A stretch of DNA of 64,000 nucleotides from an uncultured virus (IMG/VR IMGVR_UViG_3300030106_002217) (IMGVR_UViG_3300030106_002217:1-64000), one strand, 5' to 3'; numbered from the stretch's first letter, positions 1 to 64,000 are shown. Made by a program: numbers and translations. Notes: generated by a model from the letters alone, not told the origin.

Positions 1-2
1 GT

Positions 3-515
3 AAACAAGAAAAGTTTGTTAAAGAGCTTGTCTCTAATGATGGTATGATAACCATGAGAGAAGCTGCTATAAATGCTGGTTTTCCAGCTTCTTCAGCTCA
101 TACAAGAGCTTATGAAATGACTAATCCTGAAATCTGTCCCCATGTTGTTAGAGCAATACAACTCTATAGAGATGAACTGGATGAAAAATATGGCGTTAAT
201 TACAAACGACATTTAAAAGATTTGCAGACAATTAGAGATAGAGCTTTGGAGAATGGTGCATATTCAGCCGCTGTTCAGGCTGAGTATAGAAGAGGACAAG
301 CACAAGGTAATATCTATATTAATAAATCTGAGATTAGACATGGCACGATTGATAGTATGTCTAAAGATGAAGTAATAAAAGCTCTCAAGGAGATTAAAGA
401 TTCGTATGAGCCAAAAAGAGTTGAGGGAGTTATTGACCACGAGGACACCGCCTCAGCCGAAGAAGGAAAACGGCTTCTATCAGGAGATCAAAAGAGCAGT
501 AGAAAAACTGCCTAA
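3..515 (+). CDS. terS: Terminase small subunit (copy A), 5'-truncated by window edge
   Basis: Frame open from position 3 (KQEKFVKELVSNDGM); HTH-like 'REAAINAGF', then 'DEKYGV..RDRALENGAYSAAVQAEYRRG'; clearly homologous to 54074..54571. Confidence 0.8.
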   Translation, partial: KQEKFVKELVSNDGMITMREAAINAGFPASSAHTRAYEMTNPEICPHVVRAIQLYRDELDEKYGVNYKRHLKDLQTIRDRALENGAYSAAVQAEYRRGQAQGNIYINKSEIRHGTIDSMSKDEVIKALKEIKDSYEPKRVEGVIDHEDTASAEEGKRLLSGDQKSSRKTA

Positions 516-840
516 TAATATAATCCTGACAAGAATAGAAAACTGGATGACATTAGGCATACCTGATTTACTTGTCTGTGATGCAACAGGTAAATTTCAT
601 TTTATAGAATTAAAAGTGACAGTTGGTAATGTTGTTAAGCTTTCTCCTAATCAGGTAGCTTGGTTAACTCGTCATGGTCATGGTTCAACTTGGATTATGG
701 TTAGAGGGCGAGAGGATTTATATTTGTATCAAGGCAAAGATGCAGTAGAGCTGAGAAGCAAAGGCCTTCAGCTCGAACCATATCTACAACTTAAATATCC
801 TTTTGACTGGGAAAAACTTTTTGATTTGACAATAAATTAA
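406..840 (+). CDS. VRR-NUC / Holliday junction resolvase-like PD-(D/E)XK nuclease
   Basis: 'RIEN..LGIPDL..FIELK..LSPNQVAW' motif series; overlaps the end of terS. Confidence 0.75.
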   Translation: MSQKELRELLTTRTPPQPKKENGFYQEIKRAVEKLPNNIILTRIENWMTLGIPDLLVCDATGKFHFIELKVTVGNVVKLSPNQVAWLTRHGHGSTWIMVRGREDLYLYQGKDAVELRSKGLQLEPYLQLKYPFDWEKLFDLTIN

Positions 841-876
841 AAATATGCGACAACTCTTATACACATTATATAGGAG
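826..876 (+). promoter_or_regulatory. Putative early promoter and RBS
   Basis: TTGACA at 826, then ATACACATTATATAGGAG before ATG 882. Confidence 0.45.
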
Positions 877-881
877 ATGGT

Positions 882-1340
882 ATGATTAAACCAAAGTTAA
901 CAAAGACAAGTATAACTGACGGTACTGAAGTCAGAATGTTCCGTAATTTAAAAAGTTATACAAATAGTGTCCAAATGCGATTACCAAATGCTGAGGGCAA
1001 AAACAGATGGATCACAGTTGGATACATCGATGAAATTAGATTGGACGAGGCACAATTTATTGTCCATGAAAAGACAAGACAAAAAGTGGCGGCCGAGGGC
1101 AAAAAATATGTCCATGCTTTTGTCAAAGGAAAGTGGAGAACTAATTGGACACTTGGTCAAGGCCATTCAAGAAATTACGATACCGATTTGGTTGAGTATA
1201 ATCCCAAACAAAATAAACTTTTTAAAGTAACAGAATGGTACGGCGGTAAATATATTCAGCCTGACTGGAGAGGAACTGTTTATTTTGGTAAGGAAACCAC
1301 AACAGATGGGACCTTAACTTTATGGAAAGAAAGGGATTAA
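882..1340 (+). CDS. Conserved phage hypothetical protein
   Basis: AGGAG RBS; 'FRNL..KKYVHAFVKG..VEYNP' pattern typical of a phage family of unknown function. Confidence 0.65.
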   Translation: MIKPKLTKTSITDGTEVRMFRNLKSYTNSVQMRLPNAEGKNRWITVGYIDEIRLDEAQFIVHEKTRQKVAAEGKKYVHAFVKGKWRTNWTLGQGHSRNYDTDLVEYNPKQNKLFKVTEWYGGKYIQPDWRGTVYFGKETTTDGTLTLWKERD

Positions 1341-1342
1341 TT

Positions 1343-1489
1343 ATGAAAAACACATGGGGATATATTTATGGAGATGAGTGCGATGAGTTGTGGGAGCATT
1401 TTGGTATGCCCAATAGAGATAAGAATGATCGCATGAAAGTTAAGTTAATCGAGTATCAGACAGAGGAGGACTATGATGGAAAAGATTGA
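1343..1489 (+). CDS. Small hypothetical protein (48 aa, not in ORF track)
   Basis: MKNTWGYIYGDECDELWEHFG..., tightly packed between neighbours. Confidence 0.55.
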   Translation: MKNTWGYIYGDECDELWEHFGMPNRDKNDRMKVKLIEYQTEEDYDGKD

Positions 1490-1694
1490 ACTGACCAAAA
1501 AAGATAAACAAGAAATTATATCTTGTGTGATGGAGATTAAATTTATTTTAGAAAATGGTTTAGACGAAGGTTATGAAGCAGTTAATTCAGCTACAATAAA
1601 CGGTTTTAGTTATGACAATGATGATGATCTTTACAAAGATTTTAAAAAAATTCAAAAATTAGATTTAAAATTGGAGGCCTTATGGAAAAGCTAA
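1473..1694 (+). CDS. Hypothetical acidic protein
   Basis: GAGGAGG RBS; operon packing. Confidence 0.6.
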   Translation: MMEKIELTKKDKQEIISCVMEIKFILENGLDEGYEAVNSATINGFSYDNDDDLYKDFKKIQKLDLKLEALWKS

Positions 1695-1984
1695 TTTGTG
1701 CAAATTGTGGTACAAAAGATACTACAGAATTTCGTAATGACGCTCTTTGGGATTTGTGTGTGGATTGCTATAAATCTTGGTTGGAGCATGAGGAGTATTT
1801 AAAAGTAAATCCTGATGAAAAAACGCGTAACTATTATGTTACAGTTACTCAAACTAATAATTTTCATATTGAAGCTAAAAATGAAGATGATGCAAAACGT
1901 ATAGCACTTGAGGATTACATTTGGGACGAACACCAAACTTATCCTAATACATATTCTTATAAAATTAATGCAGTAAAGAATTAA
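1682..1984 (+). CDS. Zn-finger protein (CxxC..CxxC) with C-terminal domain
   Basis: GGAGG RBS; 'ICANC..LCVDC'. Confidence 0.65.
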   Translation: MEKLICANCGTKDTTEFRNDALWDLCVDCYKSWLEHEEYLKVNPDEKTRNYYVTVTQTNNFHIEAKNEDDAKRIALEDYIWDEHQTYPNTYSYKINAVKN

Positions 1985-1986
1985 TT

Positions 1987-2148
1987 ATGGAAAAGTTAAT
2001 TTGTGCGAGTTGTAATACTACTGAAACAACAGAATATCGCAGAGAAAGTAATTGGAACTTATGCTGGATTTGCCATAAATCTTGGCTAGAGGAAATGGTT
2101 TTTTTAGAAATAGATGAGGACTATAACGATGAAACATTGGCTAACTAA
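1987..2148 (+). CDS. Zn-finger mini-protein, tandem paralog of the N-terminus of 1682..1984 (not in ORF track)
   Basis: MEKLICASCNTTETTEYRRESNWNLCWICHKSWLEE... Confidence 0.6.
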   Translation: MEKLICASCNTTETTEYRRESNWNLCWICHKSWLEEMVFLEIDEDYNDETLAN

Positions 2149-2362
2149 AGAAGAGATGGGAGATGGTTTCCAACACAATGAAGAGGAGCATAAAGAGTTT
2201 GAATATAATTCTTTGATAGATGTGGCCGAGCATGAAAAAAATACGATGCGAACTACATATATTGCTCGTGATATTTGGACGCCACAACAAAGACTTCAGC
2301 TGAGAGATTTGTTGAACGAACTCATAGAAAATGATCAGGAGGATAATAATGAGCAAAATTAA
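2114..2362 (+). CDS. Hypothetical protein (true start may be downstream)
   Basis: Operon packing; acidic composition. Confidence 0.5.
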   Translation: MRTITMKHWLTKEEMGDGFQHNEEEHKEFEYNSLIDVAEHEKNTMRTTYIARDIWTPQQRLQLRDLLNELIENDQEDNNEQN

Positions 2363-2615
2363 ATTACCAACACCAATTTGGGTACAGTTTTATGGAGAGC
2401 TTTCTTCATATGTTGAAGAATATGGTAGCATTGACTGCCGTTTTGACGATGATGGCAATCGTTTAAAAGAATATGAGGGCGAATACGAATCTATTGTAGA
2501 TGAAGTAGAAAACATCATGTCAAAGTTTTTTGTAAAAGCAGATATTAATGAAACTGAAGAATTACACAAGGACGCTGTAATAGACAACCAATATGAAAGG
2601 AGCCGTGATGCGTGA
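2331..2615 (+). CDS. Hypothetical acidic protein (likely start 2349)
   Basis: AGGAGG ahead of ATG 2349. Confidence 0.55.
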   Translation: MIRRIIMSKIKLPTPIWVQFYGELSSYVEEYGSIDCRFDDDGNRLKEYEGEYESIVDEVENIMSKFFVKADINETEELHKDAVIDNQYERSRDA

Positions 2616-2790
2616 ATATAATTTAAATTTTAAAGATCTAGATGAATCAACAATTCAAAATATAAAATTAGAACTGGCCATTCAAGACAAGCTGGGCAAA
2701 TTTGAATTTAGAAATAAATTTATTTCGTCAGGATTTTTAAGTAGAGATAAAACCGGTCAGATCACATATAGACCAGCAATATATAAATGA
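2593..2790 (+). CDS. Hypothetical protein
   Basis: AAGGAG ahead of internal start; operon packing. Confidence 0.5.
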   Translation: MKGAVMREYNLNFKDLDESTIQNIKLELAIQDKLGKFEFRNKFISSGFLSRDKTGQITYRPAIYK

Positions 2791-2889
2791 AAGGAGGAAT
2801 CATTAATGTTCATTTTACATTACCTTATGAAATGGCTTTACGGTGAGGATTATGAAAAGCATATGAAACGCCGTAGAAAATAGCAAATC

Positions 2890-2916
2890 AAGGCCGTGAT
2901 TGACACGGCCTTTTTT
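2890..2916 (+). terminator. Rho-independent terminator
   Basis: AGGCCGTG-attga-CACGGCCT followed by T-run. Confidence 0.75.
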
Positions 2917-2960
2917 ATTTGATAAAAATATAAGATAAATCACATATTATAGGAGAACTT

Positions 2961-3125
2961 ATGTCAAGATATAATTCAGATGCTTTAGACGAAGCGTGCG
3001 AAGAAATGCTGGGCCACACTAACTGGGCCTATGGCAAAAATCCAAATGAAAAAGAAATAGAATGCGTAGTTATATTCTATAAAGAACCTGATGAAGATGA
3101 AGATGAAAATGAGGAGGATGAATAA
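2961..3125 (+). CDS. Small acidic protein (54 aa, not in ORF track)
   Basis: AGGAG RBS; MSRYNSDALDEACEEMLGH...DEDEDENEEDE; stop overlaps next ATG. Confidence 0.6.
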   Translation: MSRYNSDALDEACEEMLGHTNWAYGKNPNEKEIECVVIFYKEPDEDEDENEEDE

Positions 3126-3484
3126 TGGCAGTAATGATTAGATGCATAGAGAATGAGGGAACGTATGAGCGTTCCCACAAAACGTTTTTTGATTTGTTAT
3201 ATTTAAAAAAGAAAAAAACTAAACTTAATGGCAAAACTTGGACCGAAAATATTATTGTAAATAGCGAAGGTAAAGAGATTAAAGATAAAGATTTACTCAG
3301 GCTAACTTATGCAAATTTTAAGGTTTTTGAAAAAGAAGGATACGATGATTTTTTCATGGTCAGAGAATTTATTGACGACGACGGCAATTGTCAGCATGGT
3401 CCTGAGATAGATGTTTATATTGATCGAAAAGACCATGTAGATGAAAGTGACATGAAAGTTTTAAGACGCTGGGGCTTTGCATAA
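3125..3484 (+). CDS. Hypothetical protein
   Basis: GAGGAGG RBS; TAATG coupling at both ends. Confidence 0.6.
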   Translation: MAVMIRCIENEGTYERSHKTFFDLLYLKKKKTKLNGKTWTENIIVNSEGKEIKDKDLLRLTYANFKVFEKEGYDDFFMVREFIDDDGNCQHGPEIDVYIDRKDHVDESDMKVLRRWGFA

Positions 3485-4182
3485 TGTTAAAATTAGTAAA
3501 CAAATCAACAGCAAAAAAAACTACAAATTGCGCTGTTACATATAGAGCTGGTGGCCAAGATAAGTTTGCCACTTGCCCTATTAGTTGCAGCTTAAAACCT
3601 GATGCTTTAGCTGGCGCCCATAAAATAGATACTGAATATTTAAATGCTGTATCTGATGCGGTCCCAGCTGAAGGCGTAAGCTTTACATATTCTCATTTTA
3701 ATCCTAGGTATTGGAAGCATAAATTAAAGCTTGGCAAAACCACAATTAATTATTCAGCTAAAAATTTAACTGATCTTTTATTGCACAGCTTCGTACCAGC
3801 TGTGATAAATGTTAAAGAAACATTTTGGAATAATAAAAAATCACAAAAAATTTCAGGTAAACAAATTGTCAGATGCCCAGCTGAATATTTAAGTATTGAT
3901 TGTAGTACTTGCGGTAATGGTAAACCTTTATGTTCACGGCTGGATAGATTATATGCAATTGGCTTTACTGATCATGGCGCTTATAAGAAAAAAGCCGGTA
4001 ATGAAAATGAAAACGGCGGTTGTTATGCAACTGGCGGTAATGTTAATTTGCATTGGAAAGCCACGGCATTAAGTAAAGATAAACAATCCGATAGTAAAAA
4101 GCTTATTAGCTGGTCTAAAGCATTACCAGCTGGAACAGTTTTAAGGCACCATATAGCCGGAGATTTTGGAAAAATAGAATAA
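3484..4182 (+). CDS. Cys-rich metalloprotein, Gp88/DUF7227-like (radical-SAM-related)
   Basis: 'TCPISC', 'FTYSH', 'CPAE..CSTC..LC', 'GCYA', 'RHHIAGD' motifs. Confidence 0.6.
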   Translation: MLKLVNKSTAKKTTNCAVTYRAGGQDKFATCPISCSLKPDALAGAHKIDTEYLNAVSDAVPAEGVSFTYSHFNPRYWKHKLKLGKTTINYSAKNLTDLLLHSFVPAVINVKETFWNNKKSQKISGKQIVRCPAEYLSIDCSTCGNGKPLCSRLDRLYAIGFTDHGAYKKKAGNENENGGCYATGGNVNLHWKATALSKDKQSDSKKLISWSKALPAGTVLRHHIAGDFGKIE

Positions 4183-4213
4183 ACTTTACATATAAGAGAA
4201 AAAGTATATATTT

Positions 4214-4241
4214 AAAGCTGGGAATAATCCCAGCTTTTTTT
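4214..4241 (+). terminator. Rho-independent terminator
   Basis: AAAGCTGGGA-ataa-TCCCAGCTTT plus T-run. Confidence 0.65.
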
Positions 4242-4271
4242 AATTCACACATTTAAAAAGGAGAAATTATT

Positions 4272-5429
4272 GTGAGAAATTTAGAAAATGAAAATAGAAC
4301 TTTAGAATCTTTATGCACTGAGATCTTAGAGTTAAATAGAAAAAAACAAGATTATATTGCACCGACAAACCAGCTTCAGGTGAAGACCGTAGTTAATGAC
4401 GACGGCCCAAATACCACACAGATAATTATGGAAGCTGATCACGGAGAGAAAACAAAAATCTTGAATGCAAATGACGTATGTTTAGATCAGATGAATGTTA
4501 AAAACGGCTTGGATACCAAGGTAGGCCGTAGGCTTCAAAATAATTATCCTAAGGAATATGATCAATTAACAAATGCTATTTTAGAAAAAGAGCCTTGTAA
4601 ACGTATGATCAGATCATTTAATTATCCTGAAACAACCGGGCAGTACATGAATAATGTTATTGGTACGGCTAGAGCGTATTTATCGGATAGATTTAAAACT
4701 TTTGATAATTCTGATTTATTAGAGTCTGCATTACCTACACTTGCCGAATCAGGCGCGTGCTGGAAAATTGTCAATTATGCTAATACTGATAAAAAACTTT
4801 ACATTAGATTAAAAAGTGAAATACAAACCGCCGACGCTGGCGTCGGAGACCATATGGCTAATGGCCTATTTATTTCTAATTCTGAAGTAGGTTTTTCAAG
4901 CATTGCAACTGGTATGACATTATGGACCTTAGCTTGTTTAAACGGTATGCAAACCGAAAAAATCACGCGTAAGGCCCATATAACGTCCGCGAGGAATGGG
5001 GATAATTGGAATATATTAACCGATGAGACCAAGGACGCCGACAACCAGCTTTTAAAGCTTCAGATGAGAGATATTATAGCTTCATATGGTAGCCGTGAAG
5101 AGTTTGATAATCAGGTCGAATTATTTAGGAAGGCCAAAGAGGATAAAATATCCACTGATAAAAATATGAACGACGCTGTAGAGGATTTAGGAAAGGTTAT
5201 GGCCTTATCTAAAAAAGAGACTTCCAGCGTGCTTGAAGGCCTTTTAAATACTATTGGACAATCCGGTTATGAACAAGGCCAGCCGATTAATAAGGCTACA
5301 TTAGTTAATGCTTGCACTGCGGTAGGTAATAAGGCCCAGCCGGACGATGTCGACTTTTGGCAAAGACTAGGTGGTAAGGTTTTAAACCTTAATAAAAATG
5401 ACTGGAATAGAGTTGCCTTGGCCAGCTAA
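4272..5429 (+). CDS. DUF932 family protein
   Basis: GTG start with AAGGAG; 'ARAYLSDRFKTFDN', 'GLFISNSEVG', 'LACLNG' motifs. Confidence 0.8.
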   Translation: MRNLENENRTLESLCTEILELNRKKQDYIAPTNQLQVKTVVNDDGPNTTQIIMEADHGEKTKILNANDVCLDQMNVKNGLDTKVGRRLQNNYPKEYDQLTNAILEKEPCKRMIRSFNYPETTGQYMNNVIGTARAYLSDRFKTFDNSDLLESALPTLAESGACWKIVNYANTDKKLYIRLKSEIQTADAGVGDHMANGLFISNSEVGFSSIATGMTLWTLACLNGMQTEKITRKAHITSARNGDNWNILTDETKDADNQLLKLQMRDIIASYGSREEFDNQVELFRKAKEDKISTDKNMNDAVEDLGKVMALSKKETSSVLEGLLNTIGQSGYEQGQPINKATLVNACTAVGNKAQPDDVDFWQRLGGKVLNLNKNDWNRVALAS

Positions 5430-5467
5430 AATGCAACCTTGGTGATAACAGTTTTATGAACTGGATT

Positions 5468-5499
5468 AAACGGCCTTTACTTTTAGGCCGTTTTTTTTT
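5468..5499 (+). terminator. Rho-independent terminator
   Basis: AAACGGCCT..AGGCCGTTT plus T-run. Confidence 0.7.
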
Positions 5500-5535
5500 A
5501 TCTTATATTATCACATACTATATAGGAGAAAAAAA

Positions 5536-5718
5536 ATGCATATTAAAATAAAGTTAAAAGAAAATTCAAGCTTTAACAGTGAAGAACATTTTATTGATTG
5601 CTTAAAAGACTTAATCACAGAATGGGAGGATTGTTTAGGTGCGAAAGAAACGGATACCGATGACGTTGGCTTCAATTGTGAAAGATTAACAGAACTTAAA
5701 AAAGGGTTGACAAAATGA
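5536..5718 (+). CDS. Conserved 60-aa protein, paralog of 57123..57305
   Basis: AGGAG RBS; 47/60 residues identical to the second copy by manual alignment. Confidence 0.8.
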   Translation: MHIKIKLKENSSFNSEEHFIDCLKDLITEWEDCLGAKETDTDDVGFNCERLTELKKGLTK

Positions 5719-5954
5719 AAGCAATTAAAAAAGAATTTGAATCAATTTTTTTAGATTGGATTCATGACGAACAAAAATATTATTTAGAAAATGTAACAAG
5801 CATTATGCAGAATGAAAAATATAAAAATTGCGTATATCATAAAAAACTTGTTAATGATTTAATAGAACCTTATCAAATTCCATCTTTTAAGTTAGCTGAT
5901 GGATATCATTATACTTCATTAAGAAGGCTAGAAGATTTTTTTAAGAAGAATTGA
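5715..5954 (+). CDS. Hypothetical protein
   Basis: ATGA overlap with upstream gene. Confidence 0.55.
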   Translation: MKAIKKEFESIFLDWIHDEQKYYLENVTSIMQNEKYKNCVYHKKLVNDLIEPYQIPSFKLADGYHYTSLRRLEDFFKKN

Positions 5955-6004
5955 CAAACAGAAAAAAGCATAATCAATAAAGCTGGACCGCTCCAGCTGA
6001 TAAG

Positions 6005-6034
6005 ACGCCGTTATTGATTAACGGCGTTTTTTTT
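6005..6034 (+). terminator. Rho-independent terminator
   Basis: ACGCCGTTA..TAACGGCGT plus T-run. Confidence 0.7.
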
Positions 6035-6080
6035 GTTACAAATTACAAGAATCACATTTTATATTATGAAAGGAGTCGAA

Positions 6081-6596
6081 ATGTTGAATCATCAATTAAC
6101 TTGTAAAGAGCGAGTCGCCGGAGAGCTGGCCGACCGTTTAAACGATATTAAAACCGCAAATCTATTTTATAGCAGTTTAGAAAATATTAAACGTAAGGCC
6201 AAAAATAAGGCAATACCGGAAAACTTTTTTAAGATTGTTAAAGATTTAGATTTAAGAAGTTATGAAAGCATGACGCAATTTTTAAACAGTTATTCTTTAT
6301 GTTTCGATTTTATCGACGGCGTGCAGGCTGAACAAGAAAATAGCGGTAATTATTGGCGGTTGCAATTAAGCTGGGGTGGTCCTTCCGATGAATTTAGAAT
6401 ATTTTGGAATTTGGAGGATGGAATTTATAGAATAGATTATTGGTTTTTGGACTGGTACGACGGCGCAAAAATAACGCTAAATAAACACCACGAAGATTTT
6501 AATTTATTACGCCGAATCATTTATATTGAATATTTAGAACCTTGGATTGAAGGCCACGCAGACGATTATAAATCGATTCGTTATTACCAAAGTTAA
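6081..6596 (+). CDS. Conserved phage early hypothetical protein
   Basis: AAGGAG before ATG 6081; 'LQLSWGGPSDEFR..YWFLDWYDGA' motif. Confidence 0.65.
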   Translation: MLNHQLTCKERVAGELADRLNDIKTANLFYSSLENIKRKAKNKAIPENFFKIVKDLDLRSYESMTQFLNSYSLCFDFIDGVQAEQENSGNYWRLQLSWGGPSDEFRIFWNLEDGIYRIDYWFLDWYDGAKITLNKHHEDFNLLRRIIYIEYLEPWIEGHADDYKSIRYYQS

Positions 6597-6621
6597 AATA
6601 TAACTTCATAATTTTATTAAC

Positions 6622-6651
6622 GCCGTCCGGCCAGCTGGACGGCCTTTTTTT
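6622..6651 (+). terminator. Rho-independent terminator ending early region A
   Basis: GCCGTCC..GGACGGC plus T7. Confidence 0.65.
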
Positions 6652-6722
6652 ATCCAAATAGACGCTGCTTTTTTTATCCAAATAGACGCTGCTTTTTTTA
6701 TCCAAATAGACGCTGCTTTTTT
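6645..6722. repeat. Perfect 24-bp tandem repeat x3
   Basis: TTTTTTTATCCAAATAGACGCTGC at 6645, 6669 and 6693, no spacers. Confidence 0.95.
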
Positions 6723-7085
6723 ACTGTTAACGCGTCACAAGCTGGAGCGTGTTTATAATAGTTAATTAAGGCCCAGCCGGCCTTCTACACCGGTTTAAAA
6801 CCTACGACGCGCGCTAGCTGGTCCCTGAACCGTAATAATTGAATCATAAACCGTGGAGTATGTTAGCTGGTCCACGGTCCGCGATTCGCGCCAGCTGGAC
6901 CGGCACCAGCTGGACGAGATTCGCGCGCCGGCCGGGAAGGAAACCGGATAAATTTTTAAGGTTCCTTCCAAAATAAAGGTTAATTTTTAACGCCGGATTT
7001 TTTATTTTTTTTAAAATTTTCACGGTCCCACAGGCGTTGGGCACAACGGCATTTGCCAAGTTTTTCTCAAATATTCAGATAAAAT

Positions 7086-7113
7086 TTGATATAAGCGTTA
7101 ACTATATTATAAT
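7086..7113 (+). promoter_or_regulatory. Sigma70-like promoter upstream of terL
   Basis: TTGATA-16 nt-TATAAT. Confidence 0.55.
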
Positions 7114-7156
7114 AAGCGATAAATGGCATAAAATAACATAGCATAGGGGCCCCTAC

Positions 7157-8611
7157 ATGGATGGTAATAGACAGGACGAGAGACGCTTAAAACTGCAACT
7201 AAGGTTGGCACAGTTAGAGAAGAATGAAGCTTGTAAAAATAACTTTTTATCATTTGTCAAAACCATATGGCCGTCTTTCATACAGGGCCGTCATCATGAA
7301 ATTATCGCAGAGAAATTAGAACGAGTTGCGAATGGGGAACTAAAGAGACTTATTATCAACATGGCACCAAGACATACGAAGTCAGAGTTCGCATCCTTTT
7401 TGTTTCCAGCATGGATGATGGGCAGAAACCCAAATATGAAAATAATTCAGGCCACACACACGACAGAACTTGCAGTAAATTTTGGACGTAAGGTAAAAAA
7501 CCTTTTGGACACGGATGAGTTCCATGAAGTTTTTCCAGAAGTAAAACTTGCAGCTGACAGTAAAGCGTCAGGAAGATGGGATACAAACAAGGGCGGTATG
7601 TATTATGCCGTTGGTGTAGGGTCAAACTTAGCTGGTCGTGGTGGTGATCTTGTTATCATTGATGATCCACACTCAGAACAAACTGCGATGAGCAACAATG
7701 GTTTTGAAGATGCCTGGGATTGGTACACTGGGGGCCCCCGACAGAGACTACAACCAGGCGGGACGATCGTTTTAGTGCAGACCCGGTGGTCCGAAAAGGA
7801 TTTAACTGGTCAGTTGATACGTTCTATGGCTAAAGACCCGTTGGCTGATCAGTGGGAAATCGTGGAACTGCCTGCAATATTCGAGAGCGGTGAGCCTTGT
7901 TGGCCCGAGTACTGGAGCTTGAAAGACTTAACGGCTGTAAAAGCGTCAATACCTCCGAGCAAATGGAACGCCCAGTATCAGCAGCAGCCAACGGGCGAAG
8001 AGAATGCTATCATTAAGCGAGAATGGTGGCAAAGATGGGAAAAAACAAGCGTACCGAACCTTCAATATGTGATTCAAAGCTACGATACAGCTTTCTCGAA
8101 GCGTGAAACAGCAGATTATAGTGCGATTACAACGTGGGGCGTGTTTTATCCAGAAGAAGAGGGCGGTCAACCCGCTCTAATCTTGCTTGATAGCAAGAAA
8201 GGACGGTGGGATTTTCCAGAATTAAAAGATTTAGCGTTAGAAATGTATAAATATTGGGACCCAGAGACAGTAATTGTTGAAGCTAAGGCGTCAGGAATGC
8301 CCTTGACCCACGAATTACGGAACATGGGCATTCCAGTTGTTAATTTTACACCGAGTAAAGGTAACGATAAGGTGTCAAGGGTGCATTCTGTGTCTCCGTT
8401 GTTTGAAGCAGGCATGGTTTGGGCCCCCGATGAAACTTTTGCAGACGAAATGATAGAAGAGGTTGCAGCTTTTCCAAATGGAGAGTATGATGACCTTGTA
8501 GATAGTATGACACAGGCCTTAATGAGATACCGTCAAGGTAATTTTGTACAGTTACCGAGTGACGATTGGGGCGAAGAGGTTGATTCTGTCAAAGTAAGAG
8601 CGTATTATTGA
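7157..8611 (+). CDS. terL: Terminase large subunit (copy A)
   Basis: 'MAPRHTKSE' Walker A variant, 'LVIIDDPH' Walker B, 'QSYDTA' and 'YDDLVDS' RNase H-fold nuclease motifs. Confidence 0.95.
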   Translation: MDGNRQDERRLKLQLRLAQLEKNEACKNNFLSFVKTIWPSFIQGRHHEIIAEKLERVANGELKRLIINMAPRHTKSEFASFLFPAWMMGRNPNMKIIQATHTTELAVNFGRKVKNLLDTDEFHEVFPEVKLAADSKASGRWDTNKGGMYYAVGVGSNLAGRGGDLVIIDDPHSEQTAMSNNGFEDAWDWYTGGPRQRLQPGGTIVLVQTRWSEKDLTGQLIRSMAKDPLADQWEIVELPAIFESGEPCWPEYWSLKDLTAVKASIPPSKWNAQYQQQPTGEENAIIKREWWQRWEKTSVPNLQYVIQSYDTAFSKRETADYSAITTWGVFYPEEEGGQPALILLDSKKGRWDFPELKDLALEMYKYWDPETVIVEAKASGMPLTHELRNMGIPVVNFTPSKGNDKVSRVHSVSPLFEAGMVWAPDETFADEMIEEVAAFPNGEYDDLVDSMTQALMRYRQGNFVQLPSDDWGEEVDSVKVRAYY

Positions 8612-8618
8612 GGGTAAC

Positions 8619-9020
8619 ATGGCTGATTCTGTAGTAAAAAATGCAAATAAGGAACAATATGACGAAAATGCTATCTTTGATCGTTTATTAGATCAAACAC
8701 TTGAACCTGAGGTTGTAGATTTGCGCGAAGAACAGTATGAAGGCATGGCACCGCCTCTTTTTGATGTTGATGTGCGTGATATTACTTATGAACCACCAAC
8801 AGAACTACCAATGGAATCAGAAGGCATTCGTTCTATAGGCTTAGAAATGGGCGGCAACGCGGGTATTGAGACACTTAAACAAACGACTATACAGCTACAA
8901 GAGATACCGCCTGACAGAAACATGACTGTTCTGCAAAGAATGATGAAACAAGCAGGGGCACCGGCACAGGACCCACGGCTCTTGGCTCAAGTATCACAAG
9001 TCTTAGGAAGAGATGTCTGA
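8619..9020 (+). CDS. Hypothetical protein, putative internal virion protein
   Basis: Between terL and portal; carries 'LEMGG' and 'GIETL' motifs. Confidence 0.6.
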   Translation: MADSVVKNANKEQYDENAIFDRLLDQTLEPEVVDLREEQYEGMAPPLFDVDVRDITYEPPTELPMESEGIRSIGLEMGGNAGIETLKQTTIQLQEIPPDRNMTVLQRMMKQAGAPAQDPRLLAQVSQVLGRDV

Positions 9021-11103
9021 ACAAACTTATAGAGACGTTCTTTCCCGATTAGAGGAAAAGGACAAGAAACCTATGACAATAGATGAGGCGTATGACGCCC
9101 TGTCTTTCCTACCCGGCACAGGTGAAACTATAGCAGCTTATGAACTACCGGGTGTTTTATCTCAAGCTAAAACTTTAATGCAGGACCCAGACGCTTTGAA
9201 GGCGTTGGCAGGTTTAGGACTAGGAGCATTAGGCACAGCTGCGGTTGCTCCGGGTATAGGGCCTTTAGCGAGAGGAGCTAAAAAAGGACTTGAGGGTTTT
9301 ATACCTTATTTACAACCAAAACTTGCTCCAGCTGGCGGTCCCGACACATCTAAAGTATTGATGTCTGGTGACGACGGTGATGATCTTTTCTCTTTACCCC
9401 CTGCGAGTGGAACCTATGAGCCTGGACAGAAGAAGGTTATCAAAGGTTTAAACCAAGAGATATACAAACTAACCGATAAGAGTTTATTTAATCCTGCAAA
9501 AAAAGCAGGACGTAAACTTGTAATTGTATCTTGTAGCCAGAAAAAATGTCCTGACGTAGGCAATATGAAAGCATTTGACAGATACATGGGTTCTGTTTTT
9601 CAGTCTTTAAAAAAGCAAGGCGTACCAGAAGATGTGGATGTCGCTATATTGTCCGCGAAACACGGTCTTATATCAAGAGACACACCAATCAAAAATTATG
9701 ATTTAAAGATGTCATCAGAGATTGGTGAAAAATTTAAAAGCGATCCTATACAAATGAACAGAATGATTAATACAATGACCGGGTATGATGATGTTATTGT
9801 TCAAGGCGGCCCTTTATACAAAGATGTTATAAGAGCTGCGGCAGGCAAGGGAGATATTAATTTAACTGAGGTACCACCGGGTAAGGGCATTGGGACCCAG
9901 CGTTCGGATCTTGTTAAGCTTATAAAAGGTGAAGATGTAAGTAAGAAAGTCTCTGATCAAGATTATGCTGATCAGCTGAGAGATATGAAGATAAATCCTG
10001 TATTTAGTTATCAATACGAACCTCTTCTTAATAAGTTTGATAAAGTGTTAATACCGGGGCTAGACAGGTTTAATTTAAGGGATATATTAAAAGCCGGTGA
10101 AAACTTAAAAGGTGCTGAAAAGAAAAGAGCAATATCTGACAAAGCTGACGAAATTAAATTTATTGTAAACCAGCATTTAGATCAGGCAAAAAAAGATTTA
10201 GCCTATGCTGTTCCAAAAAGAGATGCTTCATCCTCCAACAGTGTAAATAGATATTTTCAGTTTCAAGTACAACGATTACAAAATCAAATAACAAATTCTG
10301 AAAATTTAATGAGAGATTTAAATACTATACAAGAAAATATATTGGGCAACTCATTTAATAAGTCAAAAACTTTAGCACAGTCTCAGAATTACAAAGGCGG
10401 TATATTTGCTAAAATAGACACACCTGTATATCACTTTTCAATTAATGTTGGCGGTAGTGCCAGAAAACCAGCTTTTAGCAAATTTGATAAATCTAAGTTA
10501 GGGTTTTATGATTTTGGTCCTCATGTGGCTTCTTCGCCAAAAGGTGCACAAGATAGATATGTAAGTCAAGTAGGGGGTGTAAGGGATAAAGACGGTGAAA
10601 TAATTTTAAAATCTGACGCTGAAGCAAAGGGTGCGACCTTTCCTTTGTTAGCAGATCTGAGCAAACCCTTTAATAATCCAAAAACAGGAAAACCTTTTAC
10701 AGAGGATGACTTAATAAATTATAAAGTAGAAAAAATTTCTGAAATTTTAAATAAACCTTTTACGAGAGACGATTTACTCTTAGAAACTGACAATTTTAGC
10801 GTTGATACAATTAGGGACGCGGTAAATAAAATATCTTTTAATTTAGCAAAAGATGGTTTTACTCATGTCCCTTATGTAAACGCTTACGAAGATGTAGGCG
10901 AACTATCTTATGAAATGTTAATTGATAGACCCATGAACAGTACAAAAGTTTTACAGGGTCAGTTTGCTAAAAAAGATCCGTCCGCGGCTAACGATCCAGA
11001 CTTTATGAAAGCTGAAGGCGGCGTGGTTGAAATGAAAGATAAAGCTGTTAATATGTACAGAGATACACAAGGTATTGAACCATTTATTAAATATATGGTA
11101 TAG
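9013..11103 (+). CDS. Polyvalent protein: DUF6884/YaaA-like domain plus C-terminal ADP-ribosyltransferase-like (ART-PolyVal-like) domain
   Basis: 'IVSCSQKK..AFDRYMG..ILSAKHGLI..IKNYD'; 'PVYH..FSKFD..FGPHV..YVNAYED..SY..QGQFAKKDP'. Confidence 0.6.
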   Translation: MSEQTYRDVLSRLEEKDKKPMTIDEAYDALSFLPGTGETIAAYELPGVLSQAKTLMQDPDALKALAGLGLGALGTAAVAPGIGPLARGAKKGLEGFIPYLQPKLAPAGGPDTSKVLMSGDDGDDLFSLPPASGTYEPGQKKVIKGLNQEIYKLTDKSLFNPAKKAGRKLVIVSCSQKKCPDVGNMKAFDRYMGSVFQSLKKQGVPEDVDVAILSAKHGLISRDTPIKNYDLKMSSEIGEKFKSDPIQMNRMINTMTGYDDVIVQGGPLYKDVIRAAAGKGDINLTEVPPGKGIGTQRSDLVKLIKGEDVSKKVSDQDYADQLRDMKINPVFSYQYEPLLNKFDKVLIPGLDRFNLRDILKAGENLKGAEKKRAISDKADEIKFIVNQHLDQAKKDLAYAVPKRDASSSNSVNRYFQFQVQRLQNQITNSENLMRDLNTIQENILGNSFNKSKTLAQSQNYKGGIFAKIDTPVYHFSINVGGSARKPAFSKFDKSKLGFYDFGPHVASSPKGAQDRYVSQVGGVRDKDGEIILKSDAEAKGATFPLLADLSKPFNNPKTGKPFTEDDLINYKVEKISEILNKPFTRDDLLLETDNFSVDTIRDAVNKISFNLAKDGFTHVPYVNAYEDVGELSYEMLIDRPMNSTKVLQGQFAKKDPSAANDPDFMKAEGGVVEMKDKAVNMYRDTQGIEPFIKYMV

Positions 11104-11122
11104 TCCTCAGAAGGAGACTTAG

Positions 11123-13528
11123 ATGGCAGAAAAACCAAGTATGGTGGACAAAGTTCCGTCACAGTTAGACGAACAGGAATTAAAAGAGCAGATGGATGTT
11201 GAAATTCCTGAGGCGATGGAAGTTGAAGAAACACCAGAAAACGTAGAGATTGTTGAAGAAGAAGACGGCAGCGTTGTTGTTGATTTTGATCCTCGTGAAG
11301 ATAAGGGTATGGACGGTGACTTTTACGCTAACTTAGCAGAAGATATGTCCGATGATGAGTTGGGTCGTTTGTCAGGTGAGTTAAGTGGTGAGTTTGAAGA
11401 AAACAAAAACAGCAGACAGGAGTGGGAAGATGCCTTTGCCAATGGTCTTGAATTACTTGGATTTAGTTACGAAGAAAGAGCACAGCCCTTTAGAGGTGCC
11501 AGCGGAGTTACGCACCCATTACTTGCAGAGTCCGCTACACAGTTCCAAGCACAAGCTTTCAATGAGCTCCTTCCACCGGGCGGTCCAGTTAGAACTCTTG
11601 TCATGGGAACAAGCACACCAGATAAAGAGGACCAAGCCCAACGTGTAAAAGAATTTATGAATTACTACATAACTTCGGTTATGGAGGAATATACGCCTGA
11701 GTTTGACCAAATGCTTTTCTATTTGCCACTTGCAGGGTCAACATTCAAAAAAGTTTACTATGATGAGAACTTAGATAGAGCTGTTAGCAAGTTTATACCA
11801 GCTGAGGATCTAGTTGTGCCGTATAGCACATCTGATCTGGAGACCTGTCCTAATATCACTCATGTTGTGAAAATGAGCTTAAATGACCTTAGGAAGAGGC
11901 AGTTATCAGGTTTTTATAGAGACATACCTGTCATACCGGCTCAAGGTGAAGGATCAGCCTTAAAAGATGAGCTAGAACGTATAGATGGTATGTATGCATC
12001 TAACGTTGACTATGACTGCACTTTACTTGAGTGTCACGTTGATTTAGACCTTGAAGGGTTTGAAGAACAGGACGATGACGGTGAGGCAACAGGTATTAAA
12101 GTTCCTTATGTAGTAACTATATCGCAGGATAACGGACAGATACTTTCAATACGCAGGAACTACAAAGAGAACGATGAGAAAAAGAAAAAGATACAATATT
12201 TTGTACATTACAAGTTCCTTCCTGGTTTTGGTTTTTACGGACTAGGTTTGATACATACCATAGGCGGATTATCAAGAACAGCGACAGCTGCACTAAGACA
12301 GTTGATTGATGCAGGCACATTATCAAACTTACCAGCAGGCTTCAAGGCACGCGGCCTACGGATCAGAGATGATGACGAGCCATTACAGCCCGGAGAGTTT
12401 AGGGACGTTGATGCACCGGGGGGAGACATTAAAGCTAGTCTTATGTCCTTACCGTTCAAGGGTCCAGACCAGACATTGATGGCACTTTTAGGCTTTGTAG
12501 TTGACGCTGGACGGCGATTCGCAACAATTACAGATATGAAAGTAGGCGATGGTAACCAGCAGGCGGCGGTCGGTACTACGATTGCTATGTTGGAACAAGG
12601 CTCACGGGTCATGTCAGCTGTGCACAAAAGATTGCATTATGCAATGAGGTTAGAGTTTAAATTACTTTCTAATGTCATGGCTGAGTTTTTACCAGACAGT
12701 TATCCTTATACGATTGCGGGTGTGGACAGCTCTGTTAAGTCAGAGGACTTTGACGAGAGAGTAGATGTCCTTCCTGTTTCTAATCCTAATATATTTTCGC
12801 AGGCACAGAGAATAGCGTTGGCACAGACTAAAATGCAACTAGCTACAGCGGCACCTGAGATGCACAATATGTACGAAGTGTTTAGAGATATGTACGAGGC
12901 CTTAGGTGTAAGAGACATTGATAGAATATTAAAAAGAACACCTGAGCCAGAGGCAGAACCAAAAGATCCTGCTTCAGAAAACATAGATGCATTAGATATG
13001 CTGCCTATGGTAGCGTTTGAGGGCCAAGATCATGAGGCACACATTATGTCTCACATGGTTTTTGGGTCAACACCGCTTGTAGCGGGCACACCGCAGATTG
13101 CTGTGTCTTTACAGAAACATATCATGGATCATGTAAGAATTAGTGCAAGAGAAAAGGCAGCTGTAGAGATGATACAGGTTAGTGGTGGTCAGGCGATATC
13201 AGAAGAGCAGATGCTTGATGTAGAAGCTAAGACAGCACAATATGTTGCAGAGGGTATGACAGCCTTGAAACAATTAAGTGCGCAACTATCAGCACCAGGT
13301 CCTGATCCATTAGTACAATTAAAAGAAAAAGAGCTACAGGTTAGAGCACAGGCCGAACAGAATGATGCACAGATTGATGCAGCTAAACTAGGTCTTGAGC
13401 AACAAAAGGTACAGCAAAGAGACGCTCAGTTTGATAAACGACTTGATAGTCAAGAAAGACAGACTGCGGCTAGAATAAACGCAGCTCAACAGCGTGAAAT
13501 GATGAAACAACAAAAAGGAGGTCAGTGA
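11123..13528 (+). CDS. Portal protein (P22-like)
   Basis: 801 aa after terL; 'GVTHPLLAE', 'LAGSTFKKVYYD', 'GFYGLGL' and Q-rich C-terminal coiled-coil barrel. Confidence 0.9.
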   Translation: MAEKPSMVDKVPSQLDEQELKEQMDVEIPEAMEVEETPENVEIVEEEDGSVVVDFDPREDKGMDGDFYANLAEDMSDDELGRLSGELSGEFEENKNSRQEWEDAFANGLELLGFSYEERAQPFRGASGVTHPLLAESATQFQAQAFNELLPPGGPVRTLVMGTSTPDKEDQAQRVKEFMNYYITSVMEEYTPEFDQMLFYLPLAGSTFKKVYYDENLDRAVSKFIPAEDLVVPYSTSDLETCPNITHVVKMSLNDLRKRQLSGFYRDIPVIPAQGEGSALKDELERIDGMYASNVDYDCTLLECHVDLDLEGFEEQDDDGEATGIKVPYVVTISQDNGQILSIRRNYKENDEKKKKIQYFVHYKFLPGFGFYGLGLIHTIGGLSRTATAALRQLIDAGTLSNLPAGFKARGLRIRDDDEPLQPGEFRDVDAPGGDIKASLMSLPFKGPDQTLMALLGFVVDAGRRFATITDMKVGDGNQQAAVGTTIAMLEQGSRVMSAVHKRLHYAMRLEFKLLSNVMAEFLPDSYPYTIAGVDSSVKSEDFDERVDVLPVSNPNIFSQAQRIALAQTKMQLATAAPEMHNMYEVFRDMYEALGVRDIDRILKRTPEPEAEPKDPASENIDALDMLPMVAFEGQDHEAHIMSHMVFGSTPLVAGTPQIAVSLQKHIMDHVRISAREKAAVEMIQVSGGQAISEEQMLDVEAKTAQYVAEGMTALKQLSAQLSAPGPDPLVQLKEKELQVRAQAEQNDAQIDAAKLGLEQQKVQQRDAQFDKRLDSQERQTAARINAAQQREMMKQQKGGQ

Positions 13529-13737
13529 TGGCAAAAGAAAGCGATAAAAGAACAGAAAAAGATCTAAGAAAAGAATTTTTCGATGGTCCAGCCTCAGATA
13601 TTATGAGCTTTGAACAGTTTCTCATACAACAAGGTAGAGGTGATCTTGTTAAACCGATAGGTAAAGAAGCTGGCGGCGTCGTTGGCGGGTATGAGCTAGT
13701 CAAAGGTGACCCAAACTATTACAAAGATTTATTATGA
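13525..13737 (+). CDS. Small hypothetical protein with 'KEAGGVV' motif
   Basis: AGGAGG RBS; overlaps portal stop. Confidence 0.6.
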   Translation: MMAKESDKRTEKDLRKEFFDGPASDIMSFEQFLIQQGRGDLVKPIGKEAGGVVGGYELVKGDPNYYKDLL

Positions 13738-13811
13738 ATAATGAAGAATGGGTTTATCTTATTCTTGGGTTTTGGAGCTATAGCTTTTTAGCAGGGTTTT
13801 ATTTTGGTTAG
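13734..13811 (+). CDS. Possible 25-aa hydrophobic peptide
   Basis: MNNEEWVYLILGFWSYSFLAGFYFG; ATGA overlap and fills the gap between genes. Confidence 0.35.
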   Translation: MNNEEWVYLILGFWSYSFLAGFYFG

Positions 13812-14130
13812 CAGACAAAAAAAACTACAGAAACAGTCCATTTTTGCTGAATATGACGAAGATGGTGACGGTATAGTTTCTGACGAAGAGTTAAGTCATG
13901 TCGCAGATATTAAAAAACTTGAGCACGATCTTAGGAAGCAGAGAGCTCAAAGGCGGATGGCAACTGCCAGTCTGGTTGCTATGGCTGCTTTTACTGCTGC
14001 AATGTTCTTTGTCGATCTCGAAAGAGTTAAAGCACTTGCCGATATTAGTAATCTTTTCTATCTCACTGGTGGTGGGATTGTGTCTGTATATATGGGTGCA
14101 TCGGCTATAATGAATAGAAACGGAAAATGA
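13804..14130 (+). CDS. EF-hand-containing two-TM membrane protein (holin/antiholin-like)
   Basis: DEDGDGIVSDEE EF-hand loop followed by two hydrophobic segments. Confidence 0.65.
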   Translation: MVSRQKKLQKQSIFAEYDEDGDGIVSDEELSHVADIKKLEHDLRKQRAQRRMATASLVAMAAFTAAMFFVDLERVKALADISNLFYLTGGGIVSVYMGASAIMNRNGK

Positions 14131-14321
14131 AGCCTGCCTTTCTGCTCATGTGTTATTTGGCGGGTAATCCAGCGGGCACTTTGCATTTTCAATCAGTTAA
14201 GACAGCAGACTATTTTAAGTCATATCTTGACAACCAGACTGTAAGAATAGGTGATGACACGAAGAAATACGATTGTTTTGTAAAATTAGTTAAAGTTAAC
14301 AAAGAAATGAGGTTATGGTGA
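14127..14321 (+). CDS. Small hypothetical protein, related to 42493..42672
   Basis: Hydrophobic N-terminus, 'F.SV...YF...L..Q' pattern. Confidence 0.55.
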   Translation: MKPAFLLMCYLAGNPAGTLHFQSVKTADYFKSYLDNQTVRIGDDTKKYDCFVKLVKVNKEMRLW

Positions 14322-14725
14322 TACAAGCATTAATAGGTCCAGCAACAAAATTGCTTGGAAAATTTATAGAAGACAAAGATCAGAAAAACAAACTGGCACA
14401 TGACTTGGCAACGCTTGCCTCTCGTCATGCTCAGGAGCTGGCGAAAGGTCAGATAGCCGCGAATACAGAACAGGCGAAGCACCCTAGTTTATTTGTAGCT
14501 GGGGCACGCCCGGCCATAATGTGGATCTGTGCTCTCGGCCTCCTAACTCAATTTTTTATCATGCCCGTTGCTGAATGGGCGACAGCGATATGGATGCCTG
14601 AGATTAGTTTACCAAAACTACAGACGGGTGAACTTATGACCTTAACCCTTTCATTATTAGGATTGGGTGGAATGAGATCTTATGAAAAGTCAAAAGGTGT
14701 AGCAAGGGAGAATATGAAAAAATGA
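14315..14725 (+). CDS. Holin (GTA 3TM holin-like)
   Basis: 'LLGKFIEDKD', 'FVAGARPAIMW', 'LLGLGGMRSYEK' signature. Confidence 0.8.
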   Translation: MVIQALIGPATKLLGKFIEDKDQKNKLAHDLATLASRHAQELAKGQIAANTEQAKHPSLFVAGARPAIMWICALGLLTQFFIMPVAEWATAIWMPEISLPKLQTGELMTLTLSLLGLGGMRSYEKSKGVARENMKK

Positions 14726-14862
14726 GTTTATATAAAAATATACACGCTAAAAAGAAAAGAATTGCAGCTGGCAGTGGAGAGAGGATGCGAAAAAAAGGAC
14801 AAAAAGGTGCACCAACTGCAAAAAACTTCAGACAAGCAAAAAAAACTGTGAGAAAGACATAA
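14722..14862 (+). CDS. Small basic protein (46 aa, not in ORF track)
   Basis: MSLYKNIHAKKKRIAAGSGERMRKKGQKGAPTAKNFRQAKKT; ATGA overlap. Confidence 0.7.
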   Translation: MSLYKNIHAKKKRIAAGSGERMRKKGQKGAPTAKNFRQAKKTVRKT

Positions 14863-14906
14863 CGCAGGATTTATTTAGACATTTAAGAATACATACGAGT
14901 CATAGA

Positions 14907-15044
14907 ATGGAAACAATATTGTGTGAGAGATGTAAGGTTGCAATGAATAAAACAGAACTAGCTTATGTTTATCGTTGCCCTGTGTGTTTTACAGTTGTGG
15001 AAGAACCACCAAAAGATCAAACAATAGTTGAAGAACAAGACTAA
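14907..15044 (+). CDS. Zn-ribbon mini-protein, paralog of 53678..53833 (not in ORF track)
   Basis: METILCERCKVAM..YRCPVCFTV. Confidence 0.65.
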   Translation: METILCERCKVAMNKTELAYVYRCPVCFTVVEEPPKDQTIVEEQD

Positions 15045-15099
15045 ATCTGCTACTCTATATAAGAAGATATAAGACAAAGTAGGAAGTTATAAGTTAATT

Positions 15100-15303
15100 A
15101 TGTCAAAAAGTGAGATTTATCTTGCAGAAGCTGTTTTTCGTATTATAAATGAAAGAAAGAAACAAATTTCTGAGGCTTTGTTGTACGACAGTGTAAAAAA
15201 TATGGAGCAATATCGACAGCTCATGGGTGAAAGAAAAGCTTTAGAGTATGTTGATGATGAATTAAAAAGTTTACTGGACCGTCAGGAGAAAGACGATGAA
15301 TGA
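15100..15303 (+). CDS. Conserved helical protein preceding phage GroES
   Basis: 'MEQYRQLMGE..AL' pattern and position. Confidence 0.7.
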   Translation: MSKSEIYLAEAVFRIINERKKQISEALLYDSVKNMEQYRQLMGERKALEYVDDELKSLLDRQEKDDE

Positions 15304-15709
15304 TACAGCATTAGATAAAATGTATGTAGAGCCCCAAGAAAGGGTCTTAGACCCGAGTTTAGCAGATCAGAGCCTAATAGACCGGATGCCAAGTCCAACG
15401 GGCTGGAGGCTGCTTATTTTGCCTTACAGGGGTAAAGGAAAAACAGAGGGTGGGTTGTACCTTCCAGATAAAGTTGTTGAAGACAACCAAATATCTACAC
15501 AAGTTGGATTTGTTTTAAAGATGGGTCCTATGGCTTACAAAGACCCAGAGAAGTTTCCAAGCGGACCTTGGTGTGCGGAAAAAGATTGGGTGATGTTTGC
15601 ACGATACGCAGGTTCAAGATTTAAAATAGATGGCGGCGAGGTTAGAATACTCAATGATGATGAGATTTTAGCTAAAATACAAGAACCTGAAGATATTTTA
15701 CATTTTTAA
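15296..15709 (+). CDS. groES: Co-chaperonin GroES-like
   Basis: 'PTGWRLLILP..KTEGGLYLP..VMFARYAG..RILNDDEILA' Cpn10 motifs. Confidence 0.9.
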   Translation: MNDTALDKMYVEPQERVLDPSLADQSLIDRMPSPTGWRLLILPYRGKGKTEGGLYLPDKVVEDNQISTQVGFVLKMGPMAYKDPEKFPSGPWCAEKDWVMFARYAGSRFKIDGGEVRILNDDEILAKIQEPEDILHF

Positions 15710-15718
15710 GAGGAAGAT

Positions 15719-16627
15719 ATGAACCAACCAAAAAAAGAAGAACAACTAGATTTAGAGATTGATGAACAGCAAGAGGAGGCTCAAGATGTTGAAATCCCTG
15801 TCGAAGACCAAGCTCAAAATGCTGAGACTACAGTGGTACAAGAAGGTGAACCAGCTCAAGACCAGTTTGAAGAGGCTAAAAACAAAACTGAAAAGCGTAT
15901 TAACAGGCTTACTAAAAAAATGCGGGATCACGAAAAAAACGCAGATGAAGCCCTCAGGTTCGCCCAGCAGAAGGAAAAAGAAAACCAAGAGTTAAGAGAT
16001 CGTCTTAATAAAATGGATACCAGTTACTTGAGTGAATATACTGGTAGAGTGGACAGTCAAATGGCACAAGCGGAAGCAACTCTCAAATCAGCTATGGAAC
16101 TAGGTGACACTGAAGCTGCCGTGGCTGCTCAAAAACAAATTAGTCAATTAACCGTCCAAGCTGACAGAGCAAGTCAAGCAAGAGCTGCTCAAGAGAAAAA
16201 AGTAGAGCAAGCCAAAGCACAGCCTCAAGCTCAGGTGCAACCTCAGGCACAACAACCTGTTGCTCCACCGCCACCTGATCCAAAAGCTCAAGCTTGGGCA
16301 GAGCGAAATGATTGGTTTGGCAATGATAGTGCCATGACTTATGCTGCTTTTGGTATACACAAAGAATTAGTAGAACAAGATGGTGTTGACCCAAAGACCG
16401 ATGAATACTATACTGAATTAGACAGACGTATGAGCGAAGAATTTCCTCATAAGTTTGCTAGTAAGACGCAAGGCAAAAAACCCGTCCAGAACGTAGCCTC
16501 CGCGTCAAGATCAAGTTCTGGACGTAGTAGTGGGAAGAAGTCTGTCAAGCTTACAGCAAGACAGGTTGCGTTAGCAAAAAAACTAGGCGTTCCTTTAGAA
16601 GAGTACGCAAAATATGTAAAGGAGTAA
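15719..16627 (+). CDS. Capsid scaffolding protein (putative)
   Basis: Acidic coiled coil, 'KRINRLT', 'WAERNDWFG', C-terminal 'AKKLGVPLEEYAKYV'; upstream of capsid genes. Confidence 0.75.
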   Translation: MNQPKKEEQLDLEIDEQQEEAQDVEIPVEDQAQNAETTVVQEGEPAQDQFEEAKNKTEKRINRLTKKMRDHEKNADEALRFAQQKEKENQELRDRLNKMDTSYLSEYTGRVDSQMAQAEATLKSAMELGDTEAAVAAQKQISQLTVQADRASQARAAQEKKVEQAKAQPQAQVQPQAQQPVAPPPPDPKAQAWAERNDWFGNDSAMTYAAFGIHKELVEQDGVDPKTDEYYTELDRRMSEEFPHKFASKTQGKKPVQNVASASRSSSGRSSGKKSVKLTARQVALAKKLGVPLEEYAKYVKE

Positions 16628-16633
16628 TTGATT

Positions 16634-17119
16634 ATGGAAAAGCAAGACGAAATGTTTGAGAAACCTATTTCGAGGTCTCCTAGAACATCTAATACAAGAG
16701 AAAAGACAGCTGCAAGAAAACCGTGGGCTCCACCATCTATGTTGGACGCACCTCCTGCACCTGATGGCTTTAAACATCGCTGGATAAGAGCGGAAACCAG
16801 AGGTTTCAACGATAGTAAGAATATCTCTGCTAGAATACGAGAAGGTTGGGAGCTCGTAAGAAAAGATGAATATCCAGATTTTGAAGCACCAGTTATAGAT
16901 TCAGGTAAATATGAGGGTGTATTTGGAGTTGGTGGACTTATTTTAGCTCGTATACCGGAAGAAACTGTTGCAGAACGTACAGCTTACTTTAATGCAAGAA
17001 GTGCGGATCAAATGGAAGCAGTAGATTCTGATATGATGAGAGAAAATGCTCATTCTACTATGACAATTAGTAGACCAGATCGTCAGTCTCGCGTAAGCTT
17101 TGGAGGGAAAAAATCTTAA
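16634..17119 (+). CDS. Conserved head-module protein
   Basis: 'WAPPSMLDAP..HRWIR..REGWELV' ; between scaffold and capsid genes. Confidence 0.7.
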   Translation: MEKQDEMFEKPISRSPRTSNTREKTAARKPWAPPSMLDAPPAPDGFKHRWIRAETRGFNDSKNISARIREGWELVRKDEYPDFEAPVIDSGKYEGVFGVGGLILARIPEETVAERTAYFNARSADQMEAVDSDMMRENAHSTMTISRPDRQSRVSFGGKKS

Positions 17120-17143
17120 CTTTTAACTTTAATGGAGACTTAA

Positions 17144-17776
17144 ATGGCTAATAATTTAGCAGGCGGCTATGGCTTACGTCCTATTGGGTTAGTAGGTGCG
17201 GGTGCTAACACTACTGGTACTACACAGTACGAAATTGCGTCCAATAATACAAATGCCATCTATCAAGGTGGTATAGTAATTCCTACTGCGGCAGGAGTCA
17301 TAGACATAACTGACCAAGCGGTTGCACCGTTAGGAGTTTTTTATGGTGTTGAATATGTCGATTCAGGCACAAAGAAAACAACATTTAAAAACTTTTGGCC
17401 AGGATCAAATAATGTCAGTGTTGATACAAACTTTCCTATTAAGGCGTTTGTATTTGACAATCCAAACCAGCTATTCACAGTAGTTGCAGATGGAACTAAC
17501 ACAAATAGAGCGACAGCCTTAGCTGATATTTTTGCAAATGCTAGTATGGCAAGTGTAAACAATGGTAGCACCAACACGGGTCAGTCTACTGATATGCTTG
17601 ACATATCTACAGCTGCAACAACAGCAACTTTGGATGTCAGAATTGTAGGGTTGTATGAAGATGAAGGCAATACAGATTACTCAGCATTGGGTCATCAGTA
17701 TATTGTGCGTCTTCTAGGACACTTTAACTCAGGCTTTGCGGCTGCCGTTGGTACCGCTGCCAATACTGGTATATAA
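17144..17776 (+). CDS. Putative capsid decoration/cement protein
   Basis: 'YGLRP', beta-rich, directly upstream of MCP. Confidence 0.65.
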   Translation: MANNLAGGYGLRPIGLVGAGANTTGTTQYEIASNNTNAIYQGGIVIPTAAGVIDITDQAVAPLGVFYGVEYVDSGTKKTTFKNFWPGSNNVSVDTNFPIKAFVFDNPNQLFTVVADGTNTNRATALADIFANASMASVNNGSTNTGQSTDMLDISTAATTATLDVRIVGLYEDEGNTDYSALGHQYIVRLLGHFNSGFAAAVGTAANTGI

Positions 17777-17788
17777 GGAGAATAGAGT

Positions 17789-18694
17789 ATGGCTATATCA
17801 AGAGCACAATTAGCGAAAGAGCTAGAGCCTGGTCTTAATGCCTTATTTGGCCTTGAGTATGACAGGTATGAAAATGAACACGCAGAAATATTTGATGAGG
17901 AATCATCTGATAGAGCGTTTGAAGAGGAAGTGATGTTAGCAGGCTTCTCAACTGCACCGACTAAATCAGAAGGTGGAGCTGTAAGCTTTGATGATGCACA
18001 AGAAACATTTACTGCAAGATATACACACGAGACTATTGCTCTTGCTTTCTCAATCACTGAGGAGGCTATTGAGGATAATCTTTATGATAGACTTGCAAGT
18101 AGATACACTAAAGCATTGGCTAGATCTATGGCACAAACCAAGCAGATCAAAGCTGCTGCTATTCTAAACAATGCGTTTAGCACAAGCAGTGCAATTGGTG
18201 ACGGTGCTGCATTAGCATCTGCTTCTCACCCAACCATCAATGGTAACCAGAGCAACATTTTATCAACTGCTTCTGACTTAAATGAAACATCACTTGAGCA
18301 GGCGTTGATTGATATTGCTGGTTTCAAAGATGAAAGAGGACTTAAAATTGCTGTAAGAGGCACAAAACTTATAATTCCAAAAGAATTACAGTTTACTGCT
18401 GAAAGAATTATGAACAGTAATTTAAGAGTGGGCACTTCAGACAATGATGCAAACGCAATTAAAAACATGGGTATGTTACCAGAAGGAGCGGTTGTTAACC
18501 ACTTCTTAACAGACACAGATGCGTTTTTCATTAAGACTGATGCACCAAACGGTTTTAAATATTTCAACCGTTCACCTATCAAAACAGCTATGGAAGGCGA
18601 TTTTGATACAGGAAACATGAGATTTAAAGCTAGAGAGCGTTACAGCTTTGGTGTTTCCGACTGGAGATGTGTATTCGCAACTCCTGGGGCATAA
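17789..18694 (+). CDS. Major capsid protein (HK97 fold, Mu gpT-like family)
   Basis: 'MAISRAQLAKELEPGLNALFG', 'FKARERYSFGVSDWR'; strong RBS and downstream terminator. Confidence 0.9.
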   Translation: MAISRAQLAKELEPGLNALFGLEYDRYENEHAEIFDEESSDRAFEEEVMLAGFSTAPTKSEGGAVSFDDAQETFTARYTHETIALAFSITEEAIEDNLYDRLASRYTKALARSMAQTKQIKAAAILNNAFSTSSAIGDGAALASASHPTINGNQSNILSTASDLNETSLEQALIDIAGFKDERGLKIAVRGTKLIIPKELQFTAERIMNSNLRVGTSDNDANAIKNMGMLPEGAVVNHFLTDTDAFFIKTDAPNGFKYFNRSPIKTAMEGDFDTGNMRFKARERYSFGVSDWRCVFATPGA

Positions 18695-18712
18695 AAACAA
18701 CTACATATTTTT

Positions 18713-18740
18713 AAAGGGGTCTTTTCAGGCCCCTTTTTTT
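18713..18740 (+). terminator. Terminator after MCP
   Basis: AAAGGGGTC..GGCCCCTTT plus T-run. Confidence 0.75.
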
Positions 18741-18756
18741 ATGTATAATAGAAGTA

Positions 18757-18796
18757 CCTTGACGAAGAATTAACTTCGACAATAGCCAAGACAAGG
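18757..18796 (+). ncRNA. Structured RNA element downstream of MCP (candidate Mu-gpT-DE motif)
   Basis: CCTTG/CAAGG outer stem enclosing GAAG/CTTC hairpin; 3' strand overlaps the AGGAG RBS of the next gene; TATAAT at 18744. Confidence 0.45.
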
Positions 18797-18804
18797 AGAG
18801 ACAT

Positions 18805-19311
18805 ATGGCTAATTCAACTTTCTCAGGTCCTCTAAGATCTGAAAGCACAATTAAGACTGTGAGTAAAAATGCTTCTACTGGAGCAATTACAGAGGTAACT
18901 ACTTTTGGAGACGGGCCAGTTAGCTTATCTGATGGAGATGTTACTCTAACTAATGCAACACATAGTGGTAGAATTTTACTTGTACCAGACGGATCACAAG
19001 ATAACACATATACGTTACCAGCACCTATAGCAGGATCAGTTTTTAGATTTGTTTACGCTGGCGGGGCTGCTGACGGTACAGATGCACTTATATTAACACC
19101 AGGTAACACAAACTTTTACATTGGTGGTATCACTCACTTAGATACAAATGCAGACAATGCAACTGTATTTTCAAACGGTAGCTCAAATAGTAGTGTGCAA
19201 TTAAATGTTCCGCAAGCATTTGATATCACCATAATAGGTAAAGACACAACTAATTATCAAATTTTTGGCACTGTTACATCAACAACAGTTCCTGCTTTTG
19301 CTGACCAGTAA
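18805..19311 (+). CDS. Putative virion structural protein
   Basis: 'MANSTFSGPLRS', 'TYTLPA..G..FRF'; Thr/Gly-rich beta protein after MCP. Confidence 0.7.
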   Translation: MANSTFSGPLRSESTIKTVSKNASTGAITEVTTFGDGPVSLSDGDVTLTNATHSGRILLVPDGSQDNTYTLPAPIAGSVFRFVYAGGAADGTDALILTPGNTNFYIGGITHLDTNADNATVFSNGSSNSSVQLNVPQAFDITIIGKDTTNYQIFGTVTSTTVPAFADQ

Positions 19312-19323
19312 TAGGAGATTTAA

Positions 19324-19728
19324 ATGGCTGATGCAGTAACATCACAAACTATTTTTGATGGCGATAAAACGGTCGTTCAGAAGTTTACAAACATTTCTGA
19401 CGGAACCGGTGAATCTGAAGTCAAAAAGGTGGATGTAAGTGCTTTAAGTACAAATGGTCATGGTCAAACTTGCACTGGTGTAACCATAGAAAAAATATGG
19501 TGGCAGTGTGTGGGTATGAAAACTAGATTGTTTTTTGACGCAACATCAAATGCGTTTATTATTGAATTAGGTGAAAACCAAAGCGGCTATCACGATTATT
19601 CTAGCTTTGGTGGTTTAAAAAACAATGCAGGTTCTGGTGTAACAGGAGACATTCTTTTTACAACAGTAGGTCATTCAAGTGCGGATACTTACACTATCAC
19701 GCTTGAAATGAGAAAGAACTATGACTAG
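19324..19728 (+). CDS. Putative virion structural protein
   Basis: 'MADAVTSQT..KFTNISDGTGES'; AGGAG RBS. Confidence 0.7.
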   Translation: MADAVTSQTIFDGDKTVVQKFTNISDGTGESEVKKVDVSALSTNGHGQTCTGVTIEKIWWQCVGMKTRLFFDATSNAFIIELGENQSGYHDYSSFGGLKNNAGSGVTGDILFTTVGHSSADTYTITLEMRKNYD

Positions 19729-20005
19729 GAAAAGGGACAAGCAACCGCCTAGAACAAAAAAATATTACCGCCCCACTAAAAAAGGGGCGGGCATGACAGC
19801 AGCCGGTGTGGCTAAATACAGACGGGATAATCCGGGTAGTAAGCTAAAAACAGCTGTGACAGGTAAAGTAAAAAAGGGTTCAGCCGCAGCTAAAAGAAGA
19901 AAGTCATTTTGTGCAAGAAGTGCAGGACAAATGAAGAAGTTTCCAAAGGCTGCAAAAAATCCTAATAGTAGATTAAGGCAAGCAAGAAGAAGGTGGAAAT
20001 GTTAA
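19721..20005 (+). CDS. Small basic protein
   Basis: K/R-rich; 'RRKSFCARS..SRLRQARRRWKC'. Confidence 0.75.
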   Translation: MTRKRDKQPPRTKKYYRPTKKGAGMTAAGVAKYRRDNPGSKLKTAVTGKVKKGSAAAKRRKSFCARSAGQMKKFPKAAKNPNSRLRQARRRWKC

Positions 20006-20172
20006 AGAAAAAACCAATACCCAGACCAAAATTATCAGAATTAACAGAAAATCAACAGAAAAGATTATTAAGAGTTTACATTGATAATATGCCTGCAAAA
20101 GAAAAAACTATTTTTCTCAATAAGGCAATAAAAAAAGTATATCCAAAGAGTTTAAAAAAAAATGGCAACTAA
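19999..20172 (+). CDS. Small basic protein (57 aa, not in ORF track)
   Basis: MLKKKPIPRPKL...; overlaps both neighbours. Confidence 0.5.
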   Translation: MLKKKPIPRPKLSELTENQQKRLLRVYIDNMPAKEKTIFLNKAIKKVYPKSLKKNGN

Positions 20173-20368
20173 AAGAGAAAAAGATATTTTACATAATTTA
20201 GACAAAAGAATGTCTGTACTTGAAGAAGTAATAAAAAGATTAGAAAGCAACCATTTAACACACTTACAGGCACAAATAGACAAAATTGATAGACGTGTGT
20301 GGATGTTAATAGCTGGTGTAGTATTACAGCTAATATCAATTGTATTTATTTTTGTAGGAGGTAGATAA
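20162..20368 (+). CDS. Coiled-coil protein with C-terminal TM segment
   Basis: 'LESNHLTHLQ..IDRRVWMLIAGVVLQLISIVFIFV'. Confidence 0.65.
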   Translation: MATKREKDILHNLDKRMSVLEEVIKRLESNHLTHLQAQIDKIDRRVWMLIAGVVLQLISIVFIFVGGR

Positions 20369-20523
20369 TGGCCTTAACAGGTGTAGCAAAAAGAAAAGTT
20401 AAAAAAGTACAGGGTAAATTAAAAAAAGCAAGTAGAGCTCATGCTAATCAATCAAAAATATTAGGAAGTTTACTTAAAAATGGTAGCAAGACTAGAAACA
20501 ATAAGAAAAAAAATAAAAGGTAA
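20368..20523 (+). CDS. Small basic protein (51 aa, not in ORF track)
   Basis: AGGAGG RBS; MALTGVAKRKVKKVQGKLKKASRAHANQSK. Confidence 0.6.
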   Translation: MALTGVAKRKVKKVQGKLKKASRAHANQSKILGSLLKNGSKTRNNKKKNKR

Positions 20524-20623
20524 AAAAAAACTTGGGTTTAGTGAAAGAGCAAGAGCTGTAAATAAGGGTTTATTGCCTAGTAAAGCGAAAAAAAATGACA
20601 AAAAAAAGAAAAAAAGATCCTAA
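20480..20623 (+). CDS. Small basic protein (47 aa, not in ORF track)
   Basis: MVARLETIRKKIKGKKKLGFSERARAVNKGLLPSK. Confidence 0.5.
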   Translation: MVARLETIRKKIKGKKKLGFSERARAVNKGLLPSKAKKNDKKKKKRS

Positions 20624-20891
20624 AGTTGGAACAGGAAAAAAGCCGAAAGGTTCTGGCAGACGCTTATATACGGACGAAAACCCTAAGGACACGGTTAGTA
20701 TTAAATTTGCTACGCCGTCGGATGCCAGAGCAACTGTTGCCAAGGTTAAAAAAATCAATAAACCGTTTGCGAGAAAGATACAAATTCTTACGGTCGGTGA
20801 ACAAAGAGCAAAAGTGATGGGCAAAACTCAAGTTGCAAATATATTTAAAAAAGGTAAAGATAGTATTAGAAAACAGAGGAGCACAGCATGA
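20595..20891 (+). CDS. Small basic protein
   Basis: 'DPKVGTGKKPKGSGRRLYTDENPKDTV'. Confidence 0.75.
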   Translation: MTKKRKKDPKVGTGKKPKGSGRRLYTDENPKDTVSIKFATPSDARATVAKVKKINKPFARKIQILTVGEQRAKVMGKTQVANIFKKGKDSIRKQRSTA

Positions 20892-21118
20892 CCGTTGTAA
20901 GAACTGGACCCAAACCAGGTAAACAAACTGTTACATATTTTAAAAAGGGCGGTGCAGCAAAAAGCAAAGGTAGTAAAATATGTCCTGAGGGTAAAGCATG
21001 GGCAAAACGAACATTTGATACATATCCTAGTGCATATGCAAATTTAGCCGCATCAAAATATTGTAAAGATCCAAATTATGCAAAAAAGGCCAAGGGTGGT
21101 AAAAGAAAGGGTCGCTAG
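20888..21118 (+). CDS. Small basic protein (DUF5872-like YPSAYAN motif)
   Basis: 'AKRTFDTYPSAYAN'; 'YFKKGG'. Confidence 0.7.
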   Translation: MTVVRTGPKPGKQTVTYFKKGGAAKSKGSKICPEGKAWAKRTFDTYPSAYANLAASKYCKDPNYAKKAKGGKRKGR

Positions 21119-21498
21119 TGGGTGAATTAAAAAAATGGTTGAAGCAAGATTGGGTGCGAATCGGCACTGACGGTAAGATTAAAGGGCCTTGCGGTACATC
21201 CAAAGATAAAAAAAATCCAGATCGTTGTTTACCACGAGCAAAGGCAAACAGCTTATCTCAAGCAGAACGTGCCTCCACAGCAAGAAAAAAGAAAAAAGCA
21301 GGCGCAAAAGGTAAAACAGTTGTGGGAAATACACCAGCAGCTAAAGTAAGAAAAATGGGTTCTGGGGGTGCAATACCTGGCACAAAAGCAAAAAGACCCT
21401 TTAAAGGTAAAGTAAAAACAGGTAGTGTAGTAGCCAGAGGCTGTGGAGCTGTTATGGCAAACAGACGTAAGGTTACACAGGGTTCAGTCAGTAGTTAA
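21118..21498 (+). CDS. Small basic protein
   Basis: 'LKKWLKQDWV..CG..RCLP', 'KMGSGG', 'ARGCG'. Confidence 0.75.
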   Translation: MGELKKWLKQDWVRIGTDGKIKGPCGTSKDKKNPDRCLPRAKANSLSQAERASTARKKKKAGAKGKTVVGNTPAAKVRKMGSGGAIPGTKAKRPFKGKVKTGSVVARGCGAVMANRRKVTQGSVSS

Positions 21499-21512
21499 CA
21501 AAGGAGGGCAAA

Positions 21513-21782
21513 ATGCCAGCAAAAAAGAAAAAAAATATGAAGAAAAAAGGTTACGCCAAAATGATGGGTGGCGGTGCAGCCGGAATGAAAAAGAAAGGTT
21601 TCGCTAAAGGCGGAACTGTGAAAAAGATGAGAGGCGGCGGTGCAGCCGGAATGAAAAAGAAAGGATACGCCAAAGGTGGTGCTGTCAAGAAGATGATGGG
21701 TGGCGGTGCAGCTGGCATGAAGAAAAAAGGTTTTGCTAAAGGCGGTGCTATCAAGAAGATGAGAAGAGGCGGCCGAGCATAA
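21513..21782 (+). CDS. Lys/Gly/Met-rich tandem-repeat protein
   Basis: 22-aa (66-bp) unit KKM(M/R)GGGAAGMKKKG(F/Y)AKGG(T/A)(V/I) about x3; AAGGAGG RBS. Confidence 0.8.
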   Translation: MPAKKKKNMKKKGYAKMMGGGAAGMKKKGFAKGGTVKKMRGGGAAGMKKKGYAKGGAVKKMMGGGAAGMKKKGFAKGGAIKKMRRGGRA

Positions 21783-22451
21783 GTGCCTTATCTTCAAAGT
21801 AACATCCCGCATTTTAAATGCTGGGTGAGAAGAGAGTATACGCACAATCACGAAAAATATCATGGTGAATTTATTCATGCTATGGCTATTGCAGTCACTA
21901 CCGTGCCTGATAGATGTTTAAGTTTTCAAATGATTTTTACAGGTTGTGAGTCTGATTTTGATGAAAGTCAAAATATTAACGGTGGGGCTATGTGGGCTCG
22001 TATGCCGATTACAGCTCTAGTTGCAGATACTCCTTTGGACAATTGGCCAGAGCCTATGCCTGTTCATTTAGTTCAACCTTGGGATTGTAGTTCTCATCAT
22101 CATTCAATAATAAAACTAGACCGAGTTAGCTCTAGTCCTTGGAAATGTAAGATTGATGGTAAGTTTTACACAGGTAAATATCTTTTTACCGTAGATTATA
22201 CAGAGTCAGATATAGCTGATGATCCTGCTCAACACAAACAAAGTCATGTAATAGAATTAACTGATGCTGGAAAATGGACTGGAAATATAGTAGCATTACC
22301 TAATAACAGGGTTCGTGCAACAAGTCCTGCATTATGGGAGACTGGTGAGGGTGCACCTGATTTTAAACCAAGCCAGTGGATTCATAACGCAGAATGTGAT
22401 AATAGTTATATGGACCCTAGTGTTACATTTGATAACTTGTATAAGGATTAA
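21783..22451 (+). CDS. Conserved phage protein of unknown function, paralog of 41855..42496
   Basis: 'WVRREY..HGEF..MPITAL..QPWDC..HKQSH..PNNRVR'. Confidence 0.75.
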   Translation: MPYLQSNIPHFKCWVRREYTHNHEKYHGEFIHAMAIAVTTVPDRCLSFQMIFTGCESDFDESQNINGGAMWARMPITALVADTPLDNWPEPMPVHLVQPWDCSSHHHSIIKLDRVSSSPWKCKIDGKFYTGKYLFTVDYTESDIADDPAQHKQSHVIELTDAGKWTGNIVALPNNRVRATSPALWETGEGAPDFKPSQWIHNAECDNSYMDPSVTFDNLYKD

Positions 22452-22453
22452 AC

Positions 22454-23122
22454 ATGGCAACATCAAGCTCAACAGATTTTGAATTAGACGTAGCAGAATA
22501 TATAGAGGAGGCTTTTGAAAGATGTGGTCTTGAAGTAAGAACAGGCTATGATTTAAAAACTGCAAAAAGATCCATGAATTTAATGTTAGCTGAATGGGCT
22601 AATCGTGGTTTAAATCAATGGACAATAGAGCAGAGAACACAATCTTTGACTGCGAATGATACAGACTATTCTTTGGGCACAGATGTAATTGACATACTTT
22701 CAGCTGTTGTTAGACGAAGTAGCACTGATTTTAGTTTAAGTAGAATTAGTAGAGACAGCTATTTAGCAATACCCACAAAAACTTCAACAGGACGTCCGAC
22801 ACAATTTTTTCTTGATAGACAAATTACACCTAATTTAAAGATTTGGCCTGCACCTGAAAACAGTACAGACGTTATAATTTATGACGCCCTAACACGAATA
22901 CAGGATGCAGATGCTCCTGTGAACACACTTGAGATACCATTTAGGTTTTATCCTTGTTTGACAGCTGGCCTTGCTTATTATTTATCCTTGAAAAAAAATC
23001 CTCAACTCACTCAAATGTTAAAGGTTATTTACGAAGAAGAGTTTGAAAGAGCTATGGGCGAGGACAGAGACAGATCAAGCTTTACTGTCACCCCAGAATA
23101 TCAATATTTTAGGAGCAACTGA
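22454..23122 (+). CDS. Head-to-tail adaptor protein (putative)
   Basis: 'IEEAFERCG..EWANRGLN.W..GRPTQ..IWPAP..GLAYYL' adaptor-like pattern. Confidence 0.7.
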   Translation: MATSSSTDFELDVAEYIEEAFERCGLEVRTGYDLKTAKRSMNLMLAEWANRGLNQWTIEQRTQSLTANDTDYSLGTDVIDILSAVVRRSSTDFSLSRISRDSYLAIPTKTSTGRPTQFFLDRQITPNLKIWPAPENSTDVIIYDALTRIQDADAPVNTLEIPFRFYPCLTAGLAYYLSLKKNPQLTQMLKVIYEEEFERAMGEDRDRSSFTVTPEYQYFRSN

Positions 23123-23460
23123 TGGGTAGATTTGCTTCAGGTAAACACTCGTTTGGGATATCCGACAGATCTGGTATGAGATATCGACTTAGAGATATGA
23201 AACTTGAGTGGAATGGTTCTTTAGTTGGACCAGATGAATATGAAAGAAAACACCCACAGTTAGGCCCATTTAATGTCCCAGTTGACGGTCAAGCGATAAA
23301 AAACGCTAGACCTGATAGTCCTACAGTGCCTGTTGACTTTTTAGTATTTACAACTAATCCTATTGATAAGCCTACCTATACGGATAGCCATATACCAAAA
23401 AAACTTGATAGTTTTGAGGTTACAGGTAGTATTGGTAGTGTAACAGTGAGTGTGGCATGA
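23122..23460 (+). CDS. Conserved tail-region protein
   Basis: 'GISDRSG.RY..EWNG.LV..E.KHPQL..NARPD'. Confidence 0.7.
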   Translation: MGRFASGKHSFGISDRSGMRYRLRDMKLEWNGSLVGPDEYERKHPQLGPFNVPVDGQAIKNARPDSPTVPVDFLVFTTNPIDKPTYTDSHIPKKLDSFEVTGSIGSVTVSVA

Positions 23461-24104
23461 GTTTTACATTAACAACATTGACAGCTTCAATTCAAGAATG
23501 GACAGAGAATGATGAAACTACATTTGTAGCAGAAATACCTTTTTTTATAAAAAACGCAGAAGAAAGGATTTTTAAATCAGTAGACTTAGATTATTTTAGA
23601 AAAAATGTTACTGGTACAATGACAAGTGGTAATAAGTTTCTTGAAAAACCTTCAGATTATTTGGCAACGCACTCTTTATCCTATGTTAACGCTAGTAGCG
23701 AAAATGTTTTTTTGTTACAAAAAGATGTAAACTTCTTACAAGAATATACTCCTAATCCAGCAACTACTGGCTCTCCAATATATTATGCACAATTTGATGT
23801 AGATACATTTATAGTAGCCCCTACCCCAAATAGTAGTTTTTCTGTAGAGTTGCACTATTATTATAGACCCGCTTCTCTTACAACAGACAATAGTGGTACA
23901 ACATGGATTAGCACAAATGCTCCAGATGCTTTACTTTATGCAAGTTTGGTAGAGGCTTACACCTTTATGAAAGGTGAAAATGATTTAATTAAACTATATA
24001 ATGATCGATATATGGAAGCTATAACTAGATTAAAAGTATACTCTGAAGGTAGAAATTATTCAGATTCTTATAGAGATGGATTAGTAAGAGTCCCAAAATC
24101 TTGA
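23457..24104 (+). CDS. Second adaptor/tail tubular-like protein
   Basis: 'FIKNAEERI..P.YYA..VAPTP..LHYYYRP..ALLYASLVEA'. Confidence 0.7.
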   Translation: MSFTLTTLTASIQEWTENDETTFVAEIPFFIKNAEERIFKSVDLDYFRKNVTGTMTSGNKFLEKPSDYLATHSLSYVNASSENVFLLQKDVNFLQEYTPNPATTGSPIYYAQFDVDTFIVAPTPNSSFSVELHYYYRPASLTTDNSGTTWISTNAPDALLYASLVEAYTFMKGENDLIKLYNDRYMEAITRLKVYSEGRNYSDSYRDGLVRVPKS

Positions 24105-24128
24105 CGTTTATAAGATATTATGTATAGT
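24101..24128 (+). promoter_or_regulatory. Internal sigma70-like promoter, probably leaderless
   Basis: TTGACG-16 nt-TATAGT ending 7 nt before ATG 24136; no SD. Confidence 0.5.
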
Positions 24129-24135
24129 ATCTTAT

Positions 24136-24855
24136 ATGAAGAAAAAAAGTATAGCGATAGTTGCATTAGGCAACAGTGGTTTTGAATATATAAGAAGTAG
24201 AGTTCGCAGTGAGAAGTTTGATGAAGTTTGGGCAATAAACTCAATGTCTTCTGTCATTTATCACGATAAGTGTTTTATGTTAGACCCACCATCAAGATTT
24301 CTTGATACACCCAATGCTGGTAAGCAGACGGATATTATGGCTGAAAGATTGCAAACTAAATTAAATGTGCCAATTTTTTCTTGTACATTAGATAAAAGAT
24401 GCCCTGATGTGGTTGAGTACCCATTACAAGATGTTTTAAAAAAAGTTGGTTATGCTTACCTTAATAATACAGTTGCTTATGCAATAGCATATGCAATATA
24501 TGTGGAGGTAAAAGAGTTACATTTATATGGAATAGACTTTACACACAAAAACATATCTTTTGCTGAAGCTGGAAGAGGTTGCTGTGAATTTTGGTTGGCT
24601 ATAGCGGCAACAAAAGGTATTAAATTAAATATTGCTCACAACTCATCTTTACTAGATACAAATGTTCCAAATGATCAAAAATTTTATGGTTATCATAGAT
24701 TAGAAGATCCCTTAGTTTCAACTGCGACAAATGGTAGCATGTTAATTACAAGAAAATCAAAATTAGACCCACCAGATCCATTAGACTCCACACCAAATAT
24801 AGTTGGTAGAGAGGATATACCAGGCGTGACTTACGAGGAGAAAAAAAATGTTTAA
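24136..24855 (+). CDS. Sialyltransferase/Maf-like Rossmann-fold transferase (putative)
   Basis: 'IAIVALGNS', 'WAINS', 'NNTVAYAIAYA', 'LHLYGIDF'. Confidence 0.55.
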   Translation: MKKKSIAIVALGNSGFEYIRSRVRSEKFDEVWAINSMSSVIYHDKCFMLDPPSRFLDTPNAGKQTDIMAERLQTKLNVPIFSCTLDKRCPDVVEYPLQDVLKKVGYAYLNNTVAYAIAYAIYVEVKELHLYGIDFTHKNISFAEAGRGCCEFWLAIAATKGIKLNIAHNSSLLDTNVPNDQKFYGYHRLEDPLVSTATNGSMLITRKSKLDPPDPLDSTPNIVGREDIPGVTYEEKKNV

Positions 24856-25135
24856 TGTAAACGTATCAGAAATTGGAAATGTTAATGTGATGACATCAAA
24901 TAAAGGTGGATTGACAAATGAGCAAATAGCAGATTTAGCAGTAGATAAAATTGCAAGTATTTCAGATAATGCTCCCTCTCATGTAAAAGAACAAGCTAAA
25001 TTATTTAGAGAACAACTTAAAGGAATAATCTATTATTATCTTATCTTGGCAAGAAAGGAAGAGCGTGCTACAATTATTCAAGCCTTGAGATCGAGTGGTC
25101 AAAAGGAAACGGCTGAATATATAAGGAGACTCTAA
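24848..25135 (+). CDS. Conserved hypothetical protein
   Basis: 'V.TSN.GG..EQIA..AVDKI.SISD.AP' pattern; operon packing. Confidence 0.65.
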   Translation: MFNVNVSEIGNVNVMTSNKGGLTNEQIADLAVDKIASISDNAPSHVKEQAKLFREQLKGIIYYYLILARKEERATIIQALRSSGQKETAEYIRRL

Positions 25136-25136
25136 T

Positions 25137-25589
25137 ATGGCTATAGCACAAGCAATGTGTACTGCATTTAAACAAGAATTAATGCTAGGTACACACAATT
25201 TTGCAACTAATGGAAATACTTTCAAATTAGCATTATATGCAGAAGGTAGTGGTGGAAAGTCATCAACAACTGCAACATTAGGAGCTACAACTACTGCATT
25301 TACTACAACTGGTGAAGTAGGATCAACTGGCACTTATGCTACGGGTGGTGGAACTTTAACTAAAGTTGCTCCAACAACTTCTGGAACAACTGCATTTACA
25401 GATTTTGCAGATTTAAGTTTTACAACTGCAACAATTACTGCGATGGGTGCGTTAATATATAACAGCACAAACAGTAACAAAGCAGTTTGTGTTTTAGATT
25501 TCACATCTAATAAAACATCAACATCTGGAACATTTACAATTCAGTTTCCAACTGCTGATGCAACTAATGCGATTATAAGGATAGCATAA
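25137..25589 (+). CDS. Putative tail structural protein
   Basis: 'FKQELM.G.HNF..FKLALY..DFAD..GALIYN..VLDF..GTFTIQFP'. Confidence 0.7.
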   Translation: MAIAQAMCTAFKQELMLGTHNFATNGNTFKLALYAEGSGGKSSTTATLGATTTAFTTTGEVGSTGTYATGGGTLTKVAPTTSGTTAFTDFADLSFTTATITAMGALIYNSTNSNKAVCVLDFTSNKTSTSGTFTIQFPTADATNAIIRIA

Positions 25590-25590
25590 A

Positions 25591-26436
25591 TTGTCAAACA
25601 CTACCTTACAAGGTTGGGGTAGAGGCACATGGGGTCAAGGAGCGTGGAACGCTCCTATATCCGTTGAAATAGATAGCACTAATCCTCAAATACTTGGGAC
25701 AACTGCTTTAGGCTCTGTGTTGGGCATACCTGGTGTTTTTGTAAATGTTACTGGTGTTTCTGCTACTGCTGCTATAAGTCAAACAGGTGCTAGTACAGTT
25801 ACTTATACAGTAACTGTAGTTTCTGGTAATCCTTCAAACCATCCGTATTACAATCAAGGCTCTACTAATAAATATGCAATCAATGGTTCCACTGCATCAT
25901 CAGATGTCATATTAACTTTATATGAAGGTAACACTTATAGATTTGATCAAAGTGATTCAAGTAATGCAGGTCACCCGTTAAGAATTTATACTGCTGCTGA
26001 TAAAACTGGTGGTGAGTACACAACGGGAGTAACAACAAATGGAACTGCTGGACAATCGGGTGCTTACACAGAAATTACTGTAGCAGATGGAGCACCAACA
26101 TTATTTTATCAATGTAGTAATCATGCACTCATGGGTGCAACATTAAACACTCATGGTATTCCTAATATTGTTACGACAACTGGAGCACCAGCTAGTGGTG
26201 TTGCAGGAACAACTGCATTAGGCACTAATTTTTCTGTTGTTGGAACAGCTCAAATCACTCCTCCAAATTATAGTGACAGATTACCTACTTTACAGGCACA
26301 ACAATCTAATGTTGTCACAATACCACAATGTGTGGTATCTTTAACGGGAGTTAGTGCTACTGGTGGCACTGGCGAGGAATTGGTCTACAGTTTGATCGTT
26401 CCTAATCAAACAGCTAACTGGCAAGAGGTCGCATAA
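25591..26436 (+). CDS. Tail-associated protein with cupredoxin-like insert
   Basis: 'GWGRGTWG' N-terminus; 'GNTYRFDQSDSSNAGHPL..YQCSNHALMG'. Confidence 0.65.
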   Translation: MSNTTLQGWGRGTWGQGAWNAPISVEIDSTNPQILGTTALGSVLGIPGVFVNVTGVSATAAISQTGASTVTYTVTVVSGNPSNHPYYNQGSTNKYAINGSTASSDVILTLYEGNTYRFDQSDSSNAGHPLRIYTAADKTGGEYTTGVTTNGTAGQSGAYTEITVADGAPTLFYQCSNHALMGATLNTHGIPNIVTTTGAPASGVAGTTALGTNFSVVGTAQITPPNYSDRLPTLQAQQSNVVTIPQCVVSLTGVSATGGTGEELVYSLIVPNQTANWQEVA

Positions 26437-27713
26437 TGGCAAGTACATTTGTTAATAATTTAAGACTCGAAGAAATGAACACTGGCGAACAGTCAGGAAC
26501 TTGGGGTACAAAAACAAACACTAATTTAGAGCTTATAGGTGAAGCATTAGGTTTTGGCACAGAGGGTATAACAACAAACGCTGATACTCATACTACAACA
26601 GTAGCAGATGCTTCTACTGATCCTGGTAGAGCAATGTTTATCAAGTACACTGGAACTTTGGACTCTGCTTGCACGATCACAATAGCACCAAACACTTTAA
26701 GTAGAGTACATATTATCGAAAATGGAACAAGTGGTTCACAAAATATAATTATATCACAAGGATCTGGAGATAATGTTACAATAGCACCAGGCACTGCAAA
26801 GGTTGTTTATTTAGATGGTGCAGGTTCTGGAGCAGCCGTAGTGGATGCTTTTGCACATTTAGCAGCTGTAGACTTAACAGTCGATGATGATCTAATAGTA
26901 AGTGATGATGTTACATTAAAATCAGATAGTGCTGTTCTTGGTTTTGGAGCCGACACTGATACAACACTTACTCATACGGATGGCACTGGACTAACGCTAA
27001 ACGGAACAAATAAATTAACTTTTGGTGACGCTGCAAGTTTTGTACAACAATCATCTGACGGCACTTTACGAATAGATGGTGAGGCTATAATTGATTTAAA
27101 CGCTAGTACTAGAGTTGATGTATCTACAGATCTACAAGTTGGAGATGATTTAACTTTAGCTTCTGATGATGCAGTATTAGGGTTTGGTGCAGATACAGAC
27201 ACAACATTGACACACACAGATGGCAGTGGTTTAACTCTTAACTCTACAAATAAATTAATGTTTAGAGATAGTGCTTTATCAGTAAGTTCTAGCTCTGATG
27301 GTAAATTAGACATTGACGCAGATACAGAGTGCGAGATCACTGCACCAACAATAGATTTAACTGCATCAACAGCAGTTACAATTAGTAACGATGTTTCTGT
27401 AGCTGGTAGAGGCACGGGTACTCAAACAACAGACGATGATGGTAGTTTTGATTTAAGTGTTAGTAACTTTTTTAAGTGCACTCCATCAGGTGATTTTACT
27501 TTGACATTTACTAATCCCGCAGAAGGACAATCTGGAACAGTAATGTTGATTAACACTGGTGGTCATACTGTGTCTGCTCATGCTAGTGTTGCTATAAATG
27601 CAGATATATTAACTGCCTTATCAACAGCAGGAACGTATATGCTTAATTATTACTGTTCTGCATCTAGTGGCGATAATACTATATTAGTAGGTGCAACTGG
27701 AGCTCTAACATAA
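26436..27713 (+). CDS. Tail fibre/spike protein with internal repeat
   Basis: 'TGEQSGTWG.KTNTNL' anchor; duplicated 'AVLGFGADTDTTLTHTDG.GLTLN.TNKL.F.D'. Confidence 0.7.
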   Translation: MASTFVNNLRLEEMNTGEQSGTWGTKTNTNLELIGEALGFGTEGITTNADTHTTTVADASTDPGRAMFIKYTGTLDSACTITIAPNTLSRVHIIENGTSGSQNIIISQGSGDNVTIAPGTAKVVYLDGAGSGAAVVDAFAHLAAVDLTVDDDLIVSDDVTLKSDSAVLGFGADTDTTLTHTDGTGLTLNGTNKLTFGDAASFVQQSSDGTLRIDGEAIIDLNASTRVDVSTDLQVGDDLTLASDDAVLGFGADTDTTLTHTDGSGLTLNSTNKLMFRDSALSVSSSSDGKLDIDADTECEITAPTIDLTASTAVTISNDVSVAGRGTGTQTTDDDGSFDLSVSNFFKCTPSGDFTLTFTNPAEGQSGTVMLINTGGHTVSAHASVAINADILTALSTAGTYMLNYYCSASSGDNTILVGATGALT

Positions 27714-27714
27714 A

Positions 27715-30234
27715 ATGAGTATACTTCCTGCATCAGGTATAGGTGATGAAAGCACTGGATTTTATAATGGTGTAGCTGAAAGGTCTTTAAGATTTAATGG
27801 GTCAAATCATTATCTAACAAGACAAAGTAGCACAGCACCTAACTTTGCAGCAGGAAATCAAAAAACTTGGACTTGTTCTTTTTGGATTAAGAAAACTAAA
27901 TTTGGTTCAACAGTGATGCTATTAAGTACAATAGTAAATAATGCAAATGAATTTAATATATATATAAATAGCACTGGTTATTTTTCTGTTGGTACTCAAA
28001 CTACAACTTTATTACAATCATCTGAAGCCTTACTTGATCCTACAAACTGGTACAATTTAATAGTGAGGATGGATACTACACAATCATCAGACACAAACAA
28101 ATTAAGACTTTATATTAATGGTAACGAAGCATCATATAGCACAGATAATAGAAGTAGTATTTCAGAAAATGACGATTTAGGACTATTAAGTGGTATAAAT
28201 CATTACTATGGTGGAAGATCAAATGGCACAATGTTTTATGATGGGTACATGGCAGAATTAAATGTTGTTGATGGTTCATCATTAGGACCAACCTCTTTTG
28301 GAGAGTTAAAAAATGGCACATGGATACCCGTTGAATACTCATCATCTTATGGAACACAAGGTTGGAGATTACAATTTATAAATACAACATTAAACTCTTC
28401 TGGAGCGGCTGGATCATCTAGTACAGTAGGTGCAGATACAAGTGGTAACGGAAATCATTGGCAAGCAGAAAATATTACTGCTGACGATATAAACATGGCA
28501 GATTCTCCAGAAAATAATTTTTGTATACTAAATCCTTTAGCAGCAGGAGATGTAAACGATATGTCACAGGGAGCTTTACAATATGCAGATAATAGAACTG
28601 GTGGCACTGCTCAAGCTATAGGCACATTTCCCTTATCTTCTGGCAAGTGGTATTGGGAAGTTCATTATGATTATGATCCTGGTGCGTCAAACATGATTGG
28701 TATAGTAGCTGTTGAGGAAATAACTGGTAGCCATACAGATACAGACGCAATTATTGGTTACGGAAACTTTTTTGGTTGGGATGAAAGAGGAATTTATTAT
28801 TATTCAGGTGGTAGCACCAGTAGCAAGACATCTTATGCTGCAGGAGATGTAGTTAGTTTTGCTATGGATGTTGATGCAGGAAAATTATTTATAAGAAAAA
28901 ACGATGGTTCTTTTGAAGATAGTGGTAATCCAGTTAACGGAACTAATCCAAGTTATACATTTACAGCTAACACAGTAATGGTACCACACGTACAAAATTA
29001 CAAGAGTTCGAGACACATTTTTAATTTCGGGCAAAATCAAAGTTTTAATGGAGATGGAAGCATAACAGCAGGTACAGAAACAGATTCTAATGGAAAAGGA
29101 CTATTTAAATATGCTCCTCCCACAGATTATTTGGCGATTTGTGCGGCTAATCTGCCAGATACTACAATAAGTCCAAGTAAATCTTCACAAGCAGATGATC
29201 ATTTTGATACAGATACATATGCAGGATCTTCTTCAAATCAAACTAGAACTTTAAATTTTCAAGCTGATTGGTTGTGGTTTAAGGAAAGAACAACAGATGG
29301 TATTCAACCTCAACTATTTGATTCATCAAGAGCACACGCAAGTACTGGAACAAAGTTACAAAGTAGATTGGAATCTAATGGTAGTTTATCTGAAACAGAT
29401 TCAGTTGCAATACAATCTCAAAGTGGAAACGATATAGTTTTGCTTGGAGGTGTGTCTACTACAAACGATGCTTCTAGTAGAACTTATGTTGTGTGGCATT
29501 GGAAAGCCAATGGTGGAACAACTAGCAGTAATACAGATGGAGATATTACATCAACAGTTCAAGCAAATACAACAGCAGGATTTAGTATTGTAACTTATAC
29601 TGGTACTGGCACTCAGTCAGATACTGTTGGACACGGATTAGGAAAAAAACCAGCTTGGGTTCTAGTTAAGTCAAGAAGCGAGGCACAGAACTGGCACGTT
29701 TATCATCAAGGATTAGATTCTTCTGCACCTCACAATTATACAATATTTTTAAATGCAACTAATGCAAGAGCATCTTCAAGCTCAAATTACTGGGGTGGAT
29801 CAGCACCAACAACATCAGTAATTGGTGTAGGCAACGATAATTCAAGTAATAAAAGTAGCACAACTTATGTTATGTATTGTTTTGCTGAAATAGAGGGTTA
29901 CTCTAAGTTTGGCAATTATACTGGCAATGGTTCAACAGACGGAAAGTATGTCTATACTGGATTTCGTCCTGCTTTTGTTATGATCAAAAGATATAATGGA
30001 ACTGGTAATTGGTTTATGATGGATAATAAAAGATTAGGTTACAATCCTAATAACTATAGACTTTTAGCTGACTCTAATCTCAAAGAGTATACTAGTACAA
30101 GTGCAAACATAATTGATATATTTTCAAATGGATTTAAATGTAGAACAACAAGCAGTAATACTAATGGAGATAATGATACTTACATCTATATGGCTTTTGC
30201 AGAACAGCCATTTCAGTTTAGTAATGCAAGATAG
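27715..30234 (+). CDS. Receptor-binding protein with LamG/ConA-like and SPRY domains
   Basis: 'SLRFN', 'TWTCSFWIK', 'SSGKWYWEV', 'AGFSIVTYTG.G', 'YIYMAFAEQP'. Confidence 0.8.
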   Translation: MSILPASGIGDESTGFYNGVAERSLRFNGSNHYLTRQSSTAPNFAAGNQKTWTCSFWIKKTKFGSTVMLLSTIVNNANEFNIYINSTGYFSVGTQTTTLLQSSEALLDPTNWYNLIVRMDTTQSSDTNKLRLYINGNEASYSTDNRSSISENDDLGLLSGINHYYGGRSNGTMFYDGYMAELNVVDGSSLGPTSFGELKNGTWIPVEYSSSYGTQGWRLQFINTTLNSSGAAGSSSTVGADTSGNGNHWQAENITADDINMADSPENNFCILNPLAAGDVNDMSQGALQYADNRTGGTAQAIGTFPLSSGKWYWEVHYDYDPGASNMIGIVAVEEITGSHTDTDAIIGYGNFFGWDERGIYYYSGGSTSSKTSYAAGDVVSFAMDVDAGKLFIRKNDGSFEDSGNPVNGTNPSYTFTANTVMVPHVQNYKSSRHIFNFGQNQSFNGDGSITAGTETDSNGKGLFKYAPPTDYLAICAANLPDTTISPSKSSQADDHFDTDTYAGSSSNQTRTLNFQADWLWFKERTTDGIQPQLFDSSRAHASTGTKLQSRLESNGSLSETDSVAIQSQSGNDIVLLGGVSTTNDASSRTYVVWHWKANGGTTSSNTDGDITSTVQANTTAGFSIVTYTGTGTQSDTVGHGLGKKPAWVLVKSRSEAQNWHVYHQGLDSSAPHNYTIFLNATNARASSSSNYWGGSAPTTSVIGVGNDNSSNKSSTTYVMYCFAEIEGYSKFGNYTGNGSTDGKYVYTGFRPAFVMIKRYNGTGNWFMMDNKRLGYNPNNYRLLADSNLKEYTSTSANIIDIFSNGFKCRTTSSNTNGDNDTYIYMAFAEQPFQFSNAR

Positions 30235-30243
30235 GAGACAATA

Positions 30244-30801
30244 ATGCCTTGGAAACATAATAATAAAGTAATTAGAGAAGGGAGATCATGGGTCGCTGAT
30301 GATGGTACTCAACATCCAGCAGTTTGGATGAGATGGTCAGACTCTGCAAAAAAAGCAAATGGATTAACATGGGAAAATTCACCAGCATCTGAAGAGGCTT
30401 ATGATCATAGATTTTATTGGGGAAGACAAACAGATGGAACCCTAATTGAAAAAAGCCTAACAGATGAAGATGCAAAAGATGATGATGGAAAGCAACTTTA
30501 TAAAGAAGATGGTAAAACAAAACTTATCACTGAGGGTTTAAAAACAATATGGATACAAAAAACAAAAGAAAAGGCAAATAATCTTTTGTCATCTTCAGAT
30601 TGGATGATAACTCGCAAGGCTGAAAAAGGAACTGCTATACCTGACGCAACAACAACATATAGAGATAGTGTAAGAACTGCTTGTAATACAATAGAGACAA
30701 AAATAAATAATTGTAGTAGTCTTGCAGATTTTATGAAATTATTTGAAACTCCATCAGATAATAGCAATCCTCCTATTTTTGATTTTCCAAGTGAGGAGTA
30801 A
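30244..30801 (+). CDS. Tail fibre assembly/chaperone-like protein
   Basis: Follows RBP; 'LLSSSDWMITRKAE..YRDSVR'. Confidence 0.65.
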   Translation: MPWKHNNKVIREGRSWVADDGTQHPAVWMRWSDSAKKANGLTWENSPASEEAYDHRFYWGRQTDGTLIEKSLTDEDAKDDDGKQLYKEDGKTKLITEGLKTIWIQKTKEKANNLLSSSDWMITRKAEKGTAIPDATTTYRDSVRTACNTIETKINNCSSLADFMKLFETPSDNSNPPIFDFPSEE

Positions 30802-30803
30802 TC

Positions 30804-31376
30804 GTGCCAATAACGTCTTTAAAGTTCAGACCAGGAATAAATAAAGAGACAACATCTTATTCAAACAAAGGTGGTTGGAACGATTGTGATTTAGTTAGAT
30901 TTCGTTTTGGTTATCCAGAAAAATTAGGTGGTTGGGAAAAATATTCTATTGTTACTTTCTTAGGTTCGTCAAGATCACTCCATGCTTGGGCAAACTTAGA
31001 GGGCAATAAATATTTAGGTATAGGCACAGAAATAAAATTTTACATAGAGGAATCTCAAGGTTATAACGACATCACACCAATTAGACGAAAGGTTGTAAGT
31101 GGTGAAGTTGTTTTTGATATAGATGGACAAGTAGTTTTATTTGAAGTTACTGGATTAGCAGCAACAACTGCTTTGGGTAGCGTAACTGTTACGGCTGTTT
31201 CAAACGCAACATTTACACCTGTGATTGTCACTGGGGTCACATCAACAGCTCAAATTGGCACTGTTACTCAACAAGAAACAACTCCAGCTGCAGTTGGTGC
31301 GATAGGCACAGTAACTATATCTACCACAGTTATTCCAACAAATATTACAGTGACAGATTTTGTGGATGAAACATAA
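30804..31376 (+). CDS. N-terminal part of tail hub/nozzle (P22 gp10-like) with Thr/Val-rich extension
   Basis: 'KFRPGINKE..GGW.DCD.VRFRFG.PEKLGGW'; TAATG-coupled to next ORF. Confidence 0.6.
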   Translation: MPITSLKFRPGINKETTSYSNKGGWNDCDLVRFRFGYPEKLGGWEKYSIVTFLGSSRSLHAWANLEGNKYLGIGTEIKFYIEESQGYNDITPIRRKVVSGEVVFDIDGQVVLFEVTGLAATTALGSVTVTAVSNATFTPVIVTGVTSTAQIGTVTQQETTPAAVGAIGTVTISTTVIPTNITVTDFVDET

Positions 31377-32917
31377 TGGCTTTGACTTTTACAACATCAA
31401 CCTCTTCTGCACAAGCCACCGTTAATGATGCAAATCATGGTGCTATTGCAGGTAGCTTTGTTACATTTTCTAATGCCAATACTGGTAACAGTGATTTAAA
31501 CACAAAGATAAATAACGAGTTTTCTATCACATCAATTACTGATGCCAATAGCTATGTTATAACTTTAAGTGGTAATGCAGATGCGGCTTTATCTAGTGCT
31601 GGATCGGCAGATGCAGAATATCAAATCAATATAGGTATTAACACCGTAGTACCAGGTGATGGTTGGGGTGCAGGAACTTGGGGTGCAGATGGTTGGGGTT
31701 CTGCTTCAAGTGAAACTGCTGGTGGTGGAACTTTACGCCTTTGGTCACAAGATAATTTTGGAGAGGATCTAATATTTAACAATAGAGATGGATTTGTTTT
31801 CTATTGGGATAAAAGTTTAGGTTTGACATCTAGAGCAAAAAACTTGTTAGAGTTATCTGACGCGGCTCCAAAAAAATCAAGAAAAGTTATGGTGTCTGAA
31901 AGAGATCGTCATGTTATCTGTTTTGGTGCAAATCCTATAGACTCAGTTGTGCAAGATAGAATGTTAATTAGATTTAGCCATCAAGAAAACCCCTTTCTTT
32001 GGACACCCACTGCAACAAACACGGCAGGTGATTTAAGACTAGGCTCTGGATCAGAGATTGTAACGGCAGTAAAAACTAGAAGAGAGATGATAGTTCTTAC
32101 AGATACTGCGGTATTTAGTATGCAGTTTATAGGTCCTCCTTTTACTTTTGGTGTTAATCAACTTGCCAGTAACACAACAGTCAAAGGATTCAACGCGGCA
32201 GTTGCTGTTGGTGATGCAATATTTTGGATGGGTTATGATAGATTTTATGTTTATGATGGTCGTGTGCAAGTCATACCTTGTTCTGTAAGAGATCATGTTT
32301 TTCAAGATTTTAACGAAACCCAGTCTGATAAAGTGTATGCTGGTGTAAATTCTGCCTTTGGAGAAGTGTTTTGGTTCTATCCATCTGAATCAAACTCTGG
32401 TGCTAATGGCGGTACAGATGAAAATGATAAGTATGTTATTTATAACTACGATGAAAAAGTGTGGTATGTTGGTTCTTTATCAAGAACATCTTGGGTAGAT
32501 CGAGGAGTGTATCAATATCCCATGGCTACAGATTCTAATCTTGTTTACAACCATGAAAAAGGTAATGATAATGACGGCACTGCTTTTACATCATTTATAG
32601 AATCAAGTCCAATAGATGTACAAGATGGTGATCAGTTTGTCTTTTTAAGAAGAATGATACCAGATGTCAGTTTTGATAAAAGCGACAATGGTTTAAGTAA
32701 CGATAACAAACAAGCTGTATTTTCGTTAAAAGCACAAAGAAGTCCAGGTGGTGGATTTATAAAAACATCTACAAATACAGTAACTTCTGACACAGAACTT
32801 AATCATTTAAGGTTGCGTGGAAGATCATTTGGACTTAGAGTAGAAAGCACAACACAAGGTGTGAACTGGAGACTTGGAACACCAAGAGTTGATTTAAGAG
32901 CGGATGGAGATAGATGA
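31376..32917 (+). CDS. C-terminal part of tail hub/nozzle (gp10-like beta-propeller)
   Basis: 'LRLWSQDNFGEDL', 'IRFSHQEN..W.P.ATNTAG', 'RLRGR..WRLG..DG.R'. Confidence 0.7.
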   Translation: MALTFTTSTSSAQATVNDANHGAIAGSFVTFSNANTGNSDLNTKINNEFSITSITDANSYVITLSGNADAALSSAGSADAEYQINIGINTVVPGDGWGAGTWGADGWGSASSETAGGGTLRLWSQDNFGEDLIFNNRDGFVFYWDKSLGLTSRAKNLLELSDAAPKKSRKVMVSERDRHVICFGANPIDSVVQDRMLIRFSHQENPFLWTPTATNTAGDLRLGSGSEIVTAVKTRREMIVLTDTAVFSMQFIGPPFTFGVNQLASNTTVKGFNAAVAVGDAIFWMGYDRFYVYDGRVQVIPCSVRDHVFQDFNETQSDKVYAGVNSAFGEVFWFYPSESNSGANGGTDENDKYVIYNYDEKVWYVGSLSRTSWVDRGVYQYPMATDSNLVYNHEKGNDNDGTAFTSFIESSPIDVQDGDQFVFLRRMIPDVSFDKSDNGLSNDNKQAVFSLKAQRSPGGGFIKTSTNTVTSDTELNHLRLRGRSFGLRVESTTQGVNWRLGTPRVDLRADGDR

Positions 32918-33141
32918 GCAGACAACTTGTACCACCAACCTTTTCGTTGCCACCAGATGAATATGACGTACAATATTTTAATGAAATGGTTAGAAGTTTG
33001 AGTCAACTTACAAATCAACTACAAAACCCTGGTGAGTTGAGAGGCACTAAAATAACTTTGACAGAACTACCAACAAGTTCTGATGGATTAGAAACTGGTG
33101 CGTTGTTTAATGATAATGGTACTGTTAAAGTTGTAACATAG
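32914..33141 (+). CDS. Small tail protein
   Basis: 'LPTSSDGLETGALFNDNGTVKV'. Confidence 0.6.
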   Translation: MSRQLVPPTFSLPPDEYDVQYFNEMVRSLSQLTNQLQNPGELRGTKITLTELPTSSDGLETGALFNDNGTVKVVT

Positions 33142-33158
33142 ATGTTATAGTAGGTAAT

Positions 33159-33956
33159 ATGGGAATATTTAAAAGTTTTACAAAAATCTTAAAAAAAGCC
33201 GCACCAGTAATTGGTGGTACGATTGGTTTTGCAATAGGTGGACCTTTGGGTTCTGCCGCCATAGGTTCTGCCCTCGGAGCAGGTATAGGAAGCCTTGTTG
33301 GTGGAGCAGACACAGATGACGCATTAAAAGCTGCCTTGTTAGGTGGTATCGGTGGATACGCTGCAAGTGGTGGTAACTTTTTTACTCCGACCGCAGGCAG
33401 TGCCGCAACTAACGTAGTTGCAACTGCACCAACCACTAGCGTTGCAACTGGTAATCCAGTCACTGGAGTTGTTGGTGCAACAGGTCCTATGAGTCCAGCT
33501 GTAACATCCACTGGTGGTGCTGGTATTATGAGCACGTTAAAAGATTTTGCCACAAGTCCAGTTGGAATTGCTACATTGGGTGGTGGTGCTTTAGCACTCG
33601 GAACTTTAGGAGAAGAAGAAAAAGAAAAAGTTGACTTTAAAGAGAGACCTTATCCAGTAGGAAGAACTAGATTAGGCACTGGTCTTATCGATGGAAAGAC
33701 ATTTAATTTAGACGATGAAGAAGAAAGAGCAGAGTATTTTAAAACTTTAAGAGAAAGACAAGGTGCAGAGACATTAGCAGATGGTGGTGAGGTTGAAGGA
33801 CCTGGAACTGGAACGAGTGATTCTGTTCCAGCTATGTTATCTGATGGTGAATTTGTACTTACTGCCAAAGCAGTAAGAGGCGCTGGTGGTGGAGACAGAG
33901 ACGTTGGAGCCGCTAGAATGTATGATATGATGTCAGAATTAGAGAGGGTAGCATAA
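33159..33956 (+). CDS. Ejection/pilot protein with tape-measure-like C-terminal domain
   Basis: Gly/Ala-rich hydrophobic N-terminus; 'LADGGEVEGPGTGTSDSVPAMLSDGEFVLTAKAV'. Confidence 0.7.
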   Translation: MGIFKSFTKILKKAAPVIGGTIGFAIGGPLGSAAIGSALGAGIGSLVGGADTDDALKAALLGGIGGYAASGGNFFTPTAGSAATNVVATAPTTSVATGNPVTGVVGATGPMSPAVTSTGGAGIMSTLKDFATSPVGIATLGGGALALGTLGEEEKEKVDFKERPYPVGRTRLGTGLIDGKTFNLDDEEERAEYFKTLRERQGAETLADGGEVEGPGTGTSDSVPAMLSDGEFVLTAKAVRGAGGGDRDVGAARMYDMMSELERVA

Positions 33957-34876
33957 TGGCAGATCAAAATATAAGACAAACCCAAACCCAAACCGTAAGA
34001 CTTGCACCATTTCAAGAAGAATTTTTAGCAGATATATTTGAGAGTGCTAAAGCCTTAACTGGTGAAGGCTCAATGATGCCTTTCGAGCAACAACAAGTTG
34101 CTGGACTTTCAGAAGGACAACGATCTGCGATTGCAAATGCACTTGGTGGAGTGGGAGCGTTTCAACCTTTTCTAAGACAAGGTAGTGGAGCAATTCAACA
34201 AGGAATCATGGGTGCAATGGGATCTGGTTACGACCCTACTTCTTACAAAGATTTTATGAGTCCCTTTACAGAAGATGTTATTGCAACGACACAAGCAGAC
34301 ATAGCAAGACAAGGACAGATGCAACAGAATCAATTAGCTGGAAATGCCATAAGTCAAGGTGCTTTCGGTGGATCAAGACAAGGTGTGGCTCAAGCAGAGA
34401 TTGCAAGAAATGTTCTCGATCAACAAGCTAGAACTGGAGCACAGTTAAGATCTGCTGGGTTTCAACAAGCACAACAAGCAGCACAACAAGCAGCGAATCA
34501 ACAATTAAGACAAGCACAATTAACTGGACAGTTAGGTGTGTCTCAAGCAGGACTTGGACAACTAGGACAACAGATGGCAACTCAAGATATCAACACATTG
34601 TTGGGTATCGGAGGTCTGCAACAACAACAAGGACAAAGAGAGCTTGATGTATTAAGAGCAAACAGACTTGCTGCACAAGCGTTGCCTTTTCAACAAGTTG
34701 GATTTATGTCAGATATATTCAGAGGTGTTCCAGCACTACAACAAACTTTTTCAACTCAAAGAGCACCAGGTCCAAGCAGAGGGTCACAATTACTTGGTCT
34801 TGGAATCGCGGGTCTTGGAGCAGTAGGACAAGCTGGTGGTTTTGGTAACTTCTTTAATTTTGGAAGGCCTGCATGA
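33956..34876 (+). CDS. DNA ejection/transfer protein (Gln-rich)
   Basis: 'GAFGGSRQGV', Q-rich helices, Gly-rich hydrophobic C-terminus. Confidence 0.7.
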   Translation: MADQNIRQTQTQTVRLAPFQEEFLADIFESAKALTGEGSMMPFEQQQVAGLSEGQRSAIANALGGVGAFQPFLRQGSGAIQQGIMGAMGSGYDPTSYKDFMSPFTEDVIATTQADIARQGQMQQNQLAGNAISQGAFGGSRQGVAQAEIARNVLDQQARTGAQLRSAGFQQAQQAAQQAANQQLRQAQLTGQLGVSQAGLGQLGQQMATQDINTLLGIGGLQQQQGQRELDVLRANRLAAQALPFQQVGFMSDIFRGVPALQQTFSTQRAPGPSRGSQLLGLGIAGLGAVGQAGGFGNFFNFGRPA

Positions 34877-36654
34877 TGAGCGTATACGATAGACCAATGT
34901 TTCGTAAAAAAGGTGGAGCCACTGGGATCATGGCTAGTGGACCAGAGCTAATAAAAAGATCTAATGGTGGTGGCTTTAATATTGTTTCAAGTGCAAAAGC
35001 TAATCCTCTTTTAACTGGTGACAATCAGATAATACAAATACCACAAGGAGGGGGAACATTTAAAGTTCCTTTCTATGGGAAACCACGACCTGAGGATAGG
35101 TTTAACACAGAAATAGAAACTCCTGATTTTGAATTTGGTAGAACCCCTATGGTTACTCCTGCAAGTTTTGGTGCTATACCTGGAACTACTTCTGCTGAAA
35201 ATATTGTACAAGACGATTTAGAAAAAGATAAGTCTGGGACTTTTGGAAAGAAAATTAATGAAAGTGCTAAAAAAATATTAGATAAAAAAACTACAGAGAA
35301 TAAAGAAATTGTTGATGAACAAACTGGTGATGTGGTTACTACAACAGAAGATGATGAAGGATTAGTGACAGATGGCACAAGCACCACGGACACTGGTACT
35401 GGTACTGATACAACTACCACTCCATTTAATTTTAAAGACATCAAAAATAAAACGGCAGATGAAATAAAAAAAATACAAAATTTGTATTCACAATATTCAA
35501 CTGATTTAAATAATTTAAAGAGTGCAAACATACTGGGTAAAACAATAGACCAGCACAGAGAAGAATATCTAGCTGTTTTGAACAAAAGACCAGAAGAAGC
35601 AACTTTTGAAGATGTAAGAGATAGTGCTTTTGATTTACTAGGGTTTGATAAAAAATCTCTTGATGAAAAACTTACAAAGGATCAACAAGGATCTATTTGG
35701 CTTAACATGATGAGAGCTGGTCTTGCTATGGCTGCAGGTGAAAGTCCAAATGCTTTAACAAATGTAGCAAAAGGATTTCAAATTGGTCTTGAAGGTTATG
35801 GCAGAGACATGAGAAATCTTACAGATGACTACAGAGAAGACATCGAAAAACATCAAAACACAATGTATCGATTACTAAAAGATAAAAAATCTGAGAACAT
35901 TGCAAAGAACGCATTAGACGTTCAAAGAAAAGCAGCAGAGTTTTCTATAATTCAACAAACTCGTGGTGAAGAAAGAAAAGATTTACTCGATAAATTAAAC
36001 ACAGAAGTCACCATGAGAAAACTTAAGATAGAAAGTATGTCAACCTTGGCTAACTACGATTTAGAAAAATTCAAATTAGATAAAAGTAGTGCAGAGTTTA
36101 ACGAGTTGTTAGAAATCAAAAAGGCTCAAATCGCTGGATTATTACCAGATGAAATTAAGGCTGCACAAGGTCAAGGACTTGTTAAAGTAAAAGATCCAAG
36201 TAAATTAATTACAGCCGATAACCTAGAACTTACAGAAAAAGGTATTGAGCAAGAGTTTGATTTAGTCAAGTCATTGAAAGAGAGCAGTAAAAAATATCGT
36301 CCTAGTGAAAGTATGCAAAAAATTAAGATACAAGGAAGAAAAGGTGGCTTTGGTTTAAAGGCTAAACCAGGTGTAACGCTATCCGATGAAGTCCAACAAG
36401 AATTAGGATTAACTCTTCAAAACTTAACAACATCTACAAGTCCTTTTATGAAAGCTCTAGATCCAATTCAAGGTAGTCCTTCTACCGCTTTAGAAATGTT
36501 AATTACTGCATACAGACCTTTGAAAGAGAAGGGTATTATTCTCGAATATAACAGTCTGCCAGAGTCGATTAAAAATGCTATAGAGTCTGGTGATGAGGAT
36601 ACTTTAAAAACATATCAAAATAATACAGAGCTCTTTGTAGGATCACCACAGTAA
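34873..36654 (+). CDS. Internal virion/ejection protein
   Basis: 'RPMFRKKGG..GIM' N-terminus, 'AGLAMAAGESPNALTN', coiled coil. Confidence 0.65.
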   Translation: MMSVYDRPMFRKKGGATGIMASGPELIKRSNGGGFNIVSSAKANPLLTGDNQIIQIPQGGGTFKVPFYGKPRPEDRFNTEIETPDFEFGRTPMVTPASFGAIPGTTSAENIVQDDLEKDKSGTFGKKINESAKKILDKKTTENKEIVDEQTGDVVTTTEDDEGLVTDGTSTTDTGTGTDTTTTPFNFKDIKNKTADEIKKIQNLYSQYSTDLNNLKSANILGKTIDQHREEYLAVLNKRPEEATFEDVRDSAFDLLGFDKKSLDEKLTKDQQGSIWLNMMRAGLAMAAGESPNALTNVAKGFQIGLEGYGRDMRNLTDDYREDIEKHQNTMYRLLKDKKSENIAKNALDVQRKAAEFSIIQQTRGEERKDLLDKLNTEVTMRKLKIESMSTLANYDLEKFKLDKSSAEFNELLEIKKAQIAGLLPDEIKAAQGQGLVKVKDPSKLITADNLELTEKGIEQEFDLVKSLKESSKKYRPSESMQKIKIQGRKGGFGLKAKPGVTLSDEVQQELGLTLQNLTTSTSPFMKALDPIQGSPSTALEMLITAYRPLKEKGIILEYNSLPESIKNAIESGDEDTLKTYQNNTELFVGSPQ

Positions 36655-39600
36655 TGTTTACCTATGAAGTCGATGGAAAGCAATACACCTACGATAAGGA
36701 GATAGGTCAAGAAGAGGCTGAGAAAAGAGTCAGAGCTTTTAACGAAAGAATAGCTCAAGCAACAAAAGCTAGAACTGGTGGCAGTTACGAGGGTTTTTTC
36801 ACAGAGGCTGGAGAAGGTATTCTATCTGGTCTGTCTAAAATACCAGAAGGTCTTGTAACAACTGGAACTTTAATTTCTGATGCGATTACTGGAGGAAGAG
36901 CTACCGATGTAGTTGAAAATTGGTTTGATGAGAGAAGAGAAGAACTAGGAATAGATCCAGAAGGAGCAGCTGGTAAAGTCACAGAAGCTCTCGTTCAGTT
37001 TGGTTTACCAGGTGTAGTAGCTGCATCTGCCGTCTCAAAGGCAGGACGAGTTGGTAGAATTTTAAGTGGTCGAGTTAAAGTTGGTGCAAGAAATCCAGAG
37101 ATAGGTCCTAAAAATGCTCGTGTTTTAGGAACTCGTTTAAGTGACATAAATAAACGAAGAGATCCTTTTAGAAAATTTAGAAAAGGTGACGAGATTGTTT
37201 TTCAAAAACAAACGAAAGCACAAAAATTAGGGCGATATGCTACCATGTTGGGTGCGGCAGGTTTAGCAGATGCCATTGTTTCTACAGATGACACGCAAAC
37301 TATAGGTGATTTTTTTGATGCAGGTCCAACAAATACAGTTGATGCAGTAGGCATGGATGGTCAAGAAAGGGCATTTACAAAAATATTAAATAAATTAAAA
37401 GTTGGAGTTGAAGGTGGTGTAGCAACTGCCGTATTTCCACCAGCGTTTGGTGCTTCTTTGAAAGTTTTAAACAAGACACTTAGTGCACGACCCATTGAAG
37501 GGTTAACTCAGTTAAATCAATCAGTGGGTAATTTTGCTGGAAAAGTTTTACCTAAGGACACAACTGTTTTAGATTTAGCAAGTGGTATGACAGTGCCTTT
37601 AGCCAGAGGCATAATAGATACAAGTAAGAGAGCTATTCGTGCAAGAGAAACACAGTTATTAACACAAGGGCAAGGAGCACGAACATTACCAAGTATAATA
37701 GGTAAGTTAGAAGCATTACTGAGATACAGAGGTTTCTTAGATCCAGTTGTTGCCAGAGCAAGATCGTTAATTAATCCAGAAGTAGAAGGTAATATCAAAG
37801 TTGCAAAACAAAAGATGCAAGAGATTGACGAAGAAATAGAAAGAGTTTTAAAAAATCCTCGCTATACTGGTCTTCCAGATCACAGTAAAAAGAAATATCT
37901 TGATAATTTTATGGATGTTTTAGAAGGAGCTAGAAGAGACCCAGACGTAACTGGAGTAACAGCCAGAGTCAGAAGAATAGCATTAGAAAAAGAACAGAAA
38001 ATTATAGACCTACCAGATGAACTTTATCAGTTGTATTTACAAGCAGCTAAAAACATTGAGGGTTTAACAGATCAGTTTTTAAAAAGTAAAGTGATAACTG
38101 ATTTACCAGAAGATGCCGTCATACAAGGTGGGTTGACCAGAGAAAATTTTCAAAGACAAGTCTCAAGAATGATGCGAGAGGGTGGCTACTTAAGAAGAAT
38201 GTATAGAATATACAATGATAAAAATTATCAAATACAACCTCAAGCTAAAGAAGAGATAATTAGAAAAATTTTAGCTGGTGAGGGTGTAGATTATGGACAT
38301 ATTAGAGGTATTTTGACAGATACTCCTTACAGAATAGATGACGATCAAATGCAACAACTTGTCAGTCGTCAAGGTAATTTAACAAGAGAACAAGCACAGT
38401 TTTATATTGATACTGTTGTTAGAAACGCAAAATTAAAAGGTGGTAATCGAGGTCTTGGTATGAATAGATTATTTCAAACAAGATTAGATACAAGTTTAAT
38501 TAATAAAAGAAAAGTAGATAGTGAAGTTCAACGATTAATACTTGGTGAGATAAGAGATCCAAGAGAAGCGTTTATTTCTACTGTATCAGAGCTATCTAAT
38601 TTTATTGCAACTGATAGATTTTTAGGGTTGTTTAAAGAATCAATGGATATAAATATTGCAAATGTTGCAGCTAGAAACGCAGCTCGACCCACCACATTGA
38701 GAGGAACTCCAGAACAGCCATTGTTTTACAAAATGGACGATGAAATAATAAACTGGATTAAACAGAAACCAGATTTTTTTAACGTAGATCCTAACAACAT
38801 TAGTAGAGTATCTCAATTAGACGAAAAATTATTAAGTAAGGCTTTAGATGACTGGTTAGAAAACCATCCAAATCATGTCATATTGGGAAGATCTGCCGAA
38901 ACTAGCGTAGCAAGAGATGCGTATTCACCTGGAGCAAATCAAACATCTAGCATGTACGGAGCAACTTTTGGATATGCTGTTCCTAGAGTTATGTATAATA
39001 ACTTAAGTCAACATGTTTGGACAGATGCAGATACCATGCCGACACTACTTAGAAATGTTTATGGTTTTATGCAAACTTTAAAAGGTGTCACGCAATACAC
39101 AAAAACAATTTTATCTCCACTAACGCAAGTAAGAAACGTAACTTCTGCCTCTGGCTTTGCATTAGCTCAAGGCAACGTGGGCAAAGGAGCAAGTCTTGGA
39201 ACATCTATGAATCTTGTTTTGAGAGACGCTATTGATAAAGAACTTAAGATCAAAGGGATGACTTTCATAGACTTGATAAGAGATGGGAAGACACTTGATT
39301 TTCTTGTTGATATGCAGAAACGAGGAGTCATAGGTAGTTCTGCTCAGTTACGAGAGATACAAGATAACTTAAGAAAAGGTTTGGGATACGAAGCAAAAGG
39401 AGATTTTGTTGAAGCACAAGTCAGAGGCGAAACACAAGCTCTTGGAAGATCAGACCCACAGTTCAAAGCAGAGAAAAGAAGTAAACTTGGACAATTTTTT
39501 AGAAGACCTCTTGGATTTGCAGAGGATTTGTATAGAGGTGGTGATGATGTTTGGAAAATGTACAATTATTTATTTGAGCTACAAAAGTTTAGAAATGCTA

Positions 39601-41393
39601 GAAGAAAAATGCAGGCCTCTGCAATAAATAAAATTAAAAAGTCTCCAGGCTTTGAAAACTTAACAAGAGAACAACAACAAGCAGGTATTGCTAACGCAAC
39701 TAAAAATGCAGATAGAGAGTTTGGTAGATATATTGGAGCAAAGTCAGATGCTACACCAGAACAATTAGAAGAGACATTTAAACAATTTACAGCAGATAAT
39801 ATTCGTAACCTTGTACCAAACTATGAACTTGTTCCAGATGCAATCAAAGGTTTAAGAGGATTACCTCTTGGTAACTTTATTGCTTTTCCAGCAGAGATTA
39901 TGAGAACTGGTTTTAATACACTTGATGTCGCCATGAAAGAATTAGCCAGTGATAGTGCTGCGATAAGAGAGATCGGTGCAAGACGAATGACAAGTGCATT
40001 GTTTACTTTTGGTATTTTAGGTGAAGGACTACAAAGATTTGGACAAATGATGACTGATACATCTGACAAAGAAGTTGATGGCATTAACAGACTAGCCGCA
40101 CCGTGGCAAAGAAATTCTGTTTTAATACCAGTAGGTAAAGATGAAAAAGGTAATCCAGAGGTTATTGATTTTAGTTACACAAACCCTTGGGATTTAGTCG
40201 GCAAACCTTTTCACACTCTAGCTCGTTCTCTTAGAGAAGGCACACGATTAGACAAGTCTGATTTTGCTAAAATAAGAGGAGCCGCGTTTGATTCCGTAGC
40301 AGAGTTTTTTAGTCCTTTCTTTGAAGTGTCTATGATTTATGACGCTGCCATAGATGTTCTACCAAAAGAAAGTGTGCTTGGACTTGGTATAGGTAGAGGC
40401 GGTCGAACTCGTTCTGGTGCTAAAGTTTATAAAGAAGGAGATGGTTTAGGGTTATCCATAGAAAAATCTATGGTGCATATACTTGATACGCTCAAGCCAA
40501 ATATACTTCCGATAAGAGTTCCAACAGGAGCAGATCTTGGTATTGTTAGAGGACAACCAGTAAAATCTCCAGAGCTTGGTAGAACTGCAAGAGGTCTTTT
40601 CTTTCCAGAGGGTGGAGAGTTCTTAGGATTTAATGTGAAGGCAGAAGAACCGACAACAGGTCGAGAATACAAAAGATATGGTGAATTGTTTAGAGCTTTT
40701 ACTGGACTACAATCTCAAATAATAGACAGAGATAAGATTGCAGAGTTTAAAGCACAAGAGTTTAAAGGACTCAGATCAGAAGCAGCTACATTATTTACTG
40801 ATGTTTTAAGACTGGAAGATCCTAGTAAAGATCAAATATTAGAAGCATATTTAAGAGCAGATGATGCAAGATACAAAGCATTTAAAGAAATGAAATTAAA
40901 TTATGACAGTTTGAAAGATATAGGTTTAACAGATAACAAGATAGCTAAAATATTAAAACTAAAAGCTGGATTAGGAAGTAAAGAAATATTTTCTTTAAAA
41001 GCAGATAGATATATACCATATCTTCCAAGTAGAGATAGACTTGGACTTGCCAAAAGAAAAGGTATTGATGTTCCTATTTCTGCAATACAAAGATTATTTA
41101 GGAAAAGACTTGGCATAAAATTAACGCCACCAGTAAGAAAAAAAGAAGAGCCAAGAAACATAAATGAATTTTTAAGTTTAAACAATGATGTTACGACAAG
41201 TGCACCCACAAACTTACCAGAAGCTAGACCAGAAAACTTAACGCAAACACAACCTACTTTGGATGTGAGTCAGAATCAAATCACAAATGAATTACTTAGA
41301 CCATCTCCAGAAAACAGACAAGTTGCAGCTTTCTTGGGAAGTAATCCAGAAGAGGTGCTCAAGAATATGGAAATAGCTAGGAGGACTGGATGA
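36654..41393 (+). CDS. Large internal virion/ejection protein (1579 aa)
   Basis: Last and largest gene of ejection cluster; 'KTILSPLTQVRN', 'PLGNFIAFPAEIMR', 'DFSYTNPWD'. Confidence 0.7.
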   Translation: MFTYEVDGKQYTYDKEIGQEEAEKRVRAFNERIAQATKARTGGSYEGFFTEAGEGILSGLSKIPEGLVTTGTLISDAITGGRATDVVENWFDERREELGIDPEGAAGKVTEALVQFGLPGVVAASAVSKAGRVGRILSGRVKVGARNPEIGPKNARVLGTRLSDINKRRDPFRKFRKGDEIVFQKQTKAQKLGRYATMLGAAGLADAIVSTDDTQTIGDFFDAGPTNTVDAVGMDGQERAFTKILNKLKVGVEGGVATAVFPPAFGASLKVLNKTLSARPIEGLTQLNQSVGNFAGKVLPKDTTVLDLASGMTVPLARGIIDTSKRAIRARETQLLTQGQGARTLPSIIGKLEALLRYRGFLDPVVARARSLINPEVEGNIKVAKQKMQEIDEEIERVLKNPRYTGLPDHSKKKYLDNFMDVLEGARRDPDVTGVTARVRRIALEKEQKIIDLPDELYQLYLQAAKNIEGLTDQFLKSKVITDLPEDAVIQGGLTRENFQRQVSRMMREGGYLRRMYRIYNDKNYQIQPQAKEEIIRKILAGEGVDYGHIRGILTDTPYRIDDDQMQQLVSRQGNLTREQAQFYIDTVVRNAKLKGGNRGLGMNRLFQTRLDTSLINKRKVDSEVQRLILGEIRDPREAFISTVSELSNFIATDRFLGLFKESMDINIANVAARNAARPTTLRGTPEQPLFYKMDDEIINWIKQKPDFFNVDPNNISRVSQLDEKLLSKALDDWLENHPNHVILGRSAETSVARDAYSPGANQTSSMYGATFGYAVPRVMYNNLSQHVWTDADTMPTLLRNVYGFMQTLKGVTQYTKTILSPLTQVRNVTSASGFALAQGNVGKGASLGTSMNLVLRDAIDKELKIKGMTFIDLIRDGKTLDFLVDMQKRGVIGSSAQLREIQDNLRKGLGYEAKGDFVEAQVRGETQALGRSDPQFKAEKRSKLGQFFRRPLGFAEDLYRGGDDVWKMYNYLFELQKFRNARRKMQASAINKIKKSPGFENLTREQQQAGIANATKNADREFGRYIGAKSDATPEQLEETFKQFTADNIRNLVPNYELVPDAIKGLRGLPLGNFIAFPAEIMRTGFNTLDVAMKELASDSAAIREIGARRMTSALFTFGILGEGLQRFGQMMTDTSDKEVDGINRLAAPWQRNSVLIPVGKDEKGNPEVIDFSYTNPWDLVGKPFHTLARSLREGTRLDKSDFAKIRGAAFDSVAEFFSPFFEVSMIYDAAIDVLPKESVLGLGIGRGGRTRSGAKVYKEGDGLGLSIEKSMVHILDTLKPNILPIRVPTGADLGIVRGQPVKSPELGRTARGLFFPEGGEFLGFNVKAEEPTTGREYKRYGELFRAFTGLQSQIIDRDKIAEFKAQEFKGLRSEAATLFTDVLRLEDPSKDQILEAYLRADDARYKAFKEMKLNYDSLKDIGLTDNKIAKILKLKAGLGSKEIFSLKADRYIPYLPSRDRLGLAKRKGIDVPISAIQRLFRKRLGIKLTPPVRKKEEPRNINEFLSLNNDVTTSAPTNLPEARPENLTQTQPTLDVSQNQITNELLRPSPENRQVAAFLGSNPEEVLKNMEIARRTG

Positions 41394-41851
41394 GGCTATC
41401 ACCACATTTCACGTTAAGTGAATTTACAAAATCGCAAACCGCAGAGCGAAAAGGTATCGATAACACGCCAGAACCAATACATATTAAATGTATGGAGACA
41501 CTTTGTTTAAATGTGTTAGAACCTATCCGTGAACACTTTGGTAAACCCATGACAATAAACTCTGGGTATCGCAGTGTAGATTTATGCGAAGCGATTGGTT
41601 CAAAAGCAACCAGTCAACATGCAAAGGGAGAGGCGGCAGATATAGAGATAGCAGGCATAAGCAATGCAGACCTCGCTGTGTTTATTAAGGATAATCTTTC
41701 TTTCGATCAACTTATTTTAGAATGCTATGATCAAGCAAAAGGTCCGAGTTCTGGTTGGGTGCATGTGTCTTTTGTAGGTCAACCAGAAAACAGAATGGAT
41801 GTGTTAACTTACGATAGGTCGAATGGATATAGGGAGGGTTTGATTTTCTAA
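41390..41851 (+). CDS. Peptidase M15A family endolysin
   Basis: 'LSPHFTLSEF', 'INSGYR', 'SQHAKGEAAD', 'WVHVS'. Confidence 0.9.
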   Translation: MRLSPHFTLSEFTKSQTAERKGIDNTPEPIHIKCMETLCLNVLEPIREHFGKPMTINSGYRSVDLCEAIGSKATSQHAKGEAADIEIAGISNADLAVFIKDNLSFDQLILECYDQAKGPSSGWVHVSFVGQPENRMDVLTYDRSNGYREGLIF

Positions 41852-41854
41852 CAG

Positions 41855-42496
41855 ATGGCTACGTTAGTTGTTAATCTGCCCTCAATAGATGTATGGGTAC
41901 GAAAAGAATATTTAAGAGATGGCGAAGACGGACATGGTGAGTTTGTCAAAGGCATTTGGGTTACTGCGAAATCTATTCCAGGTCGAGCTTTCTATTTTGA
42001 AACTTACCTTCCAGACTATGGTGCTCTTTATGATAAACTACCTATTAGTGCTTTTACTGTTGAACCACAAACCCCGACTCCAGATATGGATCTTTATAAT
42101 CTCCAGTTTTGGAATTGCATGGACTATGGCGTGGTGGCAGTCAGTAAACAGTTTATAGGCTCGATGGACTTCGAAGTTTACACAAGAGATCATGGTATTG
42201 TAAAAGGATCGTATGTCTGCACTCTTGATAATTATCACGAGAGCATAGACAACATCGATTATTCAACAAGTGAAAAACCAGCAGAACATAAATCGTTTAA
42301 TTTATTAGAACTAGAAAATGGACAGTTCTGTTTGTATCCAAACAACAGAATGAGAGTGTACGACAACTCACTCACGCCAGATCAACCGTTGCAGCCAGAC
42401 TTCAAAGTTAGTACAGAAATATATCAAGTAGAGAATGGACAAAAGTTTAGACTCGGAGATACAGATGAATATTTTTGGAAAGCAAAGGATGAATGA
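41855..42496 (+). CDS. Conserved phage protein, paralog of 21783..22451
   Basis: 'WVRKEY..HGEF..LPISAF..QFWNC..EHKSFN..PNNRMR'. Confidence 0.75.
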   Translation: MATLVVNLPSIDVWVRKEYLRDGEDGHGEFVKGIWVTAKSIPGRAFYFETYLPDYGALYDKLPISAFTVEPQTPTPDMDLYNLQFWNCMDYGVVAVSKQFIGSMDFEVYTRDHGIVKGSYVCTLDNYHESIDNIDYSTSEKPAEHKSFNLLELENGQFCLYPNNRMRVYDNSLTPDQPLQPDFKVSTEIYQVENGQKFRLGDTDEYFWKAKDE

Positions 42497-42672
42497 TTGA
42501 GTTCTTGTTGATATTTATGATAGACGAAAAAATTATAGATAGAACACAAAGATTTGAAAGTGTAGACAGATGTTTGTATTTTGCTGAAAGATTAACGGCT
42601 CAACCAAATGTTCCCAACGAAGATGGAAAACCTGGTAAAATAATAGCTTATTGTAAACCAGTTCGTAAATAA
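42493..42672 (+). CDS. Small protein (59 aa, not in ORF track)
   Basis: MIEFLLIFMID..FESVDRCLYFAERL..AYCKPVRK; ATGA overlap. Confidence 0.65.
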   Translation: MIEFLLIFMIDEKIIDRTQRFESVDRCLYFAERLTAQPNVPNEDGKPGKIIAYCKPVRK

Positions 42673-42779
42673 TCATGGCATCAAACTTGCAAGTTTAAAA
42701 TACTTGCTACTTCGCCACCACATTAAGAGGATGCCGTGAATCAGAGCGAGTTCCGAGAAAAAAGTCTTCGTATAAGAAG

Positions 42780-42812
42780 CATACAGAGGGGGTAACAACC
42801 TCCTCTGGTATG
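42780..42812. terminator. Hairpin between convergent transcription units
   Basis: CAGAGGGGGT-aaca-ACCTCCTCTG, flanked by CATAC/GTATG. Confidence 0.5.
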
Positions 42813-42860
42813 ATTACACCCAAAGAATATCTTGTCTTTTGTGTGTTTGTATAATCGTCA

Positions 42861-44780
42861 CTATCCAACCTCACCCCAATTTTGACCTATTTCAACGTCT
42901 ACTTCGAAGGGTATTTTAAGTTCTGGCACACAATTACACATAATCTCTTCAATTTGATCTATTTGTTTGGCACTCTTGCTGTTTTCTATATTAAAACATA
43001 GTTCATCATGCACAGTTAACATGGGAGTTATCCCAGCTTCATAACAATCGACCATAGCTTTCTTAGTTTGATCGGCACTCGATCCTTGAATCAATCTATT
43101 TAGCGCCTTGTATGTAAACGCTCTTCTGATTCTACCCTTGCCACCATACTCATCTATAGCTTCTTTCATAGGTAATGCTTTATTATATGTATACGAGATA
43201 GGTTCATACATATTAAATCTGCATTTACGACCTAGCCAAGTTCTAATCACACCACTATCGGCTGCTCTTCTCATGGCTTTCTCTGAGATTCTTTTTAAGA
43301 AAGGAACTTTGTCGTTGTATTTATCCAACAGAGTCGTTGCCTCCTCCATCGAGAGATCAAGTATGTTTGCCAACTTACCTTTACCCATGCCATACATCAA
43401 ACCAAGATTAACTGTCTTTGCTTGTTTTCTAGGTATGTCTGCTATATCTGCAACGATCTGATGAAAGTCAGCTTGTCCCTTTTTATACAATGCTACAACA
43501 TCATCTATCTGTGGATGTCTGTCTATGCCCGTTAGTGTCGCACAATAATGCACAAGCCATCTTGGTTCTTGTGAGGCATAATCAAATGATCCCCACTCAC
43601 AATCTGCCTCTGGAATAAACAATCCTCTAATTATTTTTTTAATATACGGATCTCGTGCAGGTATCTGTTGCAAATTAGGATTGCTTGAGCTAAACCTACC
43701 AGTAACAGTGCCTCCACCATCAGAACGTAAAGGATGAAAGTCACAATGTATACGACCCTTATGAGAGTGTTCAAGAATTGTATCGATAAAAGTCGTATTG
43801 GCTTTATTGACCTCCCTTATCTTTATAATTTTTTTCGCAATCGGATGGCTGTGATTTGCAAGAAACTGTTTTGTAAAGGCGGGGGCCCTGGACTTCTCTG
43901 TGCGAGAGTACGAAAGTCCTACCGCGTCAAAGACCTTTGCTACAGATGTGGCGACCCACGGTTCCAACGCAACTTTTGTTTCCGTGGCTATCTCATCAAG
44001 TAGTTTCTTTTCTAAAGTTATAAGTTCTTTTTTAACTTGCTCTGCTTTTACAAGATCAACTCGTACACCTTTTGTTTTCATGTCAAGAAGCAAGGGTGTA
44101 AGTCTAGTTTCTAAATCAAATACGTTACTACATTCTTCTTTTGTTATTTGTTTTCGTAACTCATTCCATAATCTCAAAGTTATTGAAGCATCATGCTCTG
44201 CATATGCACCAACATAACGAGGTGGTAGTCTCCACATGCCAGACTTCGGATCTACACCAAACTCTTCGGCAGCGCTCTTGAGCATCTTCTCATCTTTGTA
44301 AGTCCCAAGATAATCTCCAGCAAGAGAGTTAAGATTATAATATCTTCTGTTCTCATTTAACAAAGGCGCTGCAACCATAGTGTCTCTGATCTTACCTTTG
44401 ACCTCTATGCCCTCTGCTCGAAGCCAACCAAGATCGTACAACGCATTGTGAAACACGAAAGTTTTAGTTGTATCTTTACATAAGTCTGTAAGCCATTGAT
44501 ATATAACTCTCTTTGGCATGTTACCAACTGTATGTGCTACTGGAAAATACCAAGAGCTATCTCCAGCTGCAACTGCTATACCTATAATGTGCCCATCTTT
44601 CCTACACCAGCCAGGTCCTAGCTTTAGAAGATTCTCATCTCTTGTCTCCAAGTCTATGGCTATCGTGTCATACTGCGATAGATCTGGTATTGTTTCTGGT
44701 GGAGTCCAATCAGAATCTACATTACCCCATGCTACATCTTTTATATCTTGTTCAAGTAGATGGTATTGATCACTTGTCAT
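42861..44780 (-). CDS. polA: DNA polymerase family A with 3'-5' exonuclease (Leu762 type)
   Basis: 'IDLET' ExoI, 'HNALYD', 'TGRFSSSNPNLQQIP', 'DYASQEPR', 'KTVNLGLMYG', 'VHDEL'. Confidence 0.95.
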   Translation of the reverse strand: MTSDQYHLLEQDIKDVAWGNVDSDWTPPETIPDLSQYDTIAIDLETRDENLLKLGPGWCRKDGHIIGIAVAAGDSSWYFPVAHTVGNMPKRVIYQWLTDLCKDTTKTFVFHNALYDLGWLRAEGIEVKGKIRDTMVAAPLLNENRRYYNLNSLAGDYLGTYKDEKMLKSAAEEFGVDPKSGMWRLPPRYVGAYAEHDASITLRLWNELRKQITKEECSNVFDLETRLTPLLLDMKTKGVRVDLVKAEQVKKELITLEKKLLDEIATETKVALEPWVATSVAKVFDAVGLSYSRTEKSRAPAFTKQFLANHSHPIAKKIIKIREVNKANTTFIDTILEHSHKGRIHCDFHPLRSDGGGTVTGRFSSSNPNLQQIPARDPYIKKIIRGLFIPEADCEWGSFDYASQEPRWLVHYCATLTGIDRHPQIDDVVALYKKGQADFHQIVADIADIPRKQAKTVNLGLMYGMGKGKLANILDLSMEEATTLLDKYNDKVPFLKRISEKAMRRAADSGVIRTWLGRKCRFNMYEPISYTYNKALPMKEAIDEYGGKGRIRRAFTYKALNRLIQGSSADQTKKAMVDCYEAGITPMLTVHDELCFNIENSKSAKQIDQIEEIMCNCVPELKIPFEVDVEIGQNWGEVG

Positions 44781-45036
44781 TTTTTTCCTCTGCTCCTAAC
44801 GCACCGTATCCACAAATATCCACCCATGAATCCTCATGGTCTGGTGTGTTTATAAGTCTAGACATCTTAACAGCAACCATAGCTAGATATACCATAGGCA
44901 CTGTAACTTTGACCCCAAAGATCACACTCCACATTGTAGCAATTCTTTGATGATTAAGTCTAGCATCTCCGTATACTTCTGCCCTTTCGGTGCTAACTAA
45001 ACCTTCTGCTTTTTTTAATGCTTTATCTCTTCTCAT
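44770..45036 (-). CDS. DUF6378-like protein
   Basis: 'R..VYGD..NHQRIA.MW..VKMSRL..DSWVDICGY'. Confidence 0.75.
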   Translation of the reverse strand: MRRDKALKKAEGLVSTERAEVYGDARLNHQRIATMWSVIFGVKVTVPMVYLAMVAVKMSRLINTPDHEDSWVDICGYGALGAEEKNDK

Positions 45037-46553
45037 AAATCAAACCCATACCTTCCTGATTTTTCTATTATATGTAATTCTCTCTTTGCTCTTGTTATAC
45101 CAACATACCACACTCTTCTCTCGGCATCTTGATCTTCACTTTCGACACATGCTTTTGTCGAGTCCATAAGTATTGCTACATTATCCGCCTCTCCTCCTTT
45201 TGCTCTGTGTATTGTCGATACACGGATTCTAGGATCTTCCGACAAAATTTTCTCTCCTCGTCTTCTAGCAGAGACTATGTATGCAACAACTTGTTCCGAT
45301 AGCTTCAAAACCTTTTGCCAACCCATGAAGTGATTAGCCTCAAATCCACATAGGTTTTTTAAATGTTCTAAGTTATATTCTAAATCTTCAACAAGATTAC
45401 CCATAGCTTTTCTACCAGCTCTCTTTATCAAAGAAGGATCTATAAACTTAGCAAAGACTTTTAACAATTTTGGCTCTACTGCTTTACCTCTTTGTAAAGC
45501 TATCCATACCTCTATCGCTAATAATACATTTAAAGATACAGACCAACCATCTCCCTCTCTCCAGAATATGTAGCCTTCCTCTCTAAGTTTATTACAAACT
45601 TGGTTTGCTATGTAATTTGTTCTTGTGAGTATCAACCATTCGCCTTCTCGCATATCTACATCAAGAATATCGTTATGCCATGTAACCATTCCTTTTTCAT
45701 TTGTTGGTTTCCATTCTTTCTTTTCTCTTGTTGTTATTGATTCTGCAAGGGTTTTTGCCCACACATGAATATGATCTGGAACTCTGTGAGAATCTTCAAG
45801 TAATAATTTTTCTTTACTCGCATTTAAAAAATCATTCACATTCACACCCATCCAAGAATATATAGCCTGGTCATCATCTCCAGCATAGTAGACTTCCTCT
45901 GAATTAGGAACGAGAACTTCCTTAACCATCTTCCACTGTATCGGTGCTAAGTCTTGTGCTTCATCTATAATTAATAATTCAAACTTTGGTGAAGTGCCTT
46001 CTTTAATAAATCTCTCTATCATATCAATAAAATCTATTTTACCTCTTCTCTCTTTAAAGTCTTTAAAAGCCTTGTCTAGCACCGTTAACTGTTGCCAACT
46101 CATGTCGTTACTCCAAGTTCCCTTGTGAAACTCTTCTTGCAAATCAACTTGCTTAACACGAGCGAATTGAATTAAAGACATGTATTTGTCCCCACCAGCA
46201 CCGATAGAAAATAAAGGTCCCTCTTCCATATTAATTGTTTGTGTTGTTCTAAAATCCAGACCAACTAATTTACCTAACTCATTATAATCACGACCAGACA
46301 TTACTTCTGCCGTGCTCAAACCAAGCCAAGTGAAAGCAAGAGAATGTAATGTTCTAAAAAATAACATGTCTTTATAATCTATTTCTAAAGATGCAACTGC
46401 TCTCGTTCTTGCCTCCTCGGCTGCTTTCCTACTGAAAGACATAAAGCCTATCTTTTTAGGATCTTTCTTTTGTAGTAAATGACCCTCTACTATTTTTATT
46501 AATCTCGTGGTCTTACCTGTTCCAGGTGGACCGAATATTGTTGTCTCTGTCAA
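45033..46553 (-). CDS. UvrD/REP (SF1) helicase
   Basis: 'GPPGTGKT', 'IDEAQD', 'GDDDQAIY', 'STIHRAKGGE', 'YVGITRAK'. Confidence 0.9.
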   Translation of the reverse strand: MTETTIFGPPGTGKTTRLIKIVEGHLLQKKDPKKIGFMSFSRKAAEEARTRAVASLEIDYKDMLFFRTLHSLAFTWLGLSTAEVMSGRDYNELGKLVGLDFRTTQTINMEEGPLFSIGAGGDKYMSLIQFARVKQVDLQEEFHKGTWSNDMSWQQLTVLDKAFKDFKERRGKIDFIDMIERFIKEGTSPKFELLIIDEAQDLAPIQWKMVKEVLVPNSEEVYYAGDDDQAIYSWMGVNVNDFLNASKEKLLLEDSHRVPDHIHVWAKTLAESITTREKKEWKPTNEKGMVTWHNDILDVDMREGEWLILTRTNYIANQVCNKLREEGYIFWREGDGWSVSLNVLLAIEVWIALQRGKAVEPKLLKVFAKFIDPSLIKRAGRKAMGNLVEDLEYNLEHLKNLCGFEANHFMGWQKVLKLSEQVVAYIVSARRRGEKILSEDPRIRVSTIHRAKGGEADNVAILMDSTKACVESEDQDAERRVWYVGITRAKRELHIIEKSGRYGFDL

Positions 46554-48052
46554 AACGGAACCTCATCTGTTTCTATTGTTATTGGTTTTATTTCTACTTC
46601 TGCTCCAAACTCTGGTATCCACCAAACTCTAACGGACTTCCATTTACCTTGTGATGTTTGAAACTTTTTAACTACGGAACTATCTCCATTGTTTATCTCT
46701 TTGAGTCTTTCTTGAACTTGTGCTCTGGTATAATTATCGAACTTTCTGTTTCGCAGAAACTCCATCAAAGAGTCTATCTTGAAATAAGTTCTTGCTTCTT
46801 CTGCATCTGTAAATGGTTTACCAAGAACAACTTCCTCAAAACTTTGTGCCTGTACTCTGCCCGTGCAAAAGAGCTCGAGATAAGATAAAAACTGTCCCTT
46901 GTATGTTAGTTCTTGTGGTACGGCTATCTCATTACAGTTTTCAAGAAGACCATTGACTTGTACCTCCCAATCTCCGTCCTTCATCTTCGGCGGCATGAAG
47001 TTTAACTGCTCCATACATGCTCGTTGGAACAGTCTTGGAGCTTGTAGTTCTTCTGTTGTAAGTTCTAATCGTCTACCATCTATATCCAAGAACCATAAAC
47101 GAGGCTCTGATAATATAACAGACAAACCACTGATCGCAGGCATGGATGTTGTTCCGATACCATGTTTAAGTCCTCGACACACACCTTGATTGCAATGTGA
47201 GGACATAGGCTCGTCTTTACATAGATACTGATATTCTTTTTTCTCTAACTGTGATTGTATTGTAACGATCTCGGCAGCAGGTAACGGTGGTGTGAAATGT
47301 TTTACATTCAACTGCTCCAACTGCGACTTCCAATTATTAGGTTGAGACTTCTGTAAAAAAACACCTAACTGAAAAGCAACTTTGTTTCTGCCACCTTCAT
47401 GCACTCCAACAGATAACATGGCACGGAGACACGGAACAAAACCTGGAAATAGATTTGGTTTACCACCCACAGATATCTGCATAAATTTATTTGGATCACA
47501 TTTTACTGTCCCTAAATGTTGGATAAATTCTTTTAAACTAGCTTCGACATAAGTCTTGCCAACTTTAATAATGGCAAATCTCAAAGTTTTTTCTGCATCA
47601 AAGTATGGTAGATTGATGAAGTTGCCCACATCTCCTCGCTCTACCAATACTTGCTCTTGTTTTGGAAATATTTCACAACGTCCATGTCCAAGAGCTGCAG
47701 CTATCTCGGCAGCTTTATCTCTAAAGTCTGCCGCTTCCATCCACTTTGTAANNNNNNNNNNACACGGAACTTTTAATTCTTCTAGCTTATCGACCAAAGC
47801 ATTATGGTCTAGTGGATACTCATCTATATCAAGAGCACCGAACTTACATTTGTTATGTTCGTTGATAGGTATTGCACCAACACCTTTCTTGCCATCAATA
47901 TGTCCTTGTAATAATTCTAATGTTAGTGGTTGTCTTACGATAAATGATTTGGCTTTCTGTTTGCCATTCATTCTTTGGTTGGAAACTTCCGTCTGACCAT
48001 GTGCACCACTAAAACCTTCAAACGCAAGTAATAATTCTTCTGTTAAATTCAC
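46550..48052 (-). CDS. Archaeo-eukaryotic primase with PriCT-like domain (contains N-gap 47752..47761)
   Basis: 'FGALDID', 'GNFINLPY', 'EGGRN', Cys cluster; the His motif region falls in the gap. Confidence 0.75.
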   Translation of the reverse strand: MNLTEELLLAFEGFSGAHGQTEVSNQRMNGKQKAKSFIVRQPLTLELLQGHIDGKKGVGAIPINEHNKCKFGALDIDEYPLDHNALVDKLEELKVPCXXXXTKWMEAADFRDKAAEIAAALGHGRCEIFPKQEQVLVERGDVGNFINLPYFDAEKTLRFAIIKVGKTYVEASLKEFIQHLGTVKCDPNKFMQISVGGKPNLFPGFVPCLRAMLSVGVHEGGRNKVAFQLGVFLQKSQPNNWKSQLEQLNVKHFTPPLPAAEIVTIQSQLEKKEYQYLCKDEPMSSHCNQGVCRGLKHGIGTTSMPAISGLSVILSEPRLWFLDIDGRRLELTTEELQAPRLFQRACMEQLNFMPPKMKDGDWEVQVNGLLENCNEIAVPQELTYKGQFLSYLELFCTGRVQAQSFEEVVLGKPFTDAEEARTYFKIDSLMEFLRNRKFDNYTRAQVQERLKEINNGDSSVVKKFQTSQGKWKSVRVWWIPEFGAEVEIKPITIETDEVPF

Positions 48053-48068
48053 TCTTCACTCCAAAAAT

Positions 48069-48107
48069 AAAAGAGCCGTACAAGTGGAGGATTAGACTTG
48101 TACGGCC
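48069..48107 (-). terminator. Terminator after SSB-like gene
   Basis: GCCGTACAAGT/ACTTGTACGGC stem, T-rich tail on minus strand. Confidence 0.55.
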
Positions 48108-48115
48108 CACGATAT

Positions 48116-48898
48116 TTAAAACGGTACTTCGTCCTTATCTGATGAAGCCATCTCATCAGCTGACGCAGCAGCCATCTTAACTTCCCCCTTACTTACACTT
48201 TGATACATAGCACGAGCTTCTAGCATCATACTCTCTATCTCTGGTGTAAGTTCATTTACACGATCCAACTTGTAATTGTACCACGAACCTTGGTCATTCT
48301 TCTCCAAGATTGTAGTTATATTCCAAGCCGTTCCGTAAATCGGCATAGCATTACCAGAAGGTAATCTTATGCTATTCTTTAATGTATTCCATCTACGAGA
48401 CACTTTTAACTGTGTCTTCTTCATATCAAGAACACTCGGTGCAATCGTTCCATCAGCAGATTGTGCGATCACTAAATGCTGGTGTGCTCGGACTAACTCA
48501 TTACCGTTTGGTAACATTTCTATACTACCATCACGAGTTGTCATAGCTATGTCTTTATCGTCTGCTGGAAGCTCTTTTACAAACCCACCACCAGATGATC
48601 TTAACATAAACTCCAAGAACTTCTTCTCGAAGAAACAAGGAACAACAAGAACACCTTCATCTGCCTTATACACTTCTTGTGTAACGGTATTGAAGATGTC
48701 GCCTTGCTCAGCGCCTTTAATATACAGAGGATCATCCTTCTGTAACTGTGGAGATAATGCTTGGATAATCCTAATAAAAGGTATCTGCATATCTTCCGTT
48801 GTGATGTTCTCAAGACCAGCACCAGAGTCTGCTTCTAGCATTTTATCTAACTCTGATACCACCACATCTGTAGCCTTTTTCTGTGCAATCTGGTTCAT
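48116..48898 (-). CDS. ssDNA-binding protein-like
   Basis: 'IPFIRIIQALSPQ', 'MKKTQLKVSRRWN', acidic 'DKDEVPF' tail. Confidence 0.65.
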   Translation of the reverse strand: MNQIAQKKATDVVVSELDKMLEADSGAGLENITTEDMQIPFIRIIQALSPQLQKDDPLYIKGAEQGDIFNTVTQEVYKADEGVLVVPCFFEKKFLEFMLRSSGGGFVKELPADDKDIAMTTRDGSIEMLPNGNELVRAHQHLVIAQSADGTIAPSVLDMKKTQLKVSRRWNTLKNSIRLPSGNAMPIYGTAWNITTILEKNDQGSWYNYKLDRVNELTPEIESMMLEARAMYQSVSKGEVKMAAASADEMASSDKDEVPF

Positions 48899-49467
48899 TA
48901 CTGACCTCCTTTTATCTTAGCACGGTTGCCCTGGTATACACCAAATAGATCAAAGTCTATTTCTTTACCACTTTCAATTCTATTTTTAACCCAGGTTTTT
49001 AAAGTCATTGGATGCACATGCTGTTTCTTTTGTGGTGCAAAACCTTTTTGCTCCAGGTCTGCAACTACAACACCAGCTTGATTATCTTGACCCATACTGA
49101 AGCTAACAACAACTTCGTTCTTGATAAGATCGCCTTCTCCAATATCTCTTAAATATTGGAACGCTTCTTGTTTCTTAGTTTCGGGTATCCTCGCAGAAAC
49201 AAACTTATCTACCGTAACTTTGTTGCCATCTACTTGTAGACTTTCAACACCCATAGTCTGCATTATCGAAGGAATGTCTTCCTCGTCTACTGCTCTCTTC
49301 TTGTCTTTTAAGTCTTTAAGTTGTGCTTCGGTATCTTTAATCTGTTGATCCAAGTCTACGGATCTACGGATTAGTGACGACAGATCTTTAGTGTCGCCTT
49401 CTCTGACTTTATTAAATGCTTGAGGGTCAGCTGCCTCTTGCTCGAATAGTGAATACACATCACTCAT
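48898..49467 (-). CDS. Conserved replication-module protein
   Basis: Coiled coil, 'GDLIKN', 'VHPMTLKTWVK'. Confidence 0.7.
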   Translation of the reverse strand: MSDVYSLFEQEAADPQAFNKVREGDTKDLSSLIRRSVDLDQQIKDTEAQLKDLKDKKRAVDEEDIPSIMQTMGVESLQVDGNKVTVDKFVSARIPETKKQEAFQYLRDIGEGDLIKNEVVVSFSMGQDNQAGVVVADLEQKGFAPQKKQHVHPMTLKTWVKNRIESGKEIDFDLFGVYQGNRAKIKGGQ

Positions 49468-49532
49468 CTTTCTCTCCTTCTACGTTAAAGTTTATGCTCT
49501 TCAGCGGTTAATCGAAGGTATAGTTTAAAGTA

Positions 49533-49724
49533 TTATACCTTCTCGTCAACAAGTCTTTTTTTTGGAACTCTAACAGTAGTTTCCGCTTTTAAAGACTCGT
49601 ATTCTTTCTCAGTTAAATATGTAATCGTTGCACCAACAGTTCTAAAGTTTTCTTTAGCCATCTTGTTTAGTTTCTCCCAAGTTGCTATTGGTACTGCAAT
49701 CGACTTCCACTTATCTGTATCCAT
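49533..49724 (-). CDS. Ribbon-helix-helix-like regulator
   Basis: 'WKSIAVP..WEKLNKMAKENFRTV'. Confidence 0.6.
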   Translation of the reverse strand: MDTDKWKSIAVPIATWEKLNKMAKENFRTVGATITYLTEKEYESLKAETTVRVPKKRLVDEKV

Positions 49725-49908
49725 TTTAATCTCCTTATCTCATCGGGGTGGTAATGATTAAATTTTTAAGGCAAAATTTAAGAAAGGAAACCACCCCAAC
49801 TCGACTTTTCTTTACAAGACATAAGAATCTCAACATAAGTATTTTGTTGTTATTGTTATGTTCAGTTTTTTTTACCATAAAAATATTTTGAATGTCAACC
49901 ATAAAATC

Positions 49909-50361
49909 TTATTTTTTCTTATATAATAGTTCGCCCATCATGTTTTGGCTATATTCTAGTGCCATTTGAAAATGAGTTCCTTCTTTTCCATCTGATGGAT
50001 TACGAAAATCATTCTTTGTCAAACTCAGTGATCTATTGCTTATGAATGATTCCACTGGAAAGAACAACACGGATTCTATATCCAGTGCAGCCAGTGCTAT
50101 TATATCACAATCTTTTCTAGTGTAACATCTTCTGTCTTTGCCTTTTGATATACCAAAATAATATTTACCTTCATCACTTTGTAATACTGTTTTAACTTCT
50201 ACTCTTTGTGCTACTATTAATCCTTCTCCACCAACCACGGCTATATCAACACCGTCTTGTTTTATTAAAGATGCCGCGTAACCCATCATTGACAACTTAA
50301 ATACTGTTAAGCTCTCACCTGCATTACCCACTATCTTCTCGGCTCTTACACCTTTAACCAT
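49909..50361 (-). CDS. PD-(D/E)XK endonuclease
   Basis: 'GNAGE..GVDI..RVEVKT..DIIALA'. Confidence 0.7.
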   Translation of the reverse strand: MVKGVRAEKIVGNAGESLTVFKLSMMGYAASLIKQDGVDIAVVGGEGLIVAQRVEVKTVLQSDEGKYYFGISKGKDRRCYTRKDCDIIALAALDIESVLFFPVESFISNRSLSLTKNDFRNPSDGKEGTHFQMALEYSQNMMGELLYKKK

Positions 50362-51800
50362 TCTAATATCCTTTCTCCTAGTGTTATGTTTGCTAATTTG
50401 TTTTTGTTCACTAATGTTTTTACAATGTGAACATCAACAGTATTCGGACATACCAGGTCAACATATAACACTTTATTCTGTTGCCCTACCCTATGTGCTC
50501 TATCCTCTGATTGAACACGAGACTCCAAATTAAAATCATTTGAATAATAAATCACATTCTTCGCGGCATGAAGTGTCAAACCCATACCACCTGTTTGTGG
50601 ATTACTTACAAAGAACCTCGTGGGATCAGCCGAATCTTGAAACCTCGCAATAGCATTGTCTCTATCTGCCATAGTCGTGTCGCCAAAATAGGTAACCACG
50701 GAACTCGCACCATAGATTTGTGCTAACTTGCTTTGTATTTTTAAGATGTCATGTCTGAACCTTGACCATATAATAACCTTGCCTTCCATCTCTTCTATGA
50801 CTTCAAGTAATACGTCTAACCTATTGTTCTCTATCTCTTTTGTTTCGCCATCATCTGTAATCAGATAGCCACATAACAACTGTTGTAATCTCAAAAGCCG
50901 TGTCATAACTTCTGGAGTTGTGACCATCTCTCCACTTTCGAGAAGTGCTACTGATGTTTTCTTGATACTTTGATAGTATCTCTCTTGCTCCATTGTCAGA
51001 TCAACTTGCCTGGTTGTATATATCTTCGGAGGCAAATCCAATGCCTCATCTTTCGTAACTCGGAACGAGTGTGGCTCAACTTTCTTTTTCAGTTCGTCCA
51101 GGTTCTTATACCCTATGATCTGATTGAACTGATGTGATCCCATCTTCACATTTTTAATCACGGCATATCGTCCTTGAAACGACCAATACGATTCAAACCC
51201 CAAAATTTTTTTACTCATAAATAAACATTGTGAGTATAAATCAAGAGGCGACTTGGTTATCGGAGCACCCGTCAGTATTCTTTTGTACCTTGCTCCTTCA
51301 GCAAATTTTATTAGCGCCTTGGTTCTCTTCGCCTTGATATTCTTGATTGTGGTTGACTCATCAACGGCAAGTAAAAAGGTACTTCTGTGGGTAAACATCT
51401 CCAAAAACTGAAACACTTTCTTTGAGGCAAAAGCCTCAACATTGACGAGTAGTATTCGTAAATGTCTTCTTGCTTCCCCACCCACGGAGCTTTTTAAGTC
51501 TGCTTGTTCTCGTTTGTTAAGCGTTGACTTCCATGTGTATACCCTCGGAACTATATCATCTGTTAGATGTGCAGGTATTTCATTGTTCTTCCAATTCGTA
51601 TACACACCTTTTGGTGCTACAACAATCGCAGTATCTATTTTACTATTCGAATAAAGCCAAGCAATATTATCAATCAATACCTTTGACTTACCGCACCCCA
51701 TCTCCATAAAGTATGCAAAGTTTTCTTTGTCATAACTTTTATGGAGAGCATCTTCTTGATGCTTGTAGGGTTTGGTTTTGTAAGGAAAGACCACACTCAT
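50346..51800 (-). CDS. SNF2-like (SF2) helicase
   Basis: 'MEMGCGKS', 'VDEST', 'LTGAP', 'GMGLTL', 'QSEDRAHRVGQ'. Confidence 0.9.
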   Translation of the reverse strand: MSVVFPYKTKPYKHQEDALHKSYDKENFAYFMEMGCGKSKVLIDNIAWLYSNSKIDTAIVVAPKGVYTNWKNNEIPAHLTDDIVPRVYTWKSTLNKREQADLKSSVGGEARRHLRILLVNVEAFASKKVFQFLEMFTHRSTFLLAVDESTTIKNIKAKRTKALIKFAEGARYKRILTGAPITKSPLDLYSQCLFMSKKILGFESYWSFQGRYAVIKNVKMGSHQFNQIIGYKNLDELKKKVEPHSFRVTKDEALDLPPKIYTTRQVDLTMEQERYYQSIKKTSVALLESGEMVTTPEVMTRLLRLQQLLCGYLITDDGETKEIENNRLDVLLEVIEEMEGKVIIWSRFRHDILKIQSKLAQIYGASSVVTYFGDTTMADRDNAIARFQDSADPTRFFVSNPQTGGMGLTLHAAKNVIYYSNDFNLESRVQSEDRAHRVGQQNKVLYVDLVCPNTVDVHIVKTLVNKNKLANITLGERILEWLKV

Positions 51801-52015
51801 GTCGTAACCTTGTGTGGTCTCATCTCTCTTACCCTTAACTCATTCTGTAGCTTACCTATGAAGTCAACCATGTGCCTTCTTTCCGTTGCTACTTCAGAAG
51901 CATAAGGATAGTAGTCCAAATTATTTTCGGCATCAAATTTTTCTAACAACAACCTGGTGCTCTTGATACATAACTTAATCTCTTTTTGAGATAGTTTCAT
52001 GTGAGACTGAGCCAT
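51797..52015 (-). CDS. Hypothetical protein
   Basis: Translationally coupled to both neighbours. Confidence 0.6.
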   Translation of the reverse strand: MAQSHMKLSQKEIKLCIKSTRLLLEKFDAENNLDYYPYASEVATERRHMVDFIGKLQNELRVREMRPHKVTT

Positions 52016-52752
52016 TAGCGAGACTCACGATACGTTTTTAATCGGATCTTCCTATCGGCTCCCGTATTATGGTTATATAATTTTTCTATATTAATTATAA
52101 AATCATTACGACTACCTTGGTTTTTTAGCTTCGAGGAGAAATGTCTCAACTTATTCTCGAAGATACTCCAAACAAAATCGGGATCTCTCATCACTGATAT
52201 CATTGCATTGACAAAAGACTTCTTTCTAAAATGCTCAAAATATTCTCCTACTTTAATAATTGCAGAAGCCGTATCTTTTGCATGTTCCAGATCATGCACA
52301 ACAAAATTTCCTAGCTTGAAATCCTCCAGGTCTTGTTGGCTACGATAACCCTTACCATTCAACATGGCTATTGAATCCGTTATAGAAAAACCATACGTTC
52401 TGGTAAACCATTCCATGGTCTCATACTCTTTTGCTCCGAGTTTTACATGGCTCATCATGTACTCTTGCATAGTCCACTTTCGATTTACTGAATTTAATTT
52501 TCGTATATCGTTCAACTTGAGACCCTCTTTTATAATATACTGCACGGGTAATCCCAATACCTTATATGCTTCTAGTCTATGTTGACCATCACATACTTCC
52601 ATCTTCTCATTAACAATTATAGGTATTGCTAAATCTTTCGTTTCTATTTCGTTAGATAATTCTCTAACATGCTTATTAACTACTTCTCTATTACCCACGA
52701 TATAGGTAAATTGATCGTAATCTGTCGTTGAATATATTCTATTATTCGGCAT
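52015..52752 (-). CDS. ParB/Srx-like N-terminal domain protein
   Basis: 'GNR..HV..L..PIIVNE..DGQHRLEA'. Confidence 0.75.
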   Translation of the reverse strand: MPNNRIYSTTDYDQFTYIVGNREVVNKHVRELSNEIETKDLAIPIIVNEKMEVCDGQHRLEAYKVLGLPVQYIIKEGLKLNDIRKLNSVNRKWTMQEYMMSHVKLGAKEYETMEWFTRTYGFSITDSIAMLNGKGYRSQQDLEDFKLGNFVVHDLEHAKDTASAIIKVGEYFEHFRKKSFVNAMISVMRDPDFVWSIFENKLRHFSSKLKNQGSRNDFIINIEKLYNHNTGADRKIRLKTYRESR

Positions 52753-53103
52753 TTATTTTCCTCCAAAAATTCTATTTTGTTCTTCTAGCCTATCTAGTTG
52801 TTCTTCACATGGCTCAGGACAACCACAGTTATCGCCACATATAATAGTTCTACTTTTTAAAGTATCTCGAACCATCAAAGCAACTGTCGCTGCAATAGTT
52901 CTATTATCTTGCTTGGCTATTCTCTTTATCTGCTCGTATACTGAAACACGGACATTTAAAGATTTGAAGCCTACATCTTCCTCATCAAGATCATAGACCT
53001 CCTCGGCATCTTCACTTACTTTGCTTCTGGGAATGATGCCATCAACGTAATCTCCGACTTCCTCTTCGATACCCTTTTCCCAGAGCCTTTTCGTACCTCC
53101 CAT
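52753..53103 (-). CDS. Putative RHH-like DNA-binding protein
   Basis: 'FKSLNVR..YEQIKRIAKQDNRTI'; AGGAG RBS. Confidence 0.55.
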   Translation of the reverse strand: MGGTKRLWEKGIEEEVGDYVDGIIPRSKVSEDAEEVYDLDEEDVGFKSLNVRVSVYEQIKRIAKQDNRTIAATVALMVRDTLKSRTIICGDNCGCPEPCEEQLDRLEEQNRIFGGK

Positions 53104-53308
53104 AATATCTCCTATAAATAGTTAGTTGTACTTATATATAAGTAATACATGGGATAGCATAAGTCAAGAGAGGATACCATAAAAATTTATATTTATTTAT
53201 TTGACACAATGTTTTTTATCTGATAGTTTAATAATTGCATAGAATCCTTACTATGTAGTTGCGAAAAGGGAAGAGCTAGGAATTTTTTTTATTAATTTTG
53301 TTTCGTTT

Positions 53309-53503
53309 CTAGCTCTTTTTTATGCACTCATCTAAGATAATATTATGATATGCAGGTTGTTCCTTGGCTCGATAACGAAGAAGTCTTAACTGACATTCCT
53401 TCCTTGTCTGAAACTCCCAATCAAACATATGGGTAAAACATTCTTGCTTTGCTCTCCCATCTGCAATCCACACACTACATATTAATGCTACTGCTTTAAA
53501 CAT
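53309..53503 (-). CDS. Small Cys-containing protein with hydrophobic N-terminus
   Basis: GGAGG RBS; 'MFKAVALICS..C..F.T..EC'. Confidence 0.55.
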   Translation of the reverse strand: MFKAVALICSVWIADGRAKQECFTHMFDWEFQTRKECQLRLLRYRAKEQPAYHNIILDECIKKS

Positions 53504-53681
53504 CTTTTTCCTCCAATATCGGACTTGATCTAATGGCTAAGTCCTTCGCCACTTTTGTTCTTCTTTTGCCACAAGCCATGCACTTGTGAACCTCGACTAC
53601 TTCTAAGTTCTCGAATTTTACTCCGATCTTTCTCATTGCAGCCTGGCACTTGGAACACTTTAATTTGTCTTCAAATCTCAT
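53496..53681 (-). CDS. Zn-ribbon protein
   Basis: 'CSKC..CMAC'; ATG 53681 overlaps upstream stop. Confidence 0.6.
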   Translation of the reverse strand: MRFEDKLKCSKCQAAMRKIGVKFENLEVVEVHKCMACGKRRTKVAKDLAIRSSPILEEKDV

Positions 53682-53833
53682 TCTTGTTCCGTTACTGTAA
53701 AACACATTGGACATTGATATAATCCTTTCAGTTCTATTCGTTTAAGTGCGATCTTACATCTCTCGCACATAAAAACTTTTGGTGGTTCTTCTGATGAACC
53801 ATCTTCTGTTAGTATTGTTTGATCACGATCCAT
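53678..53833 (-). CDS. Zn-ribbon mini-protein, paralog of 14907..15044 (not in ORF track)
   Basis: MDRDQTILTEDGSSEEPPKVFMCERCKIAL..YQCPMCFTV; AAGGAG RBS. Confidence 0.65.
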   Translation of the reverse strand: MDRDQTILTEDGSSEEPPKVFMCERCKIALKRIELKGLYQCPMCFTVTEQE

Positions 53834-53879
53834 GATTATCTCCTTTTGTTAATATTAATTCATACATAGTGTTTCTCCC

Positions 53880-54005
53880 ATATTTTTTTGTTTGATAAAA
53901 TTTTTTAAAAATAGGTGTAGAAAGTGTAGAAACGTAGAAAACACTCTGTAACCCTTGGTGACACTAGATGTCTTTTCTACACTTTGGTTACACTTTCCAC
54001 ACTTT
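53880..54005. repeat. Direct and inverted GTGTAGAAA-like repeats next to AT-rich tract (candidate origin)
   Basis: GTGTAGAAA x2, CGTAGAAA, then TTTCTACAC, GTTACACTTT, CCACACTTT; at the strand switch. Confidence 0.6.
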
Positions 54006-54073
54006 AAAGCCGACCGCGTCATATTTTCGGCTTTGCTCTTGCAAAAATATGGTAGAAACTCTACTATGGGGTC

Positions 54074-54571
54074 ATGGCACTTACTAATCGTCAGAAAACT
54101 TTTTGTAAATATATTGTTGAAGGAACGTATTCTAACTCCGAGTGTGCCAGAAAGTCTGGTTACTCTGAAGGTCAAGCTCGTAAAACTGCGAGTTTGCTTC
54201 TTAATGGTAGAGATTTTCCTCTGGTAACTGAATATATTAAAGAACTTCGTGAAGCTAGAGAAAGAAAGTATGGTGTAACTCTCATGGGTCAACTCAAAAG
54301 GTTTGCAGATCTGTCGAAAGGTGCAGAAGAATCTGGACAGTTCTCGGCAGCCGTCAATGCAGAAAAGTATAGGTCTGCACTTGGTGGTCTTGCTATTGAT
54401 AAAAGAGAGACTCATGTTACACATAATTTAGATAAACTTTCTCGTGATGAAATTGTTGCTAGACTTTCTGAACTTCGTAAAAACTACCCCTCTGCGTTCA
54501 TTGACGGAGATTTCAAAGTGGTTGAAGAGAGAAAGGGGAAAGTAAAAGCTCTCTCCAACCTGGGCAAATAG
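54074..54571 (+). CDS. terS: Terminase small subunit (copy B)
   Basis: 'LTNRQKTFC..ECARKSGYS..A..LL..KYGV..FSAAVNAEKYR'. Confidence 0.85.
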   Translation: MALTNRQKTFCKYIVEGTYSNSECARKSGYSEGQARKTASLLLNGRDFPLVTEYIKELREARERKYGVTLMGQLKRFADLSKGAEESGQFSAAVNAEKYRSALGGLAIDKRETHVTHNLDKLSRDEIVARLSELRKNYPSAFIDGDFKVVEERKGKVKALSNLGK

Positions 54572-54626
54572 CAATTCCCGATATTGCTCCGTGCAATCCA
54601 AGGATAATTTAAACAACATATAGATG

Positions 54627-54818
54627 TCAATCCTCTTCTGAATTATATACAATCTTTTCAGTTCCGTCTTTTTGTATTTCTGTGAGACACACATCATAAC
54701 CTTTTTCTCTCCAATTATGATAATCCATTTGTGCTAGGCTAAAAGTTTTGTAGTAGTCATCATTACCATCAACCCAAACTATGTATCTCCAACCATTTTT
54801 ATAATCGTCCATTTTCAA
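54627..54818 (-). CDS. Hypothetical protein
   Basis: AAGGAG upstream; 'WRYIVWVDGNDDYY..W.EKGYD'. Confidence 0.6.
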   Translation of the reverse strand: MKMDDYKNGWRYIVWVDGNDDYYKTFSLAQMDYHNWREKGYDVCLTEIQKDGTEKIVYNSEED

Positions 54819-55908
54819 TCTCCTTCTTTATTGCTAATCCAATTAACTTTGCATTTTGTGGTACGATAGCGTTACCCAATGCTTTCAACCTATTGGCTCT
54901 ATCTTTCTGATTGACAACTATTCTTGGGACTCCTCTAGGTTCGTCCAACCAATAGGATACCCCATCAACCACTCCGTCCAATCGCAATTCAACCTTCCGT
55001 CTCCTTCCGTTTGATACATCTTCATTCCCAAGTCCATCTGTCTTCCCTTCTCCACTCGGTTCTCCCAAAAGTCCTTGTTGCCGTTGTAACTGTGCTTCTT
55101 CAGACTTGATGTCGGTGTTGGATAATTCCACTCTTCCATTCTTGGTGGTCGAAGAGTTACTCCGTTCATCATGGCTTGAGCTTCTGCTTCTGTCAGTTCT
55201 CCGTTCTCTACTTTCCTTCTGAACATCATTGTCTGACCTTCCGAGGCATGACCGAAACCTTTTGTTGTCGGTGTCGGATACATCTCCATTGTCTTGGGGT
55301 CTACTTGCTCTCTCAAATTGCTCGGTCTCTTGCGACCCTTTCTGTGTCCCTCTTGCATCTTCTTCGTTGCCTCTGCACTTCTCGGCGGCAAAGAATCCAT
55401 AGTCGTGGGGGTCGCCCAAGTTTCTACAAATAATCCATAATCTTTCTCGTTTGTGTCTAGCTCCGATTGCACTAGACGGAAGTACAAATGTCCTCGTGTG
55501 GTAGTTGAGGCTTTCCATTGCAAAGAGTACCTCGTCAAGTCCCAATGAGAGGTGTCCATAAACATTTTCGAAAACGCAATAAGTGGGTCTGACTTGTTTA
55601 ATAAGTTTATGCAAGTACGGAAAGATGTGGCGAGGGTCTTGCGTTCCACCCCTTTTGCCACTTGTTGAGAATGGTTGACACGGATATCCTGCCGTGAGGA
55701 TATCTGGTCGTTCTGAAATAAATCTTGTTGGGTCATGTGCTATCTCCTTAACATCATTATAAATTGGAATACCTGGAAAGTTTTTGGCAAGAACTTTCTG
55801 ACAAAACTTGTCTGTGTCGCAAAAAGCGATTGGCTCTGATAACTCTGCCATAGAAAAACCTACGGCAAAGCCACCAATACCACTACATAAATCTAAATGC
55901 TTGAGCAT
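54799..55908 (-). CDS. DNA (cytosine-5) methyltransferase, alpha polypeptide (motifs I-VIII and X)
   Basis: 'LDLCSGIGG', 'GYPCQPFS', 'FENV', 'RERLW', 'LKALGNAIVP'; AGGAG before ATG 55908; motif IX absent. Confidence 0.9.
   Translation of the reverse strand: MLKHLDLCSGIGGFAVGFSMAELSEPIAFCDTDKFCQKVLAKNFPGIPIYNDVKEIAHDPTRFISERPDILTAGYPCQPFSTSGKRGGTQDPRHIFPYLHKLIKQVRPTYCVFENVYGHLSLGLDEVLFAMESLNYHTRTFVLPSSAIGARHKRERLWIICRNLGDPHDYGFFAAEKCRGNEEDARGTQKGSQETEQFERASRPQDNGDVSDTDNKRFRSCLGRSDNDVQKESRERRTDRSRSSSHDERSNSSTTKNGRVELSNTDIKSEEAQLQRQQGLLGEPSGEGKTDGLGNEDVSNGRRRKVELRLDGVVDGVSYWLDEPRGVPRIVVNQKDRANRLKALGNAIVPQNAKLIGLAIKKEIENGRL
54918..55736 (-). CDS. Nested out-of-frame methyltransferase beta polypeptide (TRD + motif IX)
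   Basis: Own SD TAAGGAG 7 nt before ATG; three 'xTPT' modules; 'RLNCDWTEWLMGYPIGWT'. Confidence 0.8.
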   Translation of the reverse strand: MTQQDLFQNDQISSRQDIRVNHSQQVAKGVERKTLATSFRTCINLLNKSDPLIAFSKMFMDTSHWDLTRYSLQWKASTTTRGHLYFRLVQSELDTNEKDYGLFVETWATPTTMDSLPPRSAEATKKMQEGHRKGRKRPSNLREQVDPKTMEMYPTPTTKGFGHASEGQTMMFRRKVENGELTEAEAQAMMNGVTLRPPRMEEWNYPTPTSSLKKHSYNGNKDFWENRVEKGRQMDLGMKMYQTEGDGRLNCDWTEWLMGYPIGWTNLEESQE

Positions 55909-56123
55909 CAATAATCTCCTTCTTCGTATGTATCCCATACTAAAACAAGAGTGTCGTTTTTTATTTCATCTATAAATTTTTTCTTTGCTAATTCTTTTGC
56001 TTCTTCTGTAAGCTCTGAAAATCCTTTTAAATGAACTCCACTATCTATATAAACATCAATACCTTTAGACTTTTCAAAATATCCATCTGGGATATTAGTT
56101 TTAAATTTTATTTTCTCTTTCAT
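55908..56123 (-). CDS. Hypothetical protein
   Basis: AGGAG RBS; TGATG coupling to MTase. Confidence 0.6.
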   Translation of the reverse strand: MKEKIKFKTNIPDGYFEKSKGIDVYIDSGVHLKGFSELTEEAKELAKKKFIDEIKNDTLVLVWDTYEEGDY

Positions 56124-56138
56124 TTTTACTCCTATTAT

Positions 56139-56212
56139 TGGAGAGGGTAGAGGGATTCGAACCCTCGTAAATGGTTTTGCAGACCATCTCCTAACCTCTC
56201 GGACATACCCTC
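56139..56212 (-). tRNA. tRNA-Cys(GCA)
   Basis: Acceptor GAGGGTA/TACCCTC, anticodon arm ATGGT-CTGCAAA-ACCAT, GGTTCGAATCC T-arm, U discriminator, encoded CCA. Confidence 0.92.
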
Positions 56213-56214
56213 GA

Positions 56215-56622
56215 TTATAATTCTGCTTCGAAATTGCACTCGCCTTTTTCTTTTACACATTCCAAGATTTGTTCGCCTAACCCAAGTCTTGCATACCATT
56301 CTAAATAATGCTTTACCCCTTGTTCGGTAAACTTTTTTGTTGGTAAATTTTCTGAAGCATGAGCTTCATTTAAATAATCAACTAACATCTTGTTATTGTA
56401 TCCGTTATTTTCATCAAAAAATTTATTTAGTGTTTCTAAAAGTGAGCCTAAATATTGCTTGCATTTCTTGATACCTATTTCTATTTTCGGTAAATCTTCC
56501 TCAGTAAAATAGTAGTTTAGAAATCTTGCATCTCCTTCTACTCCAAAATAATCTGCATCATTGCTTGATTGAACTGCAAACCAAAACTTACCTTCAATAT
56601 CTCCGTTGTAATATCTACCCAT
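56215..56622 (-). CDS. Conserved phage hypothetical protein
   Basis: 'MGRYYNGDIEGKFWFAVQSS..YARL.LG.QI..C..C.FEAEL'. Confidence 0.7.
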   Translation of the reverse strand: MGRYYNGDIEGKFWFAVQSSNDADYFGVEGDARFLNYYFTEEDLPKIEIGIKKCKQYLGSLLETLNKFFDENNGYNNKMLVDYLNEAHASENLPTKKFTEQGVKHYLEWYARLGLGEQILECVKEKGECNFEAEL

Positions 56623-56828
56623 TATTTATTCTCCTTTTTATTAAAATATTCGCCTAACATTCTTAACCACTTGTAATGTCCCTCTTCTAAATCATCTGTG
56701 CCTATTTCACTCGGACAAATATCTTTGTCCATTCTGATAAAGTTTTCGGAATAATATCTCTCTTCGTCTTTAATCAAGTCATTATATAACTGATTAAATA
56801 CTTTTTTTGATGGCTCAAATCTTATCAT
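56622..56828 (-). CDS. Hypothetical protein
   Basis: GGAGG RBS; coupled to next gene. Confidence 0.55.
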   Translation of the reverse strand: MIRFEPSKKVFNQLYNDLIKDEERYYSENFIRMDKDICPSEIGTDDLEEGHYKWLRMLGEYFNKKENK

Positions 56829-57053
56829 TTATTTTCCTCCTTTATTTGCAGATATAAATAGAAAGCCACCTCCGTTGCCTTCTTCATCTCTTGATACCTC
56901 AACTTTAATTGTTTCATAACCCTTCTTTTTCATAACAAAAGTTGGGAAATAACTGTCGGTGCTATCACAATAAACAAACTCTACATTTGATATTGCGAAC
57001 CCCTTAAGTTGTCCGTAGTATTTAGTACCCCACATTTTTTCAGTTTCTTGCAT
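56829..57053 (-). CDS. Hypothetical protein
   Basis: AAGGAG before MQETE; 'VSRDEEGNGGGFLFI'. Confidence 0.6.
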   Translation of the reverse strand: MQETEKMWGTKYYGQLKGFAISNVEFVYCDSTDSYFPTFVMKKKGYETIKVEVSRDEEGNGGGFLFISANKGGK

Positions 57054-57122
57054 AACATCTCCTTTCATTCTGTTGTTGCAATATTCAAGATTAGGCACGG
57101 AAACCATGCCTAACTTTGATTA

Positions 57123-57305
57123 TTACTTTTTAAAAATTCTTTTAAGTTCTCGTAATCTTTCGCAATTAAATCCTACATCTTCTGTATCCATTTCTTTTGC
57201 TCCCAGACATTCCTCCCACTCTGTAATTAAATCTTTCAAGCAATCAATGAAGTGTTCTTCATTGTTAAAACTTGAGTTTTTTTCTAAATTTATTTTAATC
57301 GTCAT
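57123..57305 (-). CDS. Conserved 60-aa protein, paralog of 5536..5718
   Basis: Shares 'EEHFIDCLKDLITEWE.CLGAKE' and 'DVGFNCERL'. Confidence 0.8.
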   Translation of the reverse strand: MTIKINLEKNSSFNNEEHFIDCLKDLITEWEECLGAKEMDTEDVGFNCERLRELKRIFKK

Positions 57306-57505
57306 ATGTTTTCTTCCTCTATATTTTCTAATATTAATTGCTCTGCAATCTTAACAACAAAGCCACCTTTCCAAGTAAGTCCATCAACTTCATAAAGTTT
57401 TTTACCTATTTCCTGGTATGCTTGGTCGTTTGTCATGCCCTTGTCATTGAGGAAGATATCTAAATCTTCCCCAACTCTTTCGACTAATTTTAAAAGCCTA
57501 GTCAT
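57302..57505 (-). CDS. Hypothetical protein
   Basis: AGGAG RBS; ATGA overlap. Confidence 0.55.
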   Translation of the reverse strand: MTRLLKLVERVGEDLDIFLNDKGMTNDQAYQEIGKKLYEVDGLTWKGGFVVKIAEQLILENIEEENI

Positions 57506-57661
57506 CTTTTTCTCCTATTCTACATTGAATACCCCAATGTATGGTTTTGTTAGAATATTTATCGAGTATCCCTAGTTCTTTTGCTTTTCTCATAAAAAGT
57601 TTATTAACAAAATCATATTCTAAATCTGTTAAATCTTCTTCTATGTCTATTTTAATAATGG

Positions 57662-58162
57662 TCATTTTTTCCCTCTTTCGTTAAATATTTTAGATATTTT
57701 TTTATTAACTTTTTCTTCAACTGCTTTGATGTAATCGCTTTCAGTAAAACCCTTAACTCCCCAATCTGAATAATCCATATAATTTGAACCATCTTTTGGA
57801 ACAATTTCAAAACCAGTTTGTCCATGATAGATTTCAACTTTGCCAACCCATCTAATTTTACTCTCAACTTCTTCTAAACTGCTTTTAACTGCAACACTTT
57901 CGCCCTCTGCATCTGTGCCTAAAACTAAAGCCTTGCCCATCAAAGGTGCAACATGTCCATTATCATATGTAAATTCAAAGCAATAATTTTCTTTTGTTAA
58001 TAAGCCTTCGTCATCAACATATAATGTGTCTTCATTTCTAAAACCATAAACTGCATCAAACCCCCTTTGCGAATTTATGAGTTTATTAATGGTTTGATAA
58101 TCTCCGTTGTAATCAACAACGGAAACTATTTTGTTTATTGGGTCTATTAAATATGCTTTCAT
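57662..58162 (-). CDS. DUF3846-like protein
   Basis: 'MKAYLIDP..LYVDDEGLL..GKALVLG.D.EG'. Confidence 0.65.
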   Translation of the reverse strand: MKAYLIDPINKIVSVVDYNGDYQTINKLINSQRGFDAVYGFRNEDTLYVDDEGLLTKENYCFEFTYDNGHVAPLMGKALVLGTDAEGESVAVKSSLEEVESKIRWVGKVEIYHGQTGFEIVPKDGSNYMDYSDWGVKGFTESDYIKAVEEKVNKKISKIFNERGKK

Positions 58163-58315
58163 GCTCTGCTCCCTTTTTTTAATTGTTCCCACTTATGCTT
58201 TTTAATAATGCTTAAAATCTCGTCTTTGTTTGAACATTCTTTATTTAAAAACATTCCAACAATAGCATCACTAGACAAGCCATTTTTGACTTGTCTAATA
58301 ATTGCGTTTTTCTTC

Positions 58316-58603
58316 TTAGGCATATTCCCCTCCAAATTCTATAACCTCTCTTTTTTTGCAGTTCGGTATTTTAATAAATTTAATTGGTAAATCTGAAAAT
58401 GCCCAAACCCTACCTTGAAAGATTAATTTATTCTCTCTTAAAAATTTTATAGCTTCATGCTTAAATTGGTCTCCGTATCCGTATTGATAAGGCAATCTAT
58501 AAACCTTGCTATCCTTGGTGCTTTCAATCTGTGCAGAAAAATAACTATTTCCGTAAGTTTTGTCTCTCCACTCTTTAGCAGTTACAATAATATCTATTGC
58601 CAT
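58316..58603 (-). CDS. Hypothetical protein
   Basis: 'EWRDKTYGNSYFSA..LPYQYGYGDQ'. Confidence 0.65.
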   Translation of the reverse strand: MAIDIIVTAKEWRDKTYGNSYFSAQIESTKDSKVYRLPYQYGYGDQFKHEAIKFLRENKLIFQGRVWAFSDLPIKFIKIPNCKKREVIEFGGEYA

Positions 58604-58793
58604 TTTTTCCCCCTTACATATTCTTTTGTTTCTTCTTGCTCTTCAACAATGATTTGTAAAACATACAAACCACTTAAAAACCATTCTTGGTTTTTTAAAT
58701 ATTCTTGCTCTTTCATTTTATAACCTTTCTGTTAAAATTAAATTAAGCCTTAATTATTTATCCCATATAATCTTATAAAGGTCAAGCGATAAA

Positions 58794-59210
58794 ATGAAAG
58801 AAAAACAATTTTTTTTGAATATAAAAAAGCAGTTACCACCAAATACTTTTATACAAAAAATTGAAAATAAATTTAATAGTGGTTTTACTGATGTAATAAT
58901 AATTAATAAAAAACTACCATTATTTATTGAGTTAAAATCGCCAACAAAAGGAAACAAATTTAAGGTTGAATTGTCCCAAATATCAACGCATTTGAGGATA
59001 CAAGCCAATAATTATGTTTCTTTTTTCTTGGTTCGACACCCTTCAACCTCGCTTCTATATTTGTTTGAAGGTGGTTTGCTCTGCAAGTTTCTTGCGTCCC
59101 AACCTTGCAACCCTTCTCTGTCCCCCCAGACCGAAGGATTTTTGGTGCGTGGTGCGTTGAACATAGTCCTGGCACTTGCAAATCAAAGAGTGGAACAGTT
59201 GCAGAAATAA
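58794..59210 (+). CDS. VRR-NUC / resolvase-like nuclease (copy B)
   Basis: 'MKEKQF..KIEN..GFTD..FIELK..SQ..H'. Confidence 0.7.
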   Translation: MKEKQFFLNIKKQLPPNTFIQKIENKFNSGFTDVIIINKKLPLFIELKSPTKGNKFKVELSQISTHLRIQANNYVSFFLVRHPSTSLLYLFEGGLLCKFLASQPCNPSLSPQTEGFLVRGALNIVLALANQRVEQLQK

Positions 59211-59377
59211 CGAAGTGATTGCTCTGCAAATTTCTGCAACTTTTACCACGGAAGGCATCTGCGATTTTAAAAAAAATTTCTTGACATCGCAAAGGAAACG
59301 AAGTGGTTGCATTGCAATCCTTTGCGATTTTTGCCTTCAGACACGCACAACGCAAAAAAATCCAGAGCTGCTGCACC

Positions 59378-59403
59378 AAAAAAAAGAGAGCCGAAGCTCT
59401 CTT
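59378..59403 (-). terminator. UUCG-loop intrinsic terminator
   Basis: Minus strand AAGAGAGC-TTCG-GCTCTCTT plus T-run. Confidence 0.8.
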
Positions 59404-59423
59404 GATTTTGGTTCTCCTCCTTT

Positions 59424-59864
59424 CTACCATGAAGCACGATAATGAACACCTCTTGGCTCGATATATAAATCGTATTTCTGTTGCATCTCCAGACCTTCCT
59501 TCAAGAACTCAATAGCTTTTTCAAAACAACTAATCGCATAGTTTTTTTCTGGCTCGTTGTAATAACCGAACTCGGTTGAGTTCCCAAAGAAGAAGCCAGA
59601 GTGGTCAAGTTTTAAATTATCGTTGCGAATGGCATCAATAATTTCTTCTAAGTCTTTTTGTGTTAACTGAATTTCCTGGCAGTTATCTTCACCCTTTGCG
59701 AACTTATCAACAATAAAGCCGTGAAGGTCGGCGTGCTTACGCCAATAACCAAGGTCAACTTTATAATCTGAAATGGCATATTTGCCATCTAACTTCGGTT
59801 GAGGAAGTTCCTCGTGATAAGGTGAGTTATATTGCTCACCTCTTAAATACATATCTAAACCCAT
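59424..59864 (-). CDS. Conserved phage protein (MGLDMYL..YWRK..GFFFG family)
   Basis: AAGGAG RBS; 'GYWRKH..HG..DNC..GFFFG..YRASW'. Confidence 0.75.
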   Translation of the reverse strand: MGLDMYLRGEQYNSPYHEELPQPKLDGKYAISDYKVDLGYWRKHADLHGFIVDKFAKGEDNCQEIQLTQKDLEEIIDAIRNDNLKLDHSGFFFGNSTEFGYYNEPEKNYAISCFEKAIEFLKEGLEMQQKYDLYIEPRGVHYRASW

Positions 59865-59900
59865 AATTTTTCTCCTTTCATTTTAAAATTATGCTCTTCC

Positions 59901-59929
59901 ATTATATCCCATGCAGTCCCATAATGCAA
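59901..59929 (-). promoter_or_regulatory. Sigma70-like promoter with two ATGGGA boxes in the spacer
   Basis: TTGCAT-tatgggactgcatggga(17)-TATAAT on minus strand. Confidence 0.7.
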
Positions 59930-60057
59930 CCAAAACATTTCACGAAGCGTGAACTGCAACTCGAAAAAAAATTCTTGACATCGCAAAGGAAACGAAACGA
60001 AGTGAAGTGGTCGCTTGCGATCCTTTGCGATTTTTGTCTGCAAGCCTTCGCCAGAAG

Positions 60058-60085
60058 AAAAAAAAGAGAGTGCCGAAGCACCCTC
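60058..60085 (-). terminator. UUCG-loop intrinsic terminator
   Basis: Minus strand GAGGGTGC-TTCG-GCACTCTC plus T8. Confidence 0.8.
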
Positions 60086-60109
60086 CTTCTCTTTCCGTGG
60101 TCGTGGAAA

Positions 60110-60400
60110 CTATATATAATCTGCAAAGGGATCACGACCAGTTATCTCCTTCTCTGCTTTTAATGATAGCTTTGGATCATATGGCTCGACATATATGTTT
60201 GCCTTTACACAACCATAGTAATCGACATAGTATGATGAACCTCTTTCGAACTTACCACCAAACAATCTTTCCCATTCCTTTTTCGCTTTGCGAATGTCTC
60301 TGGTTTTGAATTGCTTTCCTCTGCCAATACTATCGACAGTTTCTGTATCAATAACATATTTAAAATTATAATCGAATGATTGTTTTTTCTTACCCATCAT
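60110..60400 (-). CDS. Hypothetical protein
   Basis: GAGGAG RBS; terminator directly downstream. Confidence 0.6.
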   Translation of the reverse strand: MMGKKKQSFDYNFKYVIDTETVDSIGRGKQFKTRDIRKAKKEWERLFGGKFERGSSYYVDYYGCVKANIYVEPYDPKLSLKAEKEITGRDPFADYI

Positions 60401-60599
60401 AATGCTCCTCTAAAAAGTCCTTCATTACTTTGGTTGATGATGTGTAAAGAGAACCATTCTCGTAATACACATTCTCGTTAATAAAGTGTGCAAGATGACC
60501 ACCACAAATATTGCCCTCATTGTAAGCCTTAAGAATAAACTCGGCAAGATCAATATCTTCTAAATCATCCCACTCTTTGCTTTGCGAATCTACTGTCAT
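60390..60599 (-). CDS. Hypothetical acidic protein
   Basis: AAGGA RBS; operon packing. Confidence 0.55.
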   Translation of the reverse strand: MTVDSQSKEWDDLEDIDLAEFILKAYNEGNICGGHLAHFINENVYYENGSLYTSSTKVMKDFLEEHYDG

Positions 60600-60651
60600 T
60601 TTATTTCCTTTCTAAAAAAATAGTGAGGACATTTCTGTCCCCACTTCCCAA

Positions 60652-60978
60652 CTATTCGTTGGATGCTTTTGGTGTTGGATTCTCAAGGTTGTAAACCTTT
60701 GTCTTGAGTTCAACGATTTGCTCTTGCAAACCCTTGACTACTGACTTCTTGTAAACGGCAGAATCATCACCGATAATCTTGGAAACTATTGTATCCACGA
60801 CCACTTGTGCGATTGCAGTTTCATCTAAGTTTTCAACTTGAGATCTGATATCATCGACATCATTACGAAGATCTTGAACCACATAAGAGTTGTCAACACA
60901 CTCGTTGACTTTCTCGTCAATGACTTCTTCGATCTTGTCCGTAATAAAAGATTCGATAGTTTCGCCAATATCACTCAT
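60652..60978 (-). CDS. Acidic coiled-coil protein
   Basis: AAGGAGGTGA before MSDIG; terminator-like hairpin at 60614-60645. Confidence 0.65.
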   Translation of the reverse strand: MSDIGETIESFITDKIEEVIDEKVNECVDNSYVVQDLRNDVDDIRSQVENLDETAIAQVVVDTIVSKIIGDDSAVYKKSVVKGLQEQIVELKTKVYNLENPTPKASNE

Positions 60979-61120
60979 ATTATCACCTCCTTTCATCTAT
61001 AAGATTATATCAAAATAATCCCAGAGTCAAGCATATTGCCTACAATATTTTTTGATACTAGATATCAGTTTTTATGATGCTCGGTCTGTCTGTCCTTGCA
61101 ACCCAAAAAATCACTCTTGG

Positions 61121-61283
61121 AAAAAGAATCTAGATTCGCAGAAATTTTCTCAAAGAAAATTTAGATTCACAAGCTAGAATAAAATAACAATAAAAATAAC
61201 TAAAATTTTTATTTTATTCTAGATTGGGAAGCGTAATCTATCGACCACTTGGGAGATAGATTCTGCGAATCTAGATTCTTTTT
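61121..61283. repeat. Nested inverted repeats upstream of terL B
   Basis: 23-bp perfect IR (61121-61143/61261-61283) enclosing a 14-bp IR (61174-61187/61209-61222). Confidence 0.85.
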
Positions 61284-61420
61284 TAGGGGTTACTTACTAC
61301 AAAACTACACGACAAACAAAAACAAGAGAGGGGGGAGGGGTAGAATGGGGGGTACAAACATACACATAGTCATACATATGCAGGGTTGATAAATTCATTT
61401 GGATATATTATCGTTGGGAC

Positions 61421-62899
61421 ATGTCACTAGATGCGTTACCCAAAGAGGTGTTACAAGAAGTATTTCTGCTAGAACAACAGAAAAACAAACTGGACACCCG
61501 TGAAAAAGCACAAGAAAATTTTTTGGATTATGCCCAACATGTATATGAAGGTTTTATCGTTGGGCGACATCATAAAATTATTGCAGAAAAATTGGAGCTA
61601 ATCGCACAAGGCAAACTTAAGAGACTGATTGTAAACATGCCACCAAGACACTCGAAGTCAGAGATGGCATCTTATCTCATGCCCTCGTGGTTCTTGGGAC
61701 GTAATCCAAAACTCAAGATTATCCAAGCCACGATGAATACAGAGCTTGCCGTAAGGTTTGGTCGTAAGGTCAGAGACTTGATTGCCGATCCAGTGTACAC
61801 GGAAGTTTTTCCAGAAACCGATTTGAAGCAAGACAGTCAAGCAGCGGGTCGTTGGGAGACAAGTGCTGGTGGCGAGTATTTTGCAGCTGGCGTTGGTGCG
61901 GCAATGACTGGTCGTGGTGCAGACTTGTTGATTATTGATGACCCACACTCGGAACAAGATGCACTGTCCTCGGTTGCTTATGATAATACATACGAGTGGT
62001 ACACATCGGGTCCGAGACAGAGATTACAACCTGGGGGAACCATCATCATTGTGCAAACAAGATGGTCAAAGAAAGACCTCACGGGCAGATTAGTCCAGGC
62101 TATGGCGAAGGATACCATGTCTGATCAATGGGATATTGTAGAGTTCCCAGCGATTCTACCGAATGATAAAATTTTGTGGCCCGAGTTTTGGAACAAGGAC
62201 GAGTTGTTAAAAGTCAAAGCGTCATTGTCACCTATGAAATGGAACGCCCAGTGGCAACAGAATCCGACATCTGAAGAAACGGCAATGATCAAAAGGGAGT
62301 GGTGGACTCCGTGGGAAGAGAAAGAAGTGCCGAAGTTAGATTATATTTTGCAGTCATATGACACGGCATACAGTAAAAAGGAGACAGCAGACTATTCTGC
62401 AATTACAACTTGGGGTGTATTTGAGCCAAAAGTCAACGGACAACAGCATTTAATTATGCTTGATGCGAAGAAAGGGCGCTGGAGTTTTCCAGAGTTGAAG
62501 GAGATTGCGATAGAAGAAAACGAATATTGGGAACCAGATATGATGCTTATCGAGGCAAAAGCCAGTGGTCAACCCTTGGCAGATGAACTGAGAATGATGA
62601 ATTTACCAGTTTTGACTTTCAGTCCAGGCAGACGCAAAGGGGGTAACTTAGACAAAACGACAAGAATGCACATTGTTTCTCCTATTTTCGAATCTGGAAA
62701 AGTGTGGTATCCTAGTGGAGAGAAGTTTGCAGAAGATGTAATAGAAGAAGTTGCATCTTTTCCAAATGGCGATCATGATGACTATTGTGATAGTATGACA
62801 ATGGCAGTTATGAGATTTAGACAAGGTGGGTTTATCTCACTGGATGGCGAAGACGAAGGAGAGGACTGGTTTCCTCGATCAAAAAGGGAGTATTACTAA
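61421..62899 (+). CDS. terL: Terminase large subunit (copy B)
   Basis: 'MPPRHSKSE', 'LLIIDDPH', 'QSYDTA', 'HDDYCDS'; colinear with 7157..8611. Confidence 0.95.
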   Translation: MSLDALPKEVLQEVFLLEQQKNKLDTREKAQENFLDYAQHVYEGFIVGRHHKIIAEKLELIAQGKLKRLIVNMPPRHSKSEMASYLMPSWFLGRNPKLKIIQATMNTELAVRFGRKVRDLIADPVYTEVFPETDLKQDSQAAGRWETSAGGEYFAAGVGAAMTGRGADLLIIDDPHSEQDALSSVAYDNTYEWYTSGPRQRLQPGGTIIIVQTRWSKKDLTGRLVQAMAKDTMSDQWDIVEFPAILPNDKILWPEFWNKDELLKVKASLSPMKWNAQWQQNPTSEETAMIKREWWTPWEEKEVPKLDYILQSYDTAYSKKETADYSAITTWGVFEPKVNGQQHLIMLDAKKGRWSFPELKEIAIEENEYWEPDMMLIEAKASGQPLADELRMMNLPVLTFSPGRRKGGNLDKTTRMHIVSPIFESGKVWYPSGEKFAEDVIEEVASFPNGDHDDYCDSMTMAVMRFRQGGFISLDGEDEGEDWFPRSKREYY

Positions 62900-63249
62900 T
62901 GCCAAAGAAACTTAAAAAAGGATCAGACATAATGGATTTTGACAGTATGTTAAATTCACAACTCGGTAAGATGATGGGTCTTACAGAAAAAGATAGACCA
63001 AAATTCGAAAAAAGAAAAAAGATAAAGCCTAAAGTCAAAAAGCCAAAGAAAATGAGCAATGGCGGTAGTAATAAAATGATAAACGAGCCAGAATTTAAAG
63101 ACTTAAGAAAAGCGTTGAGAAAAGTAGAGATAGGATTAACAAACATTCCGAAAAGTCAACGCGGTAAAGGAATGGGTAAAAAAATACGAAACATGAGAAA
63201 AAATCCTATGATGAAAAATCGTGGGGGAACATTTAAGGGGACGTATTAA
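62899..63249 (+). CDS. Small basic protein ending MKNRGGTFKGTY
   Basis: TAATG coupling; K-rich. Confidence 0.7.
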   Translation: MPKKLKKGSDIMDFDSMLNSQLGKMMGLTEKDRPKFEKRKKIKPKVKKPKKMSNGGSNKMINEPEFKDLRKALRKVEIGLTNIPKSQRGKGMGKKIRNMRKNPMMKNRGGTFKGTY

Positions 63250-63704
63250 TGCCAAAAAAAGGTGAGTCTCCGTACAAAAGAACAATGGGTTTGGATGTCC
63301 CACATCCTTTTGCCAAAGAAATTGAGAAGAAAAAGCCTAAAGGTAAACCTAGAGGCAACCCAAAAGGTAGACCAAAAGGAGCTAAAAACAAAACAAAGCC
63401 ACCTAGAAAAATTGTATTACCTACTGGTAGAGCGATGGATGAGGCTATTACAAAAATCCAACAGCAGTTGTTAATAGAAAAAGATAAACTTAAAAAAAGC
63501 AACGGAGGCACTATGAATAAGCAGTCCCAATTAGGTGCTAGAATTATGTACACTATTGATCGTATAAATAGAGATAAGAGTCTTTCAAAACCACAGAAAA
63601 GAGAGATATTAAAAAAAGGATTGAAGGGCATACGCAGAATTAAAAATATGAATATGGGTGGTGTTATGAAAAACCGTGGTGGAACTTTTAAAGGAGTGTT
63701 TTAA
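63249..63704 (+). CDS. Small basic protein ending MKNRGGTFKGVF
   Basis: TAATG coupling; 'KGRPKG' AT-hook-like stretch. Confidence 0.7.
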   Translation: MPKKGESPYKRTMGLDVPHPFAKEIEKKKPKGKPRGNPKGRPKGAKNKTKPPRKIVLPTGRAMDEAITKIQQQLLIEKDKLKKSNGGTMNKQSQLGARIMYTIDRINRDKSLSKPQKREILKKGLKGIRRIKNMNMGGVMKNRGGTFKGVF

Positions 63705-63940
63705 TGTCAGACGAAGCAGATAGAAGAAGAACGTACAGAGAATTAGAGAAGCGTGGACAACCAACGCCTGGAAAATATTACTATAAGCGAAAGCCTACAG
63801 AGTATTCACCAAAGAAAAAGATAAAACCAAAAGTAAAACAACTGGATTTATTCAAGAAGAAGGCGGGTGGATTTACCGTGACAAACCGTTTCTCAGATAT
63901 TATGCTACCAGAGAAGAAAAGAACAACAAGGATTACTTGA
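63704..63940 (+). CDS. Small basic protein
   Basis: TAATG coupling; 'KKKAGGF..NRFSD.MLP.KKRTTRI'. Confidence 0.65.
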   Translation: MSDEADRRRTYRELEKRGQPTPGKYYYKRKPTEYSPKKKIKPKVKQLDLFKKKAGGFTVTNRFSDIMLPEKKRTTRIT

Positions 63941-64000
63941 TGTCTACATCTATTGGCGGAAAAGATTACAACCCACAAACACTTGATCAAACTGTTACTG

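Follow-up and report, generated by a model that had tools for sequence, protein, structure and literature searches.

According to the available parts of two papers (PMC2836561, PMC3404938), the DNA (cytosine-5) (C5) methyltransferase M.EcoHK31I (E. coli HK31, YGGCCR) is made of two polypeptides, with β encoded wholly inside α in another reading frame. In these descriptions, the α chain carries motifs I–VIII, motif X, and a predicted target-recognition domain, the β chain carries motif IX, both chains are required for activity, and the N-terminal part of β contributes to their association (PMC2836561, PMC3404938). The available part of the second paper also states that, in C5 methyltransferases, specific contacts with DNA are made exclusively by the small domain (PMC3404938). 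M.EcoHK31I is the only studied case of such nested enzyme genes that we found in the literature. For the family described below, a search of articles found only M.EcoHK31I engineering papers and genome papers.

M.AquI, as given in the available part of PMC3404938, and Mycobacterium phage Koko gp022/gp023 are likewise C5 enzymes divided in the variable region; their two genes follow one another and overlap briefly, and the second chain carries motif X. Closer to the locus considered here are gene pairs of the Paenibacillus larvae phages Leyra (LEYRA_61/LEYRA_62, MG727701) and BN12 (BN12_62/63, MG727695). The available part of PMC6070908 lists two methyltransferases and contains no discussion of nesting.

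Here, we analyzed a locus in a window of 64,000 nucleotides from an uncultured virus (IMG/VR IMGVR_UViG_3300030106_002217), the window being the whole stretch of DNA at its full length. An earlier note on this DNA had proposed that a C5 methyltransferase is split between a long ORF, here called α, and an out-of-frame ORF nested within it, here called β. This proposal was borne out by our analysis, and we place at roughly 85% the probability that the locus encodes a two-polypeptide C5 methyltransferase from one stretch of DNA.

The analogy to M.EcoHK31I that had been drawn in the same note holds at the level of layout as published: in both cases, a nested β has its own start and α has motifs I–VIII and X. 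As far as the published description goes, the two differ in that M.EcoHK31I has its predicted recognition domain on α and only motif IX on β, whereas here β holds everything between motifs VIII and X. M.EcoHK31I is also part of a restriction-modification system, whereas no nuclease family was matched among the neighbors examined here. Unlike in the M.AquI-type and Koko enzymes, β is nested and motif X is back in the α frame rather than together with motif IX on the second polypeptide. The Paenibacillus larvae phage pairs belong to the same family and have the same layout, with a β in the +1 frame that begins ∼180 nt after the α start. Their identity to the proteins of the window is 38–39% for α and 31% for β; they differ in having shorter βs (234 aa), and their hosts are Bacillota.

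Results

Organization of the locus

The virus record that contains the window has 77,651 bases and is rated complete by CheckV; it is metagenome-derived, and its scaffold has a run of 10 Ns at 47752–47761. Both ORFs were found on the minus strand, where the earlier note had placed them (Table 1). The long ORF of α has a maximal extent of 54799..55938, and we placed the α start at 55908 (MLKHLDLCSGIGG) because the relatives begin at MLKHLDLCSGIGG. The α ATG shares one base with the TGA of an upstream 71-aa ORF. The methylase gene is set among small early genes, near genes for a DNA polymerase, helicases, and a primase and near a ParB-like gene, and the short ORFs immediately flanking it gave no matches. 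α is the sole PF00145 match in the 77,651-base record.

Table 1. Positions of α, β, and their features in the window
Feature	Position	Strand	Details
α CDS	54799..55908	minus	369 aa + stop; C5 DNA methyltransferase large domain, linker, motif X
α Shine-Dalgarno, AAGGAG	55916..55921	minus	7 nt 5' of the ATG at 55908; sequence reading
α motif I (DLCSGIGGF), AdoMet binding	55867..55893	minus	G10, G12, G13 invariant in 53 αs
α motif IV (GYPCQPFS), catalytic Cys	55666..55689	minus	G74, P76, C77, Q78, P79, S81 invariant in 53 αs; these bases read DIRVNHSQ in the β frame
α motif VI (ENV)	55561..55569	minus	E114, N115, V116 invariant in 53 αs
α motif VIII (RHKRER)	55441..55458	minus	H152, R154, R156 invariant in 53 αs
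α linker, residues 174–328	54925..55389	minus	stays open; sequence without constraint
α motif X (LGNAIVPQ)	54856..54879	minus	L344, G345, N346, P350 invariant in 53 αs
β CDS	54918..55736	minus	272 aa + stop; +1 frame of α, nested entirely within α
β Shine-Dalgarno, TAAGGAG	55744..55750	minus	7 nt 5' of the β ATG; inside α V-K-E codons
β module 1 (WATPTT), residue 107	55401..55418	minus	W107, A108, T109, P110 nearly invariant
β module 2 (YPTPTT), residue 153	55263..55280	minus	T155, P156 invariant in the β alignment
β module 3 (YPTPTS), residue 205	55107..55124	minus	sequence and β alignment
β motif IX-like segment (LNCDWTEWLMGYPIGWT), residues 249–265	54942..54992	minus	pattern LNxxWxEWLMGYPxGWT

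The catalytic chain

α matched PF00145 (E 1.3e-36, 127.1 bits, cut-off 22), TIGR00675 (E 1.1e-29, 104.1 bits, cut-off 100.65), and phrog_363 (E 2.6e-60), and it contains segments that we take to be the C5 methyltransferase motifs named in Table 1. The PF00145 alignment comprises α residues 3–249 only, against profile positions 2–233 of 324; because the match ends at position 233, the motif IX region is absent from α. M.HhaI residues 12–171 align to α, and this alignment stops at motif VIII. When α was compared by hhalign with six canonical phage enzymes (E 1e-45), residues 1–169 only were aligned. The profile of canonical enzymes consisted of these six sequences from phage records; the homologs of the MM1 enzyme were unsuited to a diverse profile, as all 120 among the matches listed are at least 89% identical.

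In the AlphaFold2 model of α, pLDDT is ∼90 at residues 1–170 and 73–97 at residues 330–369, and it falls below 50 at residues 174–296 and 302–328. The model superposes on M.HhaI with an rmsd of 1.7 Å over 167 columns (E 2.8e-15), and the linker is 77% polar and 19% hydrophobic in composition. Based on the model, the M.HhaI match, and the disordered polar stretch, α is therefore predicted to be a complete large domain in two parts joined by a linker, and in this model the linker occupies the place of the small domain of a single-chain enzyme. The earlier note had described α as a chain without motif IX whose variable region reads like a frame-shadow. This description agrees with the extent of the Pfam match and with the unconstrained, disordered residues 174–328, by which the variable region and motif IX are not in the same polypeptide as the α catalytic motifs.

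Both reading frames are open in related loci

The double openness of the α/β overlap is not due to chance. When the β protein was held fixed and its synonymous codons were shuffled (5000 replicates), the α frame acquired a mean of 11.7 stops, compared with 0 observed, and none of the 5000 shuffles was stop-free. The third frame has 20 stops within the overlap, with 19.5 expected. Taken in one genome, the openness of the β frame over α motifs IV–VIII is non-significant, being matched by 7.2% of shuffles.

A set of 162 related loci was assembled from the best 80 of 547 viral and the best 80 of 167 genome relatives confirmed, together with two phage records. The genome loci belong to Bacillota, Bacteroidota, Pseudomonadota, Saccharibacteria, Planctomycetota, Verrucomicrobiota, Treponema, and others. 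The check for stops in homologs that had been suggested in the earlier note gave a clear outcome, in that the α frame covers the entire β ORF in 141 of the 162 loci. The overlap in the spanning loci is 519–1302 nt long (median 828), and the third frame of the related loci has a median of 18 stops (minimum 4). Among the non-spanning loci, 5 are cut at contig ends, and 16 failed the first criterion, their α frame ending before the β stop. Four of these 16 (L121, L123, L133, and L144) were read individually, and for these four the apparent break of the α frame proved to be a false alarm: the α stop lies 10–13 nt before the β stop, and motif X is reached within the open α frame.

By motif patterns, the order motif IV (α), IX-like segment (β), motif X (α), with one open α frame, was found in 127 of the 162 loci; the remainder are mostly contig edges or missed patterns. 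Motif X was located by tblastn in the α frame of 121 of the 141 spanning loci. Of the best 140 hits of the profile, 4 have motifs IX and X in one frame.

The β frame is likewise conserved over the part of α that encodes motifs IV–VIII. A +1 stop occurs in this stretch in 3 of 53 diverse loci; when the α synonymous codons were resampled, 52.1 of the 53 had one on average, and the flanking control stretches contain a +1 stop in 51/53 and 53/53 loci.

Selection changes frame along the gene

For the analysis of selection, 35 genes provided 16 disjoint close pairs, and the share of substitutions that are synonymous was calculated in each frame, ∼0.2 being expected for each (Table 2). These data demonstrate that purifying selection changes frame along the gene, from α to both frames, then to β, and then back to α.

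Table 2. Synonymous share by frame in successive parts of the gene
Part of the gene	α frame	β frame	Third frame
Before β	0.62	0.15	0.12
α motifs IV–VIII / β N terminus	0.49	0.28	0.13
α linker / β modules	0.10	0.69	0.14
β IX-like part	0.26	0.68	0.17
After β	0.55	0.15	0.11

Under the β N terminus, the α synonymous rate is halved, at 0.031 compared with 0.066 per site (chi-square 66.6). Over the linker, the β synonymous rate is 0.061, like that of single-coding DNA, and the α-synonymous share is 10% compared with the 21% expected. A recognition domain on α, as described for M.EcoHK31I, was not found here; this region is 10% α-synonymous and 69% β-synonymous, and its pLDDT is <50.

The view that ∼820 nt are double-coding, also put forward in the earlier note, was upheld for the reading frames, all 819 nt being open in both, but amino acid constraint on both proteins extends over only ∼350 nt, those of α motifs IV–VIII and the β N terminus. 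In the middle ∼380 nt of the overlap, α is merely kept stop-free. In the last ∼90 nt, dual constraint is less clear, as the α synonymous share there (0.26) is barely above expectation.

The nested chain

β matched phrog_1008, "DNA methyltransferase", with an E value of 2.4e-20. It had no match in Pfam or NCBIfam, neither of which has a β model, and PF00145 matched 0 of 53 βs. The HMM search of both frames that the earlier note had suggested was therefore positive for α, through PF00145 and TIGR00675, and negative for β. Searches of the PDB with β, by single sequence or by profile, returned nothing, and no usable match came from the ESM Atlas. The AlphaFold2 model of β, built from 53 sequences, had a mean pLDDT of 57.5 and a pTM of 0.25, too low for a fold search.

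The first search found 710 β homologs at E ≤ 1e-3, and among the matches listed only 4 of 120 carried PF00145, with a coverage of 35–48% each. A profile of 53 βs retrieved 45,306 cluster representatives at E ≤ 1e-3, of which the weaker, uninspected hits may include other proteins, 30,139 at 1e-10, and 4,576 at 1e-30. The family is marked by an MTQxDLF start, a nearly invariant WATPNTMD...RKGR...NLREQV module, and a C-terminal LNPxWVEWLMGYPxGWT. Within the IX-like segment, E255, M258, and G259 are invariant in 53 βs, and L249, N250, L257, P261, W264, and T265 are nearly invariant. This best-conserved segment of β precedes motif X, at the position of motif IX, and shows the pattern L-x-P...L-x-G-[FY]-P. 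It was the sole part of β that hhalign placed on motif IX (RKLTPRECWRLQGFPD) of the canonical phage enzymes, with non-significant E values (0.45 and 0.33), and "motif IX-like" is therefore a statement at the level of pattern.

β most likely supplies the DNA-recognition part that is missing from α. The failure of β to match Pfam, NCBIfam, or PDB sequences and the statistical weakness of its likeness to motif IX would also fit a true overprinted protein that is not a methyltransferase subunit, such as a regulator or an anti-defense protein, with α acting solo or inactive. We regard this as unlikely, because no part of α between motifs VIII and X is under constraint, and in C5 methyltransferases it is the small domain that makes every specific contact with DNA, as stated in the available part of PMC3404938. 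The position of the best-conserved β segment and its L-x-P...L-x-G-[FY]-P pattern argue in the same direction, as does the PHROGs classification of β-like proteins as "DNA methyltransferase".

A further observation that favors a β outside the enzyme comes from canonical Streptococcus and Clostridium phage methyltransferases, in which motifs IX and X lie in the frame of the enzyme itself and which nevertheless hold a conserved +1 ORF of 141–161 aa over motifs IV–VIII; a nested ORF is therefore possible without completing an enzyme. This canonical +1 ORF aligns with the β N terminus in hhalign with a probability of 67% (E 5e-5). It is possible that the +1 ORF over motifs IV–VIII is older than the split of the enzyme, but the similarity may be no more than a shadow of the homologous α DNA.

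Evidence for a separate start of β

The order in which the frames are selected, α, β, α, is also what a single polypeptide made by two programmed ribosomal frameshifts would require, +1 after motif VIII and −1 before motif X. The product would be an ordinary single chain with an α N terminus, a β core, and an α C terminus, and a chimeric reading of exactly this type is found in the database proteins P0093 and P0124. However, frameshifting requires neither an open α linker nor an open β frame over motifs IV–VIII, and these are kept in 141/162 and 50/53 loci, respectively. All 35 close relatives keep a start codon for β (ATG in 30, GTG in 5), among which the α residue over it varies, and the Shine-Dalgarno sequence AAGGAG is kept in 33 of the 35, with AAGGAA in the other 2. 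The α synonymous sites are, in addition, constrained under the β N terminus. As to the chimeric proteins, they are singletons with differing junctions, as from random indels (PF00145 is present in 3 of the 57 longer hits). From these results, we consider both the frameshifting and its single-chain product very improbable, and two separately initiated chains remain the preferred reading.

The chance that the layout is an artefact, either of two compensating assembly indels or of a decaying pseudogene with a second frame open by chance, is negligible: the scaffold is metagenome-derived with a 10-N run, and frame chimeras do occur among related metagenome proteins, but the same frames are present in 34 close relatives from separate assemblies and in isolates (Paenibacillus phages Leyra and BN12 and several named bacterial genomes), an open α frame arose in 0/5000 shuffles, and the compensating indel errors considered in the earlier note are excluded because isolate phage and bacterial genomes share the layout.

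Discussion

In the enzyme that we propose, ribosomes initiating at 55908 would produce α, which would consist of the AdoMet-binding/catalytic large domain with motifs I–VIII, a disordered linker of ∼155 residues in which the sequence is free and stops are forbidden, and a C-terminal motif X helix that would complete the large domain. Other ribosomes would initiate in the +1 frame at 55736, on the internal ATG that follows TAAGGAG, and produce β, with ∼105 N-terminal residues overprinted on α motifs IV–VIII, three aromatic-x-T-P modules, and the IX-like segment. These parts of β would take the position that the small, target-recognition domain has in a single-chain enzyme. We infer that β docks on α to form the active enzyme, for which both chains would be needed.

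Such an enzyme would most likely protect the phage genome from host restriction by methylating it. This role is proposed because none of the neighbors examined matched a nuclease family and α is the only C5 methyltransferase of the phage.

The number of aromatic-x-T-P modules is 3 in this β, 1–6 in 53 βs, and up to 9 in long βs, and β length tracks it (r 0.71 and 0.81). Module types recur in differing contexts, orders, and numbers among relatives, and the array is compatible with modular recognition units. The multispecific methyltransferases of the Bacillus phages SPR and phi3T are single polypeptides with tandem recognition domains that were demonstrated experimentally. The modules of β resemble these in being short, variable in number, and located between motifs VIII and IX; they differ in that the SPR and phi3T modules have experimentally shown targets, whereas the aromatic-x-T-P modules are known from sequence alone. 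That the modules are exchangeable DNA-recognition units, which would make the family modular and re-targetable or multispecific as the earlier note had supposed, is a tentative idea that we hold to be doubtful. If it were true, placing recognition on a separate nested chain, over an α that is merely stop-free, would let modules come and go.

The nested gene is real and widespread, it is of the same kind as M.EcoHK31I and some phage annotations, and this kind is under-annotated. It is rare, and worthy of a textbook, for long genes nested on the same strand to encode two products that a single enzyme requires. The family is very large and occurs in phages and in many bacterial phyla, and its second protein is usually unannotated. 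The expectation that annotators would miss β was confirmed in part: Pfam and NCBIfam lack a β model, and plasmid records have a single CDS beneath the β match, but the Paenibacillus larvae phage records annotate both proteins. Methylome or restriction-modification surveys that call only α would list an enzyme that is probably unable to recognize DNA alone. The family also offers a natural system for the study of how split methyltransferases assemble.

Indels in such nested genes give a plausible chimeric ORF with no visible frameshift. Some database proteins are α/β chimeras or have motifs IX and X in one frame, and these could be real fused variants. A stable fused single-chain lineage was considered for the 57 longer hits and rejected; the 3 that carry PF00145 are each a singleton and are likely to be indel chimeras.

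A nested reading frame in canonical phage C5 methyltransferases

In four C5 methyltransferases of Streptococcus and Clostridium phages (L164, L166, L168, and L169), both motif IX and motif X are found in the enzyme's own frame, as is the case for a canonical single-chain enzyme. Each of these four genes also contains a conserved ORF of 141–161 aa in the +1 frame over motifs IV–VIII that is preceded by GGAG, and the +2 frame of the same genes is open for at most 47 aa. The nested ORF is annotated as "C5 methyltransferase beta subunit" in the MM1 record (L164). When compared by hhalign with the N-terminal end of the beta family to which the nested gene of the window belongs, the nested ORF of the canonical enzymes gave a probability of 67% (E 5e-5). 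This likeness may reflect only homologous alpha DNA that is read in the same shifted frame.

Coordinates of nested and adjacent methyltransferase reading frames and of features bearing on record integrity
Feature	Location	Remarks
+1-frame ORF over motifs IV–VIII	L164:1655-2077	Streptococcus phage MM1 1998
+1-frame ORF over motifs IV–VIII	L166:1343-1774	
+1-frame ORF over motifs IV–VIII	L168:1352-1768	
+1-frame ORF over motifs IV–VIII	L169:1355-1777	
Adjacent "DNA methylase" genes, 176 + 183 aa	L165:1486-2485	Mycobacterium phage Koko
Large-terminase gene 1	window 7157-8611	
Large-terminase gene 2	window 61421-62899	
Terminase-small-subunit-like ORF	window 54074-54571	opposite strand; directly adjoins methyltransferase
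10-N gap	window 47752-47761	

Other divisions of the enzyme and altered beta homologues

Four beta homologues (P0205, P0213, P0254, and P0270) carry the IX-like segment followed by an in-frame motif X, EP..IPRV...RLKxLGNxIVPQ. The presence of both segments in one frame could be an M.AquI-like division, with motif X on beta, or an indel artefact. A pair of "DNA methylase" genes appears in many actinophage records, and in Mycobacterium phage Koko the two lie side by side with an 80-nt overlap, whereas the beta gene of the window lies within alpha; because the Koko genes are not nested, they represent a different mode of enzyme splitting.

Nine database proteins (P0015, P0028, P0093, P0098, P0102, P0122, P0124, P0162, and P0219) pass from the alpha into the beta frame, or the reverse, at differing points, and all are single-member clusters except P0098, which has two member sequences. 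Because the alpha and beta frames are both open, an indel in a nested gene produces a plausible long ORF rather than a truncated one, and frameshift errors or real fusions therefore stay hidden. The long betas P0121, P0122, P0124, and P0162 (up to 605 aa) contain an additional insert of ∼120 residues between modules (…ADEVMVEEIKANPELMEQYKDYE…TTIEHWFRRDKAGFSHPS…).

Among both the sequence matches and the fold matches of alpha is PDB 3g7u, a 376-aa "putative DNA modification methyltransferase" from E. coli prophage CP-933R.

Integrity of the virus record

The virus record, rated "complete," may be a join of two related phages, or a scaffold. Its two large-terminase genes share 58% identity.
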